IMG/VR virus record: IMGVR_UViG_3300045988_102975 | Span: 1 to 36,004 of that record | Reading direction: 5' to 3' (one strand) | Length of the DNA stretch: 36,004 nt | Source of the DNA: a virus | Program-made: the position numbers and the translations under genes | The notes under the pieces: model-generated | What the model was told of the DNA's origin: nothing | The model's input: the letters and a program-made list of their open reading frames with translations, nothing else | The model's database searches: none | In this document: one piece after another, positions 1 to 36,004 of the stretch | Numbering within the stretch: position 1 is the first letter of the stretch | Layout of the letters: each line of letters starts with the position of its first letter

Positions 1-88
1 AAATAGTTTAACAACGCAGAAATTTCTGCGTGAGATACTTGCTTGACATTCACTTAATTACAATATTAATAGTATAATGTGCATACTA
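1..88. repeat. Left copy of the 88-bp direct terminal repeat (circular assembly overlap)
   Basis: Bases 1-88 read identically to 35917-36004. Confidence 0.9.
14..31. repeat. 18-bp perfect palindrome ACGCAGAAATTTCTGCGT (candidate attP core or protein-binding dyad)
   Basis: Self-complementary by inspection. Lies in the non-coding region upstream of int, with a second copy at 35930-35947 inside the terminal repeat. Confidence 0.5.
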
Positions 89-120
89 CATACAACGGAA
101 TTGCGTAATGGAAGTGCATT

Positions 121-160
121 AAACGGCTATTTAGCAGATTGTTACTAAATAGCCGTTTTT
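121..160 (+). terminator. Intrinsic terminator-like hairpin
   Basis: 14-bp stem AAACGGCTATTTAG (121-134) / CTAAATAGCCGTTT (145-158), 10-nt loop, running into TTTTT-ATTTG. On the circle it sits downstream of the last rightward gene (ends 35826) and upstream of int. Confidence 0.6.
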
Positions 161-161
161 A

Positions 162-188
162 TTTGTTAGAGAAAAATTCCTACATTTG
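162..188 (+). promoter_or_regulatory. Candidate int promoter (Bacteroidota-type -7 box TACATTTG at 181-188; TTTG at 162-165)
   Basis: Matches the TAnnTTTG -7 consensus 38 nt upstream of the int ATG. The spacing to the upstream TTTG is shorter than consensus. Confidence 0.3.
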
Positions 189-198
189 CCCATAATTT

Positions 199-219
199 GT
201 TTACAAATAGTTTACAACA
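199..219 (+). repeat. TTTACAA-type repeats (200-208, 211-219); candidate integrase arm-type sites
   Basis: GTTTACAAATAGTTTA at 199-214 is identical to 35911-35926. Further TTTACAAAT/TTTAACAA copies lie at 35902, 35912 and 35923. Confidence 0.4.
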
Positions 220-225
220 CAAGTT

Positions 226-1452
226 ATGGGGTCAATTACTTTTAAGGCCGTCGTTTCTGGCTTCCGGAAGGCTGACGGCACGCAGACTATCAGGATAAGG
301 GTGACGGCAAACAGGAAGGTCAAGTACATCTCGACGAATATCGCCGTCACGGAATCGCAGCTCACTCGCTCCGGAAACATACGCGACCGCGCCGTGCTGG
401 ACAAAACGGACCTTCTGATTGCCAAGATGCGTGCAGCGGCCTCGCGCATCGACACGTTCGCAGCCTCGCAGATGTCCATCGACGAGATAGTTCAGTTCAT
501 CGGCAAGGAGCAGGACGAAGTGTTCCGGCTGGACTTCTACCGCTTCGCCGACGAAATCATTGCCGGCAAGACTGCCGAGAACACGCGCTATTTTTATACG
601 AATGCAATGAAGGCACTGCGGACTTTTACAGGGAAGAACAGCATGGACATTTCCGAGATCACGTCCTCGTTCATGCGGAACTTCGAGTCCTGGCTTGTCG
701 CAAAATATGGAGCAGGCGCAAGATGCACAGGCGCATACCCTTCCTGCATCGGACACATACATGCACAGGCACGTCTTCGTTACAATAACGAGGAAACAGG
801 AGACGTCAAGATTCGAAACCCGTTCGCATATTTCCATCCGGCACGAACAAGGCCGGCACCGCACAGGAACGTCAGCAAAGACACAATTCAGACGATCATA
901 GACAAACGCGGGATGCTAACTAAAGAGATTGACAAAAAAGCTGCCGACATGTTCGTGCTGTCTTTCGGCCTGATGGGCATGAACGCCGTCGACCTGCACG
1001 GCTGCCTGCCGCCGAAAGGCGATATACTAATATATAACAGGACGAAAACAAAAGGAAGAAGAGACGACCGCGCTGAAATGCACGTCAAGATAGACAAGCG
1101 CATCCGTCCGTTGTTCGACAGCTGGATAGATCCGACAGGGAAGCGCGCCTTGCGGGTGTACAAGACAACTGCCAACACTTTCTCCGCCGAGCTTTCAATC
1201 GGTCTGCGACGGGCATGCAAGATCATGGGAATAACCGAGCCTCTGACGTTCTACTCCGCGCGCCACAGCTGGGCGACGCTGGCATACTCCGCCGGTGTGG
1301 ACAAGGCGGTCATCAATGACTGTCTCTGTCACATAGACAAGAATATGAGCATTACGGACATCTACATCGCAAAGGACTGGGAAGTCATGTGGAGGGCAAA
1401 TGAAAAGGTGCTCGACCTTTTCGACTGGTCGAGCACCCAAAAAGATAAATAA
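226..1452 (+). CDS. int: Tyrosine recombinase / phage integrase
   Basis: 408 aa. N-terminal arm-binding-like beta region (ITFKAVVSGFRKADGTQTIRIRV). C-terminal catalytic signature ARHSWAT (HxxR), CLCH and the DIYI tyrosine. Confidence 0.9.
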   Translation: MGSITFKAVVSGFRKADGTQTIRIRVTANRKVKYISTNIAVTESQLTRSGNIRDRAVLDKTDLLIAKMRAAASRIDTFAASQMSIDEIVQFIGKEQDEVFRLDFYRFADEIIAGKTAENTRYFYTNAMKALRTFTGKNSMDISEITSSFMRNFESWLVAKYGAGARCTGAYPSCIGHIHAQARLRYNNEETGDVKIRNPFAYFHPARTRPAPHRNVSKDTIQTIIDKRGMLTKEIDKKAADMFVLSFGLMGMNAVDLHGCLPPKGDILIYNRTKTKGRRDDRAEMHVKIDKRIRPLFDSWIDPTGKRALRVYKTTANTFSAELSIGLRRACKIMGITEPLTFYSARHSWATLAYSAGVDKAVINDCLCHIDKNMSITDIYIAKDWEVMWRANEKVLDLFDWSSTQKDK

Positions 1453-1469
1453 TGCCGGAATCCGGCATT
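1451..1469. terminator. Hairpin between the convergent int gene and leftward operon
   Basis: AATGCCGGA-A-TCCGGCATT palindrome directly after the int stop codon. A T-rich run follows on the minus strand (ATTTATCTTTTT). Confidence 0.35.
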
Positions 1470-1583
1470 CTACCAGAAGTCTGCGGAAAACATCTAATAG
1501 ATTTCCATCCACTCCTCGGCAATGTACATGTCGCGTTTTGCAACTTAATTAGATTAGACATAGACGGCCAAAAATCAGGTATT

Positions 1584-2162
1584 CTAAAAATCTGAATCTA
1601 GCGCAGCAGACTTCTTCTGCCTCATCAGAAAAATCGAGGTGAAGGTGTAGTCAAGAATTGCGGCGGCATTTGATGCGAAAAAGGCTGCCTTTATCTTGCC
1701 GTTCTTGCGAAGGAAGGTGTCAATGCTGGTCTTTTCGCCAGGCGTGATGCCTGACGCAAATACTCCACCCATCGAAACACCCATCAAGCTCGTGCCTATG
1801 AATCCAATATCTATCAGCGTCACTCTGTATCTGCCCTCCTTCCATTGCAAAACAAAATTAGCCGCAAGATTTGAATTCGACACGAGCATGTTAGCTGACA
1901 TGTAGCCGTAACCAGCTCCCTTTATATCAGCAGCAACAGGGATTAGCGAGCCTTCAATATCGCTTTCTTTTATGACCACTTTTTCAAATGCAGTTGATAA
2001 TTTTGCGACGTCACATATTTCTGCAAAATCCCTAGAGTCTTGAAATACCCGTTGCCAAATAATTTTGCCGTCCGCGACTGAAAAATTATAGTCATTGTCA
2101 TTCTGCGCAAAACAAAAGAACGGGGCGAATGAGCATAATAGTGTTAGAACCAGTTTATACAT
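1584..2162 (-). CDS. Secreted protein of unknown function
   Basis: 192 aa with a hydrophobic N-terminus ending FFCFAQ (signal-peptide-like). AT-rich gene and last gene of the repressor operon. Confidence 0.6.
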   Translation of the reverse strand: MYKLVLTLLCSFAPFFCFAQNDNDYNFSVADGKIIWQRVFQDSRDFAEICDVAKLSTAFEKVVIKESDIEGSLIPVAADIKGAGYGYMSANMLVSNSNLAANFVLQWKEGRYRVTLIDIGFIGTSLMGVSMGGVFASGITPGEKTSIDTFLRKNGKIKAAFFASNAAAILDYTFTSIFLMRQKKSAALDSDF

Positions 2163-2169
2163 AATAATA

Positions 2170-2652
2170 TTAATAATTTATATTCGAGTCCACAGATCCG
2201 CCATTATTGCATCCGATAGTGTATGTTCCGCGAGTTGTCATGCTCTCCGCCAGCCGGCGGTAATCCTCCTGTAATTTCCAGTATTTGTCGGTCGCACTGT
2301 GAAGCTGTTCCTTCAGAGCGAGCTTGTCAGCCTCCAGCACCTCGATTCGACGCTGCTTGTCCTCGCTTTCCTTCGCGAAGGAACTTGTCAGCCTATCAAG
2401 CAGGGAAATGAGTTTAGCGTTGTTCTTCTGCGACGTATCGCGGGAAGATTGCAGGCTGCTGACGTGTGAGGTGTATGCGGTCTCCACCGATTTGCACGCC
2501 CTTGTCAGTTCTTCGGTAATTCGGCTGGTTCTGTCAATTCTAGCCTCCGACCGCTCCAGCATCTCGAGAAAAATTTTTACACCACTTTCGTAACCGCGCG
2601 CGTCGCGCTTGATACCAGACTTCGTGTCTTGGTCATGATCTGAATCATCCAT
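2170..2652 (-). CDS. Coiled-coil protein of unknown function
   Basis: 160 aa, long heptad-like charged helical stretches, no TM or signal peptide. Ends 7 nt upstream of the start of the next gene. Confidence 0.6.
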   Translation of the reverse strand: MDDSDHDQDTKSGIKRDARGYESGVKIFLEMLERSEARIDRTSRITEELTRACKSVETAYTSHVSSLQSSRDTSQKNNAKLISLLDRLTSSFAKESEDKQRRIEVLEADKLALKEQLHSATDKYWKLQEDYRRLAESMTTRGTYTIGCNNGGSVDSNINY

Positions 2653-2747
2653 AGTTTTATGTTATGTTATGTTATAAGAGGTTTACGCCAAATTATTGCC
2701 GTTTAACGACTATTAATTGTCAATTCTTGACAACACGGAATCCGCGC

Positions 2748-3041
2748 CTACTTCAGTTTCGCGTTAATCTCCTTGAGTGTGACGGACATATCCGCGAACA
2801 CCTTAATCCCTGAATATATCAGCAGGGACAGTATCAGGACAGAAACGCCGCACAATATAAGCACTATGGAAAATGAATCTCCGTTTAGAATTTCAATGAT
2901 TCCCATGATGAGGCCTAATACGGCTACAATTATACCGAGAACCAGAACGGCCGATGCCGCATTCTGCAGAGTTTTCTCGGCAAAGAGGTTGATGTTTACG
3001 CTTTCCTGTCTTGCGGAAGCCGTGCTCGTTGTTTCTTCCAT
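2748..3041 (-). CDS. Small integral membrane protein (two predicted TM helices)
   Basis: 97 aa. Hydrophobic segments AVLVLGIIVAVLGLIMGII and IVLILCGVSVLILSLLIYSGI. Begins 22 nt after the repressor stop codon. Confidence 0.6.
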   Translation of the reverse strand: MEETTSTASARQESVNINLFAEKTLQNAASAVLVLGIIVAVLGLIMGIIEILNGDSFSIVLILCGVSVLILSLLIYSGIKVFADMSVTLKEINAKLK

Positions 3042-3063
3042 AACGATATGTATTTATTGGTTG

Positions 3064-3444
3064 TTAATTATTCTTCACTAGCGCGCGGAGAAAATCTATC
3101 TGCGCCTCCTTGTCCTTCAGCTGTTCCCTCAGCATCTCGTTCTCCTTCTCCAGCACCGCCATCTGCGTAGCTGCGTCACCATCTTTCGGGCGATTGCCCG
3201 CCCTGTTCTGGTCTATCTGGACGTTCACATCGCCGGCGTTGTTATTGCCGGCGTAAATGCCGCCGTTAATCAACATCGAGGTATCCCACCCATGAGGATT
3301 GTTGAGTATCTTGGTTAGATTTTCTTTTGAAGGGTTGCCTGCCCCCTTAACCATTCTCGATATAAACGCCTCTGTCACACCGAGATACTTCGCTAAATCA
3401 ACCTGTTTTAGTTTGTTTCTATATAAGAATTCCTTGATATCCAT
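3064..3444 (-). CDS. XRE-family HTH repressor (CI-like) with a C-terminal coiled coil and no S24 peptidase domain
   Basis: 126 aa. N-terminus KLKQVDLAKYLGVTEAFISRMVKG is a classic HTH and the C-terminus is a leucine-zipper-like helix. Divergent from the early operon. Confidence 0.8.
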   Translation of the reverse strand: MDIKEFLYRNKLKQVDLAKYLGVTEAFISRMVKGAGNPSKENLTKILNNPHGWDTSMLINGGIYAGNNNAGDVNVQIDQNRAGNRPKDGDAATQMAVLEKENEMLREQLKDKEAQIDFLRALVKNN

Positions 3445-3457
3445 CTTTGCCCTTTGT
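3445..3457 (+). promoter_or_regulatory. Operator-like site A, CTTTGCCCTTTGT
   Basis: Exact inverted copy at 3536-3548 and a near copy at 3508-3520. Abuts the repressor start codon. Confidence 0.45.
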
Positions 3458-3507
3458 TAATTTTCTTAATTTTTTCAGTTAATTTACTTGCATAATAAAT
3501 TAAGTTT

Positions 3508-3520
3508 CTTTACCTTTGTG
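3508..3520 (+). promoter_or_regulatory. Operator-like site B, CTTTACCTTTGTG, overlapping the -7 box TACCTTTG (3511-3518) of a candidate rightward early promoter
   Basis: Near copy of site A. TACCTTTG fits TAnnTTTG. Confidence 0.4.
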
Positions 3521-3535
3521 TTTAGAAACCAACCC

Positions 3536-3551
3536 ACAAAGGGCAAAGGTA
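3536..3551 (-). promoter_or_regulatory. Operator-like site C (reverse complement CTTTGCCCTTTGT, 3536-3548), overlapping an inverted TACCTTTG box (3544-3551)
   Basis: Perfect 13-bp inverted repeat of site A. The second TAnnTTTG match is on the minus strand. Confidence 0.4.
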
Positions 3552-3577
3552 ACAAAAAAGTAAATAAAAAACACAAT

Positions 3578-3778
3578 ATGACACACGATGAATTAGACTC
3601 AACGATTAAGAAACTGATGACTGAATTCAACGCTAATCGGACAAAGATTCAGGAAGCGCGCAAGGTCGAGGATTGGGATATAGTTGACGCGCTCAACGAG
3701 CGGCAGCGCGAAATAAACGACGAACTGAACGCCATCTATAACATAACAATACAGGAGGATGTGAACAATGAGAACTAG
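3578..3778 (+). CDS. Hypothetical helical protein (first rightward early gene)
   Basis: ATG at 3578 inside the 3488-3778 ORF. The upstream part of that ORF overlaps the control region and starts at TTG. Confidence 0.5.
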   Translation: MTHDELDSTIKKLMTEFNANRTKIQEARKVEDWDIVDALNERQREINDELNAIYNITIQEDVNNEN

Positions 3779-3974
3779 ACGCGAATGGGATATTGACAGG
3801 ATAGCACGCCACGCCATCGGCTGGGTGATGCTGGCGGCCGGAGCCGGCTACCTGTTCTTCGGAAACTACCACTGCGGCATGGCCAGATTCCTTGCATGTG
3901 CCGTATGTGTCGGGATATGGACTGCGGCGACGATAGACGACAATGACTCAAAACGAACCCGCGAGGGCAAGTGA
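3768..3974 (+). CDS. Small membrane protein, unknown function
   Basis: 68 aa with two hydrophobic segments. 11-nt overlap with the previous gene. Confidence 0.5.
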   Translation: MRTRREWDIDRIARHAIGWVMLAAGAGYLFFGNYHCGMARFLACAVCVGIWTAATIDDNDSKRTREGK

Positions 3975-4129
3975 GGGTTACTCTAACATAACTAGCAACC
4001 GCCTGCACTCATATAGCAGGCACGTGCAGGCGGACAACGGCGGTAAACCGCGGATTGTGGCGCACCGCGGAGCGATATACTCGACAAAGCATTAAAAGCC
4101 TCGCAGTCGGGGAAAGCCTGGGATTGCAG

Positions 4130-4154
4130 CATGGTTCGAATCCATGCCCGCCGG
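4130..4154 (+). other. tRNA T-arm-like module 1 (CATGG-TTCGAAT-CCATG) plus a 3' acceptor-like CCCGCCG
   Basis: Canonical T-loop sequence. The only complementary 5' strand (CGGCGGT, 4038-4044) is 118 nt away, and I could not find a 5-7-5 anticodon arm by eye. Confidence 0.3.
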
Positions 4155-4261
4155 CAAAGACGCAGGGATGCGTTGATTAAACCAAACACATAAAGACTCC
4201 GGCGATCCGCAGAACGGACGCCGCCCTGACTGGCACTGGATAGTCCTTTACAGGGTTGGCA

Positions 4262-4348
4262 GGGAGACTTCCACGGGTGGCGTGGCGCTCGACGGCTGAA
4301 AGCGAAAACAGACCGGCAGCGTGGGAGGTTCGAGACCTCCGTCTTCCT
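4262..4348 (+). other. tRNA-like module 2 (87 nt): acceptor GGGAGAC/GTCTTCC with a G3.U70 pair, T-arm GGAGG-TTCGAGA-CCTCC
   Basis: 7-bp acceptor, a D-arm-like CCAC...GTGG and a perfect T-arm. The anticodon arm is non-canonical (4-bp stem, 11-nt loop). Confidence 0.3.
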
Positions 4349-4377
4349 CTGATAATTGAAACAAAACGAGAAAGAAA

Positions 4378-4572
4378 ATGGAAGGGAAAATCAGCGTATT
4401 AGGAACAATCAAGACTTTGGGCGTCGGTGAAATCTTCGTCTTTAAGCCTGAACAAATCAAGTACACGTCGCTGCTGTGCGCGTGCTCGAAACTGCGCATG
4501 GACAACAAGCGCGTGCGCTACAAGGTGAAGACATTGCCTAGCGGCAAATATCAAGTAACACGTATATCATGA
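4378..4572 (+). CDS. Hypothetical protein
   Basis: 64-aa ORF. Its stop overlaps the next start (ATGA at 4569). Confidence 0.5.
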   Translation: MEGKISVLGTIKTLGVGEIFVFKPEQIKYTSLLCACSKLRMDNKRVRYKVKTLPSGKYQVTRIS

Positions 4573-4844
4573 GCAGCATAGAGGTATTATCGCGCGATTA
4601 CGCACAGGTGAGCGAACTCATCGCCGGCGCCATCATCAAGAAGATGAAGCCGGTCGACGACGAGCTCAGCGAGAACGAGGCACAGAAGGCCTACGGCACC
4701 CGCTGGCTCAACCGGATGAGAGACGCAGGGCTTGCGGAGTTCGCGAGGATAGGGAACAAGAAGGTCTACAGCCGCCACCAGCTTGACTGCCTGAAGGCAG
4801 CGGAAAGGGAACAAGCGCGGCTGATAATGAAGGAAAAGAACTGA
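4569..4844 (+). CDS. Putative small DNA-binding protein (excisionase/MerR-like HTH)
   Basis: 91 aa. The segment AQKAYGTRWLNRMRDAGLAEFARIGNKKVYSRHQL resembles winged-HTH excisionase-type proteins by eye only. Confidence 0.4.
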   Translation: MSSIEVLSRDYAQVSELIAGAIIKKMKPVDDELSENEAQKAYGTRWLNRMRDAGLAEFARIGNKKVYSRHQLDCLKAAEREQARLIMKEKN

Positions 4845-4847
4845 ACC

Positions 4848-5027
4848 ATGGACGGGAAGATAACAGCGGCGGACGCACGTAGAATTGCGGAAGCAAGACA
4901 CATGCAGGTGGCGGATTTCAACGAGGCGTTTTTGGCCTCTTTCGACACCGAGGAGGCGCGAGACATCGCCGGCGGCATGATGCGTCACCAGTACCATCGA
5001 GAAATGTCCAGGGCAGGGCTACAATGA
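4848..5027 (+). CDS. Hypothetical small protein (59 aa, below the ORF-track cutoff)
   Basis: My own translation is MDGKITAADARRIAEARHMQVADFNEAF... It fills the gap between neighbours, and AAGGAGG follows it ahead of the next start. Confidence 0.4.
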   Translation: MDGKITAADARRIAEARHMQVADFNEAFLASFDTEEARDIAGGMMRHQYHREMSRAGLQ

Positions 5028-5037
5028 AGGAGGTCAC

Positions 5038-5232
5038 ATGCACAAGTTCGAGATTAACGACAAGGTCGTCTGGAAAACAGCAAACGGCACGGCGAGCGGC
5101 AGGGTCGTATGTTACGACACGCTGGGGCTCGGCTACATGATAGTAGCGCTGCCTAACAGCAGGAGGATGCTCGTGAACGAATGCAGCGCGACAGCCTGCA
5201 ATGACGCGACAACGGGAAATTATCATTGTTGA
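5038..5232 (+). CDS. Hypothetical protein
   Basis: 64-aa ORF preceded by AGGAGGT. Confidence 0.5.
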   Translation: MHKFEINDKVVWKTANGTASGRVVCYDTLGLGYMIVALPNSRRMLVNECSATACNDATTGNYHC

Positions 5233-5399
5233 CATAATAACAAAGTCCTTCGCAGCGATGCGCGGGCACGGAGACGCTGGGCAAGTGTGTAATATTGTGG
5301 TTATAATGGTTTTAGCATCAGTTTTCAGCCGGCGGTTCCGTCAAGCCCTTGCGGGGGTGACACCTTTCAGGGGCTCTAATTTCAAACGAAAAAACAAGT

Positions 5400-6167
5400 A
5401 TGGAAAACAAAACAAACTCAAAGACGCAAGGTGGAGTCTACCGGAAGATTCTGGAGCTTCAGAGGACAGTCAGGGCTCTGCTTCCCAACGCCAACGGAGG
5501 AGGCGACAGAAACTCATATAAGTACGTTTCTGGAGCTAAACTGCTGGGGTATCTGCGCCCGAAAATGGACAATCTGGGAATCATCCTGAAGCAGGAGATC
5601 GTGGAGGAGTCGCACGAGCGGATAGATTACGCCACGGCCTACGGACACAAGTCGGAGATGTTCACAGCGCTGAAGATGCGCTTCACCTGGATAGACGTCG
5701 AAACTGGCGAGCGTGACGAGAACGAATTTATCGCCTTCGGGCAGAACGGATGGGATAAGGGCCTGGGAAGCGCGCTGACATACGGCGAAAGGTATTTCCT
5801 GCTCAAGTTCTTCCACATCGCTACGGACGAGGACGATGTCGACGCTTTGCCTATCGAGGATGCCATGCCGGCGAACGTTCAGATGCCGCCGACACCAGCA
5901 CCGACACCACGGTCGCAGCCGGCTCCGGCCATTCCACAGGCACAGGCACCAGCACCAGTTCCAGCTCCGGCGCGAGGCAAACAGCAACCGATACAAGTGA
6001 AAGTGATACAAGCTGGCGACGACACCTACATGAAGCTGATCGCAAGAATCAACAAGGGGCAGCTCGACACTATCGACAAGGCTCTCAAAAGCGGTATGGT
6101 CTTTTCCGGCGAGGCGCTGGCAATGCTGGAGCAGGCACAACGAGATTTCAAACCAATTACAAAATAA
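5400..6167 (+). CDS. erf: ERF-family single-strand annealing recombinase
   Basis: 255 aa. The N-terminal region (YKYVSGAKLLGYLRPKMDNLGIILKQEI...GSALTYGERYFLLKFF) looks ERF-like. A Pro/Ala-rich linker follows. The gene lies next to Gp157-like and SSB genes. Confidence 0.7.
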   Translation: MENKTNSKTQGGVYRKILELQRTVRALLPNANGGGDRNSYKYVSGAKLLGYLRPKMDNLGIILKQEIVEESHERIDYATAYGHKSEMFTALKMRFTWIDVETGERDENEFIAFGQNGWDKGLGSALTYGERYFLLKFFHIATDEDDVDALPIEDAMPANVQMPPTPAPTPRSQPAPAIPQAQAPAPVPAPARGKQQPIQVKVIQAGDDTYMKLIARINKGQLDTIDKALKSGMVFSGEALAMLEQAQRDFKPITK

Positions 6168-6175
6168 AAAGCATT

Positions 6176-6727
6176 ATGACACAAGACACAAAAGCAAAGA
6201 GCATGTCTCTTTATGACCTTCAGGCTCTAGCATTCAGGACAGAGCTTGAACTGGAAGACAGCGGCGGAGAGTTAACGCCGGAGATTGAACAGGCATTGGC
6301 CACGACCGAGGTTGAGATTCCGCGCAAGGTGGACGCGTACAAGGGCTATCTGGATTTCCTGGAGGCGCGCGCGGACCAGCTTCAGCAGACAATCAAGTCG
6401 CTTCAGAACAAGAAGAAGGCAGTCGAGAATGCGAACAAGAGAGTGAGAGAGTATGTGAAGGTGACGATGGGCGCCTTTGGGCTACGGAAAATCAAGGGTG
6501 ACATATACACAGCCACATTGACCGAACGCGACGGCATCGAGGTGAACGAGGAGCAGATCCTTGCACCTTACAGGGAGAAGGTGATGAGACTATCCGAGAC
6601 ATTGCCGGATTACGTATCTGTCGAGCTGAAAGTCAGTAAGACGGGCATCGCCGAGGCTATCAAGGGAAACGACGTCCTGCCACTTGGTATTACCAGGACG
6701 ACGACGGACACGCTGACAATTCGCTAG
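6176..6727 (+). CDS. Siphovirus Gp157-like protein
   Basis: 183 aa, acidic helical N-terminus. Typical position directly after the annealing recombinase. Confidence 0.45.
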   Translation: MTQDTKAKSMSLYDLQALAFRTELELEDSGGELTPEIEQALATTEVEIPRKVDAYKGYLDFLEARADQLQQTIKSLQNKKKAVENANKRVREYVKVTMGAFGLRKIKGDIYTATLTERDGIEVNEEQILAPYREKVMRLSETLPDYVSVELKVSKTGIAEAIKGNDVLPLGITRTTTDTLTIR

Positions 6728-6730
6728 ATC

Positions 6731-7621
6731 ATGACATCAAGCAAGAGAGATTCATTCGTCTATCATCTCAGCTGGGAGGAAGTAATGGACAACTTGCCAG
6801 AGGAGGTCAGGGAGGAGGTGCGCGGCGGCATTATTGGGTATGCCCGCACGGGGGTCACCCCTGAACTGAAACCTTTGGCAAAAGTAGCCTTCGAGTTTGT
6901 GAAGAGAGACCTAGACAGGGATTTCCAACGCTATCAGGACATGGTTGCAAGTCGAAGCGAGAGCGGAAAGAAAAGCGCAGCAGCGAGAGAAGCAGCAAAA
7001 TCAACAAGTGTTGCTTGTGCTAAACAAAATCAGCAAAAGTCAGCAAAATCAACAAGTGTTGCTTGTGCTAAACAAGAGGCAACAAAAGCAACTGATTATG
7101 ATAATGATTATGATTATGTAACACATAGTGTGTGTGTTAATAGCGCGCAGGCGCGCGCGAGCACACCACCAGCACCACACACAGATTTCGAGTTTTTCTT
7201 CCCGACTTTTTGGAAAGCGAATATTTTCCAGCCGGCAGCAGAGACGCAGCGGTTCATAGACTACTACGAAGCATCAGGATGGGCGCTGGAGAAGGGAGAC
7301 CTTCTGGACAGCGACGCGAAAAGGCTAGCGAAGGCCAGGATATGGAAACCGAAGAAGGAGGGGGCGAGATTCCCGCCGAGATTTGCCGAGATTTGGTCAG
7401 AGCTCGCGGAACAGGCGCCTGACAACATCCGACGGCAGATGTACGAGGACGGCGTGGCCGTGCACATGGAGAGCAGGAGCGTCTGCACATCCATCGAGGT
7501 GACGAGGGCGGTGAAGCAATGGCTCATGGACCAATCAAACGCGGCGGCTAGGGAGCTGATTCTCGGGAAATGGCTACGCGGCAACAAAAACAAGCCGGTG
7601 CAATTCCCTGTATATGATTGA
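6731..7621 (+). CDS. Putative replication initiation / replisome-organiser protein
   Basis: 296 aa, between the recombinase module and SSB. Contains DNA iterons and an AT-rich tract internally, a lambda O-like arrangement. Confidence 0.4.
   Translation: MTSSKRDSFVYHLSWEEVMDNLPEEVREEVRGGIIGYARTGVTPELKPLAKVAFEFVKRDLDRDFQRYQDMVASRSESGKKSAAAREAAKSTSVACAKQNQQKSAKSTSVACAKQEATKATDYDNDYDYVTHSVCVNSAQARASTPPAPHTDFEFFFPTFWKANIFQPAAETQRFIDYYEASGWALEKGDLLDSDAKRLAKARIWKPKKEGARFPPRFAEIWSELAEQAPDNIRRQMYEDGVAVHMESRSVCTSIEVTRAVKQWLMDQSNAAARELILGKWLRGNKNKPVQFPVYD
6993..7075. repeat. Two perfect 35-bp direct repeats (6993-7027, 7041-7075), period 48 bp, with a partial third CAGCAAAA at 7031-7038: iteron-like
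   Basis: CAGCAAAATCAACAAGTGTTGCTTGTGCTAAACAA occurs twice. An AT-rich GATTATGA-type tract (7094-7118) and a GC palindrome (7143-7159) follow. Confidence 0.8.
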
Positions 7622-7648
7622 CAATTAAAAACATTAAAAAACAAAATT

Positions 7649-8134
7649 ATGGCAACACTAAACAAGGTGACACTCATCGGCTATGTAGGCAAAGAGCCGG
7701 ACGTGAGGTATCTGGAAACTCCGGAGCATCCGAAGGTGGCGCAGTTCTCGCTGGCCACGACCGAGCGGATGAAGTCAAAGGACGGGGAGGTCAAGGAATT
7801 GACCGAATGGCACAACATCGTGGCGTGGCGCGGTCTGGCGGATGTCACGGAAAAGTACATACGAAAGGGCATGCCGCTCTACGTGGAGGGCAGGCTGCGT
7901 ACCAGAAGCTGGGAATCGAACGGCAAGACGGCCTACCGCACGGAGATAGTTGCGGACAACATCCAGATGCTGGGCAACAAGTCAGATGGCGATAAACAGG
8001 CGGCTCCGGCTGCCGGACAATGGGTATCGCCGAAGCCGGCATATCAGCCGGCAGTTCCACAGGTTCCGGCATACGGCATGACAATGCCTGCGGCTCCGGT
8101 ATATGACGATCCGAAAGATGACTTGCCGTTCTGA
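7649..8134 (+). CDS. ssb: Single-stranded DNA-binding protein
   Basis: 161 aa. OB-fold signature (VTLIGYVGKEPDVRY...WHNIVAWRGLA...LYVEGRLRTRSWE), a Pro/Ala-rich tail and a C-terminal DDLPF acidic tip. Confidence 0.92.
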   Translation: MATLNKVTLIGYVGKEPDVRYLETPEHPKVAQFSLATTERMKSKDGEVKELTEWHNIVAWRGLADVTEKYIRKGMPLYVEGRLRTRSWESNGKTAYRTEIVADNIQMLGNKSDGDKQAAPAAGQWVSPKPAYQPAVPQVPAYGMTMPAAPVYDDPKDDLPF

Positions 8135-8402
8135 CACTTTGCAGCCGGCGGTGCTGACGGCAAGGGAATACCAGGAGATGCGGAGGTGCATCGAGAGGGT
8201 TCGGCGCCTTGGTATCAGAGACAACAAGCTGACGAATCTCGTCGACCGCATGTCGGTGACGCTAAAGAAAGGCGCGAGAAGGGCGCAGAAGTCCGCCACA
8301 ACGAAAGAGCGCACCATTGGCGGTGCAGTTGACCGCCAAAAGAAAAATAATCCGAATACAGCAGAAGAAATAGAAAATAACAATTCAAATTATGGAAAAT
8401 AA
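8103..8402 (+). CDS. Hypothetical basic protein (start uncertain; alternative ATG at 8178)
   Basis: 99-aa ORF overlapping the SSB 3' end by 32 nt. Confidence 0.4.
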   Translation: MTIRKMTCRSDTLQPAVLTAREYQEMRRCIERVRRLGIRDNKLTNLVDRMSVTLKKGARRAQKSATTKERTIGGAVDRQKKNNPNTAEEIENNNSNYGK

Positions 8403-8697
8403 CAAAGAAACGAGGATAATTTTATCCGATGAGATTTTTTATGCGGTCCTGAAGGACGGAACGATTGTCAACAATGTCAAGAGTTTGCTGACCATTGACA
8501 AGCAAGACAAGTTGCTGTCATCATGTGAGAAGTTGTTAACTGCTGACGTGGATATTCTAAAGGACATTGAAAGTTATACTAACAGCGAAAAGATGATTCT
8601 CATGATGACCTTTCCTGTCGCGCAATTTTTATCGCGTGAAGCTAAGAAAAAAAGATTAGATGAACTTAAATCTAGCCTTCAAGGAAATCGCCAATGA
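8392..8697 (+). CDS. Hypothetical protein (AT-rich gene)
   Basis: 101-aa ORF with overlapping junctions on both sides. Confidence 0.5.
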   Translation: MENNKETRIILSDEIFYAVLKDGTIVNNVKSLLTIDKQDKLLSSCEKLLTADVDILKDIESYTNSEKMILMMTFPVAQFLSREAKKKRLDELKSSLQGNRQ

Positions 8698-9215
8698 AAA
8701 AGAAAATCACAAAGGAACAGGCAAAGGAGAACCTCAAGGCATTCCGCAAGGAACTCAAGGACAGGGCATGGAAGCGTGTCGCAGGATCGAAGATTCCCGA
8801 CTTGGTCAAGGTCGGCCTTCTGATGTCCAATGCCCTGTCTCTGCTGGCCGCGCAGATTGACGTGATGATTCGCGCGGAACTCAAGGCAGAGGGCGTGAAC
8901 GCAAAAACGAGCGGCGGAGAGGGGGACATAATCTGCGGCATGAAGAACTACGCGGAGAAGACAAAGGCTGCGGAGTATTGGTTTGAGCGCGACCTGAAGC
9001 CCTATATCGAGGGCTGCACGTTCGGCAGTTACGGCGTGAAGGCATACGATGACTTCAACCACAGCTCTGCGGAGGTCATACAGCTTCTGATGCTGTGCGT
9101 GGACAGGGGTGAAGTTGACGGCGGCATGGAAAAGGTCTTCCGGTCGCTGCAACGCCTGAAGAAGGGCACGCGGTTCTCCGACGAGGACATTTCGAGGTTT
9201 GATTTTAAGGAGTAG
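8694..9215 (+). CDS. Hypothetical protein
   Basis: 173-aa ORF with an ATGA overlap at the upstream gene. Confidence 0.55.
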   Translation: MKKKITKEQAKENLKAFRKELKDRAWKRVAGSKIPDLVKVGLLMSNALSLLAAQIDVMIRAELKAEGVNAKTSGGEGDIICGMKNYAEKTKAAEYWFERDLKPYIEGCTFGSYGVKAYDDFNHSSAEVIQLLMLCVDRGEVDGGMEKVFRSLQRLKKGTRFSDEDISRFDFKE

Positions 9216-9221
9216 AATATA

Positions 9222-9404
9222 ATGGACAGAGAAATGCTGCTTCGCGTTGTGGATTATGTCCAGCGCGGAAAGAAAAGCTGCGAGGATGCGGCAGAGAATC
9301 TTCTAAACCATGAGCCAGCACTTTCTTATTACAGGGGTAAGGCCAAAGCCTTCAGCGAGGTACTGGCGGTTATGGCTCAACAGGGAGGTAGTGATGAAGT
9401 TTGA
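9222..9404 (+). CDS. Hypothetical protein
   Basis: 60-aa ORF. Confidence 0.45.
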   Translation: MDREMLLRVVDYVQRGKKSCEDAAENLLNHEPALSYYRGKAKAFSEVLAVMAQQGGSDEV

Positions 9405-9549
9405 AGCGACATTCTCGGAACACGGCAGGGTCATGACCAGGACCTATGACAAGCCGGACGCAACCAAAGAGGACGTAATAGAATGGTTCGGGTTGCGCGA
9501 ACACGACATTGACTGGTTTACAATTAAGGAAATCAACGAAAAGGATTAG
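9394..9549 (+). CDS. Hypothetical protein (internal ATG of the 9310-9549 ORF)
   Basis: MKFEATFSEHG... begins just before the upstream stop codon. The earlier part of the ORF overlaps the 9222-9404 gene in another frame. Confidence 0.4.
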   Translation: MKFEATFSEHGRVMTRTYDKPDATKEDVIEWFGLREHDIDWFTIKEINEKD

Positions 9550-9555
9550 AAAATT

Positions 9556-10227
9556 ATGAAATACGATTTTTCAAAATGCAATAATTTGCAATTCAAGGCG
9601 AAAGGTAATGAGGGAGAAGTAATGACAGGCTATCTAAAAGTTGCGAAAGAAGGAGAAGAATGTGTGGTGTATGTCTTCTCTGATAAGAAAGAAAATGAAG
9701 GTTTAGATAGCAGTCTTCAAATTGTAACAAGACACTACGATTGTTGCGAAATCATAGAAGATTTTAGCGAATGGGCGGAGAAGCACGATCTGGAAATAGT
9801 CCCGCGCGATCCGGAGACTTACTCCGACTGGAAGGTTGGTGACCGCGTCCGCTGTAAGTCCGGCGCCGAAGTTGTTTACGACATCGCCGCGAAACTTGGC
9901 GAAGTAGTGTTTCTGTCGAAAAATCACTCCCAAGTGTTAACATTACCAATCAACATATTAGTAAGAGATTCCAAACTCATCCTCACGGGCTACGAGCAGG
10001 AACTCCTGAAAGCACAGGAAAATAAAAAGTGCCCGTTTAAGGAGGGGGACAAGGTGTTAGTGAGAGATTCGGACACTTCTTGGAAGTTTGACGTATTTCA
10101 AAATTATGAAGAAAATGCATGTTATTCGTATGAATGTCTTGGCAGTGAATACGAGCAATGCATTCCTCTCAACGAGCACACGTGGAAGCTTTTGGGTACG
10201 ACGGACGAATACAAGGAGGAGGAATAA
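9556..10227 (+). CDS. Hypothetical protein
   Basis: 223-aa ORF in an AT-richer segment. Confidence 0.55.
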   Translation: MKYDFSKCNNLQFKAKGNEGEVMTGYLKVAKEGEECVVYVFSDKKENEGLDSSLQIVTRHYDCCEIIEDFSEWAEKHDLEIVPRDPETYSDWKVGDRVRCKSGAEVVYDIAAKLGEVVFLSKNHSQVLTLPINILVRDSKLILTGYEQELLKAQENKKCPFKEGDKVLVRDSDTSWKFDVFQNYEENACYSYECLGSEYEQCIPLNEHTWKLLGTTDEYKEEE

Positions 10228-10230
10228 ATC

Positions 10231-10467
10231 ATGGCAATGAAACTAAATGATTTTCTGCAGAAAGCCATCCTCTTCAGCGGGAAGACACAGGTGCAGGCGG
10301 CTCAAGAGGCGAAGATATGTCCTCCGACGTTCAATGAACTGTGTACTGGCAAAAGGGAAATAACTTACACATACGCAACGCGGCTTGAAAAGGTGTTCGG
10401 CATTCCGGCGCTGGTGTGGATGACGTGGCAAACAATGCAAACAATCGAAAAATCAAAAGGAAAATGA
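10231..10467 (+). CDS. HigA-like XRE-family HTH protein (antitoxin-type), with no partner toxin seen
   Basis: 78 aa. GKTQVQAAQEAKICPPTFNELCTGKREITYTYATRLEKVFGIPALVWMTWQ follows the HigA antidote pattern (HTH, then xRLxxxFGxxxxxWxxxQ). Confidence 0.6.
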   Translation: MAMKLNDFLQKAILFSGKTQVQAAQEAKICPPTFNELCTGKREITYTYATRLEKVFGIPALVWMTWQTMQTIEKSKGK

Positions 10468-10634
10468 ATTACAAAGTAACATTCAGAAGAAGCGTATTAG
10501 ACGCAACGATGACAACTTGTGTCGAGGCGAGGTCTGTGGGAGAGGCTGCCGAGGTAGTTAGACAACGTTACCACCTATGGCACAAGGACATTATATCGGT
10601 TGAATTAAAGAATAGAAATTATGGAACAATTTAG
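10464..10634 (+). CDS. Hypothetical protein (56 aa)
   Basis: ATGA overlap with the upstream stop codon. Uses the internal ATG of the 10416-10634 ORF. Confidence 0.4.
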   Translation: MNYKVTFRRSVLDATMTTCVEARSVGEAAEVVRQRYHLWHKDIISVELKNRNYGTI

Positions 10635-10848
10635 TTTAGAAGAATATTTCAAAAATCCAACCAGACCGATCGTCACAAGGGATGGCAGAAGCGCGAGGAT
10701 TATTTGCACTGACGCGAAAAGGGATTTTCCCTTGATAGCTTTAATTGAGAAAGACGATTATGCCCTTTTGTCCAAAGCCCTCAAAGATTGGGATGAGGAG
10801 AGCAAGGAGATATATGACAGAACTGAGCAACTCATAATGATGAAGTAA
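10621..10848 (+). CDS. Hypothetical protein
   Basis: 75-aa ORF. Confidence 0.5.
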   Translation: MEQFSLEEYFKNPTRPIVTRDGRSARIICTDAKRDFPLIALIEKDDYALLSKALKDWDEESKEIYDRTEQLIMMK

Positions 10849-10849
10849 T

Positions 10850-11104
10850 ATGACGGACATTCAACTTTACCAACATTGCGAGGAGTATATCCACGAGGTC
10901 CATAAATTCGATGGGATGTGTTTCGTTGAGCCCTACAATTACCAAGAGTTCGTGCAGGGGTTGGATATTCAGGACAGCGAGTCCGGCTTTGATGCCTACG
11001 TAAGTTCGGGAGGAACACTCTGCTTCAAGATTGACGAACTTGAGCCGTTCTTTAATGACTTCGATGCTTTCCGCGAGGCATTCATCAATAAATTAGGAAT
11101 CTAA
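10850..11104 (+). CDS. Hypothetical protein
   Basis: 84-aa ORF. Confidence 0.5.
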   Translation: MTDIQLYQHCEEYIHEVHKFDGMCFVEPYNYQEFVQGLDIQDSESGFDAYVSSGGTLCFKIDELEPFFNDFDAFREAFINKLGI

Positions 11105-11235
11105 TGTTTTACTATATTGATTGTGGAGCCGCAGAAAGAGTACGATGGGCTTCTGGAATATCCGTACAGCCGACTTATTTGTTTCAACGGCATCAGGGAC
11201 GTTATGGTAATCACAAAACTCAAGGAGGAAAAGAA

Positions 11236-11778
11236 ATGACAAATAAAACTCAAATGAAAACAGACAAACTTATACTCGATGCTTGTTGTGGCGGGAGAAT
11301 GTTCTACTTCGACAAGAACGATGACAGAGTATTATTTCAAGACATTCGCAGTTTTGAGACGACACTGTGTGACGGACGAAAATTTGAAATAAAGCCGGAT
11401 ATTCAAGCAGACTTTACAAACATGCCATACGAAGATGAAAGTTTTCAACTGGTCGTGTTCGACCCACCACATCTTTTAAGGAATGTTGGAAATTCAAAGT
11501 TTGCTGAAATATATGGAAGTCTTAATAAGAAAGCCAAACCAACCGGGTATCAGCAAATAAAGTATGGCGCACTTTATTCTGACTGGAGAGATATGCTGTC
11601 TAAAGGATTTTCGGAGTGCTTCAGAGTTTTGAAAAAAGGTGGATTTCTCATATTCAAATGGAACGAAACAGACATAAAGGTATCTGAAATTCTCAAACTA
11701 ACTCCGGAGAAACCCATATTCGGACATATATCCGGGAAACGGTCAAATACTCATTGGATATGTTTTATGAAAGGATGA
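11236..11778 (+). CDS. SAM-dependent (probable DNA) methyltransferase
   Basis: Motif I-like LDACCGG and motif IV-like VFDPPH. The ATG at 11236 is preceded by AAGGAGGA. The upstream part of the ORF looks non-coding. Confidence 0.6.
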   Translation: MTNKTQMKTDKLILDACCGGRMFYFDKNDDRVLFQDIRSFETTLCDGRKFEIKPDIQADFTNMPYEDESFQLVVFDPPHLLRNVGNSKFAEIYGSLNKKAKPTGYQQIKYGALYSDWRDMLSKGFSECFRVLKKGGFLIFKWNETDIKVSEILKLTPEKPIFGHISGKRSNTHWICFMKG

Positions 11779-11782
11779 AACC

Positions 11783-12136
11783 ATGAAAACACTTGATTTG
11801 GTTCTTAAAGGGAAATGGTACGATATGATTGCTTCCGGAGAAAAGACGGAGGAATACAGAGAGATTAAGCCATATTGGGAAAAACGCCTGTTAGACTATG
11901 AAGCCATAAAGAGAGATTATGAAATGCTTGTGTTTCGCAGGTTCCTGGTTGGCAAAGGTGTGGACCCGTTGGCATACCCACGAGGATTTACGCACGTTCG
12001 CTTTCATCGTGGTTATACAAAAATTACAATGACATTCGAAATTGACAGTATAACATTCGGCAACGGCAAAGAAGAATGGGGCGCAGAGCTGGGCAAAATG
12101 TATTTTGTTATCAAACTGAAAAGGAGGTCAGAATGA
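11783..12136 (+). CDS. ASCH-domain protein
   Basis: 117 aa. The N-terminus LKGKWYDMIASGEKTEEYREIKPYW is typical of ASCH-fold phage proteins. Confidence 0.6.
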   Translation: MKTLDLVLKGKWYDMIASGEKTEEYREIKPYWEKRLLDYEAIKRDYEMLVFRRFLVGKGVDPLAYPRGFTHVRFHRGYTKITMTFEIDSITFGNGKEEWGAELGKMYFVIKLKRRSE

Positions 12137-12303
12137 AACGATACCGGATTGTGAGAGGCGAAAGCTATTGCGGCTGTATTCCTATCACGGTGTATTGGGT
12201 ACAGGTCCGTGTTGATAAGATGTTCACGTGCAAGTATGTGAATGTAAAAGGATTTGAATCGTACAGCCGTGCCAAAGAATTGTTGAACTACTTGAATGAT
12301 TAA
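12133..12303 (+). CDS. Hypothetical protein (56 aa)
   Basis: ATGA overlap with the ASCH stop codon, preceded by AAGGAGGT. Confidence 0.45.
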   Translation: MKRYRIVRGESYCGCIPITVYWVQVRVDKMFTCKYVNVKGFESYSRAKELLNYLND

Positions 12304-12305
12304 CT

Positions 12306-12494
12306 ATGTCAAAATACAGAGTAATAAAGGCCGTCAACGGCTACGGAGAAACAATCTACGTTCCGCAATACAGGCGGTTTCTGATTTGGCGCGACATGGA
12401 CCAGTCGAGAAGGTATCATGACATACTCAGCGCGATTCGTTATATACGCACAAACGGCGTGCGGAAGTACGAAGATGTGGTTTTTGAACTGTAA
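12306..12494 (+). CDS. Hypothetical protein
   Basis: 62-aa ORF. Confidence 0.45.
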   Translation: MSKYRVIKAVNGYGETIYVPQYRRFLIWRDMDQSRRYHDILSAIRYIRTNGVRKYEDVVFEL

Positions 12495-12507
12495 AAAATG
12501 GAGAAGT

Positions 12508-12936
12508 ATGAGCTATGACGAAGCTTTGAAAGCGCTTGCGGCGTGGCAGCAAGGTGTCACCGGCAAAACGCGCAAACGGCAGGGGCACGCGGAGGACGAC
12601 TTGCAGATGCAGTGTGTCAGTTGGTTCCGTCTGCAATTCCCGCAGCTCGCGCGGCTACTGCACCACTCTCCCAACGGAGGACGGCGTGACGCACGCGAGG
12701 GCGCAAGGTTCAAGCAGATGGGTACGCAGGCAGGCTTCCCCGACCTGATACTGCTGGTCGCGGCGAAAGGCTACCATGCGCTGCTGCTGGAGCTGAAGAC
12801 ACGCACAGGGCGGCAGCAGGACAGTCAGAAGGACTACCAGAAGCGCGTCGAGGAGCAAGGGTACAGGTACGTGGTCATTCGTTCTTTTGACCAGTTCCGC
12901 GAGACAATAAAGGACTATCTCATCGTAAGCGGTTAA
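12508..12936 (+). CDS. VRR-NUC domain nuclease
   Basis: GFPDLILL...LLLELK motif (PD-(D/E)xK type) with the preceding HSPNGG segment. Start taken at MSYDEAL. Confidence 0.7.
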   Translation: MSYDEALKALAAWQQGVTGKTRKRQGHAEDDLQMQCVSWFRLQFPQLARLLHHSPNGGRRDAREGARFKQMGTQAGFPDLILLVAAKGYHALLLELKTRTGRQQDSQKDYQKRVEEQGYRYVVIRSFDQFRETIKDYLIVSG

Positions 12937-13005
12937 GTTTCAATTAACTTACTTTACTTACTTTTTGTTAACTTTGTAATTATTAACCAAGAAATCGACC
13001 AGAAA

Positions 13006-14352
13006 ATGAAAAAAGGACACCAAAGAATAGCCATTGATTTGATAGAGATGAACACCGGCCAGATTGCAGGACTGCCGGCAAACCCTAGGCAATGGACCAA
13101 GGCGCAGTTGGACAAGCTGAAGGCATCAATCGAGGAGACTCCGGAGCTTCTGGAGGCGCGCGGCTGCATCGTCGACTATCACGAGGGCAAGTATGTCTGC
13201 CTCGGCGGAAACATGCGCTATGCGGCGTGCAAGGCTCTGGGCATGTCCGAGGTGCCGTGCTATGTCGTGCCGGAGGGAACCTCGGTGCTGAAGAAGAAGG
13301 AGATCGTGGCGAAGGACAACGTCTCCATGGGCGACTGGGATTTTGACGCGCTGGCGAACGAGTGGAGCGACATGGACTTGGAAGGCTGGGGCGTTGTCAT
13401 ACCGCCGGAGTGGGGAGCGGCCTGCGGCACAGATAACAAAGAGCTGACGGAAAGAGAGGAAATAGAGAGGAAGAAAAAGGAATTTGAGGAGAGAATTGCG
13501 GCAGGTGAGATGAGAGAAGAAGACGAAGAATATCAGGCCTTTTTAGCGAAATTCCAAGATGCTAAAACCACAGATGATTGTTACACGCCGCCGAATATAT
13601 ACGAGGCTGTCGTGTCATTTGTCGTCAAGACATACGGCGTAAAGGAAAAGGACTTTGTCCGCCCATTTTACCCAAATGGCGATTATCAGAATGAGAACTA
13701 TCCGCGCGATTGCGTTGTTGTCGATAATCCGCCATTTAGTATTCTTGCAGAAATAATTTCGTTCTTTGAGAAGAACAAAATTAAATACTTCCTGTTCGCA
13801 CCAACACTGACACTCTTTTCTTCTTCTTCTTCTTCTTCCGCATTGCCAATAGCGGCATCGGTAAGGTATGAAAATGGCGCAAACGTTAATACTAGCTTTT
13901 TGACAAATCTTGAGCCGCGAAACATTCGGGCGCGTTCTTGTCCTGAATTATACGCATTAATGAAAAAAGCGAACGAGGACAACTTGCGGAAACAGCAAAA
14001 AGAGTTGCCGAGATATGAGTATGACAAGCACGTGGTAACCTCTACAATGGTAGCTCAATTTTCACGCTATGGAATTGACTTCGTTGTGCCTCGTGATGAA
14101 AGCGAAAGAATAGGGGGGCTTGATTCGCAAAAGAAATTCGGCAAGGGCATTTTCGGAAGTGGGTTTTTAATTTCAGACAGAGTGAAGGCAGACAGAGTGA
14201 AGGCAGACAGAGTGAAGGCAGACAGAGTGAAGGCAGAACGTGAGAAGGCAGAACGTGAGAAGGTAGAACGTGAGAAGGTAGAACGTTGGGAATTGTCACA
14301 AAAAGAGCTGGAGATAATTGCAAGACTTAATGGCGTTAAAAAAAATGACTAA
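13006..14352 (+). CDS. ParB-like N-terminal domain fused to an N6-adenine-type DNA methyltransferase, with a C-terminal pentapeptide repeat tail
   Basis: 448 aa. ParB-like LGGNMRYAACKALGMSEVPCYVV, methyltransferase motif IV VVDNPPFS, a Ser7 run, and DRVKA x4 plus EREKA/V x3 at the C-terminus. Confidence 0.7.
   Translation: MKKGHQRIAIDLIEMNTGQIAGLPANPRQWTKAQLDKLKASIEETPELLEARGCIVDYHEGKYVCLGGNMRYAACKALGMSEVPCYVVPEGTSVLKKKEIVAKDNVSMGDWDFDALANEWSDMDLEGWGVVIPPEWGAACGTDNKELTEREEIERKKKEFEERIAAGEMREEDEEYQAFLAKFQDAKTTDDCYTPPNIYEAVVSFVVKTYGVKEKDFVRPFYPNGDYQNENYPRDCVVVDNPPFSILAEIISFFEKNKIKYFLFAPTLTLFSSSSSSSALPIAASVRYENGANVNTSFLTNLEPRNIRARSCPELYALMKKANEDNLRKQQKELPRYEYDKHVVTSTMVAQFSRYGIDFVVPRDESERIGGLDSQKKFGKGIFGSGFLISDRVKADRVKADRVKADRVKAEREKAEREKVEREKVERWELSQKELEIIARLNGVKKND
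13818..13838 (+). repeat. (TTC)7 trinucleotide microsatellite encoding Ser7
   Basis: Counted directly. In frame within the methyltransferase domain. Confidence 0.85.
14176..14280 (+). repeat. Seven tandem 15-bp units: GACAGAGTGAAGGCA x4, then GAACGTGAGAAGG(C/T)A x3
   Basis: Counted directly. In frame, with a partial eighth unit at 14281. Confidence 0.9.
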
Positions 14353-14363
14353 AATAAAAAGAT

Positions 14364-14603
14364 ATGGATAATCAAAGGACAATAACTGAAGAGCAGTTTA
14401 TGGAGCACTGCGACGAGAGCTTGCGACAGCTGGCGCGTGAGGTGCGTGGCTGCGGCTTGTCTGTGTATCAGATAGCGAAGCAGTCAGGGCTGACATGGCG
14501 GACGGTCAAGAAGGTGACCGATGGCATCCCCGTGAGGTTCGACACGGCGGAGCGCATCCGCTTCGTCATGCAGCAGAACGCATCAACCGCTATCGGCAAT
14601 TAA
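14364..14603 (+). CDS. Small HTH protein
   Basis: 79 aa. GLSVYQIAKQSGLTWRTVKKV is HTH-like. Lies immediately upstream of the terminase genes. Confidence 0.45.
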   Translation: MDNQRTITEEQFMEHCDESLRQLAREVRGCGLSVYQIAKQSGLTWRTVKKVTDGIPVRFDTAERIRFVMQQNASTAIGN

Positions 14604-14619
14604 TCGGGGAGGATTTGAC

Positions 14620-15036
14620 ATGGGGAGACCAGGGAACAAGAACATCGCCAACATCGGCAGGGAGACGCGCTTCAGCAGCACGAACCAGCCGAAGAAGAAG
14701 GGCCGCCGTCCGAACATCCTGACGAAGCTGAAGGCCATCGGCTTGAGCCACGACGACATCCGCACGATACTGGAGAACATCCTGATGGCGGACAAGAACA
14801 AGGCGTCCGAGATGCTCCAGGATCCGGAGCTTCCGCTGTTGCTGGTCGGCTATCTATCCGCCCTCATCAAGGATATAAAGAAAGGCAGCAGCATAACCTT
14901 GGACAGCATCGTCGACAGGCTGGACGGCAAGGCCACGCAGAAGGTCGAGGCTGACGCGACACTTCGAGACGCGCAACCGCCAGCCATCTATTTCGGAGAG
15001 GAAGAAGAACAAGAAGAAAACAACAAAGAGGATTAA
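14620..15036 (+). CDS. terS: Putative terminase small subunit
   Basis: 138 aa. Basic N-terminus (RFSSTNQPKKKGRRPN) and a position directly upstream of, and overlapping, TerL. Confidence 0.55.
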   Translation: MGRPGNKNIANIGRETRFSSTNQPKKKGRRPNILTKLKAIGLSHDDIRTILENILMADKNKASEMLQDPELPLLLVGYLSALIKDIKKGSSITLDSIVDRLDGKATQKVEADATLRDAQPPAIYFGEEEEQEENNKED

Positions 15037-16277
15037 TGCTATTTTCGCCGAAATACAAGCCGCTTTTCAAAGTCATGCCGGAAGTGCGTTACTTCCTTGT
15101 CAAGGGAGGGCGCGCATCCGGCAAGTCCTATGCCGTGAACACATCCCAATGCGTGAGCACGTATCGCGACCCCTATAATATCCTATTCGCACGATATACT
15201 ATGACATCTGCGGAGGTGTCTGTAATTCCGGAGTTCCGCGACAAGGTCGTGGCGCTTGAGCTTGAAAACCACTTCCGCGTGAAGGCTGCTGACATCGTCA
15301 ATCTATCGACCGGAGCTAAGATTCTGTTCAGGGGTCTGCTCGCAAGCTCCGGCAATCAGGTCGCGAAATTGAAATCATTGCAGGGCATCAAGACATTCGT
15401 GCTGGACGAGGCTCAAGAGTTGACAGACCCTGACCTCTTCGACACGATAGACTTTTCCGTCAGACTTCCAGACGCGCCGAATACCGTGGCGCTGTCGTTC
15501 AACCCTACGGACGTGCACTCCTGGATTTACGAGCGATTCTACCGGAATGTGCCGGAAGGCTTCAATGGCATCATCGGAGACGTCTGCTACATCTCCACGA
15601 CATACCTAGACAATATCCACAATCTTAATCCTTCAATAATCAAGCAGGCGCGCAAGATGGAAGCGGAAGCGCCGGAAAAGTACCGAAACATCTGGCTCGG
15701 AGAATGGGCCACGCTTTCAGAAGGCATCATATACAAGCGCTGGAAGGAAATTAGCCTGGACGACTGGCCTAAAAATCTGCCTTGCTTCTACGGCATCGAC
15801 TGGGGCTACGCCAACGACCCGACGGCGGTCGTCTGCTGTGCCTATGACATCGACACGAAGACCATCTACCTGCGCGAGGTCTGCTACCAGCCGAAGCTGC
15901 TCGCTGGGCATATCGCCCGGATCATCTACGAGGATATGGAGGCGTTTGGCGTCGACCGCGAGGCGGACATCTACTGCGACCCTGCACGACCGGAGCACAT
16001 CGGCGAGCTCCGGATGAACAACCTCTGCGCCATGCCGGCGGACAACAGAAACAAAGAAGGCCGAATATCCTATCTGCAATATTTCTCCGTCAAGTATGTT
16101 GGCGAGCACATCAAGTGGGAGAGTGACCGCTACTCGTGGAAGCCTGACCCGAAGGACCGGAGCAGATACTTGAGTGTACCACAGGACGGCAATGACCACC
16201 TCATGGACGCAATCAATTATGCGTGCGTCACGAAGCTCCGATACCTAGGGCAGACCAACCTTATCGGCGAGGGATAA
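15036..16277 (+). CDS. terL: Terminase large subunit
   Basis: 413 aa. Walker A VKGGRASGKS, Walker B-like FVLDEAQE, and a C-terminal nuclease region with DGNDHLMDAINY. Confidence 0.9.
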   Translation: MLFSPKYKPLFKVMPEVRYFLVKGGRASGKSYAVNTSQCVSTYRDPYNILFARYTMTSAEVSVIPEFRDKVVALELENHFRVKAADIVNLSTGAKILFRGLLASSGNQVAKLKSLQGIKTFVLDEAQELTDPDLFDTIDFSVRLPDAPNTVALSFNPTDVHSWIYERFYRNVPEGFNGIIGDVCYISTTYLDNIHNLNPSIIKQARKMEAEAPEKYRNIWLGEWATLSEGIIYKRWKEISLDDWPKNLPCFYGIDWGYANDPTAVVCCAYDIDTKTIYLREVCYQPKLLAGHIARIIYEDMEAFGVDREADIYCDPARPEHIGELRMNNLCAMPADNRNKEGRISYLQYFSVKYVGEHIKWESDRYSWKPDPKDRSRYLSVPQDGNDHLMDAINYACVTKLRYLGQTNLIGEG

Positions 16278-16301
16278 AAAACCCCGCTCCGAGGAGCAGG
16301 G
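16276..16301 (-). terminator. Intrinsic terminator for the leftward insert
   Basis: On the minus strand: a hairpin (CCC-T-GCTC CTCG GAGC-G-GGG, one internal mismatch) followed by TTTTTT (A6 at 16276-16281 on plus). Lies between the convergent terL and 16342-16731 genes. Confidence 0.5.
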
Positions 16302-16341
16302 CGAAAGGCTTATATCATTAAAGGGATGCGACCGCCCAGCC

Positions 16342-16731
16342 TTACAGGCGGACGCTTGCCAGTGAACTCGCGATGTCTTTCAGCGCGTGCTCGAGGGTGG
16401 CCTTCTCTGCGTCCGTGAACTCGGCACGCTTCCCGTTGACGGCAAGCCCGTTGATTCTCTGACACAGCCATGCACGTGACTTCCCGAAGTACCTCTTCGC
16501 GACATAGGCCATCGAAATTGCAGGCAGAACATGGGAAAGCCTCTCCCTCATGCTCATGTCCTTCGCCTCCGCGATCGACTCGTCAAGCTGACGAGCCATG
16601 GCCTCCGCAACCGCTTGCGGGTCCTCGGCGCATGCCGCGCTCATTTCCGCCCTGACGGAGTTTCTCTCCGCGTCTGTCTTTGCGTTGACGAACCTGGCCT
16701 TCAGTTCATCCATATAAGTCTTGTCTATCAT
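16342..16731 (-). CDS. Hypothetical protein, resembling the DUF5053-type proteins of Bacteroidota phages
   Basis: 129 aa. The AISMAYVAKRYFGKSRAWLCQRINGLAVNGKRAEFTDAE segment matches my recollection of that family. Antisense to the structural operon. Confidence 0.5.
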   Translation of the reverse strand: MIDKTYMDELKARFVNAKTDAERNSVRAEMSAACAEDPQAVAEAMARQLDESIAEAKDMSMRERLSHVLPAISMAYVAKRYFGKSRAWLCQRINGLAVNGKRAEFTDAEKATLEHALKDIASSLASVRL

Positions 16732-16750
16732 ATCGTATATTTTTTAAGAT

Positions 16751-16773
16751 CCCCACCTTGCGGTGGGGGGGGG
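16751..16773 (-). promoter_or_regulatory. Hairpin (CCCCACC-TTGC-GGTGGGG) merging into a G9 homopolymer (16765-16773)
   Basis: Seen directly. Lies in the 46-nt spacer between the two leftward genes. The loop is the GNRA tetraloop GCAA on the transcribed strand. Confidence 0.5.
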
Positions 16774-16777
16774 TGTC

Positions 16778-16933
16778 CTAGTTCTTCAGAATCTCTACCA
16801 GCTCGTCAATCCTCTCTTCTATCACCTTCAGCATCTTCCAGGTCTCGTTGCGGCCTCGAAGCTCGCCGTAGAGCTGCAGGTAGAAGAGAAGTTCCTGCTC
16901 AAGCTTGATTCTTGCTCTTGTTTTTCTTTTCAT
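16778..16933 (-). CDS. Hypothetical small basic/helical protein (51 aa)
   Basis: Internal ATG (MKRKTRARIK...) of the 16778-16987 ORF. First gene of the leftward insert. Confidence 0.4.
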   Translation of the reverse strand: MKRKTRARIKLEQELLFYLQLYGELRGRNETWKMLKVIEERIDELVEILKN

Positions 16934-17030
16934 GTTCCTTTCCTTTAATGACGATGCAAAGATAATAAACATTTGTTTATTAAACAAGGAAAATGATGAT
17001 TATTTTACGTCCGAAGAAAAAGAAAATGCA

Positions 17031-17050
17031 CAAACGTGACTATATGCACA
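17031..17050 (+). promoter_or_regulatory. Copy 1 of the 20-bp element CAAACGTGACTATATGCACA (late promoter/regulator-site candidate)
   Basis: Identical 20-mer at 19214-19233. Both are followed by AGCG...ACGGGGCTA and then a late-gene ATG. Confidence 0.5.
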
Positions 17051-17058
17051 AGCGTGGC

Positions 17059-17081
17059 AATAGCCCCAACGGGGCTATTTT
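17059..17081 (+). terminator. Leader hairpin AATAGCCCC-AAC-GGGGCTATT plus a short T run, 20 nt before the portal ATG
   Basis: 9-bp stem seen directly. The U-tract is short, so terminator function is uncertain. Confidence 0.3.
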
Positions 17082-17101
17082 GGGGTAAATTATGAAATTA
17101 T

Positions 17102-18385
17102 ATGTTCGGTCTAAGTCTTATATCAACCAAGGAAATACAAGCCCTCAGAAGCGAAATAAAAGGCTTCTACACGGAGGCCGGCGAGATTGCCGGCAATGTC
17201 TATCTTCAGGCTATCGCCAACTGCACGCGCGGGCTGGAGCTTCCGCCTATCACGGAGATGGACCGCATGACAATTAAGAAGTTCTATCAGCAGAGCGCTC
17301 CGGTGCAGGGTGTGGTGAACTACATCGCCCGCAATGTCGGCGAGGTGATGCAGTACCTGCTGCTGACGAGCAAGGCAGACGACAAGCCCGTGCAGAAGCA
17401 TTGGCTCATTGACCTGCTGGCGCGGCCTAACGACCGCTTCACTATCCGAAAGTTCGGCACGGCATGGGCGGTGAACAAACTGCTGTACGGCGACGCGTGG
17501 ATCTATGCTCCGAAGGCTGTCGGACGCAACCTAGGAACAATCAAGGAAATGTACGTTATACCATCGTGGCGAATCGGTGCGCAATGGGGGCAGGATTCGG
17601 TCTTGGAGGGCGTGAGGCTGCAAGGCTTGGCCGGAGACCAGACCATCCGGTTCTCGGACGTGTTCGAGAGCTTCGACTACAACCTTGACGACCAGAGCGC
17701 ATTCGGCACGTCACGCCTTGCGTCCGCGTATCAGTACCTGTCAATGATGCAGAGTGGCATCTTGCGCGAGGACATCGCGCTGAAGAACGGAGGCGTCACG
17801 AACATCGTAACACCTCCGCAGGACAAGCTGACCGGCATCACGCGACCGGCTGAAGGAGACCAGCTGGAACGAGACTTCAACTCAAAAGACAACTTCGGCA
17901 AGACGAAGGTGCTGCGCTTCCCTATCGACGTGAAGACGCTGGGAAACGCTCCTGTGGACTTGGCCATTCTGGAGAGCCACAAGGAAGCCGTCACGGCGCT
18001 GTGCTTCGCTTACAACATTCCGGTGGACCTCTACTACGGTCAGAGCAAGTACGAGAACGCAAAGGAGGCAAAGAAGACCATCTTCGAGATGAACGCGGTA
18101 CCGATGGCCAATGAGTTCGCCGAGGATCTTCTGAACTATTGCGGACTATCCAAGGAATTCTCGCTGGAGGTGGACACGCAGAGGATAGATGTCCTTCAGG
18201 AGAAGCCGGCAGACGCGCTTGACGCGCTCGACAAGATGAACGCATCGGTGAACGAGAAGCGCGAGGTCATGGGCTACGAACCGATACCCGAGGAATGGGC
18301 GGACAAGCCGATGATACCGATGGGCATGCAGTTCGGCAACGAGGCTGCGGACATTGACATAAACGAGCTGGCGGGTAATGCGTAG
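17102..18385 (+). CDS. Portal protein
   Basis: 427 aa, in the position between terminase and the head-morphogenesis/protease genes. Acidic C-terminus. Confidence 0.8.
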   Translation: MFGLSLISTKEIQALRSEIKGFYTEAGEIAGNVYLQAIANCTRGLELPPITEMDRMTIKKFYQQSAPVQGVVNYIARNVGEVMQYLLLTSKADDKPVQKHWLIDLLARPNDRFTIRKFGTAWAVNKLLYGDAWIYAPKAVGRNLGTIKEMYVIPSWRIGAQWGQDSVLEGVRLQGLAGDQTIRFSDVFESFDYNLDDQSAFGTSRLASAYQYLSMMQSGILREDIALKNGGVTNIVTPPQDKLTGITRPAEGDQLERDFNSKDNFGKTKVLRFPIDVKTLGNAPVDLAILESHKEAVTALCFAYNIPVDLYYGQSKYENAKEAKKTIFEMNAVPMANEFAEDLLNYCGLSKEFSLEVDTQRIDVLQEKPADALDALDKMNASVNEKREVMGYEPIPEEWADKPMIPMGMQFGNEAADIDINELAGNA

Positions 18386-19151
18386 GCGGATAAGTCCAGC
18401 AATGCGCAGACATCTTGACTATCTGCGACTGAAGGCCTTGCGTATCGCACAGGCCTACGAGTCGCGCCTCAAGCGTCTGCGGCGCGCGGAGGTTCGGCGC
18501 GTCCTCGGCTTGTGCAAGGACTACGACCCTAGCGAGTGGGCGGGCGTCATTGACACGAACCTTTCGGAGTCGTACCTGCAGCAGATCGAGCGAGGCCTGA
18601 TACTTTCCGTGGGGCTGCCGCACGCGCAGAGCGTGGTGCGCGACATGAACAGGAAAAAGGCGGAGGACAGCGAGGTGCTGAAGAGCATGTGGATGTCCTC
18701 GCTGGAGCAGTACGCCAACGAGCGCGTCGGTGACCTGATAGTGTCCGTGTCCGGCACGCTGAAGGAGAACCTCATCAAGATTCTGCAGGCCAAGATGGCC
18801 GATGGCGTCACCGGCATAGAGAAAGTGACGCTTGAGGTGTACAAGGAATACAACGAGCTGGCATTGTGGCAAGTCCGGCGGATAATTCAGACGGAGGCCA
18901 TGATAGGGCTCGGCAAGGCCGGAGACGTGGCCGCGCGCACCCTCGACGTTAAGTACACCAAGCAGTGGAGCGTCAGCGGCCTGGGAAATTCCAGGGAGAC
19001 GCACATCGAGGTGGACGGCGTGATCGTAGGACAGGACGAGCCGTTCAAGGTCGGCCGAAGCTACCTCATGTACCCGCACGATACGAGTATGGGCGCCGAA
19101 GCTGGAGAAATAATTAATTGCGCATGCGCAGTGATGCGCGTGCCGATGTGA
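18378..19151 (+). CDS. Minor head / head-morphogenesis protein (Mu F / SPP1 gp7-like)
   Basis: 257 aa. Follows the portal gene with an 8-nt overlap. C-terminal HIEVDG...GEIINCACAV resembles the conserved NCRC end of this family. Confidence 0.7.
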   Translation: MRRRISPAMRRHLDYLRLKALRIAQAYESRLKRLRRAEVRRVLGLCKDYDPSEWAGVIDTNLSESYLQQIERGLILSVGLPHAQSVVRDMNRKKAEDSEVLKSMWMSSLEQYANERVGDLIVSVSGTLKENLIKILQAKMADGVTGIEKVTLEVYKEYNELALWQVRRIIQTEAMIGLGKAGDVAARTLDVKYTKQWSVSGLGNSRETHIEVDGVIVGQDEPFKVGRSYLMYPHDTSMGAEAGEIINCACAVMRVPM

Positions 19152-19176
19152 TTCCATAACTTTGTTTTTAGTTTTT

Positions 19177-19208
19177 GGGGATTCCGTTTTTTCGGGATTC
19201 CCTTTTTT
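19177..19208 (+). terminator. Strong intrinsic terminator
   Basis: GGGGATTCCG-TTTTTT-CGGGATTCCC forms a 10-bp RNA stem (two G.U pairs), followed by TTTTTT. Confidence 0.65.
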
Positions 19209-19213
19209 CGCCG

Positions 19214-19233
19214 CAAACGTGACTATATGCACA
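19214..19233 (+). promoter_or_regulatory. Copy 2 of the 20-bp element CAAACGTGACTATATGCACA
   Basis: Identical to 17031-17050. Lies 33 nt upstream of the prohead protease ATG and just after the terminator. Confidence 0.5.
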
Positions 19234-19265
19234 TTTAAGCGCCTGCCATTCACGGGGCTAAATTC

Positions 19266-19868
19266 ATGCGTAAATCTCAATTAACAATGGCATTGCAGTA
19301 TAAATCACACGCTGGCGGCATCGAGGTGAAATCTAAAAAGGACGACGGCACGCTTTCCATCCGTGCCTACGCCCTTGCGTTCGGGAATATCGACAGCTAC
19401 GGCGACATCATCAAGACAGGCGCATGCGACAAGTGGCTCAGGTCCGAGGACAGCAAGCGCTGCGCACTCTGTTATCAACACGACATTCGCAACGTAATCG
19501 GCGTAATCACCGAGAAGGGCGTCGACGACAAGGGGCTCTGGATAGAATCAGACATCCTGCCGACACAGCAGGGCAAGGACGTCCAGATCCTGTTGCAGGC
19601 CGGAGCCATCAAGGAGTTCTCAATCGGCTACTATGCGGACACATACACCTACGGCAAGGAAGACGGCCAAGACGTGCGCTATCTGGAGGAAATCAGCATC
19701 GTCGAGGTATCGCCGGTGACACGTGCGGCCAATCCGCTGGCCACCCTCACGGACATGAAGGCTGAAGACATGGCTGGCTCGCTGGCGGCAATGCCGGAGG
19801 CGCAGCTGTCTTCACTCCACGATGCGGTCGAGGAGGAAATCGCAAAGAGAATAATATCAAAACTATAA
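19266..19868 (+). CDS. HK97-family prohead protease
   Basis: 200 aa. FGNIDSYGDIIKTGA, CYQHD and EFSIGY motifs typical of the family. Confidence 0.85.
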   Translation: MRKSQLTMALQYKSHAGGIEVKSKKDDGTLSIRAYALAFGNIDSYGDIIKTGACDKWLRSEDSKRCALCYQHDIRNVIGVITEKGVDDKGLWIESDILPTQQGKDVQILLQAGAIKEFSIGYYADTYTYGKEDGQDVRYLEEISIVEVSPVTRAANPLATLTDMKAEDMAGSLAAMPEAQLSSLHDAVEEEIAKRIISKL

Positions 19869-19883
19869 TTAAACCCTACTAAC

Positions 19884-21095
19884 ATGACAGAAATCGAAAA
19901 GAAAGCGCAGGAACTCCAGGGCAAGATGGAGGCTGCGGAGACAAAGGCTGAGAATGCAGTCAAGGAGGCTGCTGCTGCAAAAAAGAAGGCAGAGGAGACC
20001 GAGTCCAAGCTGGCAAAGGCAGAAGAGGCGCTTGAAGAGAGCAAGAAGGAGGCAGAGAACCTCGACAAGACCATCCAGGAGCAGCAGAAGGCTATTGAGG
20101 ACCTCGGCAAGAAACTGAAGGAGAGGGGCGAAAAGTCCTTCGACATCGTTCTCCGTGAGTTTATGGATGAGCACAAGGAGGAAATGGAGACATTCGTCAA
20201 GAGCAAGACCTACGGCGGTCTTTCATTCAAACTTGCGACCGCAAACATCACCAACACATCGCTGGCAGTACAGCTGGACCCGAACATCCACTCTGACAAG
20301 CTGGCCGCCAATGCGTTCCTCACCACCTTCCCGAGAATCACCAGAACCGGCAACTCCATCGAGTGGCTTGAAGGTTCTGACACTGACCAGACTGACTACG
20401 TGGGAGAGTTCGAGGAGGCGACCAAAGCAAACAGCTACGCCGTGTCCGGAAAGACGCGCAAGTTCGCCAAGATCGGCTCGTTCATCGAGGTATCGTCCGA
20501 GGTTGCGGACTGGTTCAATGCCGTCTACCAGTGGGCACGTACTCGCGGAATCGCTCGCATCCTCCGCAAGGCGGACGAGCTCATCTGGAAGGGAGACGGA
20601 GAGGACGCTGCCAAGCCGTTGCACGTCTACGGCCTCAAGACTTCCGGCAGCACAGCATTCGCCGCTACCGGCGCAAAGTATGAGAATGCGACCATCGCGG
20701 ACGTCATTCTCGACGCAATCGCACAGGCAAAGGCAAACGGCTACTCTGCCAACGTGGCTATCGTGCCGACAGCAATCGAGGCCCAGATTCGCGGCCTGAA
20801 GGACAAGAACGGAAACTACCTCTTCAATCAGGTGACCGGCATGTTCGGACAGGTCCGCGTCATTACTTCCGACCAGCTCGCAGCAACCGAGATTCTCGTT
20901 GCCGACACCTCATGCGTCGAGGTTATCGACCGCGGAGACTACGAGATGGAACTCGAAAGGGTCGCAGGCAAGGACGGATGGAGAGTCTGGCTGCGCAAGT
21001 CCTTCCAGGTTAAGGTTCCCGGACCGGAGAAGAAGGGCATCATCTACGTTGCTAACGCAACCACCGCGATTGCAGCGATTGCACCAGCAGCCTAA
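19884..21095 (+). CDS. Major capsid protein (HK97 fold) with an N-terminal coiled-coil scaffold-like domain
   Basis: 403 aa. Lys/Glu/Ala coiled coil for about 90 aa, then a capsid-like body. Directly follows the protease gene. Confidence 0.85.
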   Translation: MTEIEKKAQELQGKMEAAETKAENAVKEAAAAKKKAEETESKLAKAEEALEESKKEAENLDKTIQEQQKAIEDLGKKLKERGEKSFDIVLREFMDEHKEEMETFVKSKTYGGLSFKLATANITNTSLAVQLDPNIHSDKLAANAFLTTFPRITRTGNSIEWLEGSDTDQTDYVGEFEEATKANSYAVSGKTRKFAKIGSFIEVSSEVADWFNAVYQWARTRGIARILRKADELIWKGDGEDAAKPLHVYGLKTSGSTAFAATGAKYENATIADVILDAIAQAKANGYSANVAIVPTAIEAQIRGLKDKNGNYLFNQVTGMFGQVRVITSDQLAATEILVADTSCVEVIDRGDYEMELERVAGKDGWRVWLRKSFQVKVPGPEKKGIIYVANATTAIAAIAPAA

Positions 21096-21271
21096 TGCCT
21101 GCTGAAATCAAACGGCCGGAAAAGCCGCACATTCCAAAGGTCGGAGAGGTCGTCGTGTGTGAGGTGGTAAAACCGCACGACGGCATTCCTTCCGGAGAAC
21201 GGCGAAAGGTCCGCGTGGACGCGGTCGTGAAGTATATGATCAAGGAAGGCTTCTGGAAGATAATTGGATAA
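21095..21271 (+). CDS. Hypothetical small protein (58 aa, below the ORF-track cutoff)
   Basis: My own translation is MPAEIKRPEKPHIPKVGEVVVCEVVKPHDG... The ATG overlaps the capsid TAA stop. Confidence 0.4.
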   Translation: MPAEIKRPEKPHIPKVGEVVVCEVVKPHDGIPSGERRKVRVDAVVKYMIKEGFWKIIG

Positions 21272-21276
21272 ATCAC

Positions 21277-21729
21277 ATGCTCATAGTCAAGAAAGTAATA
21301 GACGACAGACGCTCATATCTGCTTCCGCAACTCAAGAGGTATGCGGGAGCAGTTGACGATACGCAGGATGCAATATTGCAGCGGATGCTTACTACTGCTG
21401 CCCTGGAGATTCAGGAGCACGCGGACGTCAGCATCCTGCCGTGCGAGCTGGAGCTGCACGTGGACAGGAACACGTCACGCGACATCCGGCTCTACCAGAC
21501 GCCTGCGGAGGTGTTGTCCGTGACTTCCGCTGACGGAGCAGGCGTAGATTACACCACGGACGGCAGATACGTGCGCACAGCGGGCGTTTTGCCGTCTCTC
21601 GTGGTCAATTACACCACTGAGCCGAGAGAGGCCGAATACGGGCGCCTTTTGCCGCTTGTGTTCCAATATGCGACTGCCCTGTACGACGGGCAGACTGACG
21701 AACTAATCAAGATTATAGCGCAATGTTAA
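21277..21729 (+). CDS. Head-tail connector (gp6-like) protein
   Basis: 150 aa. Assigned from position and the N-terminal DDTQDAILQRMLTTAALEIQEHA pattern. Confidence 0.55.
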   Translation: MLIVKKVIDDRRSYLLPQLKRYAGAVDDTQDAILQRMLTTAALEIQEHADVSILPCELELHVDRNTSRDIRLYQTPAEVLSVTSADGAGVDYTTDGRYVRTAGVLPSLVVNYTTEPREAEYGRLLPLVFQYATALYDGQTDELIKIIAQC

Positions 21730-22061
21730 GACAACCGAGAAACGCGAGGACATACACGCAGCCTATCGAGCTGCTGTTTGCTGAACCGCACACGGACGAA
21801 TACGGGCATGCCAGCCTCGGCGAGCCGCGCGTGGTGCTCCGCGTTTTCGCGTCGGTCCAACAGATGAGCGCAACGAAGTCGATGATGACGTTCCAGCAGG
21901 CAGACGTCGTGGGCGTGGACATCGAGATGCGGTGGACGGCGGCCAAGTTCAACGGCATACGCTGGCAAGGCCACGACATCGTGTTCTCGCAGCCGGAAAA
22001 CGTGGGCATGCGCAACCGGATAATGCGCATATCAGGATATTACCAAGTCGACAACCCCTGA
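21723..22061 (+). CDS. Head-closure / head-tail adaptor protein
   Basis: 112 aa. Assigned from position and sequence pattern (...VFASVQQMSATKSMMTFQQADVVGVDIEMRW). Confidence 0.55.
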   Translation: MLRQPRNARTYTQPIELLFAEPHTDEYGHASLGEPRVVLRVFASVQQMSATKSMMTFQQADVVGVDIEMRWTAAKFNGIRWQGHDIVFSQPENVGMRNRIMRISGYYQVDNP

Positions 22062-22073
22062 CGCGGAGGAGCC

Positions 22074-22583
22074 ATGGAGCAGGACGGATTCATTGTCGAG
22101 AATTTTCCGGAGCTGAAAAAGGCCTTCGGGAAGCACACGGCTGAAGTCAGGAGGGTGTGCGACGAGGCTCTGTCAAAGGGCGCGATGTCCATCATATCCG
22201 AGGCTCAGCATAACCTGCGGATGAACGGCACGAACACCACAGGACTGCTTTCCAACAGCGGACGCGCGGAGAAGATGGGCAGTTGTGACTATCAGGCGGG
22301 CTTCTTCTCCGAGGAACAGGGCAGAGGCTATGCCGAGTACGTGGAGAACGGGCGCAAGGCAGGCAAGATGCCGCCGAAGATACTGACGGCATGGGTACGG
22401 AAGAAGCTCCGGATCCCCAAGGAGAAGCAGGCGGCCTCCGTCGCTTTCTTGATAGCGAGGAAAATCGCGAAGAAGGGCACGAAGGCTCAGCCGTTCTTCG
22501 GTCCGGCAGTAGCTTCGCAGCAGAAGGTCATATACAACGAAATAAAGACGGCATTAACGAAGATAATCAACAGGGGCAAATGA
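22074..22583 (+). CDS. HK97 gp10-family neck/tail component
   Basis: 169 aa. AQHNLRMNGTNTTGLLSNS and YAEYVENG motifs. Confidence 0.6.
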   Translation: MEQDGFIVENFPELKKAFGKHTAEVRRVCDEALSKGAMSIISEAQHNLRMNGTNTTGLLSNSGRAEKMGSCDYQAGFFSEEQGRGYAEYVENGRKAGKMPPKILTAWVRKKLRIPKEKQAASVAFLIARKIAKKGTKAQPFFGPAVASQQKVIYNEIKTALTKIINRGK

Positions 22584-22975
22584 TAGACATCAACAAGGGC
22601 ATACAGGCATGTGACGAGCTTTTCCGTCACCTGACAAGAGCGATGCAGCGTAAGGGCGTATTTGTCGGCAGCACCGCCGGCTATCCGCGTGCGGAGATTG
22701 CGTCAATCAACGAGCAGAGCGGCATCGACAAGGGCGGTGACGTGCGTCAGATACTCGTGTCCATTGACTCGATGTCGAGCAGGAGCCTCGGCGAGGCGCT
22801 GGCAATCAGTCAGAGGAATCTGGACCTCATCAAGGAGGCAGAAGACACTACTGACAACTTCCGCATTCTGGGCGTGACCGAAAGCACCGCGCAGACAATG
22901 GAAGACATGACGGAGACACAAGTCGTCCTCTATCGCGTGATAACAAACATAACTTTTTATTTGGCAGCTAAATAA
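22580..22975 (+). CDS. Putative tail-completion / neck protein (assigned by position)
   Basis: ATGA overlap with the upstream stop codon. Uses the internal ATG of the 22391-22975 ORF. Confidence 0.4.
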   Translation: MIDINKGIQACDELFRHLTRAMQRKGVFVGSTAGYPRAEIASINEQSGIDKGGDVRQILVSIDSMSSRSLGEALAISQRNLDLIKEAEDTTDNFRILGVTESTAQTMEDMTETQVVLYRVITNITFYLAAK

Positions 22976-22983
22976 GGAAAATC

Positions 22984-23430
22984 ATGGCAAAACTTGGAAA
23001 CGTGAGGAAATTCTACCTCACAACAGGCAAAACTGCTGGAACCTTCACCTGGCTGAAGGGCGAGCAGAACAACGGCTTCAACCGCACAGCTGAAGCAATC
23101 GAAGTAAGTGATAAGCAAAACAGATGGGCACAATTCCTTTCTGGAAAGTTGGGAGCGACCGCGTCTGTAACAGTCTTCACTGATGACGCGGCAAGCGAGA
23201 TGCAACATAAAATTATCAGTTCGCTTCACAATGGACAATCGGTGTTCGGCTTCATCGGCGAGCTTTCGGGCGATACAGGCAGCGCAACACCTACCGAGGG
23301 GGATCTCTTTGAGGCAATCATCACAGGAATCTCCGACACCAACGACTATGGATCTGTCGCGTCTCGCTCAATAGACCTGACGGTCACAGGAGAACCAACA
23401 CACTATCCAACCATATCGGCAGAAGTATGA
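22984..23430 (+). CDS. Major tail protein
   Basis: 148 aa. Lies directly before the chaperone and tape-measure genes. Beta-rich sequence KFYLTTGKTAGTFTWLKGEQNNGFNRTAEAIEVSDK. Confidence 0.65.
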   Translation: MAKLGNVRKFYLTTGKTAGTFTWLKGEQNNGFNRTAEAIEVSDKQNRWAQFLSGKLGATASVTVFTDDAASEMQHKIISSLHNGQSVFGFIGELSGDTGSATPTEGDLFEAIITGISDTNDYGSVASRSIDLTVTGEPTHYPTISAEV

Positions 23431-23957
23431 CGGCGGAGTTTTCTATCGAATTGAAGAAAGGCGTGGCGGTGAACATCTTGATTACGCCGCGCCTTTTTGT
23501 TTACAAGGGGCGCGAGGGCGTCACCTTGGAGGCTGACGGGGAAAACATCCCTGCCGTCATGTCGCTTTATGCGGACGTGCTGTATTGCGGTGCGCTGAAC
23601 TGGTGGGAGCTCTCTGGCAAGGATGCGGACGAGTTCGAATACAAACGCATGGACTTCCACGTCTGGGCTGCCGAGCATCCGGACGAGTTCGGGCGAATTG
23701 TCGCAAAGGCCGTGCGGCTGCTGTCAGGAAAGAGCCTTGCGGAGCTGACGGACGAGGCAAAGAAGAAGCAGGACGCAAAAAAAAAATCATTGTGTGGCTG
23801 GATTACGCGGATATTGAGGCGTTTCTGGTGGGGAGGTGCGGCAAGAGTGAGGAAGAAGCGGGATGGGTCAGCATGCGGCAGTACATCCTCTTGCGTGAGG
23901 CGGCGGAACAGGACGAGCGGCGGAAATGGGAGCGTGCAAGGTGGCAGATGTTCCTAG
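23427..23957 (+). CDS. Tail assembly chaperone, G-like frame
   Basis: The first ~120 aa look protein-like. After the A10 run the frame continues as an Arg/Gly/Cys-rich, low-quality sequence. Confidence 0.55.
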   Translation: MTAEFSIELKKGVAVNILITPRLFVYKGREGVTLEADGENIPAVMSLYADVLYCGALNWWELSGKDADEFEYKRMDFHVWAAEHPDEFGRIVAKAVRLLSGKSLAELTDEAKKKQDAKKKSLCGWITRILRRFWWGGAARVRKKRDGSACGSTSSCVRRRNRTSGGNGSVQGGRCS

Positions 23958-24136
23958 CCTTGCAGATGAACCCTTATGTGAAGCAGAAGCCGTCCACGCC
24001 GGCGCTGTGGGTTCCGTTTTCATGGGAGAAGGATGCGGAAGCGGCAAGGGCACAGGAAGGAGACTGGCAAGTATCACGGCACGAACAACTGGAATTGGAC
24101 AGATTGCTGGAAGATTTCATAAAATCGAAAGAATGA
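23427..24136 (+). CDS. Tail assembly chaperone GT-like product via a -1 shift at A10 (23777-23786)
   Basis: The -1 frame after the A run reads KKKIIVWLDYADIEAFLVGRCGKSEEEAGW... (protein-like) and ends 2 nt before the tape measure ATG. Confidence 0.55.
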
Positions 24137-24137
24137 C

Positions 24138-25811
24138 ATGGGAAAGATAGGTGACCTCTGGGTCAAGTTGAAACTCAAATCGGACGAATACAAGAAAGGG
24201 CTGGACGATGCACAAAGCAAGACGCGGTCGTTCTCTGACAAGATAAAGAGCTTGTCCGTCACGGCAAAGGCCATCTGGGGTGCCATCGGCATATCTGCCG
24301 CAAAATTGGCAGGTGACTTCATCAAGTCGTCGCAGACCATTGGCGACGCTTGGGATAAGACAATGACCAGGCTCACGACGAAGTGGCAGGCGGTAGTTGC
24401 CGAGCTCAACCGCTCGCTGGCCGGCTCGGGCACGGAGAGCCTCGGACAACAGCTAGCGAGGGGATTCATGGGGCCTATCTGGGGAACGCTTTTCGGGCCG
24501 AACTCCAAGCGGGCAGGACTTGCCGGCAAGTCATTGTCAGAGGCAAAGGACGCTATGACGGAGATTGAGTACGCCTTCCGGCTGACGATGGCACAAACAG
24601 GCCCGAAACTTCACGAGCTGTACCTCAAGATGATGAACTCTGCGCTCTCGGCTTCGGAAAGGGAGGCAGCTGCAAAGGACTACCGAAAGGAGGTAGAGGA
24701 CATCTACGCGCCGCGCGTGAAAGGAATTAAGGATGTCATGGACAAGACGGCACAGCAATATCTTGCCATCGGCGGCATTTCTCCGGATAAATACAGCACC
24801 GACAAGGTGCTTGAACTCATCAAGATGATGGGGTCGGATCCGGCAAAGGTCGAGCGCGAATATAGTGACTTCTTCGCAGGCTATCAGAGCATTGGCGACG
24901 ACATCTCCGGCAACCTCGTGAACACAATGGAGGCATATTACAATGCCACCAACGAGATGAACGACATCCTGAAGCGTGCCGACCGCACGGCGCAGTCGAT
25001 GGAGAAAACAGGACTTGACGACATCATCAAGAAGCTGGGCGCCGCCAAGGACGGCATGGCGGACTTCCGCGCCCAGGTCGCAGAAGAAGCGGAAGTGATA
25101 GCCGCCGACGAGGAGTTCCAGAAGATGTCCGACCCTCTGGAAGAGTTCGAGCGGACACACGACGAGGCGTTGAGCAACATGACGGAGAAGCAGCGGACAT
25201 TCGCGGAGCTCGCACAGGAATCATACGAGAAGGCAGCACGCGCAGCGTATGATTATGCGCAACAGGAGCAAGAATCAATGAATATCGCTCAAGATGCAGC
25301 CGACACGGCAATGGAAGGACTGGAACAGCTCGAAAAGGCGTCTATTGCTGTTGGCGAATACCTCGGCGATGCTTTTGCAGCGAGCGTCTCGGATAGTTTC
25401 CAAACGCTTACAGACGCTCTCTCAGGCGTTAGCGACCTCGATGCTGGTACGCTTACCACGGCGCTCCTCAAACCGTTTGCGGATATGGCGAAGCAGATGG
25501 GTGAATATCTTGTATCAATGGGAACCGCCATTCTGATTACCAAGAAGCTAGCCATCAAGAATCCTGAATTAATGATAGCGGCAGGTGTTGCACTGACAGC
25601 TCTAGGCGCAGCCCTGTCAAGCGGCATACAGGCAATTTCCAATTCACTCGGCAGTGGCGGCGGTGCGTCATCATCCGCATCGGCAGGATCATCTACTCCA
25701 ACAACCGACAGCAACATCTCCACGGAAATGACAATATACGTGAAGGGCAAGATTTCCGGCAAGGACATACTCATATCGGGCGACAATGCTCGCAGTTATT
25801 ACAGGAGGTAA
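24138..25811 (+). CDS. Tail tape measure protein
   Basis: 557 aa, helical and Ala-rich with a hydrophobic segment near the C-terminus. Canonical position after G/GT. Confidence 0.8.
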   Translation: MGKIGDLWVKLKLKSDEYKKGLDDAQSKTRSFSDKIKSLSVTAKAIWGAIGISAAKLAGDFIKSSQTIGDAWDKTMTRLTTKWQAVVAELNRSLAGSGTESLGQQLARGFMGPIWGTLFGPNSKRAGLAGKSLSEAKDAMTEIEYAFRLTMAQTGPKLHELYLKMMNSALSASEREAAAKDYRKEVEDIYAPRVKGIKDVMDKTAQQYLAIGGISPDKYSTDKVLELIKMMGSDPAKVEREYSDFFAGYQSIGDDISGNLVNTMEAYYNATNEMNDILKRADRTAQSMEKTGLDDIIKKLGAAKDGMADFRAQVAEEAEVIAADEEFQKMSDPLEEFERTHDEALSNMTEKQRTFAELAQESYEKAARAAYDYAQQEQESMNIAQDAADTAMEGLEQLEKASIAVGEYLGDAFAASVSDSFQTLTDALSGVSDLDAGTLTTALLKPFADMAKQMGEYLVSMGTAILITKKLAIKNPELMIAAGVALTALGAALSSGIQAISNSLGSGGGASSSASAGSSTPTTDSNISTEMTIYVKGKISGKDILISGDNARSYYRR

Positions 25812-25812
25812 C

Positions 25813-28101
25813 ATGGCAGAATATGGACTTAAATATGTGGCGAATTTTGACAGCCGAAAGGAAGCCGGCGCAAAGGCATTCACCTTGGAGATATGGCAGA
25901 AGGATCTGCCGCAATCATTCGAGGCGAAGACTATCCGCGCATGGCGAGGGCTGACGCTTGAGGTCGACGGAGACGACGACCCTGTCTCTCCTGTTCAGAA
26001 GACCATCGTGAATTTTACGCTCGTGGACGCGCCGGAGATTGCGGACGCGGCGACGGAGAAGTCTGGAGACTGGCAGGAGTTCTTCACGCCTGACAGCACA
26101 ATGTATAAGGTTATCATCAAGCAAGGGATGCAATTCTTGTGGAGCGGGTTCATAACGCCCGACAACTGGCAGGAATCGCTGGACTATCGCGGTGCGGTGA
26201 CCATTACCGCGCGCGACAACATCGGCCATCTCCAGGACTTCGATTTCGACCTTCAGGGAGACAATGCCGGCACGGCAACGATTGCCAACCTGCTGAAGGC
26301 GGCAATCGACAAGATAGACTTCCAGATGGCTATATATTACCTTCTCGGCGAGTGGGAGTATCAGTCAGCTCACAAGTGGATATTATACGACAATTCGGAA
26401 TTGGCGGACTTCCGCGTGAATGTGTCGCAGTTCGAAGGAAAGAACTGGTACGATGTCTTGGAATCAGTCTTGTCCTCGTTGGGCCTGTTTATCCGTTACA
26501 CAGGGAACAACCAGTACGTTGTGAGCCATCTGCGGTACTTGCCGTGGCTCGGGAATCCGACACAGCAGAGCACTGATGTGCAGGATGTCGTTTTCCTCGG
26601 CGGCGGCACCCGCACTTACAAGCCGGCGTATAAGCGGATAGTCGAGAATGTGAAGTATGACTTCAACGAAGAGGCACAATATGACGCAGCGGACGGCCTG
26701 TCATTGGAAGCAGCTACTGACACATACACGACCAACATCTCCGTAATGATTCAGGAGCGTCCTGCGACATACGCGCAGATAACAGGTGCTATAACCAAGA
26801 ACACCAATGCTGCCGCTAAAGGCTGGCAAACAGGTAACGGCTTCGGGCCATTGACTGGCAGGACATCATCCGAGTTGGACCTTGACCACGTAGCGCTATT
26901 GGCCGCCAACGAGAAAACCGCGTCAAGAGTGTTCGTCTACAACATCGACACATTGCTGGCCGGCATGAACGGCACGCTGGAGCTGCAATTCGCAGAAAGT
27001 CCTGCGATATATGCACAGCGAAGGGGGCGACAACCTGAATATGTGCTGCTGACACATTCTACGACTGGAGAAAGCGGTGGAATGACGGAAAGAAAAGAAT
27101 TCACTCCGCACCTGTCGTCGCTCAAGTATGCGCTGATATTCACGACTTTGGACGGCACAAAATATTATAAGACAGAAACGAGCTGGCAGCAGGGGAGCAA
27201 GATTCTTGAATATAACGAAAATCAGAATGCCGGCTCCATATCTTTCAATCTCGAGGATTCGTCCACCCTCATCGGGCAGACTCTGATGCGCACGGCCGGC
27301 CGCCTGCGTCTTGTCCTGTCGGAGATATACTTCGATGTCGGAGATGCTAACGTGTTATTGACGCCTCAAGGCTGCGGTGTATATATGGCTGTCACCGGCA
27401 TTTCCCTGAAGGCCGAAGCTGTCGGCAAACTGGAGTCAGACACGACCACGACAATCAACAATGACCATTACAACGTGACGGAAACGCGCTCTCCGGACAT
27501 AGGGTTCCTGAGCCGTGACGTGGTTTGGCAAACGTCGCAGAACTACGGCAACGCCGTGTATTATGCGAACAGCGAGGGGCTCGTCGCGCCTGTCCTGTAT
27601 CGCGTCACCTGGGATGGCGTGACTTCTCCGTTTCCGGTGTTCATTCACAAGCAGATCCTCCAATACCACCGCGAGCCGATGCAGATGCTGGAGGGTGACT
27701 GCATGCCTTCGCCGGCAGGAGTATGGAACTACAATGCCGTCGTCAGATACAAGGGGCATAAATTCCTGTTGCAGGGCGGCACGTATGACTTCGTTTCGGG
27801 CATCATGTCCGGAGTGCGGCTCCACGAGTTCGAGCAGTACGACGACATCTGGAGCGAGGATGCACCGGAAGTGGGCGGCGTGTGGTCCGTGACGCTGGAG
27901 GCGGTTGGCCCGAACAAGATGCAAGTCATACATGCCCTGGTCGACAGCGCCGGCATTGCCTTAAAGGACGCAAAGACCATTGCGGACAATGCGCCTTCAC
28001 TGGTAGGCAATAATTACACCCATGCTGAAGCACAGAGCATCCAGAAAGCGATAGCGGCGGCCGGAGGTACGGCCACCATTGCAGAAGTGACTACTAACTA
28101 A
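25813..28101 (+). CDS. Large tail-tip/baseplate protein with a C-terminal ribosomal L7/L12-CTD-like domain
   Basis: 763 aa from the ATG preceded by AGGAGGT. First gene after the tape measure. The last ~70 aa align by eye with the bL12 C-terminal domain. Confidence 0.7.
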   Translation: MAEYGLKYVANFDSRKEAGAKAFTLEIWQKDLPQSFEAKTIRAWRGLTLEVDGDDDPVSPVQKTIVNFTLVDAPEIADAATEKSGDWQEFFTPDSTMYKVIIKQGMQFLWSGFITPDNWQESLDYRGAVTITARDNIGHLQDFDFDLQGDNAGTATIANLLKAAIDKIDFQMAIYYLLGEWEYQSAHKWILYDNSELADFRVNVSQFEGKNWYDVLESVLSSLGLFIRYTGNNQYVVSHLRYLPWLGNPTQQSTDVQDVVFLGGGTRTYKPAYKRIVENVKYDFNEEAQYDAADGLSLEAATDTYTTNISVMIQERPATYAQITGAITKNTNAAAKGWQTGNGFGPLTGRTSSELDLDHVALLAANEKTASRVFVYNIDTLLAGMNGTLELQFAESPAIYAQRRGRQPEYVLLTHSTTGESGGMTERKEFTPHLSSLKYALIFTTLDGTKYYKTETSWQQGSKILEYNENQNAGSISFNLEDSSTLIGQTLMRTAGRLRLVLSEIYFDVGDANVLLTPQGCGVYMAVTGISLKAEAVGKLESDTTTTINNDHYNVTETRSPDIGFLSRDVVWQTSQNYGNAVYYANSEGLVAPVLYRVTWDGVTSPFPVFIHKQILQYHREPMQMLEGDCMPSPAGVWNYNAVVRYKGHKFLLQGGTYDFVSGIMSGVRLHEFEQYDDIWSEDAPEVGGVWSVTLEAVGPNKMQVIHALVDSAGIALKDAKTIADNAPSLVGNNYTHAEAQSIQKAIAAAGGTATIAEVTTN

Positions 28102-28116
28102 TTAATTATCATAATC

Positions 28117-30993
28117 ATGACAGCATTAAAGAAAATACGAATCGGCACGGACGCCATCATTGCCCTGTCGGTCAACATATCCGGCAAGCCGGTGACATGG
28201 AGCGAGGGCGACATCCGTCACGTGTACGCCTTCTCGGACGTCCAGGGCCAGCCAGTGGCGGAAATGTCCCACAAGGCTGAAGGGCAGACGCTGCGCTGCA
28301 CATACGCGGCAAAAGACCAGAATTATACAGGACCTTTCCGTGTTATCGTCGAGTTCGCGGACGGCAAGGCGTTCTCTTCGTCGCTTGACGTTCCGGCATT
28401 CGAGATCGTCAGAACTACGGAAGAAGCGGATGCCGACACTGGAGAGGTCGTCCTGGACATTGACGGCACTATGCGCTTCTATTCATTATCCGAGGCAATC
28501 GCCAAGATAGAGGCTGCGACAAAAGCGGCCACCGATGCGGCAGCGGCAGCTGACAGGTCTGCCGGCAATGCGGACGCGAAAGCCACGGCGGCCAACGAGG
28601 CGGCGGTGAAGGCCAATGCGGCAGCAAAGGCGGCAGGAGCGACGAACACTAGCATCGCAGAGGCAGAGGAGCAGCGCGTCAATGCTGAAAACGCACGAAA
28701 AGAGGCTGAACTGGCACGTGCGGACGCGGAGAAGGCAAGAGCTTCGGCAGAGGACAAACGCACCGAGACGGAAGCCAAAAGGGCGGAAGCAGAAGCCCAG
28801 AGAGCCGCCGGCGAGCAGTCTCGTGTGAACGCCGAAACTGGCCGTGTGAATGCTGAATCTGCCAGGGTGACGGCGGAAAGCGCAAGAGCCAATGCTGAAG
28901 CGACAAGAGCGGCAAACGAGGAGCAGCGGAAGAAGAACGAGAGCGAAAGGACATCGGCAGAGGCTGGCCGCGTGGAAGCGGAAAAAGGAAGGGTAACAGA
29001 AGAATCTACACGTGTGGCAGAGTTCGCACGCCTAAAAAAAGAATCAGAGACGGCAACCAAGAACGCCACCGATGCGGCAGCGGAGGCTAAAGAAGTGTCC
29101 TCCGGCGTCGCAGCGCTTGAGCGCGACCTCGGCCAGTACGCGGAGCTTCCGTCTGTAGCTATGACGGCGGAGACTACAGGCAAGTATATCAATGCAGAAG
29201 GCGAGTTCGTGGACGACGCGGACTTCAACATCGCGGCTATCGGTGCGGTGGTGGTAGGCAACACCTACGAGCTGTACATGGGCGGAGCCGACAAGATGAA
29301 GCTGGGCGTGGCTCTATTCGTCGCACGAATCAAGACAACGACTACATCCGGCACTGAAAGGATTGAATACGTGCCGCTGTTCTCGGCAATGAGCACTGAC
29401 ATCCCTACAAGCGGATATGTCTGCTTCGAGGCAATGGAGGCTTACTCCGACGTGCTCGTCTGCTATCGTGCCGACGTGCCGGAGGCTGCGACGCTGCTTG
29501 TTCGCCGCTATGGAACGAAGGCGTCTATCGCCACGCAAATCAACAACCTGCGGAAAAAGGTCGACCTCAAGTCATTCGCAGACGGCTACTACGAATCAAT
29601 GCGTGTCGGAACTGCTGACAACCTCACATCCAAGGGTGATGCTACGGAGGAAGTCATCATGTCGCGCAAGGCAGGAGGAGACAACCAGATAGAGGACGGA
29701 AGCGCGAGCATCAAGAGGATAAAGGGGAACTCTTTTGTTCTGAATCAAGCAATTGGTTCAGATACACCATGGTATCCTGTTTATGGAACAATGACAAAAA
29801 CAGGTATCAGCATTAGTTATACGTATGGTACTGTAGGAATACAAGACTTTAACCAGAATCGTATTGCTGTTAACTTATTTATTAGCGACGCACATAAATA
29901 TCTGATTTATTTCCAACTGACAACTTCAAAGGAAGGGAAATCTCTCATCGGTGGTTCCTTAATTGATGCCAAAACAACTGAGCAGGCATATACAGCAACT
30001 ATAGGTATTAATAAAATTGCTGCAATTTTAACTGCCATAGGAACAGGAAAAACAGACCTTAGACTGGGTTTTCCTGCAAATAATACCATAAATGTAGGTG
30101 ACACTGTTTCGATTGAGGATATTATGCTCTTAGACCTCACCCAAATGTTCGGCATCGGCAACGAGCCAACGACCCCTGACGACTTTGCCAAGCGCCTTGG
30201 CTATTCAAGCATCGACGACGTACCGTATATCCCTTACAACAAGGGAGAAATCGTGTCGTCATTCGCGGAGGGAATCAAGACCACCGACACGGAGGGCAAA
30301 GTCAGTGAGAGGAAGTGGAGCAAGACTTTGAAGAAGTATTTCCCTGATGGGCTAAAATCGGTAATTTCCGTATATGACGAGATTACGCCGACGAAGGCTG
30401 TCAAAAGAGTGTCATCTATCCGTTTTATTGATATTAGATGGCTGGGCTATACCATAAGTTCAACAGGTCTCTCATTCTTTTATGGAAAAATTCCAGGCGG
30501 GCAGCAAGGATTGGCGTTGTGCGACAAATATCCTACACGAATAAGATTGGACGTATCAAAACAAAGTGATTGTTACATTACGACAGGCGGTTATATTGGT
30601 CCCGCTGCGACTATAATTATAGTTGACCAATCATTTGCTTCTTTAGATGATTTTATAAATGCGCGAAAAGACAGCATTATACATTATATCTTGGAATCAC
30701 CGGAAGAGACAGCCTACGACGAACTGAACCTCACGGAACAGGTCGCTGAAGGCGGAATGGAGGAGGCGATAATCACCGACGGCAAGACATCCACGCCTAT
30801 GCGTGCTGACATCGTCTATCCTATCGACGCGTACAATACCATCAAGGCGAACAAGACGAACATCGGCACATTGTCGAGCTTGAACACCGCAAGCAAGACT
30901 GACCTCGTGTCGGCAATCAACGAACTTGCAGGCAAGGTCGGAGCGCTTGAGGCAAAGGCAACGGAATCAGTAACCAACAAAACAACGGAATAA
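28117..30993 (+). CDS. Tail fibre / receptor-binding protein
   Basis: 958 aa. N-terminal beta domain, a ~170-aa Ala/Glu/Arg repeat coiled coil (xAExxRxxAE periodicity), then a compositionally mosaic C-terminal half. Confidence 0.7.
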   Translation: MTALKKIRIGTDAIIALSVNISGKPVTWSEGDIRHVYAFSDVQGQPVAEMSHKAEGQTLRCTYAAKDQNYTGPFRVIVEFADGKAFSSSLDVPAFEIVRTTEEADADTGEVVLDIDGTMRFYSLSEAIAKIEAATKAATDAAAAADRSAGNADAKATAANEAAVKANAAAKAAGATNTSIAEAEEQRVNAENARKEAELARADAEKARASAEDKRTETEAKRAEAEAQRAAGEQSRVNAETGRVNAESARVTAESARANAEATRAANEEQRKKNESERTSAEAGRVEAEKGRVTEESTRVAEFARLKKESETATKNATDAAAEAKEVSSGVAALERDLGQYAELPSVAMTAETTGKYINAEGEFVDDADFNIAAIGAVVVGNTYELYMGGADKMKLGVALFVARIKTTTTSGTERIEYVPLFSAMSTDIPTSGYVCFEAMEAYSDVLVCYRADVPEAATLLVRRYGTKASIATQINNLRKKVDLKSFADGYYESMRVGTADNLTSKGDATEEVIMSRKAGGDNQIEDGSASIKRIKGNSFVLNQAIGSDTPWYPVYGTMTKTGISISYTYGTVGIQDFNQNRIAVNLFISDAHKYLIYFQLTTSKEGKSLIGGSLIDAKTTEQAYTATIGINKIAAILTAIGTGKTDLRLGFPANNTINVGDTVSIEDIMLLDLTQMFGIGNEPTTPDDFAKRLGYSSIDDVPYIPYNKGEIVSSFAEGIKTTDTEGKVSERKWSKTLKKYFPDGLKSVISVYDEITPTKAVKRVSSIRFIDIRWLGYTISSTGLSFFYGKIPGGQQGLALCDKYPTRIRLDVSKQSDCYITTGGYIGPAATIIIVDQSFASLDDFINARKDSIIHYILESPEETAYDELNLTEQVAEGGMEEAIITDGKTSTPMRADIVYPIDAYNTIKANKTNIGTLSSLNTASKTDLVSAINELAGKVGALEAKATESVTNKTTE

Positions 30994-30995
30994 TT

Positions 30996-31154
30996 ATGAA
31001 CAGGATGAACATTGAAGGAGTGAGGGAGGGCTATGTGAGGCTCTCCTCACCTAACGGAATAGTCGACACGCGCAACGGCGATATTTTCGCGGAAGTAATC
31101 GTGAAGGCAAAGAGCGCGAAGTGGTTCAAGGAGGTAGAGGACAAGGAGGGATAA
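30996..31154 (+). CDS. Hypothetical small protein (52 aa, below the ORF-track cutoff)
   Basis: My own translation is MNRMNIEGVREGYVRLSSPNGIVDTRNG... It fills the gap before the holin gene. Confidence 0.35.
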   Translation: MNRMNIEGVREGYVRLSSPNGIVDTRNGDIFAEVIVKAKSAKWFKEVEDKEG

Positions 31155-31155
31155 G

Positions 31156-31623
31156 ATGGACGATATTATCACAACACTGAATCTCCCTGACGGAATGTGC
31201 AGGGGGATTATGATAGCCTTCATGCTCTGCGTGCTCGTTTGTGCTGCGGCGCTGATTGACATGTGGACAGGCATAGACGCAGCAAAGGCGAACAAGGAAA
31301 AGATAATGAGCCACGGATTGCGAAAGACCATCCGAAAGATTATCGACTATCTGCGGATAGTGTACTTCTTCCTGCTCATTGACATCTTGGGCGCTGTGTT
31401 CGTATGGTACAACCTGCCGTACTGCGCGATTCTTGCGACGCTGGGCGTTCTTCTCATTGAAGGGCGCTCCGTCATTGAGAACTCGCGGAAGAAGCAGAGC
31501 GCGGCTGGCAGAGTGGTGGATGCTGTTCAGGAGATTATCTCGTGCGTGGACAGCGAAAAGGCTCAAAGGATTATCGAGATGATTAAGGAAGAGCCGAAGC
31601 ACGGCATCGAAAAAAAGGAGTAA
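31156..31623 (+). CDS. Holin
   Basis: 155 aa with 3 hydrophobic helices. LIDMWTGIDAAKA and EGRSVIENS motifs typical of a widespread phage holin family. Lies upstream of the endolysin gene. Confidence 0.7.
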   Translation: MDDIITTLNLPDGMCRGIMIAFMLCVLVCAAALIDMWTGIDAAKANKEKIMSHGLRKTIRKIIDYLRIVYFFLLIDILGAVFVWYNLPYCAILATLGVLLIEGRSVIENSRKKQSAAGRVVDAVQEIISCVDSEKAQRIIEMIKEEPKHGIEKKE

Positions 31624-31628
31624 GTGAG

Positions 31629-32264
31629 ATGGAGATTACATGTGACACATTGCGGAAGATATACCCGCAGTCGAAGAGCATTGCAAGATATTGCGAAGCT
31701 CTGCACCAAGCCATGGCGGAATGCGGCATCGACACGGCTGCAAGGGCGCGTGCCTTCCTTGCACAGATAGGACACGAATCTGCGCAACTGAATCGCGTCG
31801 AGGAGAACTTGAACTACTCCGCGCAGGCATTGCGGACGGTCTTTCCTAGGTATTTCCGCACTCCGCAGGAGGCAAGCTCATACGCGCATCATCCGGAGAG
31901 GATAGCCAACCGCGTCTATGCAGAACGCATGGGCAACGGAAGCGAGGAGAGCGGTGACGGGTGGAAGTACAGAGGCCGCGGCCTGATTCAGATTACAGGA
32001 CGCGACAACTACGTGTCTATGTCGTCGCTGATGGGAAAGGACTTGACGGTCTGGCCCGATGCCCTGCTGATGCCTTTGTATGCCTGCCGCTCCGCTGCAT
32101 TATGGTGGAAGGCACACGGCCTTAATGCCCTTGCGGACAGACTATCGGGAGCCGGAGAGCGCAAGATCTTCGGGGCAATCACCAAGTGCGTGAACGGAGG
32201 ACTGAACGGCATTGACGACAGGTGGGCGATTTACCAAAGGGCGAAAAATAGTATTGTAGTCTAA
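31629..32264 (+). CDS. Endolysin, glycoside hydrolase family 19 (chitinase-like)
   Basis: 211 aa. AFLAQIGHESAQL, YRGRGLIQITGRDNY and INGGLNG motifs. Confidence 0.88.
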   Translation: MEITCDTLRKIYPQSKSIARYCEALHQAMAECGIDTAARARAFLAQIGHESAQLNRVEENLNYSAQALRTVFPRYFRTPQEASSYAHHPERIANRVYAERMGNGSEESGDGWKYRGRGLIQITGRDNYVSMSSLMGKDLTVWPDALLMPLYACRSAALWWKAHGLNALADRLSGAGERKIFGAITKCVNGGLNGIDDRWAIYQRAKNSIVV

Positions 32265-32278
32265 ATTGTAGTATAGGA

Positions 32279-32686
32279 ATGAAACGAATAATATTATTAG
32301 GCCTTGTTGTTTTGCTGCTCTGCTCGTGCGGAGCGGCAAGAGTGCAGACGCAGACGATATACGTCCGCGATACTACCTATATCAGCAAGGTGCAGGTCGA
32401 TTCGGTCTACAAGCGAGATTCTGTCTTCGTCAAAGAGAAAGGCGACACGATTTACAAGTATGTCGAGAGATACCTCGACAGGTACAAGTTCCTACGCGAC
32501 ACTATCTACCGCTACAAGGTAGATTCAGTCTATGTCGACAAGGAGCGCGTGGTCAAGGTTGAGAAACAACTGACGGCTTGGCAGCGGTTTAAGATGCGCG
32601 GCTTCTGGGTATTATTAGCCGCTATGGCGTGTTGGATAGCTTGGAAGAATAAGGCGCGCATTTTAGCCTTAATATTGCGGAGATAG
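32279..32686 (+). CDS. Lipoprotein with a C-terminal TM helix: unimolecular spanin candidate
   Basis: 135 aa. Lipobox-like LLLCSCG, a beta-rich repeat body (DSVY/DTIY) and the C-terminal TM segment FWVLLAAMACWIAW. Directly follows the endolysin gene. Confidence 0.5.
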   Translation: MKRIILLGLVVLLLCSCGAARVQTQTIYVRDTTYISKVQVDSVYKRDSVFVKEKGDTIYKYVERYLDRYKFLRDTIYRYKVDSVYVDKERVVKVEKQLTAWQRFKMRGFWVLLAAMACWIAWKNKARILALILRR

Positions 32687-32758
32687 ACACTATAAGGGCA
32701 AAAAAATGCCCCTGACTTGCAACTGCAAGATTCTAATAAGTAACCAGCTCAATAAGAA

Positions 32759-32817
32759 AACCCACAGGCACATTTACAGGGGCAAAGTTAAATGCCTCAT
32801 GTTTGTGCTTGTGGGTT
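32759..32817. other. Long two-tier hairpin in the 190-bp gap after the lysis cassette
   Basis: 13-bp outer stem AACCCACAGGCAC / GTGCTTGTGGGTT (one G.U pair) enclosing the inner stem GGGGCA/TGCCTC. Confidence 0.5.
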
Positions 32818-32876
32818 ATGTGGTATCTTATCAAGTCTGGCTGAGGCGAAAGTTAAACAAAAATTTTTACAAACGT

Positions 32877-33167
32877 ATGAGAAAATCAGAAATTTTCGCC
32901 GCAATTCTTTCAGACGTCTCCTCGGAGGCGGAAATTGACAGTGACCGGATATTGTCTTCAGAACGCAAGGAAGAGGTCGTGGACGCGCGTTATCTCGTTA
33001 TTTTCCTGTTGCTCGGCAACGGCTTCTATCCTGCAATGATTGCAGAGAGGATGGGCTTGTCGGCCCGTGCCGTCAGGAGCGCAATATCGGGGTTCGAGGC
33101 GCGCCTTGCGAACTCTGCGGGTCTCCGTCTTGTCTGCGAGCGGCTGTCTCGAAAGTGGCTTGCATAA
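32877..33167 (+). CDS. Small HTH protein resembling the DnaA C-terminal DNA-binding domain
   Basis: 96 aa from the internal ATG. The SSERKEEVVDARYLVIFLL...AERMGLSARAVRSAI pattern matches. The upstream part of the ORF looks non-coding. Confidence 0.4.
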   Translation: MRKSEIFAAILSDVSSEAEIDSDRILSSERKEEVVDARYLVIFLLLGNGFYPAMIAERMGLSARAVRSAISGFEARLANSAGLRLVCERLSRKWLA

Positions 33168-33315
33168 ATAAGGAAACAACGCGGAAGCAATAGACACTAA
33201 ACACGGAGCTAACTGCCTGAATATCAACAAAGATAGTAATATGTTTGCAGCACGATGTACACGTGCCAAGACCGCCGAAGGCAAAAGAGGCGGATAACAT
33301 TAAAACTATCGAATC

Positions 33316-33813
33316 ATGGACGATAACATGTTACCTTATATCCTTGACAGGAGAGACGATTGTCGCCACAGAGGCTCAAAGGGAATGGCTGCAACAGGCA
33401 TCGGCTTGGCTGCCGGACTTGGCGGAGGCGCATTGCTCTTCGCGATCGCCGGACTTTGGGGGCTGAACAAGGCTTCAGAGGCCAGAGCGGCAGGAACCAA
33501 TCATGGACTTGCAGGCGTCGCCACAGCATTGGCCGCACTCAACGGACACGTCGCCAACGAGCGCGCGTCACGCGAGGCTTGGCAGGCTGCGAACGCGCCT
33601 AGCATCCGCAACTATGTGGACGTGAGCAACACGCCTGTCGCTGCATCCACCAGCGTCTCAAACGCCGTGGCTGATGCCCTCGCATTGGCCGCAGCATTGA
33701 ACAACAACAGCAACCCGCTCAACAGCGCAATCGGTCAGGAGAGCTTCCTGCGCGTGCAGAGGTACTCCGCTCCGCAGCCGTGCGGATGCGACACATGCTC
33801 TTGCGGTAATTAA
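33316..33813 (+). CDS. Membrane-anchored Ala/Gly-rich protein with a Cys-rich C-terminus (CGCDTCSCGN)
   Basis: 165 aa with one Gly/Ala-rich TM helix near the N-terminus. No homology I can recognise. Confidence 0.5.
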   Translation: MDDNMLPYILDRRDDCRHRGSKGMAATGIGLAAGLGGGALLFAIAGLWGLNKASEARAAGTNHGLAGVATALAALNGHVANERASREAWQAANAPSIRNYVDVSNTPVAASTSVSNAVADALALAAALNNNSNPLNSAIGQESFLRVQRYSAPQPCGCDTCSCGN

Positions 33814-33824
33814 CACGAGAGGTT

Positions 33825-34160
33825 ATGGCCCAATTCTTCAGTAAACCACGCATCGACCTGTCGGTGCTCCGTCCGACTTCCAAGCTGTCGCTCAAGCTGA
33901 CTTGTTTGGCCGCCTGCGACAATGACGTGAAGACCGCTACGGAGCTGTACGACTTCATCGCCGGAGACATGGCGCTTCCTGACATCGACCCTGAAAGGCC
34001 GACGACGTTCGGCATGATAAAGCAGGGCGCGGAAGACATCTTCGGATGGGTCCAGGAACACAAGGACGAGCTGATGCAGGGCTACCAGCTGATAAGGGGA
34101 ATGAGGGGCGGCGCAACGGCGGCAACGCCTCCGGCAGCCCCTCCAATACCTGACATCTGA
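33825..34160 (+). CDS. Hypothetical protein
   Basis: 111-aa ORF with a Pro/Ala-rich C-terminus. Confidence 0.5.
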   Translation: MAQFFSKPRIDLSVLRPTSKLSLKLTCLAACDNDVKTATELYDFIAGDMALPDIDPERPTTFGMIKQGAEDIFGWVQEHKDELMQGYQLIRGMRGGATAATPPAAPPIPDI

Positions 34161-34348
34161 TGAAACCCTACAAGGCACAATTCTACGTCTACGCCGACAG
34201 CGAGCAGGAGGTCAGGGAGCTGGAAAAGGCTCTCCACGACTTCACGGCGGCGCAATACGGCAAAGGCGTGCTGGTCTCCGCCACGAAAATCACGGAGGCT
34301 GTCAGAAGGTTCGGCCATAACCTGCTCATAACACAATTCCTGAAATGA
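34160..34348 (+). CDS. Hypothetical protein
   Basis: 62-aa ORF with a 1-nt overlap with the upstream stop codon. Confidence 0.5.
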   Translation: MKPYKAQFYVYADSEQEVRELEKALHDFTAAQYGKGVLVSATKITEAVRRFGHNLLITQFLK

Positions 34349-34539
34349 GCGACGGACCTAAAAACATCTTCGAGCAGATACTCTACGGCCTTGAGGTCAC
34401 GAACAACAATATCGTGGAAATCTCAAAGGACATAGCAGCTCTGCTTGAGAGCATCGCCGAACTCAAGGCGGCGATTCTGCCGTCAACCGCACCGGACGGA
34501 ACGGACAAGGCATTTTCCGGTAACCAAGTAAATGAATAA
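34345..34539 (+). CDS. Hypothetical helical protein
   Basis: 64-aa ORF with an ATGA overlap. Confidence 0.5.
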   Translation: MSDGPKNIFEQILYGLEVTNNNIVEISKDIAALLESIAELKAAILPSTAPDGTDKAFSGNQVNE

Positions 34540-34954
34540 CACCATGGCAAAGAACGCAACCATAACTACGACCCTTGCAGCAGGTTCGGCTGCATCGCCT
34601 TACTACTTCATGGCCAACCTCACGAAGTCGCTGTGCGCTCCGTGCTGTGCCGCCACGCCGCCCGTATTCGCGCCGAAATTCTCCGTCGTGGGAATTTCCG
34701 CCGTCGGAACAGGGCAGTACGTCGCGACAATCAACGTCCAGGGGCTTATCACCTACGACCCGTGCGGAACAAACTGCTGCGCGAAGACGGAGCCGGTGAA
34801 CCAAAACTTCACCATTCCTTTCGCATCGGCAGCAGCGCCGACATCCGTGTCGGTCACCGCCGGAACAACGACGAACGCAATATCCGCACAGCCTTGCAAG
34901 GTATGCGGCCGCGTGTTCGTTTCGGAGACGCCTCTCGCGCTAGCAGTCGCATAG
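34532..34954 (+). CDS. Hypothetical Ala/Thr-rich protein with three Cys clusters (CAPCC, CGTNCC, CKVC); alternative start at 34544
   Basis: 140-aa ORF, beta-rich by composition, no signal peptide. Confidence 0.5.
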   Translation: MNNTMAKNATITTTLAAGSAASPYYFMANLTKSLCAPCCAATPPVFAPKFSVVGISAVGTGQYVATINVQGLITYDPCGTNCCAKTEPVNQNFTIPFASAAAPTSVSVTAGTTTNAISAQPCKVCGRVFVSETPLALAVA

Positions 34955-34958
34955 CGTC

Positions 34959-35261
34959 ATGAACTGGGTCGCAACGGCGCTGTTGGCGGCCTTCGCGGTC
35001 GCCCTGGCGCATCACCTCGGCCTAGTGGAGAAAGTGGCCGAAACGGCGCGGGAAATCGCCGGATGCTCACGATGCTCCGTGTTCTGGGCGGTCCTCTGCG
35101 TGCTTCTCTTTGAAGGGGTCAACGCCGTGGCCGCTTTCGGGGCGGCAATCATGCTGGCGTACCTCTCGGACTGGTTCGGCCTCGTTCTCTTTAAGGCCGC
35201 AAAACTATATGATAGGCTATGGCAAAGAATAAACAACAGGCGCAACGGACTGACGAACTGA
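34959..35261 (+). CDS. Small integral membrane protein (about 3 TM helices)
   Basis: 100 aa with hydrophobic segments and a CSRC motif. Confidence 0.55.
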   Translation: MNWVATALLAAFAVALAHHLGLVEKVAETAREIAGCSRCSVFWAVLCVLLFEGVNAVAAFGAAIMLAYLSDWFGLVLFKAAKLYDRLWQRINNRRNGLTN

Positions 35262-35359
35262 AGCCGCAGGCTCCGGCGGTCAAGACCATCCGGTACATGC
35301 CGGTGCCGAAGTTCGGCACGTGTCCGCAATGCGTCAAAACAAACACTACTACGACATGA
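35219..35359 (+). CDS. Possible 46-aa ORF (MAKNKQQAQRTDELKPQ...TCPQCVKTNTTTT)
   Basis: My own translation. It ends in an ATGA overlap with the next gene but overlaps the previous gene by 43 nt. Confidence 0.2.
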   Translation: MAKNKQQAQRTDELKPQAPAVKTIRYMPVPKFGTCPQCVKTNTTTT

Positions 35360-35826
35360 ACGATATAGCAACAAGGTTCATATCTATTCTCCGCGAGAGG
35401 ATAGACACGGAAGCAGGACAGGCCATCATCCTGAAAATGGTCGGGGAGATGGACAGCGAAAGGCTCAACATCATCGCCGACGAGTGCGAGGACATGGTCA
35501 AGTTCCAGAACTACCTGTCGGAAGATGAGGCTGACTGCATCGTCCGCAAGTTCGTTAACTTCGACGGATCTAAAGGTCCGCACTGGTCAGATCCGGACGC
35601 CGCATTCCGAGCTGTTCAGGCTCTTGGCATGACTTACGAGGAGGAGGGAGAGTTCAACCGCTGGGCTTTCTTCGCTGTCCTGAACATGGTCTGGTCGGAC
35701 GAGTGGGGCGTGCTTCACAACTACGTCGAGCAGGACCAGGAAGTCCGCGTATGCGCGGAACTTGCGCACGCACGTCTCGAAGACAGAGACAAGGTTTTCT
35801 CCGTACGAAAATATTTTAACGTCTAG
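35356..35826 (+). CDS. Hypothetical protein (alternative start at 35320)
   Basis: 156 aa from MNDIATRF... Acidic and helical, with the segment VNFDGSKGPHWSDPD. Confidence 0.5.
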   Translation: MNDIATRFISILRERIDTEAGQAIILKMVGEMDSERLNIIADECEDMVKFQNYLSEDEADCIVRKFVNFDGSKGPHWSDPDAAFRAVQALGMTYEEEGEFNRWAFFAVLNMVWSDEWGVLHNYVEQDQEVRVCAELAHARLEDRDKVFSVRKYFNV

Positions 35827-35916
35827 CCGAAAGTATCGGACAAATCACATATCTTTGCACCCGATTTGAGACGGCTGGGAAGCATGGATTTTTTCCGAAT
35901 TTTTACAAATGTTTAC

Positions 35917-36004
35917 AAATAGTTTAACAACGCAGAAATTTCTGCGTGAGATACTTGCTTGACATTCACTTAATTACAATATTAATAGTATAATGTGCAT
36001 ACTA
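35917..36004. repeat. Right copy of the 88-bp direct terminal repeat
   Basis: Identical to 1-88. Confidence 0.9.

What the first reader, a model, noticed from the sequence alone, without database searches (positions are those of the whole stretch)
3975..4377. ORF-free, densely structured 400-nt early segment with two tRNA-like T-arm/acceptor modules
This is the largest gap in an otherwise tightly packed genome. The only ORFs in it are Cys/Arg-rich minus-strand artefacts.

Hairpins visible by eye:
- A 10-bp perfect stem at 3999-4008/4024-4033.
- A CCGCGG/CCGCGG stem.
- A GGGA (GNRA)-capped hairpin at 4159-4174.
- A 9-bp bulged hairpin at 4200-4223.

Two perfect T-arms are also present: CATGG-TTCGAAT-CCATG (4130-4146) and GGAGG-TTCGAGA-CCTCC (4324-4340).
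- The second closes a 7-bp acceptor-like helix, GGGAGAC/GTCTTCC, that contains a G3.U70 pair. That pair is the alanine identity element shared by tRNA-Ala and tmRNA.
- Neither module yields a canonical 5-7-5 anticodon arm in my hands (lengths 118 and 87 nt).

Possible explanations include unusual or decayed tRNAs, tRNA-like mimics, a tmRNA-like or other large structured phage RNA, or fragments serving as attachment sites for other elements.
Basis: partly seen in the sequence, partly recalled or inferred. Interest (0 to 1): 0.65.

Follow-up and report, generated by a model that had tools for sequence, protein, structure and literature searches.

The report
Phage tRNA-shaped RNAs in early operon
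The 400-base gene-free stretch of this gut Bacteroidales phage encodes two conserved RNAs that fold like tRNAs but cannot decode, each preceded by a stable hairpin, and they most likely serve as cutting signals in the phage's first transcript.

Summary
Every hairpin, both T-arms and the 7-bp acceptor helix sit at the stated coordinates. Two perfect T-arms are far more than chance gives (0.14 expected per genome).

Module 2 (4262-4348, + strand) is a genuine, selected cloverleaf. In 15 distinct sequences from related phages and a Bacteroides prophage, 99.2% of pair cells are paired. Six pairs show compensatory changes, and G.U pairs fix the strand.

It is not a tRNA. The anticodon arm is a 36-nt irregular hairpin with a 10-nt loop. 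ARAGORN and Rfam both fail to call it. G3.U70 is not conserved, so the alanine/tmRNA reading falls.

Module 1 (4038-4153) is a looser tRNA-like fold with a 6+6 bp acceptor/T stack and a variable core.

Each module follows a covarying hairpin by 4-6 nt. Module 2 always lies 24-29 nt before the next start codon. I found no promoter motif or terminator inside the gap.

Best reading (about 0.4): these are 't-element'/mascRNA-like processing signals cut by host RNase P and 3' tRNA enzymes. That would split the immediate-early mRNA and leave hairpin-protected 3' ends. Rivals are a trans-acting tRNA mimic or decoy and a cis translation enhancer.

No transcript data could be obtained. The family is absent from Rfam.

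The parts
3511..3518 (+). Bacteroides-type -7 promoter box (TACCTTTG) of the rightward early operon. It is the only exact + strand match between 3511 and 6878, so the structured segment is probably co-transcribed from here.
   Evidence: pattern TANNTTTG; equivalent TAACTTTG in relative L028. Promoter function is inferred.
3768..3974 (+). Upstream gene: a 68-aa small membrane protein. It is conserved directly 5' of the RNA array in all relatives.
3999..4033 (+). Hairpin A: 10-bp perfect stem and 15-nt loop, ending 4 nt before module 1. The loop holds a second copy of the 3' strand core GCAGGC.
   Evidence: z = -4.63. In relatives the homologous hairpin is 100% paired, with 3 compensatory pairs plus G.U pairs.
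4038..4153 (+). tRNA-like module 1. Acceptor 4038-4043/4148-4153 (6 bp). D-like stem 4049-4053/4065-4069 with an 11-nt loop holding GG. Variable central domain 4070-4128. T arm 4129-4134/4142-4147 (6 bp) with loop UUCGAAU.
   Evidence: Compensatory changes occur in the D-like stem (C-G/A-U) and the T stem (U-A/G-C in L175). There is a 13-14-nt indel in the core. Module 1 in two close relatives (L011, L013) aligns end to end to the module 2 model at only 12-13 bits, E 2.8-5.1; the window's own copy, which differs from L011's only just past the acceptor stem, was not listed at E 10 or less.
4159..4174 (+). GGGA-capped hairpin (5-6 bp)
   Evidence: z = -3.97. The core CGCAGGGAUGCG is also present in group-4 relatives L168-L171. 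It is absent in L020.
4200..4223 (+). Bulged 9-bp hairpin
   Evidence: z = -3.48; absent in L020
4224..4255 (+). Hairpin B (outer stem CCCUG/CAGGG), ending 6 nt before module 2
   Evidence: The outer stem is CCAUG/CAUGG in L021 and CCUCG/CGAGG in L169-L171, which are compensatory changes. Thermodynamic support is weak.
4262..4348 (+). tRNA-like module 2. Acceptor 4262-4268/4341-4347 (7 bp). U8 U9. D arm 4271-4274/4282-4285 with loop GGGUGGC. Long irregular arm 4286-4321 (3 bp, internal loop, 6 bp with a bulge, 10-nt loop AAAGCGAAAA). T arm 4324-4328/4336-4340 with loop UUCGAGA. Discriminator U4348.
   Evidence: The cloverleaf is the single-sequence MFE and centroid and the RNAalifold consensus. 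99.2% of pair cells are paired, against 40-49% for slid controls, and 6 pairs show double changes. Model R1 scores 95-112 bits in every relative and about 18 bits on ordinary tRNAs.
4349..4377 (+). A-rich, unstructured leader between module 2 and the next start codon. It is 24-29 nt long in all relatives.
4378..4572 (+). Downstream gene: a 64-aa protein, always the first ORF after module 2
   Evidence: AF2 model has pLDDT 91.7; there is no PDB fold match below E 0.1.

Best explanation
The gap encodes a modular array of structured RNA on the + strand, inside the immediate-early rightward transcript of a temperate Bacteroidales siphovirus. The order is hairpin A, tRNA-like module 1, three hairpins, tRNA-like module 2, then a short A-rich leader.

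Shown:
- The modules keep the parts of a tRNA that processing enzymes measure. These are a 12-bp acceptor/T-stem stack (7+5 in module 2, 6+6 in module 1), a canonical T-loop, and a D-loop with GG that can form the elbow.
- They have no anticodon arm that could decode.

Inferred mechanism:
- Host RNase P cuts at the 5' end of each module.
- Host 3' tRNA-processing enzymes (RNase Z or exonucleases, then possibly the CCA-adding enzyme) cut at the 3' end.
- This splits the polycistronic early mRNA.
- The upstream piece, carrying the small membrane-protein gene, ends in a stable hairpin plus 4-6 nt, which would block 3' exonucleases.
- The downstream piece starts with a defined 24-29-nt A-rich leader for the 64-aa gene.
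- About 87-nt and about 117-nt tRNA-shaped RNAs are released. They may have a further role as mimics.

In short, the array would work like plant-mitochondrial t-elements or the MALAT1/mascRNA module.
For: Structure and selection:
- Cloverleaf with 6 compensatory pairs and 99.2% pairing in 15 distinct sequences.
- Hairpin A has 3 compensatory pairs.
- Module 1 has compensatory changes in the D-like and T stems.
- G.U pairs occur only on the + strand reading.

Embedding in the early transcript:
- A Bacteroides -7 box lies at 3511-3518, with none on the + strand before 6879.
- There is no terminator-like site in the gap.
- The position between the same two genes is fixed in all 30+ relatives.

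Features that fit processing:
- Every module is preceded at 4-6 nt by a stable covarying hairpin.
- Module 2 is always 24-29 nt from the ATG.
- The base before the acceptor is U and the first base is G in most lineages.
- Group-2 relatives encode ACCA after the acceptor.
- The acceptor base, D arm and T arm are the most conserved parts. The long arm tolerates a 17-nt duplication and loop changes, and module 1's core tolerates a 13-nt indel.

Precedent:
- t-elements shape mRNA ends in Arabidopsis mitochondria (PMC1920247).
- mascRNA and menRNA are released by RNase P (PMC11693755).
- RNase P reads tRNA shape as a ruler (PMC4919913).
Against: - No transcript, end-mapping or cleavage data exist.
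- The window's own module 2 has A, not U, before the acceptor, and no CCA.
- Module 1 starts with C1-G72 and has 4-5 nt instead of 2 between the acceptor and the D stem, so it may be a poor RNase P substrate.
- A pure cutting signal would not need the well-kept long arm of module 2 or an invariant T stem.
- All relatives belong to one phage lineage. The compensatory events number about 7-8, not dozens.
- Promoter absence rests on one exact 8-mer motif.
Confidence: 0.4

Rival explanations
1. Trans-acting tRNA mimic or decoy. The released tRNA-shaped RNAs bind a host factor that recognises the tRNA elbow or acceptor. Candidates are a tRNA-targeting defence nuclease, a modification or processing enzyme, EF-Tu or the CCA-adding enzyme. 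Binding would block or hijack that factor early in infection. This is compatible with processing being the release step.
For: - Expression would be immediate-early, the usual place for counter-defence (gene order).
- The elbow-forming loops are strongly conserved and the T stem is invariant.
- The long arm of module 2 keeps its shape by covariation.
- ACCA is encoded in one lineage.
- Phage tRNAs are known to counter tRNA-cleaving defence (bioRxiv 10.1101/2023.03.15.532788).
- mascRNA has trans roles (bioRxiv 10.64898/2026.01.19.700226).
Against: - There is no anticodon loop for anticodon nucleases to recognise.
- The long arm tolerates a 17-nt duplication.
- No RNA-related enzyme is encoded in the window.
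- No partner is identified.
- It does not explain the hairpin placed before each module.
Confidence: 0.2
2. Cis-acting translation enhancer or insulator. The uncut tRNA-like fold just upstream of the leader raises translation of the 64-aa gene, or shields its A-rich leader from pairing with upstream RNA. Precedents are the yjdF riboswitch and tRNAs grafted into mRNA leaders.
For: - The spacing from module 2 to the start codon is fixed at 24-29 nt in all lineages, even where the downstream protein is only 28-30% identical.
- cis-tRNA leaders raised translation 2- to 6.3-fold in vitro, depending on the elbow GG (PMC9142559).
Against: - Module 1 is about 225 nt from any start codon, so it cannot act this way.
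- It does not explain the hairpins before each module.
- The precedent is from SD-dependent E. coli extracts, whereas Bacteroides initiation is largely SD-independent (general knowledge).
- Rfam's yjdF model gives no match.
Confidence: 0.15
3. Relics of a phage tRNA gene cluster (pseudo-tRNAs) with no present function, or DNA-level sites such as an origin, operators, or attachment sites for satellites.
For: - Phages often carry tRNA clusters in such gaps.
- Presence and absence of modules is mosaic.
- The GCCTGC/GCAGGC repeats of hairpin A are spaced about one helical turn apart.
Against: - Compensatory double changes and G.U pairs keep the RNA helices on one strand only.
- Module 2 is present in every relative found.
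- The prophage copy is collinear across the gap, so the phage's own attP is elsewhere.
Confidence: 0.07
4. One large integrated structured RNA of about 350-400 nt, of the kind often found in phages (tmRNA-like, or GOLLD/ROOL-like).
For: Structure is dense over the whole 400 nt. The two T-arm modules resemble two-piece designs.
Against: - Module 1 and the three middle hairpins are absent in many relatives that keep module 2.
- No long-range pairs appear in the consensus folds.
- There is no Rfam hit, even at E of 10 or less.
- ARAGORN finds no tmRNA at normal thresholds.
Confidence: 0.05

Closest known systems
Canonical tRNA (Rfam RF00005, clan CL00001), including phage-encoded tRNAs
   Same: Module 2 has a 7-bp acceptor stem, U8, a 4-bp D stem with a GG-bearing loop, a 5-bp T stem, the T-loop UUCGAGA and a discriminator base. 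In one lineage it also has an encoded CCA. Its length of 87 nt is in the class II range.
   Different: There is no 5-bp/7-nt anticodon arm and no anticodon. Instead there is a 36-nt irregular arm with a 10-nt loop and only 2-3 nt of variable region. It is not called by ARAGORN or by Rfam at their thresholds. It cannot decode.
t-elements of plant mitochondria and the MALAT1/MEN-beta mascRNA/menRNA modules (tRNA-like processing signals cut by RNase P and RNase Z)
   Same: It is a tRNA-like fold with a non-decoding anticodon region, embedded inside a longer transcript. A stabilising structure lies immediately upstream of the presumed RNase P site. Small tRNA-shaped products are expected.
   Different: The setting is bacterial and phage. 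The upstream stabiliser is a plain hairpin, not a triple helix. The D arm is intact. Cleavage has not been shown here.
tmRNA tRNA-like domain
   Same: It has an acceptor stem plus T arm, G3.U70 in the window's copy, and an anticodon arm replaced by a longer irregular helix.
   Different: G3.U70 is not conserved. A D stem is present. The element is 87 nt long, with no pseudoknots and no tag reading frame. The 5' and 3' acceptor strands are only 80 nt apart.
Bacterial and phage Y RNA-like YrlA (tRNA-mimicking module; PMC4201824)
   Same: It is a non-coding RNA of bacteria and phages with T-arm and D-arm mimicry.
   Different: From general knowledge, YrlA has its ends on the opposite side, in a Ro60-binding stem, with a closed acceptor-like arm, and lies next to rsr. 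Here the acceptor ends are open. No Rfam match was found, and no Ro60-type gene was seen among the genes scanned.
yjdF riboswitch and cis-tRNA leaders (PMC9142559)
   Same: It is a tRNA-shaped element in an mRNA leader a few tens of nt before a start codon, with the elbow GG conserved.
   Different: There is no sequence match to yjdF. No ligand pocket or switch to an RBS-pairing state is evident. The host uses little SD pairing.
3'-terminal tRNA-like structures of plant RNA viruses (TLS-Val/His/Tyr)
   Same: Both are viral RNAs that imitate the tRNA top half without decoding.
   Different: Those sit at the 3' end of an RNA genome, usually use pseudoknotted acceptor arms, and are aminoacylated. 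This one is internal to a DNA-phage transcript and has a normal acceptor helix.

Membership tests
tRNA | 7-bp acceptor stem stacked on a 5-bp T stem with a 7-nt T-loop (UUCRANY) | tested here: met
   Module 2 has a 100% paired acceptor and T stems in 15 sequences, with 3 compensatory acceptor pairs. Module 1 has 6+6 bp instead of 7+5.
tRNA | D arm whose loop carries the GG that forms the elbow | tested here: met
   The 4-bp stem shows three pair types at 10:25 (C-G, G-C, U-A). The loop is GGGUGGC or GGGAGGC. The tertiary contact itself was not tested.
tRNA | 5-bp anticodon stem with a 7-nt loop carrying an anticodon | tested here: not met
   The consensus arm is 3 bp, an internal loop, 6 bp with a bulge, and a 10-nt loop. 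ARAGORN gives only forced models at 80% thresholds, with mispaired D or anticodon stems or invented 19-nt 'introns'.
tRNA | Detection by standard tRNA finders or covariance models at their thresholds | tested here: not met
   ARAGORN finds 0 genes in the window. Rfam gives no gathering-score hit. The best sub-threshold match is tRNA-Sec at 16.6 bits against 47.
tmRNA | G3.U70 alanine identity pair in the acceptor stem | tested here: not met
   G.U in 10 and G-C in 5 of 15 distinct sequences.
tmRNA | Tag-peptide reading frame and pseudoknot domain between the acceptor strands; detection by ARAGORN or Rfam | tested here: not met
   No tmRNA at default thresholds. There is only a spurious permuted call at 60-70% thresholds. 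No Rfam tmRNA hit. The acceptor strands are 80 nt apart.
tRNA-like processing signal (t-element / mascRNA type) | tRNA-like fold lying inside a longer transcript rather than being its own gene | tested here: inconclusive
   There is no Bacteroides -7 motif on the + strand between 3519 and 6878, and no terminator-like site in the gap. The element lies between two co-oriented early genes in all relatives. No transcript data exist.
tRNA-like processing signal (t-element / mascRNA type) | Cleavage by RNase P at the 5' end and by RNase Z or an equivalent at the 3' end, defining the ends of the flanking RNAs | not testable with these tools
This needs end mapping or in vitro cleavage.
YrlA / bacterial Y RNA | Match to the Rfam model; Ro60 (Rsr) gene nearby; RNA ends in a Ro-binding stem opposite the tRNA-like module | tested here: not met
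   No Rfam hit at E of 10 or less. The early genes scanned are integrase, HTH proteins, ERF, Gp157, SSB, a methylase and a nuclease, with no Ro60-type protein. The ends pair in the acceptor stem.
yjdF-type tRNA-like riboswitch | Match to the Rfam model; T-loop region able to pair with the RBS in an off state | tested here: inconclusive
   No Rfam hit. Alternative pairing with the leader was not examined in detail.

The most novel reading that the evidence does not exclude
The released non-decoding tRNA look-alikes are a new class of phage counter-defence or host-takeover RNA. They would be made in the first minutes of infection or induction. They would occupy a host protein that recognises the tRNA elbow and acceptor end, for example a tRNA-directed immune nuclease or a tRNA maturation enzyme. 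The host's own RNase P would serve as the release mechanism.
Probability: 0.2. Interest if true: 0.8.

Novelty: new variant of a known kind. Interest (0 to 1): 0.6.

Why it matters
tRNA-shaped RNAs that do not decode are known from eukaryotic nuclei, plant mitochondria, RNA viruses and a few bacterial RNAs. I know of no described family embedded in the immediate-early operon of a DNA phage.

This one is conserved, with covariation, across a lineage of temperate phages of human-gut Bacteroidales. It is invisible to tRNA finders and to Rfam. In some relatives it is even swallowed by over-extended ORF calls.

If the modules are RNase P-dependent cutting signals, they would show phages using the tRNA-maturation machinery to punctuate mRNAs, as mitochondria do. 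If they are mimics, they would be a new kind of early host-manipulating RNA.

Either way the element is small, has clear predicted ends and a known lysogen background, so it is directly testable. It is also a natural 'tRNA punctuation' part for Bacteroides genetic tools.

Tried and rejected
- ARAGORN at default thresholds and Rfam at gathering scores gave nothing. Rfam at E of 10 or less gave only a chance-level tRNA-Sec match.
- ARAGORN with introns and lowered thresholds gave forced, mispaired models, which I rejected.
- blastn against GenBank phages found no match.
- The sigma-70 promoter scan is irrelevant for Bacteroidota and found none.
- The genome contigs and metagenome pattern scans were mostly swamped. 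Only L035 and nine metagenome loci were real. L061 was a chance match inside a gene.
- IMG/VR protein-anchored and module-1 pattern scans returned only the same 17 contigs.
- Public RNA-seq was not available for this window.
- A search for targets complementary to the 10-nt loop of module 2 found nothing above chance: 10 matches against 5.9 expected.
- Structure prediction of the downstream 64-aa protein was confident (pLDDT 91.7), but no PDB fold match fell below E 0.1, so it gave no functional link.
- Pfam and PHROGs on the flanking small proteins gave nothing.
- The supplement of the 2023 phage structured-RNA catalogue is not held, so I could not check whether this element is among its 10,006 candidates.
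- The attP idea was rejected by prophage collinearity.
- The coding idea was rejected by frame-breaking indels.
- The central domain of module 1 could not be resolved between two competing hairpins.

Full report
SETTING

The window is a circularly assembled phage genome of about 35.9 kb. Bases 1-88 repeat at 35917-36004.

The gene content is as follows.
- A Bacteroidota-type tyrosine integrase at 226-1452, with Arm-DNA-bind_5 and SAM_5 domains.
- A leftward HTH repressor at 3064-3444.
- A rightward early operon with ERF, Gp157, DUF6291, SSB, a methylase and VRR-NUC.
- Then terminase, portal and capsid genes.

A 96%-identical prophage lies in a Bacteroides sp. CAG:709 scaffold (L035). Several relatives come from human-gut metagenomes.

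Two Bacteroides-type -7 boxes face each other at 3511-3518 (+) and 3544-3551 (-). The gap at 3975-4377 therefore lies about 450 nt into the rightward immediate-early transcript. It sits between a 68-aa membrane-protein gene and a 64-aa gene.

CHECK OF THE OBSERVATION

Every hairpin, both T-arms and the acceptor helix are at the coordinates given.

The two perfect 5-bp/TTCGAnn hairpins are the only ones in the genome. Both are on the + strand and lie 190 nt apart. Shuffles give 0.14 on average.

The gap is the largest ORF-free stretch of the + strand part of the genome.

The single hairpins are much more stable than shuffles (z = -3.5 to -4.6). The whole segment is only marginally so (z = -1.9).

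Relatives differ in the gap by 1-, 2-, 13-, 17- and 91-nt indels. This excludes a conserved reading frame.

MODULE 2 (4262-4348)

Folded alone, its minimum-energy and centroid structure is a cloverleaf.

I collected relatives in four ways.
- An exact pattern search.
- The downstream 91-aa protein.
- D-arm/T-arm patterns in viral, genome and metagenome collections.
- Homologues of the upstream membrane protein, followed by their contigs.

A covariance model built from ten sequences (R1) scores 95-112 bits in every relative examined. It scores about 18 bits on ordinary tRNAs and 12-13 bits on the module 1 copies of relatives L011 and L013.

Fifteen distinct sequences fall into four groups. On the cloverleaf:
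- 99.2% of pair cells are standard pairs, against 40-49% when the partners are slid.
- Six pairs change on both sides: three in the acceptor, one in the D stem (with three pair types), and two in the long arm.
- None of 500 shuffles reaches the covariation score.

G.U pairs at 1:72, 3:70 and in the long arm would be C.A mismatches on the other strand. The RNA is therefore read from the + strand, the direction of the operon.

The fold comprises a 7-bp acceptor, UU, a 4-bp D stem with loop GGGUGGC, a 5-bp T stem with loop UUCGAGA, and a discriminator.

The place of the anticodon arm is taken by a 36-nt irregular hairpin. It has 3 bp, an internal loop, 6 bp with a bulge, and a 10-nt A-rich loop. 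It tolerates loop substitutions and, in L022, a 17-nt duplication.

It is therefore not a tRNA. ARAGORN and Rfam do not call it, and relaxed ARAGORN models are forced.

G3.U70 is G-C in a third of the sequences, so the alanine/tmRNA idea is not supported.

MODULE 1 (4038-4153)

It has a 6-bp acceptor directly stacked on a 6-bp T stem (12 bp, as in tRNA) and a canonical T-loop UUCGAAU. It also has a 5-bp D-like stem with an 11-13-nt loop holding GG.

Compensatory changes occur in the D-like stem (C-G to A-U) and the T stem (U-A to G-C in L175).

Its central domain carries a 13-14-nt indel and two mutually exclusive hairpins, which I could not resolve.

Module 1 is present in the window's group and in L175/L176, but absent from most other relatives.

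THE HAIRPINS

Each module is preceded by a hairpin.
- Hairpin A (3999-4033) ends 4 nt before module 1.
- In relatives that lack module 1, the homologous hairpin ends 5 nt before module 2.
- Hairpin B (4224-4255) ends 6 nt before module 2 in the window and in group 4.

Hairpin A is 100% paired in seven distinct sequences, with three compensatory pairs and G.U pairs.

Hairpin B changes from CCCUG/CAGGG to CCAUG/CAUGG or CCUCG/CGAGG.

The array is mosaic.
- L020 lacks the three middle hairpins.
- L175 has hairpin A, module 1 and module 2 in a row.
- Groups 2 and 3 have a further 5' element.
- Group 4 has the GGGA hairpin and hairpin B but not hairpin A.

Module 2 is the constant part. It always lies 24-29 nt before the next start codon, even where that protein is only 28-30% identical.

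HOW IT MOST LIKELY WORKS

What is conserved is what tRNA-processing enzymes read: the 12-bp acceptor/T stack, the T-loop and the D-loop GG (the elbow). What is free to vary is the decoding end.

Five features point the same way.
- A stable hairpin lies a few bases upstream of each acceptor 5' end.
- An unstructured A-rich leader of fixed length follows module 2.
- The junction is U(-1)/G(+1) in most lineages.
- One lineage encodes ACCA.
- The gap has no promoter motif and no terminator of its own.

The simplest reading is that the modules are processing signals. RNase P and the 3' tRNA enzymes would cut them out of the early mRNA. The upstream message would then end in a protective hairpin, and the downstream message would begin with a defined leader.

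This is how t-elements act in plant mitochondria (PMC1920247) and how mascRNA and menRNA are made (PMC11693755). RNase P recognises shape rather than sequence (PMC4919913).

The fold and its conservation are shown. Co-transcription is inferred from motifs and gene order. Cleavage is inference only.

RIVALS

A trans-acting mimic or decoy fits three things: the early timing, the invariant T stem, and the maintained long arm of module 2. It could coexist with processing. However, there is no anticodon loop to imitate, no partner is known, and it does not explain the hairpins.

A cis translation enhancer fits the fixed distance to the start codon. tRNAs placed in mRNA leaders raised translation 2- to 6.3-fold in vitro (PMC9142559). 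It cannot apply to module 1, and it rests on an SD-dependent system.

Relic tRNAs and DNA-level sites are contradicted by strand-specific covariation and by the collinear prophage.

A single large RNA is contradicted by the modular presence and absence of parts, and by the lack of any Rfam or tmRNA signal.

COMPARISON AND NOVELTY

The element works like a tRNA-like processing module. Membership in that class cannot be tested without cleavage data.

It fails defining tests for tRNA (anticodon arm, detection), tmRNA (G3.U70, tag, pseudoknots) and YrlA (model, Ro60 gene, end topology).

No Rfam family matches. A 2023 catalogue lists thousands of unnamed candidate structured RNAs in phages, including 'tRNA-like' ones (PMC10690425). 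I could not check whether this one is among them.

I rate it a new variant of a known kind.

LIMITS

- All relatives belong to one phage lineage. The distinct sequences have a mean column identity of 89%, so the number of independent compensatory events is about 7-8.
- No expression data could be obtained.
- The promoter argument rests on one 8-mer consensus.
- The downstream 64-aa protein gave a confident model but no informative fold match.

Noticed in passing
window 1-88 and 35917-36004; about 200-222 and 35905-35930: The window's end repeats its start, so this is a circularly assembled complete genome of about 35.9 kb. Repeats of TTTACAAATAGTTTA(A)CAAC flank the junction next to the integrase gene and look like integrase arm sites (attP region).
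   Followed up: partly
window 3511-3518 (+) and 3544-3551 (-): Two Bacteroides-type -7 boxes (TACCTTTG) face each other between the repressor gene and the early operon. This looks like a divergent immunity-region promoter pair. The listed ORF 3488-3778 probably starts at the ATG at 3578.
   Followed up: partly
L022 2952-3055 (= L009), aligned to window about 4298-4320: There is a 17-nt tandem duplication (CAGCGAAAACAGACCGG) inside the long arm of module 2 in one otherwise 94%-identical relative. The model score drops only from 112 to 99.5 bits.
   Followed up: partly
L020/L003, aligned to window 4168-4259: A clean 91-nt deletion removes the three hairpins between the two tRNA-like modules, leaving them 10 nt apart.
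   Followed up: partly
L017 3789-3793; L167, L172, L174, L302, L303, L305 at equivalent places: Group-2 relatives encode ACCA directly after the acceptor stem of module 2. The window has UCUG, and groups 3 and 4 have UCUA.
   Followed up: partly
window 4324-4328 / 4336-4340: The T stem of module 2 (GGAGG/CCUCC, identical to a Shine-Dalgarno/anti-Shine-Dalgarno duplex) never varies in 15 distinct sequences, although every other helix covaries.
   Followed up: no
window 4002-4007, 4017-4022, 4027-4032; L017 about 3663-3692: The loop of hairpin A always holds a second copy of the 3' strand core (GCAGGC/CAGGCA). The 5' strand can therefore pair with either copy, giving two alternative hairpins. 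This is conserved in all groups and unexplained.
   Followed up: partly
L028 3803-3845; L017 3614-3655; L167, L172, L174, L175, L177, L305: Groups 2 and 3 carry a further conserved element, GTGCAAGCCTGTGAAGGTGAGCACCCTGCAC, right after the membrane-protein gene. The window lacks it.
   Followed up: no
L028 3925-4206; proteins P0063-P0076 (89-90 aa): Gene callers extend the small downstream ORF upstream through module 2 in group-3 phages. Public annotation therefore hides the RNA under a spurious N-terminal extension.
   Followed up: partly
window 4378-4572: The 64-aa protein after module 2 gives a confident AlphaFold model (pLDDT 91.7; helix-strand-helix-strand-strand). It has no PDB fold match below E 0.1 and no Pfam or PHROG family.
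   Followed up: yes

Follow-up and report, generated by a model that had tools for sequence, protein, structure and literature searches.

A tail-tip hub protein of gut Bacteroidales phages that ends in a remodelled homologue of the bL12 C-terminal domain

Why should the tail-tip protein of a phage end in a domain that otherwise belongs to the ribosome? The question is raised by the window analyzed here, the whole stretch of 36,004 nucleotides of the IMG/VR record IMGVR_UViG_3300045988_102975, which is a gut Bacteroidales prophage; the carriers of the hub described below are temperate siphoviruses of Bacteroidales from the human gut. An earlier note, written from the sequence by eye, had proposed that the last residues of the protein encoded after the tape measure resemble the C-terminal domain (CTD) of ribosomal protein L7/L12 (bL12). 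We analyzed the carrier gene, the fold and ancestry of its terminal module, the distribution and variation of the module among related hubs, and the roles that it might play.

The hub protein and its terminal domain

The carrier gene adjoins the tape measure gene on its downstream side (Table 1), an order that recurs in the related sequences L002, L003, L007, L008, and L021. Proteins in the same tape-measure slot of L003 and L008 match PF10145 (PhageMin_Tail); the window's own protein shows 34% identity to its L021 equivalent and has a weak PHROG match of its own. Because the N-termini of homologues begin "MA.YGLKY," the hub probably starts at M10 of the open reading frame, and the protein is probably 762 aa long; the post-tape-measure place given in the earlier note stands, and its length of 763 aa probably does not.

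Searched with Foldseek against the PDB, the N-terminal hub body of the AF2 model matched the PVC spike 9qgm (E = 1.9e-7) and Mu gp44 (1wru, E = 5.8e-7, TMt 0.43), along with MuSo2 3cdd, 9ki1, 3d37, VgrG entries, and the NF5 Tal entry 9m7n. Among the best 25 PDB matches, hub, spike, VgrG, and Tal entries had Foldseek probabilities of 0.97 to 1.00, and the gp44-type entries aligned over short stretches with TMt of 0.38 to 0.45 and rmsd of 4.8 to 7 Å. In BFVD, the hub matched a Cellulophaga phage phi12:1 protein annotated as "Structural protein" (E = 2.8e-30). By its predicted fold, the carrier is a gp27/Mu gp44/VgrG/Tal-like baseplate hub, which together with its place right after the tape measure bears out the tail-tip identity first proposed for it. 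We detected neither a lysin nor a needle domain in the hub protein, and searches of the window for tRNA genes and Rfam families gave no match. Tal and hub proteins (T4 gp27, Mu gp44, VgrG, and siphovirus tail-associated lysins) share this N-terminal fold and the post-tape-measure place and, like the window's hub, use the C-terminus as a platform for add-on modules; the window's hub differs from them in a large swappable beta-sandwich insertion and in terminating with an L12 CTD.

Table 1. Coordinates (nt of the window) of the hub gene, its predicted domains, and neighboring genes
Feature	Start	End	Strand	Details
Tape measure protein, 557 aa	24138	25811	+	Directly upstream of hub; slot shared with L003 and L008 proteins
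Open reading frame with L12 module	25786	28101	+	771 aa as opened
Tail-tip/baseplate hub gene	25813	28101	+	Likely start M10, 762 aa; 115 homologues; AF2 pLDDT 86.9
N-terminal hub body, gp27/Mu gp44/VgrG-like	25813	26655	+	Residues 10 to ~290; Foldseek against PDB and BFVD
Inserted beta-sandwich domain	26671	27495	+	Residues ~296-570; cassette swapped among related phages
C-terminal core segment	27496	27855	+	Residues 571-690; ends in conserved "...LHEFEQYDDIW"
Flexible linker EDAPEVGG	27856	27879	+	Residues 691-698; pLDDT <50 at 691-697
bL12 C-terminal-domain module	27880	28089	+	Residues 699-768; PF00542, 1ctf, superposition, omega
Variable patch of module	27898	27999	+	Residues 705-738: end of beta1, alpha4, alpha5, and following loop
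Fibre-like protein, 958 aa	28117	30993	+	Downstream of hub; context only; PHROG "virion structural protein"

Compared with the relative L006, the beta-sandwich insertion has 40% to 57% nucleotide identity and a dN of 0.85, with 94% to 98% nucleotide identity in its flanks. It resembles CBM, laminin-N, and jelly-roll folds only weakly (best E = 6.4e-4), and the model of the excised domain is only partly confident (pLDDT 68.8); the insertion may be CBM-like. The core segment that follows is confident in the full-length model but less so in a model that omits the N-terminal hub, and it probably folds back against the hub body. The linker that comes next ranges from 0 to about 20 aa across homologues and is Gly-rich in the homologue P0004. 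The fibre-like protein encoded downstream consists of a conserved N-terminal anchor of 125 aa, an Ala-rich coiled coil, and a variable distal part.

The peptide on which the resemblance to bL12 was first noticed is the exact translation of positions 27883-28098. We identified a match of the hub protein to the Pfam family PF00542 (Ribosomal_L12), with 47 bits (E = 3.2e-12) for the whole protein and 51.9 bits (E = 9.6e-14) for the last 82 aa against a gathering cutoff of 25.9 bits, spanning profile positions 2 to 66 of 67. In a phmmer search against PDB sequences, the module matched the E. coli CTD structure 1ctf (E = 1e-7), and because the bias was 0.5 and the alignment covered the strands as well as the helices, the match is not an artefact of low complexity, so the caveat in the earlier note that the likeness might be confined to Ala-rich helices does not hold. 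Over 68 columns, the module and the E. coli CTD are 31% identical, close to the one third counted by eye. In the AF2 model, the module follows a disordered linker (residues 691-697), has the order beta-alpha-alpha-beta-alpha-beta, and superposes on 8yeq (TM 0.90) and 1ctf (TM 0.89) with an rmsd of 1.4 Å (Foldseek). Profile match, sequence match, and superposition agree with the proposal that was to be checked, and the module is a genuine, strongly remodelled homologue of the bL12 CTD. ClpS has the same fold class as the bL12 CTD, and a ClpS-like identity was rejected, since no Pfam family besides PF00542 matched at E ≤ 10 and the matches of the module among the best structural matches were all bL12.

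Distribution, remodelling, and variation of the module

The module occurs sporadically. Of 115 hub homologues, 62 stop at the core-end motif, 9 have the main-type L12 module (9 plus 1 carry an L12 module in the survey of presence and absence that the earlier note had suggested), and approximately 31 continue past this junction into BACON, fibre-like, or Peptidase_S74 extensions. After the motif "...YDDLW," we identified 3 BACON domains in P0081, a Peptidase_S74 fibre chaperone in P0115, and fibre-like extensions on Gly linkers in others. Because such extensions, or nothing at all, occupy the junction, it appears to be an attachment point for outward-facing modules. The L12 module is present across hubs whose cores share just 41% to 89% identity, and all 12 of 12 IMG/VR matches share the architecture of hub plus L12 module. 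Further, a second hub lineage (P0093 and L021) has its own divergent L12 CTD, with 31.6 bits against PF00542. Against the profile of the main clade, the P0093-type copy scores 13.9 bits while E. coli bL12 scores 62.9 bits, which suggests from the sequences that the L12 CTD was fused to hubs more than once. In L021, none of the open reading frames downstream of the hub matched a gene of the window, and the contig stops there.

Neither the hub protein nor the window's CTD gave a tblastn match when searched against 50,697 GenBank phage records and GenBank phages, respectively, so the hub has no annotated relative among these phages. With the E. coli CTD as the tblastn query, phage L12 domains were found in GenBank phages, none of them in tail genes. 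A word-index search with the 82-aa module returned 4 near-identical fragments.

Like ribosomal bL12 (PF00542; 1ctf, 8yeq), the module combines the homologous domain and fold with attachment by a flexible linker; unlike it, the module is fused to a virion hub and lacks both the N-terminal domain (PF16320) and the rplJ-rplL context. Pfam finds the CTD alone in the hub protein, whereas genuine Bacteroides bL12 proteins have PF16320 and PF00542. The NCBIfam equivalog TIGR00855 scores 39 to 45 bits, under its cutoff of 84.4 bits, and aligns over model positions 59-124 only. Because the N-terminal domain for dimerisation and uL10 binding is absent, the module cannot join the stalk in the manner of bL12.

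In bL12, the conserved residues of helices 4 and 5 that are reported to contact EF-G or belong to the factor-binding face are V66-V68, K70, L80, and E82, along with K65, I69, R73, and G79 (PMC5887453). Among 10 module sequences, the helix-4 residues are largely kept, with K/R65 in 10, a hydrophobic residue at 66 in 9, V68 in 9, I/V69 in 10, and K/R70 in 8; D/E82 is kept in 8, and K84 is retained. R73 is kept in 3 of the 10, G79 in none, and L80 in 6. The retained helix-4 signature could be a requirement of the fold or a kept binding face. Relative to ribosomal bL12, the tail modules have gained clade-specific invariants (G95, Y/F98, I106, and G115) and their charge is halved, with 18% charged residues against 34% in ribosomal CTDs and 25% S/T/N/Q against 8%. 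Identity is 29% to 39% to B. fragilis bL12 and 28% to 43% to E. coli bL12, so the module is not closer to the host protein than to that of E. coli; these 2 ribosomal CTDs are mutually 68% identical, and a recent capture from host rplL was rejected on this comparison.

We analyzed selection on the module at 2 ranges of divergence. At longer distances, the scaffold has omega of 0.14 to 0.46, and 12 positions are invariant and 8 near-invariant among modules that are 41% to 85% identical to the window's; the scaffold is under long-term purifying selection. Among 14 close relatives, the variable sites cluster in the patch of residues 705-738 and are the equivalents of V66, A67, I69, K70, R73, G79, and L80. 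Omega of the patch is 0.42 to 1.05 against approximately 0.1 in the hub, values at which strong purifying selection on the factor-binding-face equivalent is not found, and the excess of nonsynonymous over synonymous changes relative to the hub body has odds ratios of 4.7 to 17.5 (P = 2e-5 to 0.01), the comparisons of allele A with allele B being mutually dependent. The alpha4/alpha5 face, highly conserved in ribosomal bL12, is thus variable in the tail module and is its fastest-changing part among close relatives. Because patch omega is not clearly above 1, relaxed constraint fits this variability as well as diversifying selection does, and with omega at or below approximately 1 we do not claim clear positive selection. 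In L013, dS is 1.96 in the patch against 0.25 in the remaining CTD, which marks the patch as an imported tract, and dS of the CTD as a whole is 0.67 against 0.09 to 0.14 in the hub. A swap of the CTD as the source of the difference between the window and L006 was rejected by sliding-window identity: the low core identity of this pair arises from the swapped insertion cassette at nt 26650-27500, and the CTD is a separate local hotspot.

Possible roles of the module

We lean, with a little better than even confidence, toward the module being an exapted, virion-exposed, low-affinity "fishing" or adhesion module on the hub C-terminus. On this reading, a bL12 CTD would have been turned by exaptation into an independent domain on a flexible tether at the end of the tail-tip hub, where it would contact a putative ligand of the host envelope or the environment during adsorption. 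The logic of bL12, by which several small tethered domains capture a partner, would be kept, with the binding surface remodelled and the partner changed. Since gp27-type hubs are trimeric, 3 copies of the module per virion would be expected by analogy. The variable alpha4/alpha5 face is as expected for a host-interaction surface. Because the phage has a dedicated fibre of 958 aa, the module would be at most accessory. Among the roles offered in the earlier note, a binding module for host contact fits best, and tampering with translation is disfavored; nothing in the analysis pointed to a cleaved or processed product. Like Ig-like and BACON display domains, the module is small and autonomous, follows a linker at the terminus of a virion protein, and is sporadic among homologues; in P0081 and other relatives, BACON domains occupy its very junction. 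Both Ig-like and BACON domains serve as weak adhesins; they are beta-sandwiches, whereas the fold of the module derives from a ribosomal protein.

The module might instead be passive, a stable and soluble cap that shields or terminates the hub C-terminus or an aid to folding or assembly, binding no particular ligand and retained mainly through inheritance. We regard this as unlikely. The 62 homologues that work without any C-terminal module speak for it, as does a patch omega nearing 1, which is compatible with relaxed constraint. The low omega of the scaffold, with its 20 invariant or near-invariant positions, argues against it, and so do the apparent second origin of the fusion in the other hub lineage and the recognised binding or fibre modules that relatives bear at the same site. 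Further, the recombination of divergent alleles specifically into the module, as in L013, would not be expected for a neutral cap.

A role directed at translation, in which the module would bind translational GTPases or the stalk in the cytoplasm and redirect or inhibit host translation, acting from newly made hub late in infection or from incoming hub, is improbable. The module is truly homologous to the bL12 CTD, and the kept K65, hydrophobic residue 66, V68, I69, K/R70, D/E82, and K84 overlap the EF-G-contact residues (PMC5887453). For a phage protein with a bL12 domain, 1 peptide was found in ribosome fractions, and the tagged protein failed to co-purify with ribosomes (Mizuno et al., PMC6375957). 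In the window's hub, the domain for dimerisation and uL10 binding is absent, TIGR00855 falls under its cutoff, R73 and G79 are mostly or wholly lost and L80 partly so, and the charge is halved. The factor-binding-face equivalent is the least constrained and fastest-changing part of the module, yet the partners it would bind belong to the most conserved proteins known, and the module is as far from host bL12 as from E. coli bL12. Known hub proteins, moreover, remain at the envelope.

We likewise give little credence to docking within the virion, in which the module would bring a further phage protein (a fibre or an accessory tail protein, for example) to the hub, much as bL12 draws factors to the ribosome. 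The bL12 CTD mediates protein-protein interactions (PMC5887453), the module is placed at the hub where fibres attach, and its allelic variation could coevolve with a partner protein. The N-terminal anchor of the downstream fibre is, however, as well conserved in L002, whose hub has no L12 module (70% identity), as in phages whose hubs bear one, so this fibre does not need the L12 module, and the module as its dock was rejected. No gene co-occurred only with module-bearing hubs in the gene contexts compared.

It is very improbable that the module still recognises a translational GTPase, be it moonlighting, surface-exposed EF-Tu as a co-receptor on the Bacteroidales envelope or outer-membrane vesicles, or EF-G or EF-Tu inside the cell; if it did, phages would have made a device of host recognition or takeover out of a ribosomal recruitment domain and directed it against the ancestral partner of that domain.

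Other uses of the bL12 fold

Phage proteins with bL12 domains include N4-like rIIB-like proteins, small open reading frames of Ralstonia phage RSB3, and others, and multiple independent acquisitions of such embedded domains are supported (Mizuno 2019, PMC6375957). Like the hub, these are larger phage proteins with PF00542 inside whose homologues lack the domain. Their carriers differ in being nonstructural or unannotated (rIIB-like proteins and small stand-alone open reading frames), and in having been interpreted as acting on translation (PMC6375957), unlike the tail module as we read it. In the crAss-like cr126_1, the L12 domain lies in an open reading frame of the replication module rather than in a tail hub. 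Embedded phage bL12 domains are already known, and a tail fusion is not mentioned in that work (PMC6375957); the fusion to a tail hub is new.

Virome surveys count PF00542 matches as "virus-encoded ribosomal proteins" and as tools against translation. The window's hub is a well-supported counter-example, and some "viral ribosomal proteins" are therefore probably exaptations unrelated to translation. The module would bring a new fold into the repertoire of small display modules on phage tails, in temperate phages of human-gut Bacteroidales, and the 2 diversifying elements of the hub, the L12 module and the beta-sandwich cassette, are candidate determinants of host range.

An exhaustive profile search for L12 CTDs identified hundreds of cellular proteins with 2 to 9 tandem copies, for example, WP_346660302.1 of Nannocystis pusilla (593 aa, 7 copies). 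Several combine the repeats with extracellular adhesin-type domains, including Cleaved_Adhesin and fn3 (P0201), Dockerin, SprB, and Ig (P0138), BspA LRR, and EndoS LRR. Because the repeats accompany such domains, the L12-CTD fold appears to serve outside the cytoplasm elsewhere, and these proteins point to a broader, largely undescribed use of a ribosomal fold in tethered interaction. Like the module, they reuse the domain on linkers inside large, nonribosomal proteins. They differ from it in keeping the ribosomal consensus (K65, I69, K70, R73, G79, and L80) and in being tandem arrays in cellular genomes, whereas the tail module is a single copy with a remodelled surface. The tandem proteins head the list of matches only because scores sum over copies; they were rejected as the closest relatives of the module, since E. 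coli bL12, at 62.9 bits per domain, equals their best units (maximum 67.1 bits). Some of the repeat proteins also have TIR domains, and at least 1 tandem L12-CTD protein is mis-named "ribosomal protein L7/L12."

A bL12 C-terminal domain at the end of the tail hub protein

We confirmed that the protein encoded after the tape measure gene ends in a homologue of the C-terminal domain (CTD) of ribosomal protein bL12, as an earlier note had proposed from sequence alone; the peptide quoted there is exactly the translation of nt 27883-28098 (+), which encode the C-terminus of the ORF. Because homologues begin "MA.YGLKY", translation probably starts at M10, directly after an upstream stop at nt 25811, which gives 762 aa in place of the 763 aa first counted. 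PF00542 (Ribosomal_L12 C-terminal domain; gathering cutoff 25.9) matched the whole protein with E=3.2e-12 (47 bits) and its last 82 aa with 9.6e-14 (51.9 bits), covering profile positions 2-66 of 67. Nearly all phmmer matches among PDB sequences were bL12 chains, and the alignment to 1ctf (E=1e-7, bias 0.5) begins in the first strand and ends in the last helix, so the similarity extends beyond Ala-rich helices. The module and the E. coli CTD are 31% identical, in agreement with the rough third estimated by eye. In a model computed with AlphaFold2 from 32 homologues (mean pLDDT 86.9), residues 691-697 are disordered and the module forms a beta-alpha-alpha-beta-alpha-beta fold, which Foldseek matched to the CTDs of M. 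tuberculosis (TM 0.90) and E. coli (TM 0.89) bL12 with an rmsd of 1.4 A. The bL12 N-terminal domain is absent from the hub protein, which does not reach the NCBIfam bL12 equivalog cutoff.

The window, a temperate prophage of siphovirus type, has genes for an integrase, TerL, portal, HK97-type capsid protein, tail tube protein, holin, and endolysin, and a 97% identical copy of the hub protein lies on a Bacteroides sp. CAG:709 scaffold. The order tape measure, hub protein, variable fibres, and lysis genes was kept in every related contig read; the tape measure equivalents of 2 relatives (L003 and L008) match PF10145. Foldseek matched the hub core to baseplate hub and central-spike proteins, including the PVC spike 9qgm (E=1.9e-7), Mu gp44 1wru (E=5.8e-7, TMt 0.43), MuSo2 3cdd, VgrGs, the NF5 tail-associated lysin, and the monocin tip, and the best matches in a viral structure library were the "Structural protein" of Cellulophaga phage phi12:1 (E=2.8e-30) and minor tail proteins. 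Together with the post-tape-measure slot, these matches uphold the placement of the carrier at the tail tip. Hub residues ~296-570 form a beta-sandwich insertion with weak CBM/laminin-N-like matches. Confidence dropped when the last core segment was modelled apart from the N-terminal hub; this segment probably folds back against the hub body, which would leave the L12 module hanging from the hub itself.

Upstream, the tape measure gene is strongly mosaic in its C-terminal third, with the related contig L012 97-100% identical to the window and L005, L006, L009, L010, and L013 falling to 40-70%; from ~nt 25830, all of them are again 92-100% identical. Two overlapping ORFs in different frames, lying after the tail tube gene and before the tape measure gene, occupy the slot of the tail assembly chaperones, a pair usually expressed via a programmed -1 frameshift.

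Coordinates of the hub gene, its parts, and other features in the window and in related phages
Feature	Genome	Position (nt)	Strand	Description
ORF upstream of terminase	window	13006-14352		448 aa; ParB-like N-terminal nuclease/partition domain; C-terminal match to phrog_21498 (unknown function), E=9e-79
Overlapping ORF 1	window	23427-23957	+	
Overlapping ORF 2	window	23585-24136	+	
Mosaic part of tape measure gene	window	25250-25750		
Hub ORF	window	25786-28101	+	771 aa
Hub protein, probable start M10	window	25813-28101	+	
Beta-sandwich cassette	window	26650-27500		hub residues ~290-570
L12 module	window	27880-28089		residues 699-768
Patch equivalent to factor-binding face	window	27898-27999		residues 705-738
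Fibre-like protein	window	28117-30993		958 aa; 125-aa N-terminal anchor common to all related phages, then a long coiled coil of Ala/Glu/Arg-rich repeats ("AE..R..AE") and a variable distal part that matches no Pfam family
Hypothetical protein	L004	5530-6456		308 aa; L12-CTD-like stretch
SocA_Panacea protein	L007	15984-16478		PF13274; downstream of lysis genes

Distribution and origin of the module

The survey of homologous tail proteins suggested in the earlier note found an L12 module of 71-90 aa in 9 of 115 hub homologues, with 62 of the 115 terminating at most 25 residues from the conserved "...YDDLW" core end, about 31 carrying extensions of 190-650 aa at the same junction, and a few carrying ~49- or ~97-aa modules of unknown type. 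Among the long extensions are three BACON domains in P0081, a Peptidase_S74 fibre chaperone in P0115, and fibre-like repeats with Gly linkers. The hub-plus-L12 architecture was identical in all 12 IMG/VR contigs matching the module. A second hub lineage (protein P0093, contig L021), in the same post-tape-measure slot and with only the N-terminal hub portion in common, ends in its own L12 CTD (PF00542, 31.6 bits); this is likely an independent fusion, since the main-clade module profile gives that copy only 13.9 bits vs 62.9 for E. coli bL12. One relative with the module (L007) also encodes a SocA_Panacea domain protein, possibly an antitoxin or defence-related accessory gene.

Among GenBank phages, the L12 CTD was found in rIIB-like proteins of N4-like phages, small ORFs, and a replication-module ORF of the crAss-like phage cr126_1, and in no annotated tail gene. 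The cr126_1 protein (L004, MT774391.1; E=3e-2 in a tblastn search with the E. coli CTD) is encoded next to a primase gene; it adds a further non-structural phage setting of the domain, here in a phage whose host belongs to the Bacteroidales. Ribosomal-protein homologues in phages were, as the earlier note stated, already reported: Mizuno et al. 2019 (PMC6375957) described bL12 domains within larger phage polypeptides, domain-less homologues, and multiple acquisitions, and read these domains as acting on translation. The carrier class found here, a virion tail hub, differs from theirs; because that paper makes no mention of tail or structural bL12-domain fusions and full-text literature searches found no report of an L12-tail fusion, we regard as new both this class and the sequence-evolution evidence, which suggests a role outside translation.

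An exhaustive profile search gave 7,689 matches at E<=1e-3; nearly all of the best 150 were non-ribosomal, 145-3,776 aa long, and equipped with 2-9 L12-CTD units in tandem. These form a large population of cellular proteins (P0120-P0267), for which no systematic description was found in the searchable literature. Their partner domains include LRV/HEAT, Dockerin+SprB+Ig, Cleaved_Adhesin+fn3, BspA-LRR+TIR, EndoS-LRR, PNP_UDP+pentapeptide, and Ribosomal_L10. For example, a 593-aa Nannocystis pusilla protein named "ribosomal protein L7/L12" at NCBI (P0121, WP_346660302.1) has 7 copies, P0207 (928 aa) joins a Ribosomal_L10 domain to three L12 CTDs, and P0224 (1,051 aa) combines a TIR domain, three L12 CTDs, and BspA-type LRRs.

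Judged by sequence identity, the tail module branched off long ago, has evolved fast, and is not a recent host capture, since it shares 29-39% of its residues with B. fragilis bL12 and 28-43% with E. coli bL12, whereas identity between the 2 ribosomal CTDs is 68%. Its composition is remodelled, with 18% charged residues vs 34% in ribosomal CTDs and 25% S/T/N/Q vs 8%. At positions of the bL12 CTD that reportedly contact EF-G (PMC5887453; bL12 numbering), the tail clade keeps K/R65, a hydrophobic residue at 66, V68, and I/V69, mostly keeps K/R70 and D/E82 (8/10 each), and has lost R73 (kept in 3/10), G79 (0/10), and L80 (6/10). New invariants are G95 (ribosomal K), Y/F98 (ribosomal V/L), I106, and G115; unlike the tail clade, 366 units of the cellular tandem-repeat proteins retain the ribosomal consensus at K65, I69, K70, R73, G79, and L80.

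Selection and recombination in the hub gene

Pairwise Nei-Gojobori estimates, made on 34-70 codons and affected by recombination, gave long-distance omega values of 0.14-0.46 for the module and 0.11-0.43 for the core, similar levels of purifying selection. In close pairs, dS of the CTD equals that of its flanks (0.09-0.20), whereas dN is 0.076-0.113 in the CTD vs 0.004-0.041 in the hub body; the nonsynonymous-to-synonymous ratio is higher in the CTD (OR 4.7-17.5, p=2e-5 to 0.01) in comparisons that are non-independent, with one allelic split common to all. Omega of the patch is 0.42-1.05. Amino acid changes among 14 close relatives concentrate at the end of beta1, alpha4, and alpha5, at the equivalents of K59, A60, V66, A67, I69, K70, R73, G79, L80, D85-V87, A90, and A92. 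In ribosomes, the CTD is most conserved at the factor-binding face because the partners of that face barely change; the same alpha4/alpha5 face is the least conserved part of the tail module.

The CTD of L013 has 74% nucleotide identity to that of the window, with a patch dS of 1.96, inside a hub that is otherwise 95-100% identical, which indicates an imported tract. The contrast between the window and L006 was also considered as a CTD swap and rejected, the difference being a swap of the beta-sandwich cassette between phages 94-98% identical elsewhere; nucleotide identity across this region is 40-57%, dN is 0.85, and the alternative cassette type is common to the hub proteins P0002 and P0006. 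The cassette is likely a host-range determinant. By these comparisons, the hub diversifies at two elements, its insertion and the face of the L12 module.

Proposed role of the module

We lean, somewhat beyond an even chance, to the module being an exapted display module on the tail-tip hub, and infer that it is exposed on the virion; of the functions that the earlier note had listed, binding or contact fares best. During adsorption, small domains flexibly tethered at the hub would make contact with a ligand in the host envelope or the environment. Gp27-type hubs are trimers, and three module copies per virion are therefore expected. The BACON and fibre modules of relatives, attached at the same point, would be analogous, and the multi-copy tethered "fishing" of ribosomal bL12 is a physical analogue of the proposed action.

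That the module is instead a passive cap is unlikely, although likelier than either of the two other rivals. A retained translation-directed role, also listed in the earlier note and the reading given to other phage bL12 domains, is improbable beside sequence evolution that points elsewhere. We likewise give little credence to the module docking a further virion protein, since the downstream fibre has an anchor domain whose conservation is the same in phages with and without the module.

Follow-up and report, generated by a model that had tools for sequence, protein, structure and literature searches.

Exchangeable genes at fixed genomic positions are well known from phages, namely from the defence hotspots of P2-like phages and P4 satellites and from the morons of lambda and HK97. 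Such cassettes lie between conserved flanks, have a promoter of their own and are replaced by alternative, unrelated cargos. Superinfection-exclusion proteins like Imm and Sp of T4, SieA of P22 and gp15 of HK97 are small inner-membrane proteins that are dispensable for growth. They occur in temperate as well as in virulent phages and comprise one or two genes each.

The locus described here lies in a viral sequence of 36,004 nucleotides (IMG/VR record IMGVR_UViG_3300045988_102975), which was analysed at full length and is referred to as the window. It resembles the hotspots and morons in its fixed position between conserved flanks, its own putative promoter and its alternative cargos, and known conflict genes (Abi_2 and a Tad2-like gene) are inserted at the same place in relatives. 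In contrast to these systems, it consists of an eight-gene operon of tiny proteins without an enzyme domain, which is preceded by a putative DnaA-like regulator of its own and by a structured leader. Apparently virulent phages carry it as well, and its protein E is far better conserved, with at least 47% identity across the family. With the exclusion proteins it shares small phage membrane proteins and both temperate and virulent carriers. It differs from them in being multi-genic, and no similarity in sequence or structure to them was found.

Results

A conserved operon of small proteins

Eight open reading frames, A to H, had been proposed as a coupled module. Their coordinates and sequence features were rechecked and agreed with the original prediction (Table 1). 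The close joins were also found as described, with a TGATG overlap of 1 nt at 34160 and ATGA overlaps at 34345 and 35356. D and E overlap by 8 nt, the last 43 nt of F are shared with G, which is read in the -1 frame, and the remaining joins include gaps of 4 and 11 nt. The GC content of the block is 0.57 compared to approx. 0.52 in the whole window. The unit had been drawn too small, as the upstream HTH gene is its first gene and a structured leader had been missed. This HTH gene, listed before with a start at 32706, has its conserved start (MRKSEIF) at 32877 and heads the module in 69 loci.

Table 1. Positions of the operon genes and of the elements preceding them in the window.
Feature	Position	Strand	Description
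HTH gene (putative regulator)	32877-33167	+	~96 aa; stand-alone, DnaA-domain-IV-like
Candidate promoter box TATGTTTG	33240-33247	+	Bacteroides-type -7 box, TAnnTTTG
Two-hairpin 5' leader of the A-H operon	33244-33311	+	covariation; positional conservation
A	33316-33813	+	165 aa; bitopic membrane protein
B	33825-34160	+	111 aa; acidic soluble protein
C	34160-34348	+	62 aa; basic alpha/beta protein
D	34345-34539	+	64 aa; acidic, probably coiled-coil
E	34532-34954	+	140 aa; all-beta; CAPCC, CGTNCC and CKVC clusters
F	34959-35261	+	100 aa; 3 TM segments; CSRC
G	35219-35359	+	46-aa basic peptide; CPQC
H	35356-35826	+	156 aa; acidic, pI 4.5; all-helical DUF7841 protein

Neighbourhood comparison showed that the module is conserved as a unit, with the order A-H fixed in more than 60 phage and prophage loci of Bacteroidales. 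This strict order was observed in over 60 viral and 23 genomic loci at identities down to 35-55%, and it was kept even with unrelated flanking genes. Purifying selection acts throughout on A-H and the HTH gene (dN/dS 0.03-0.28 against relatives). The cultured Bacteroides phage BS162P1 (88.9 kb), a sewage isolate that encodes its own DNA polymerase and helicase, carries the whole module; an integrase was not found by tblastn in its record, which is partial. A-H are thus a real, strongly conserved operon of small membrane and Cys-rich proteins in gut Bacteroidales phages, and its genes are real, selected, co-linear and horizontally exchanged. The operon is probably regulated as one unit. Its composition had been taken as a sign of long residence in this phage lineage, which is doubtful: in phages of 55-58 kb the module has a protein identity of 93-95% while the neighbouring genes differ, and it is exchanged as a cassette.

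Properties of the encoded proteins

Searches with A-G against Pfam, annotated PHROGs, NCBIfam, PADLOC and the PDB gave no match to described families, as had been expected from the sequence. PADLOC-DB 2.0 returned chance-level matches only (LeoBC with E 0.011 for A and Csx18 with E 0.012 for the neighbouring lipoprotein), and no PHROG lysis or structural family was matched by any of A-H. Neither a lipobox nor a signal peptide was detected in B-H.

A contains one Gly-rich, Gly-zipper-like TM segment (residues ~26-50), followed by a helical, Ala-rich domain and the C-terminus CGCDTCSCGN, in which the motif CGCD(T/S)C is invariant (C156, C158 and C161). Its dN/dS is 0.04-0.09. By our reading of the alignment, the C-side of the TM segment is the more basic one across the family, which suggests that the large C-terminal domain with its Cys motifs is placed in the cytoplasm. 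F has an invariant H19 and a CxxC (C36 and C39) ahead of TM2 as well as a basic C-terminus (dN/dS 0.12-0.15), and the PDB search with it gave no match.

Among the soluble proteins, B has conserved TSKxxLK and FGW motifs and a C-terminal PPIP tail; its dN/dS is 0.06-0.07, its BS162P1 orthologue was found with E 3e-45, and only coiled-coil and helical-bundle noise was obtained from the PDB. C (dN/dS 0.04-0.15) had no match in the PDB search. D is the least conserved member with a dN/dS of 0.17-0.28, and no counterpart was detected by HMM in BS162P1. The most conserved member is E with a dN/dS of 0.03 and 50-67% identity across distant phages. C35, C39 and C122 are invariant in E and further Cys residues are located at 78-83. 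Its homologues form 117 clusters, all of them annotated as hypothetical, and just 78 hits were obtained among 1.84 billion representative proteins. The AlphaFold model of E (pLDDT 91) has eight strands, several of them 14-16 residues long, and no structural neighbour was found for it in the PDB (best E 0.045, TM 0.25) or in BFVD. The E profile weakly touches Ig-like repeat domains, namely Invasin_D3/Big_1 and the CFAP65 Ig domain.

G had been regarded as a doubtful peptide. Its motif MAKxKQ...Y[KR]P[IVL]P[KR]F..GCxNC with the C-terminal CxxC is kept in approx. 75 loci under purifying selection (dN/dS 0.19-0.25 against close relatives) and G is therefore a real gene. Taken together, the invariant Cys residues in A, E, F and G and the TM segments of A and F are consistent with a Cys- or metal-stabilised membrane complex.

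H is the usual last gene of the operon and passes the Pfam model PF25223 (DUF7841) with 37.0 bits (gathering threshold 25.2, E 4.7e-9), which makes it a member of a family without known function. Around 50 close homologues carry DUF7841 as their only domain in precomputed PF25223 assignments, and homologues were also found in crAss-like phages. H is missing in the L012/L089 clade. Its model (pLDDT 90) had no neighbour in the PDB (best E 0.38). Homologues in crAss-like phages are labelled 'RNA polymerase sigma factor/ubiquitin-like'; a role of H as sigma factor was rejected, as neither Pfam nor the fold search supported this label.

Putative regulator, candidate promoter box and RNA leader

The HTH gene has a dN/dS of 0.09-0.15. 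Its family profile, built from 14 orthologues, matched DnaA domain IV in the PDB over residues 6-90 (2hcb/1l8q with E 1e-6 and 2z4r with 6.5e-6), while the single sequence reached 19.6 bits with Pfam Bac_DnaA_C and thus stayed under the cut-off of 31.5. The profile aligns over the whole length with domain IV of Aquifex and Thermotoga DnaA. In contrast to DnaA, the protein is a stand-alone domain of 96 aa without the AAA+ module, and no DnaA boxes were identified near its gene. It presumably acts as the transcription regulator of the operon.

The predicted TATGTTTG box is present in front of A. The bare TAnnTTTG motif is not significant; 14 matches would be expected in the window and 22 were found. 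The TTTG core has a conserved position in 15 of the 16 relatives aligned, and the full motif was present in 26 of the 48 distinct loci. TATGTTTG is a candidate promoter box of the host (Bacteroides) type. In several relatives, the stretch from the HTH stop to this box contains short direct repeats phased at 11-12 nt; in the window, none were detected there.

The leader comprises a first hairpin (~33250-33266), the sequence CCAAG/U and a second hairpin (~33272-33293, CCGCC-GAAGGCAAAAGA-GGCGG). Compensatory changes were observed for eight of its ten pairs with RNAalifold. Paired cells amounted to 90.6% compared to 70.7% in shuffles and 31-51% in slid controls, and 48 double changes were counted against 15.5 in shuffles. 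The MFE structure of the window sequence includes both hairpins (z = -2.24). A covariance model (R1) detected a single copy per locus, directly 5' of gene A, and also matched loci left out of model building. With Rfam, no match to the leader was obtained for 32600-36004 at E up to 10, aside from one chance match elsewhere. The covarying leader can be considered a candidate new cis-regulatory RNA.

Exchange of the cassette A-G

In a close relative (L094), the sequence follows that of the window with a nucleotide identity of 90-95% as far as 33304 and does so again from 35374, within H. The segment between these points holds a pair of unrelated genes (phrog_16490 and phrog_28898) in place of A-G, which are cleanly replaced. 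Nineteen leader-bearing loci were found by DNA pattern, eight with A-G, ten with the alternative set (L094 and nine others) and one with a deletion (L211), in which the leader is fused to H. Relatives thus bear other genes or a deletion at the same site, as do hotspots and morons, and H is retained when A-G are swapped. The replacement or deletion occurs in phages whose tail genes are 95% identical. Since close relatives swap A-G for other genes, these are optional cargo, and A-G is an exchangeable accessory cassette between the leader and H. The alternative cassette could serve the same essential function, and the swap is therefore no proof of dispensability.

The alternative set is also found together with an H-like gene in crAss-like and other large Bacteroides phages, for example as cr7_1 gp03-gp01, cr125_1 gp031/gp029/gp032 and in C3_41T2LP. 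In L094 and the nine other loci it takes the place of A-G behind the common HTH gene and leader, and a gene of the H family comes after it. The first protein of the set resembles A in its Gly-rich TM segment and in an end rich in Cys, Gly and Tyr; still, the phrog_16490 family is not detectably homologous to A (hhalign probability 1.5%). The set has two to three genes (the membrane/helical/Cys protein phrog_16490, phrog_28898 and DUF7841) compared to seven, and its function is equally unassigned.

Further genes, toxin-antitoxin-like ones among them, were observed around the module in relatives. Abi_2 (E 3.7e-38) sits between the HTH gene and A, a Tad2-like gene (E 2.7e-21) just upstream of the module and KilA-N inside it. 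A DUF4065-like pair, recognised by eye only, is located between the HTH gene and the leader.

Discussion

The reading that we favour, at a probability of roughly 40%, is that A-G is accessory cargo encoding a Cys- or metal-stabilised inner-membrane complex for phage-phage or phage-host conflict. The fixed platform would consist of the HTH regulator, the host-type promoter box, the two-hairpin leader and usually H at the far end. Within the cassette, the bitopic A and the three-TM protein F would be the membrane anchors for the soluble B, C and D, the CxxC peptide G and the beta-rich E. The translationally coupled products may assemble in fixed proportions on the cytoplasmic face of the inner membrane, where the CxCxxC of A, the Cys cluster of E, the His and CxxC of F and the CxxC of G would bind the complex together, most likely as shared zinc sites. 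Such a complex would serve a membrane-level conflict, be it superinfection exclusion, abortive infection or defence, counter-defence or host takeover, and not virion building, lysis or replication. The conflict genes inserted around the module are in line with this role, and the lysis genes upstream and the other core modules of the window are complete without A-H. We infer complex formation, metal binding, topology and biological role alike from the sequences.

Several points argue against this reading. No component matches known families of defence, anti-defence, exclusion or toxin proteins, and a system of eight small proteins, none of them with an enzymatic or nucleotide-binding domain, is unlike known defence systems. 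The very strong purifying selection and the 50-67% identity of E across distant phages would be expected of a conserved housekeeping interaction more than of an arms race. The position of the module behind lysis genes in most clades, and of the cr125_1 H homologue beside holin- and spanin-like genes, also speaks against it. Somewhat less probable is the further-reaching idea of a new kind of phage machine, in which a zinc- or Cys-linked membrane complex is built around a new beta-rich fold (E), controlled by a DnaA-domain-IV regulator and a new RNA leader, used in conflict or takeover and swapped with a system shared with crAss-like phages; its carriers would be Bacteroidales phages of several unrelated types, both temperate and virulent.

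The module could instead be an accessory part of the lysis or egress machinery, which might set the time of lysis or form a complex that disrupts the envelope together with holin, endolysin and spanin. The lysis genes directly precede it in the window and in the majority of clades (L034, L015, L058, L064, L076 and L089-L092), a holin-like gene follows the module in L056, and in cr125_1 a holin and a LysB/FtsL-like gene adjoin the H homologue as well as the membrane protein of the alternative (type-2) set. The outline of A, with N-terminal TM segment, helical domain and C-terminal cysteines, is i-spanin-like. However, the set upstream is already complete, with a 3-TM holin (31156-31623), a GH19 endolysin (31629-32264) and a u-spanin-type protein with lipobox and C-terminal TM segment (32279-32686), and a lipoprotein partner is absent among B-H. 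The charge distribution suggests that the large domain of A is cytoplasmic. In other phages the module follows VRR-NUC, RusA-type or recombination (RecT) genes, far from lysis genes, and an operon with a putative regulator and promoter of its own would not simply be part of the late transcript. A role in lysis or egress is unlikely. As a lysis cassette proper, A-H was rejected, because no PHROG lysis family was matched, B-H have no lipobox or signal peptide and the functions are encoded upstream.

We consider it quite unlikely that A-G is strictly lysogenic-conversion cargo, which would be expressed from the prophage, alter the surface or fitness of the lysogen and be irrelevant to lytic growth. 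The host-type putative promoter box, the membrane proteins and the variable hotspot would suit such cargo. Many relatives have the module between the lysis genes and a tyrosine integrase, and in the integrated copy of Bacteroides sp. CAG:709 (L062) the block adjoins attR, with the integrase at the other end of the prophage. Yet the whole module is present in BS162P1, with no integrase found by tblastn in this partial record, and the block is therefore not specific to lysogeny. The crAss-like phages and C3_41T2LP, which forms plaques, likewise bear this platform, there with the alternative set. The block lies in a variable region near the att/integrase end, and its predicted position at one end of the prophage was confirmed; the proposed tie to lysogeny was not borne out. 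The hairpin at 121-160, which had been named as the terminator of the block, lies beyond the attP crossover (~80-86 in the window). It is separated from the block upon integration and cannot terminate it in the integrated state. What stands of the original prediction are the real genes, the lack of a described family for A-G and the accessory cargo; the link to lysogeny, the long residence, the extent of the unit and the terminator do not.

Virion-associated proteins encoded outside the main structural block, with a role in decoration, ejection or channel formation, are an improbable explanation. Ejection proteins often have hydrophobic segments. E is small and all-beta with its weak Ig-like profile match, and crAss records label the type-2 membrane protein 'spike/outer capsid/viral fiber'; these labels are depositor annotations, taken as written. 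Against a virion role, A-G are replaced or deleted where the tail genes are 95% identical, the module of BS162P1 and C3_41T2LP sits among small early or recombination genes, the operon has its own putative HTH regulator and host-type promoter, and no PHROG structural family was matched. In other parts of the window, complete modules for head, tail and replication are present.

It is very improbable that the module tethers replicating DNA to the membrane, with the DnaA-like protein binding phage DNA, the hairpins acting as DNA element and A-G as anchor. The likeness of the HTH protein to DnaA domain IV, the position after VRR-NUC, RusA or RecT genes in several phages and the phased direct repeats in relatives point in this direction. 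On the other hand, such repeats were not detected in the window, which encodes ERF, SSB, Gp157 and DUF6291 elsewhere; the hairpins lie between the promoter box and the first start codon, placed like a 5' UTR, and the cassette is exchangeable.

A locus for Cys-rich peptides or bacteriocins (RiPP) with A, E and G as precursors, to which the Cys-rich C-termini of A and G and a weak, sub-threshold LanM match (NCBIfam, 12.5 bits with a cut-off of 304, E 0.022) might point, is effectively refuted. Biosynthetic or export genes (modifying enzyme, protease or exporter) are absent from the block and from all of the related loci, which number more than 60. A leader-core architecture is lacking, conservation extends over the full length of the products and the matches are far below the cut-offs.

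Bacteroidales phages, with the crAss-like phages among them, form the dominant part of the virome of the human gut, and for most of their genes a function has yet to be assigned. The locus defines a compact, testable unit of putative regulator and promoter, RNA leader and swappable cargo. This unit recurs in temperate prophages and in large virulent phages; crAss-like phages have its alternative form. Experiments are feasible, as BS162P1 and C3_41T2LP are cultured and the Bacteroides sp. CAG:709 lysogen lineage has been sequenced. The covarying leader can be used independently of the function of the cargo, and the slot between leader and H may serve as a marker for finding more accessory cargo in gut phage genomes. 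If the cassette A-G does act in exclusion, defence or counter-defence, it would represent a new class of system without enzyme domains and with new folds, in a host group in which phage-host conflict is poorly understood.

Conservation of the operon

The ORFs, junctions and sequence features named in the original prediction were all found in the window. The ORFs A to H, which encode eight small membrane or Cys-rich proteins, and the HTH gene directly upstream, a putative regulator, are genuine genes, with dN/dS values of 0.03–0.28 in comparisons with relatives at three distances. Even G, which had been put forward as a doubtful 46-aa peptide, is kept in ~75 loci with the motif MAKxKQ...Y[KR]P[IVL]P[KR]F..GCxNC. 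The order HTH-A-B-C-D-E-F-G-H was constant in more than 60 IMG/VR loci and in 23 genome loci. It persists down to 35–55% protein identity and also where the tail and lysis genes are unrelated. A fusion of F and G, or a programmed frameshift between them, was considered for a 141-aa ORF in a Bacteroides sp. CAG:709 scaffold (L062) and discarded because this ORF crosses a run of N (scaffold gap, ~8710-8745).

Exchange of the cassette

The close relative L094 is 95% identical to the window at the nucleotide level over the tail genes and 90% over 31137-33304 (lysis genes, HTH gene and leader). Its homology breaks off 12 nt ahead of A's start codon and restarts within H (window 35374-35784). Between these breakpoints, L094 encodes two proteins unrelated to A-G: phrog_16490 (273 aa, TM/helical/Cys-rich) and phrog_28898 (157 aa).

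A DNA-pattern scan with hairpin 2 of the leader gave 109 stretches, 80 of which were screened. At least 19 genuine leaders were recognised by covariance model among these 80 stretches listed of the 109. They are followed by A-G and H in eight cases and by the alternative pair in ten (H detected in 8/10), and in one case a deletion joins the leader to the middle of H. The alternative set together with an H-like gene is also present in the crAss-like phages cr7_1 (gp03-gp01) and cr125_1 (gp031, gp029 and gp032, beside a holin and a LysB/FtsL-like gene). In C3_41T2LP, a plaque-forming Bacteroides uniformis phage, the alternative set is preceded by a DnaA-IV-like HTH gene (E 8e-20). Given the swap in L094, the loci from the leader scan and the crAss-like sets, the HTH gene, the promoter/leader and usually H form a stable platform that carries A-G or at least one other cargo.

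Homology of A to the membrane protein of the alternative (type-2) set was rejected at an hhalign probability of 1.5%. When read with table 11, the genes of cr125_1 (L085) and cr7_1 (L173) have in-frame stops inside annotated CDSs, which would be consistent with stop-codon recoding in both phages.

Distribution and neighbourhood

Related copies were found in assemblies of Alistipes, Cryptobacteroides, Muribaculaceae, Tidjanibacter and other Bacteroidales. BS162P1, an 88.9-kb cultured phage of Bacteroides salyersiae, carries the HTH gene together with A, B, C, E, F and H in the same order (HMM E 5e-14 to 3e-45). Its module sits among small genes, the phage encodes a DNA polymerase and a helicase of its own, and its record, which is partial, yielded no integrase. 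With this phage, the link to lysogeny drawn in the original prediction fell away. The operon is specific to Bacteroidales phages and not tied to lysogeny. In 55-58-kb contigs, A and E are 93-95% identical to those of the window and the downstream genes are different; one clade has the module without H. Several loci have additional genes of known conflict or mobile types within the module or just upstream of it (see table), and the two-gene insertion in L211 was read by eye as a DUF4065-type antitoxin and its partner.

Features of the window and of comparison loci (coordinates of the respective locus; for L211, of its reverse complement)
Feature	Locus	Position (strand)	Remark
Direct repeat	window	1-86 = 35919-36004	86 nt, at both ends
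Terminator-like hairpin	window	121-160	strong; AAACGGCTATTTAG...CTAAATAGCCGTTTTT
Tyrosine integrase gene	window	226-1452 (+)	
cI-type HTH gene	window	3064-3444	leftward
Back-to-back TACCTTTG boxes	window	3511-3518 (+), 3544-3551 (-)	between cI-type HTH gene and rightward genes
Holin-like gene	window	31156-31623	3 TM by TM check
GH19 endolysin gene	window	31629-32264	
135-aa lipoprotein gene	window	32279-32686	lipobox LLLCSC, beta-rich middle, C-terminal TM; unimolecular-spanin architecture
HTH gene	window	32877-33167 (+)	
Leader	window	33244-33311	
A	window	33316-33813 (+)	
B	window	33825-34160 (+)	
C	window	34160-34348 (+)	
D	window	34345-34539 (+)	
E	window	34532-34954 (+)	
F	window	34959-35261 (+)	
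G	window	35219-35359 (+)	
H	window	35356-35826 (+)	
Second TAnnTTTG box, TATCTTTG	window	35850-35857 (+)	24 nt past H stop, towards attP
Crossover	L062	9490-9500	...GTGCATACT
Integrase gene	L094	9552-10859 (-)	directly after H, opposite strand
Inserted Abi_2 gene (E 3.7e-38) and KilA-N gene (E 8.9e-23)	L056	4671-5543 (-) and 7251-8180 (+)	Abi_2 between HTH gene and A; KilA-N between C and D
Tad2-like gene (E 2.7e-21)	L090	7227-7517	just upstream of module
Two-gene insertion	L211	~10850-11867 (-)	between HTH gene and leader
Direct repeats	L065; L068; L081; L064; L034; L012	6598-6630; 6564-6585; 664-739; 6545-6585; 5838-5863; 3552-3603	between HTH stop and promoter box

Putative regulator, promoter box and leader

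The HTH gene had been assigned a 153-aa product; the conserved start at 32877 shortens it to ~96 aa. The profile of its orthologues aligned along its full length to DnaA domain IV (E 1e-6). In several clades, short direct repeats spaced at 11-12 nt (or 18-22 nt) separate the HTH stop from the promoter box; they differ in sequence from clade to clade, and the DnaA-IV-like protein may use them as operators. Although such iteron-like repeats are present in several relatives, none were detected at 33140-33260 in the window, and they serve as a lead to the HTH operator.

The stretch from the HTH stop to the start codon of A contains a conserved element, in which a TTTG core (TATGTTTG in the window) is followed by hairpin 1, then CCAAU and then hairpin 2 (CCGCC-GAAGGnnnAAGA-GGCGG). 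The original prediction did not contain this leader. Compensatory changes were observed in 8/10 of its base pairs. The covariance model of the leader (R1) detected it exactly once in each locus, immediately 5' of the cassette in every case, and also in loci outside its training set. In 30 distinct sequences, 90.6% of cells were paired compared with 70.7% after shuffling, double changes amounted to 48 compared with 15.5, and slid controls reached 31-51% paired cells; the alignment was fitted to the model, and the counts are therefore biased towards structure. Both hairpins form in the fold of the window sequence (z = -2.24), and no Rfam family matched the leader. With 22 occurrences against 14 expected, the TAnnTTTG motif as such is frequent in the window, and hence it is positional conservation, not presence, that speaks for the promoter box. 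The TTTG box and the hairpins are a candidate promoter and a candidate regulatory leader, respectively.

Protein products

As originally predicted, A-G had no match to described families in Pfam, annotated PHROGs, NCBIfam, PADLOC or PDB sequences. Scans of all products against Pfam, PHROGs, PADLOC and NCBIfam gave DUF7841 for H, sub-threshold DnaA_C and sigma-r4 for the HTH protein and nothing more. Meaningful PDB profile matches were not obtained for E, H, B, C, A and F. A nucleotide search of 50,697 phage records gave no match, nor did tblastn with E and with A; H was the only tblastn query with matches and led to BS162P1 and the crAss-like phages.

A contains a single TM segment, rich in Gly, and a C-terminal CxCxxC that is invariant, F three TM segments, an invariant His and a CxxC, and G ends in a CxxC. 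In the alignment of the A family, read by eye, the C-side of the TM segment is more basic than the N-side, which would place the large domain of A, the CxxC loop of F and the soluble proteins in the cytoplasm.

E is the best-conserved member (dN/dS 0.03) and has 117 homologue clusters, all hypothetical. A deep profile search gave just 78 matches in 1.84 billion representative proteins, among them three long Ig-repeat proteins, a hint of beta-sandwich-like character. Its predicted model (pLDDT 91) has eight strands, several of them 14-16 residues long, and C35, C39 and C122 are invariant. H, the DUF7841 protein, was modelled from close homologues only as an all-helical protein (pLDDT 90). Foldseek returned nothing below E 0.03 for either model, with E searched in PDB and BFVD and H in PDB; weak matches to a secretin, a tail protein and HIV matrix were noise (TM 0.25-0.30). 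Since the H model has no PDB neighbour, the 'sigma factor/ubiquitin-like' label of the crAss-phage H homologues is not supported. A sigma-factor nature of H itself was rejected, as neither family scan nor fold search backed it.

Phage genome and integration site

Judged by its gene content, the 36,004-nt window is a temperate tailed phage. Besides the genes in the table, it contains ERF, Gp157, SSB and VRR-NUC genes as well as terminase, portal, HK97-type capsid and long tail genes. Due to its terminal repeat, it was recognised as a circularly closed phage contig. In related phages, the slot of the lipoprotein gene holds other proteins (DUF6808 or different lipoproteins). The TACCTTTG box pair looks like a divergent lysogeny-switch promoter pair.

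The prophage copy in L062 matches the window up to ~36003 (= ~85), so that attP was placed at ~80-86. By eye, the host DNA to the right of the crossover resembles the N-terminus of a MATE-type transporter. In this integrated copy, the block is located at the end opposite the integrase, in line with the att-distal position expected for it. The hairpin at 121-160, proposed as terminator of the block, can follow A-H in the circular or replicating form, but not in the prophage, where it lies on the integrase side of attP. The second TAnnTTTG box would point out of the prophage into the neighbouring host gene; the motif by itself is not significant. Only parts of the L094 integrase gene align to that of the window (71-79% nucleotide identity). 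This partial alignment and the moved position indicate that the att/int module was rearranged or exchanged between two phages that are otherwise 90-95% identical.

Possible function and novelty

The operon is selected, co-linear, horizontally exchanged and replaceable, and probably regulated as a unit. Its translational coupling suggests a fixed stoichiometry of the products. A complex on the inner side of the cytoplasmic membrane, which shared metal sites may hold together, is suggested by the two membrane anchors and by the Cys/His motifs that are invariant in four subunits. Since the module behaves as a cassette and has conflict genes as neighbours, it may act in superinfection exclusion, defence, counter-defence or host takeover. 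Confidence in this functional reading, derived from sequence, is modest. The chief competing explanation is that the operon has an accessory part in lysis or egress, as the module often adjoins lysis genes, crAss-like phages included; in other phages it follows VRR-NUC or RusA-type genes, not lysis genes. Structural, replication-tethering, strict lysogenic-conversion and RiPP roles are less likely.

The DnaA-like putative regulator and the function-less DUF7841 are the only parts of the unit with a link to any family, fold or RNA family described so far. Literature searches found no paper on DUF7841, BS162P1 or C3_41T2LP. As a kind of locus, the unit resembles phage hotspot cargo. As a system it is undescribed: it has eight tiny proteins and no enzyme domain, its folds are new, and it comes with a leader and a putative regulator of its own.
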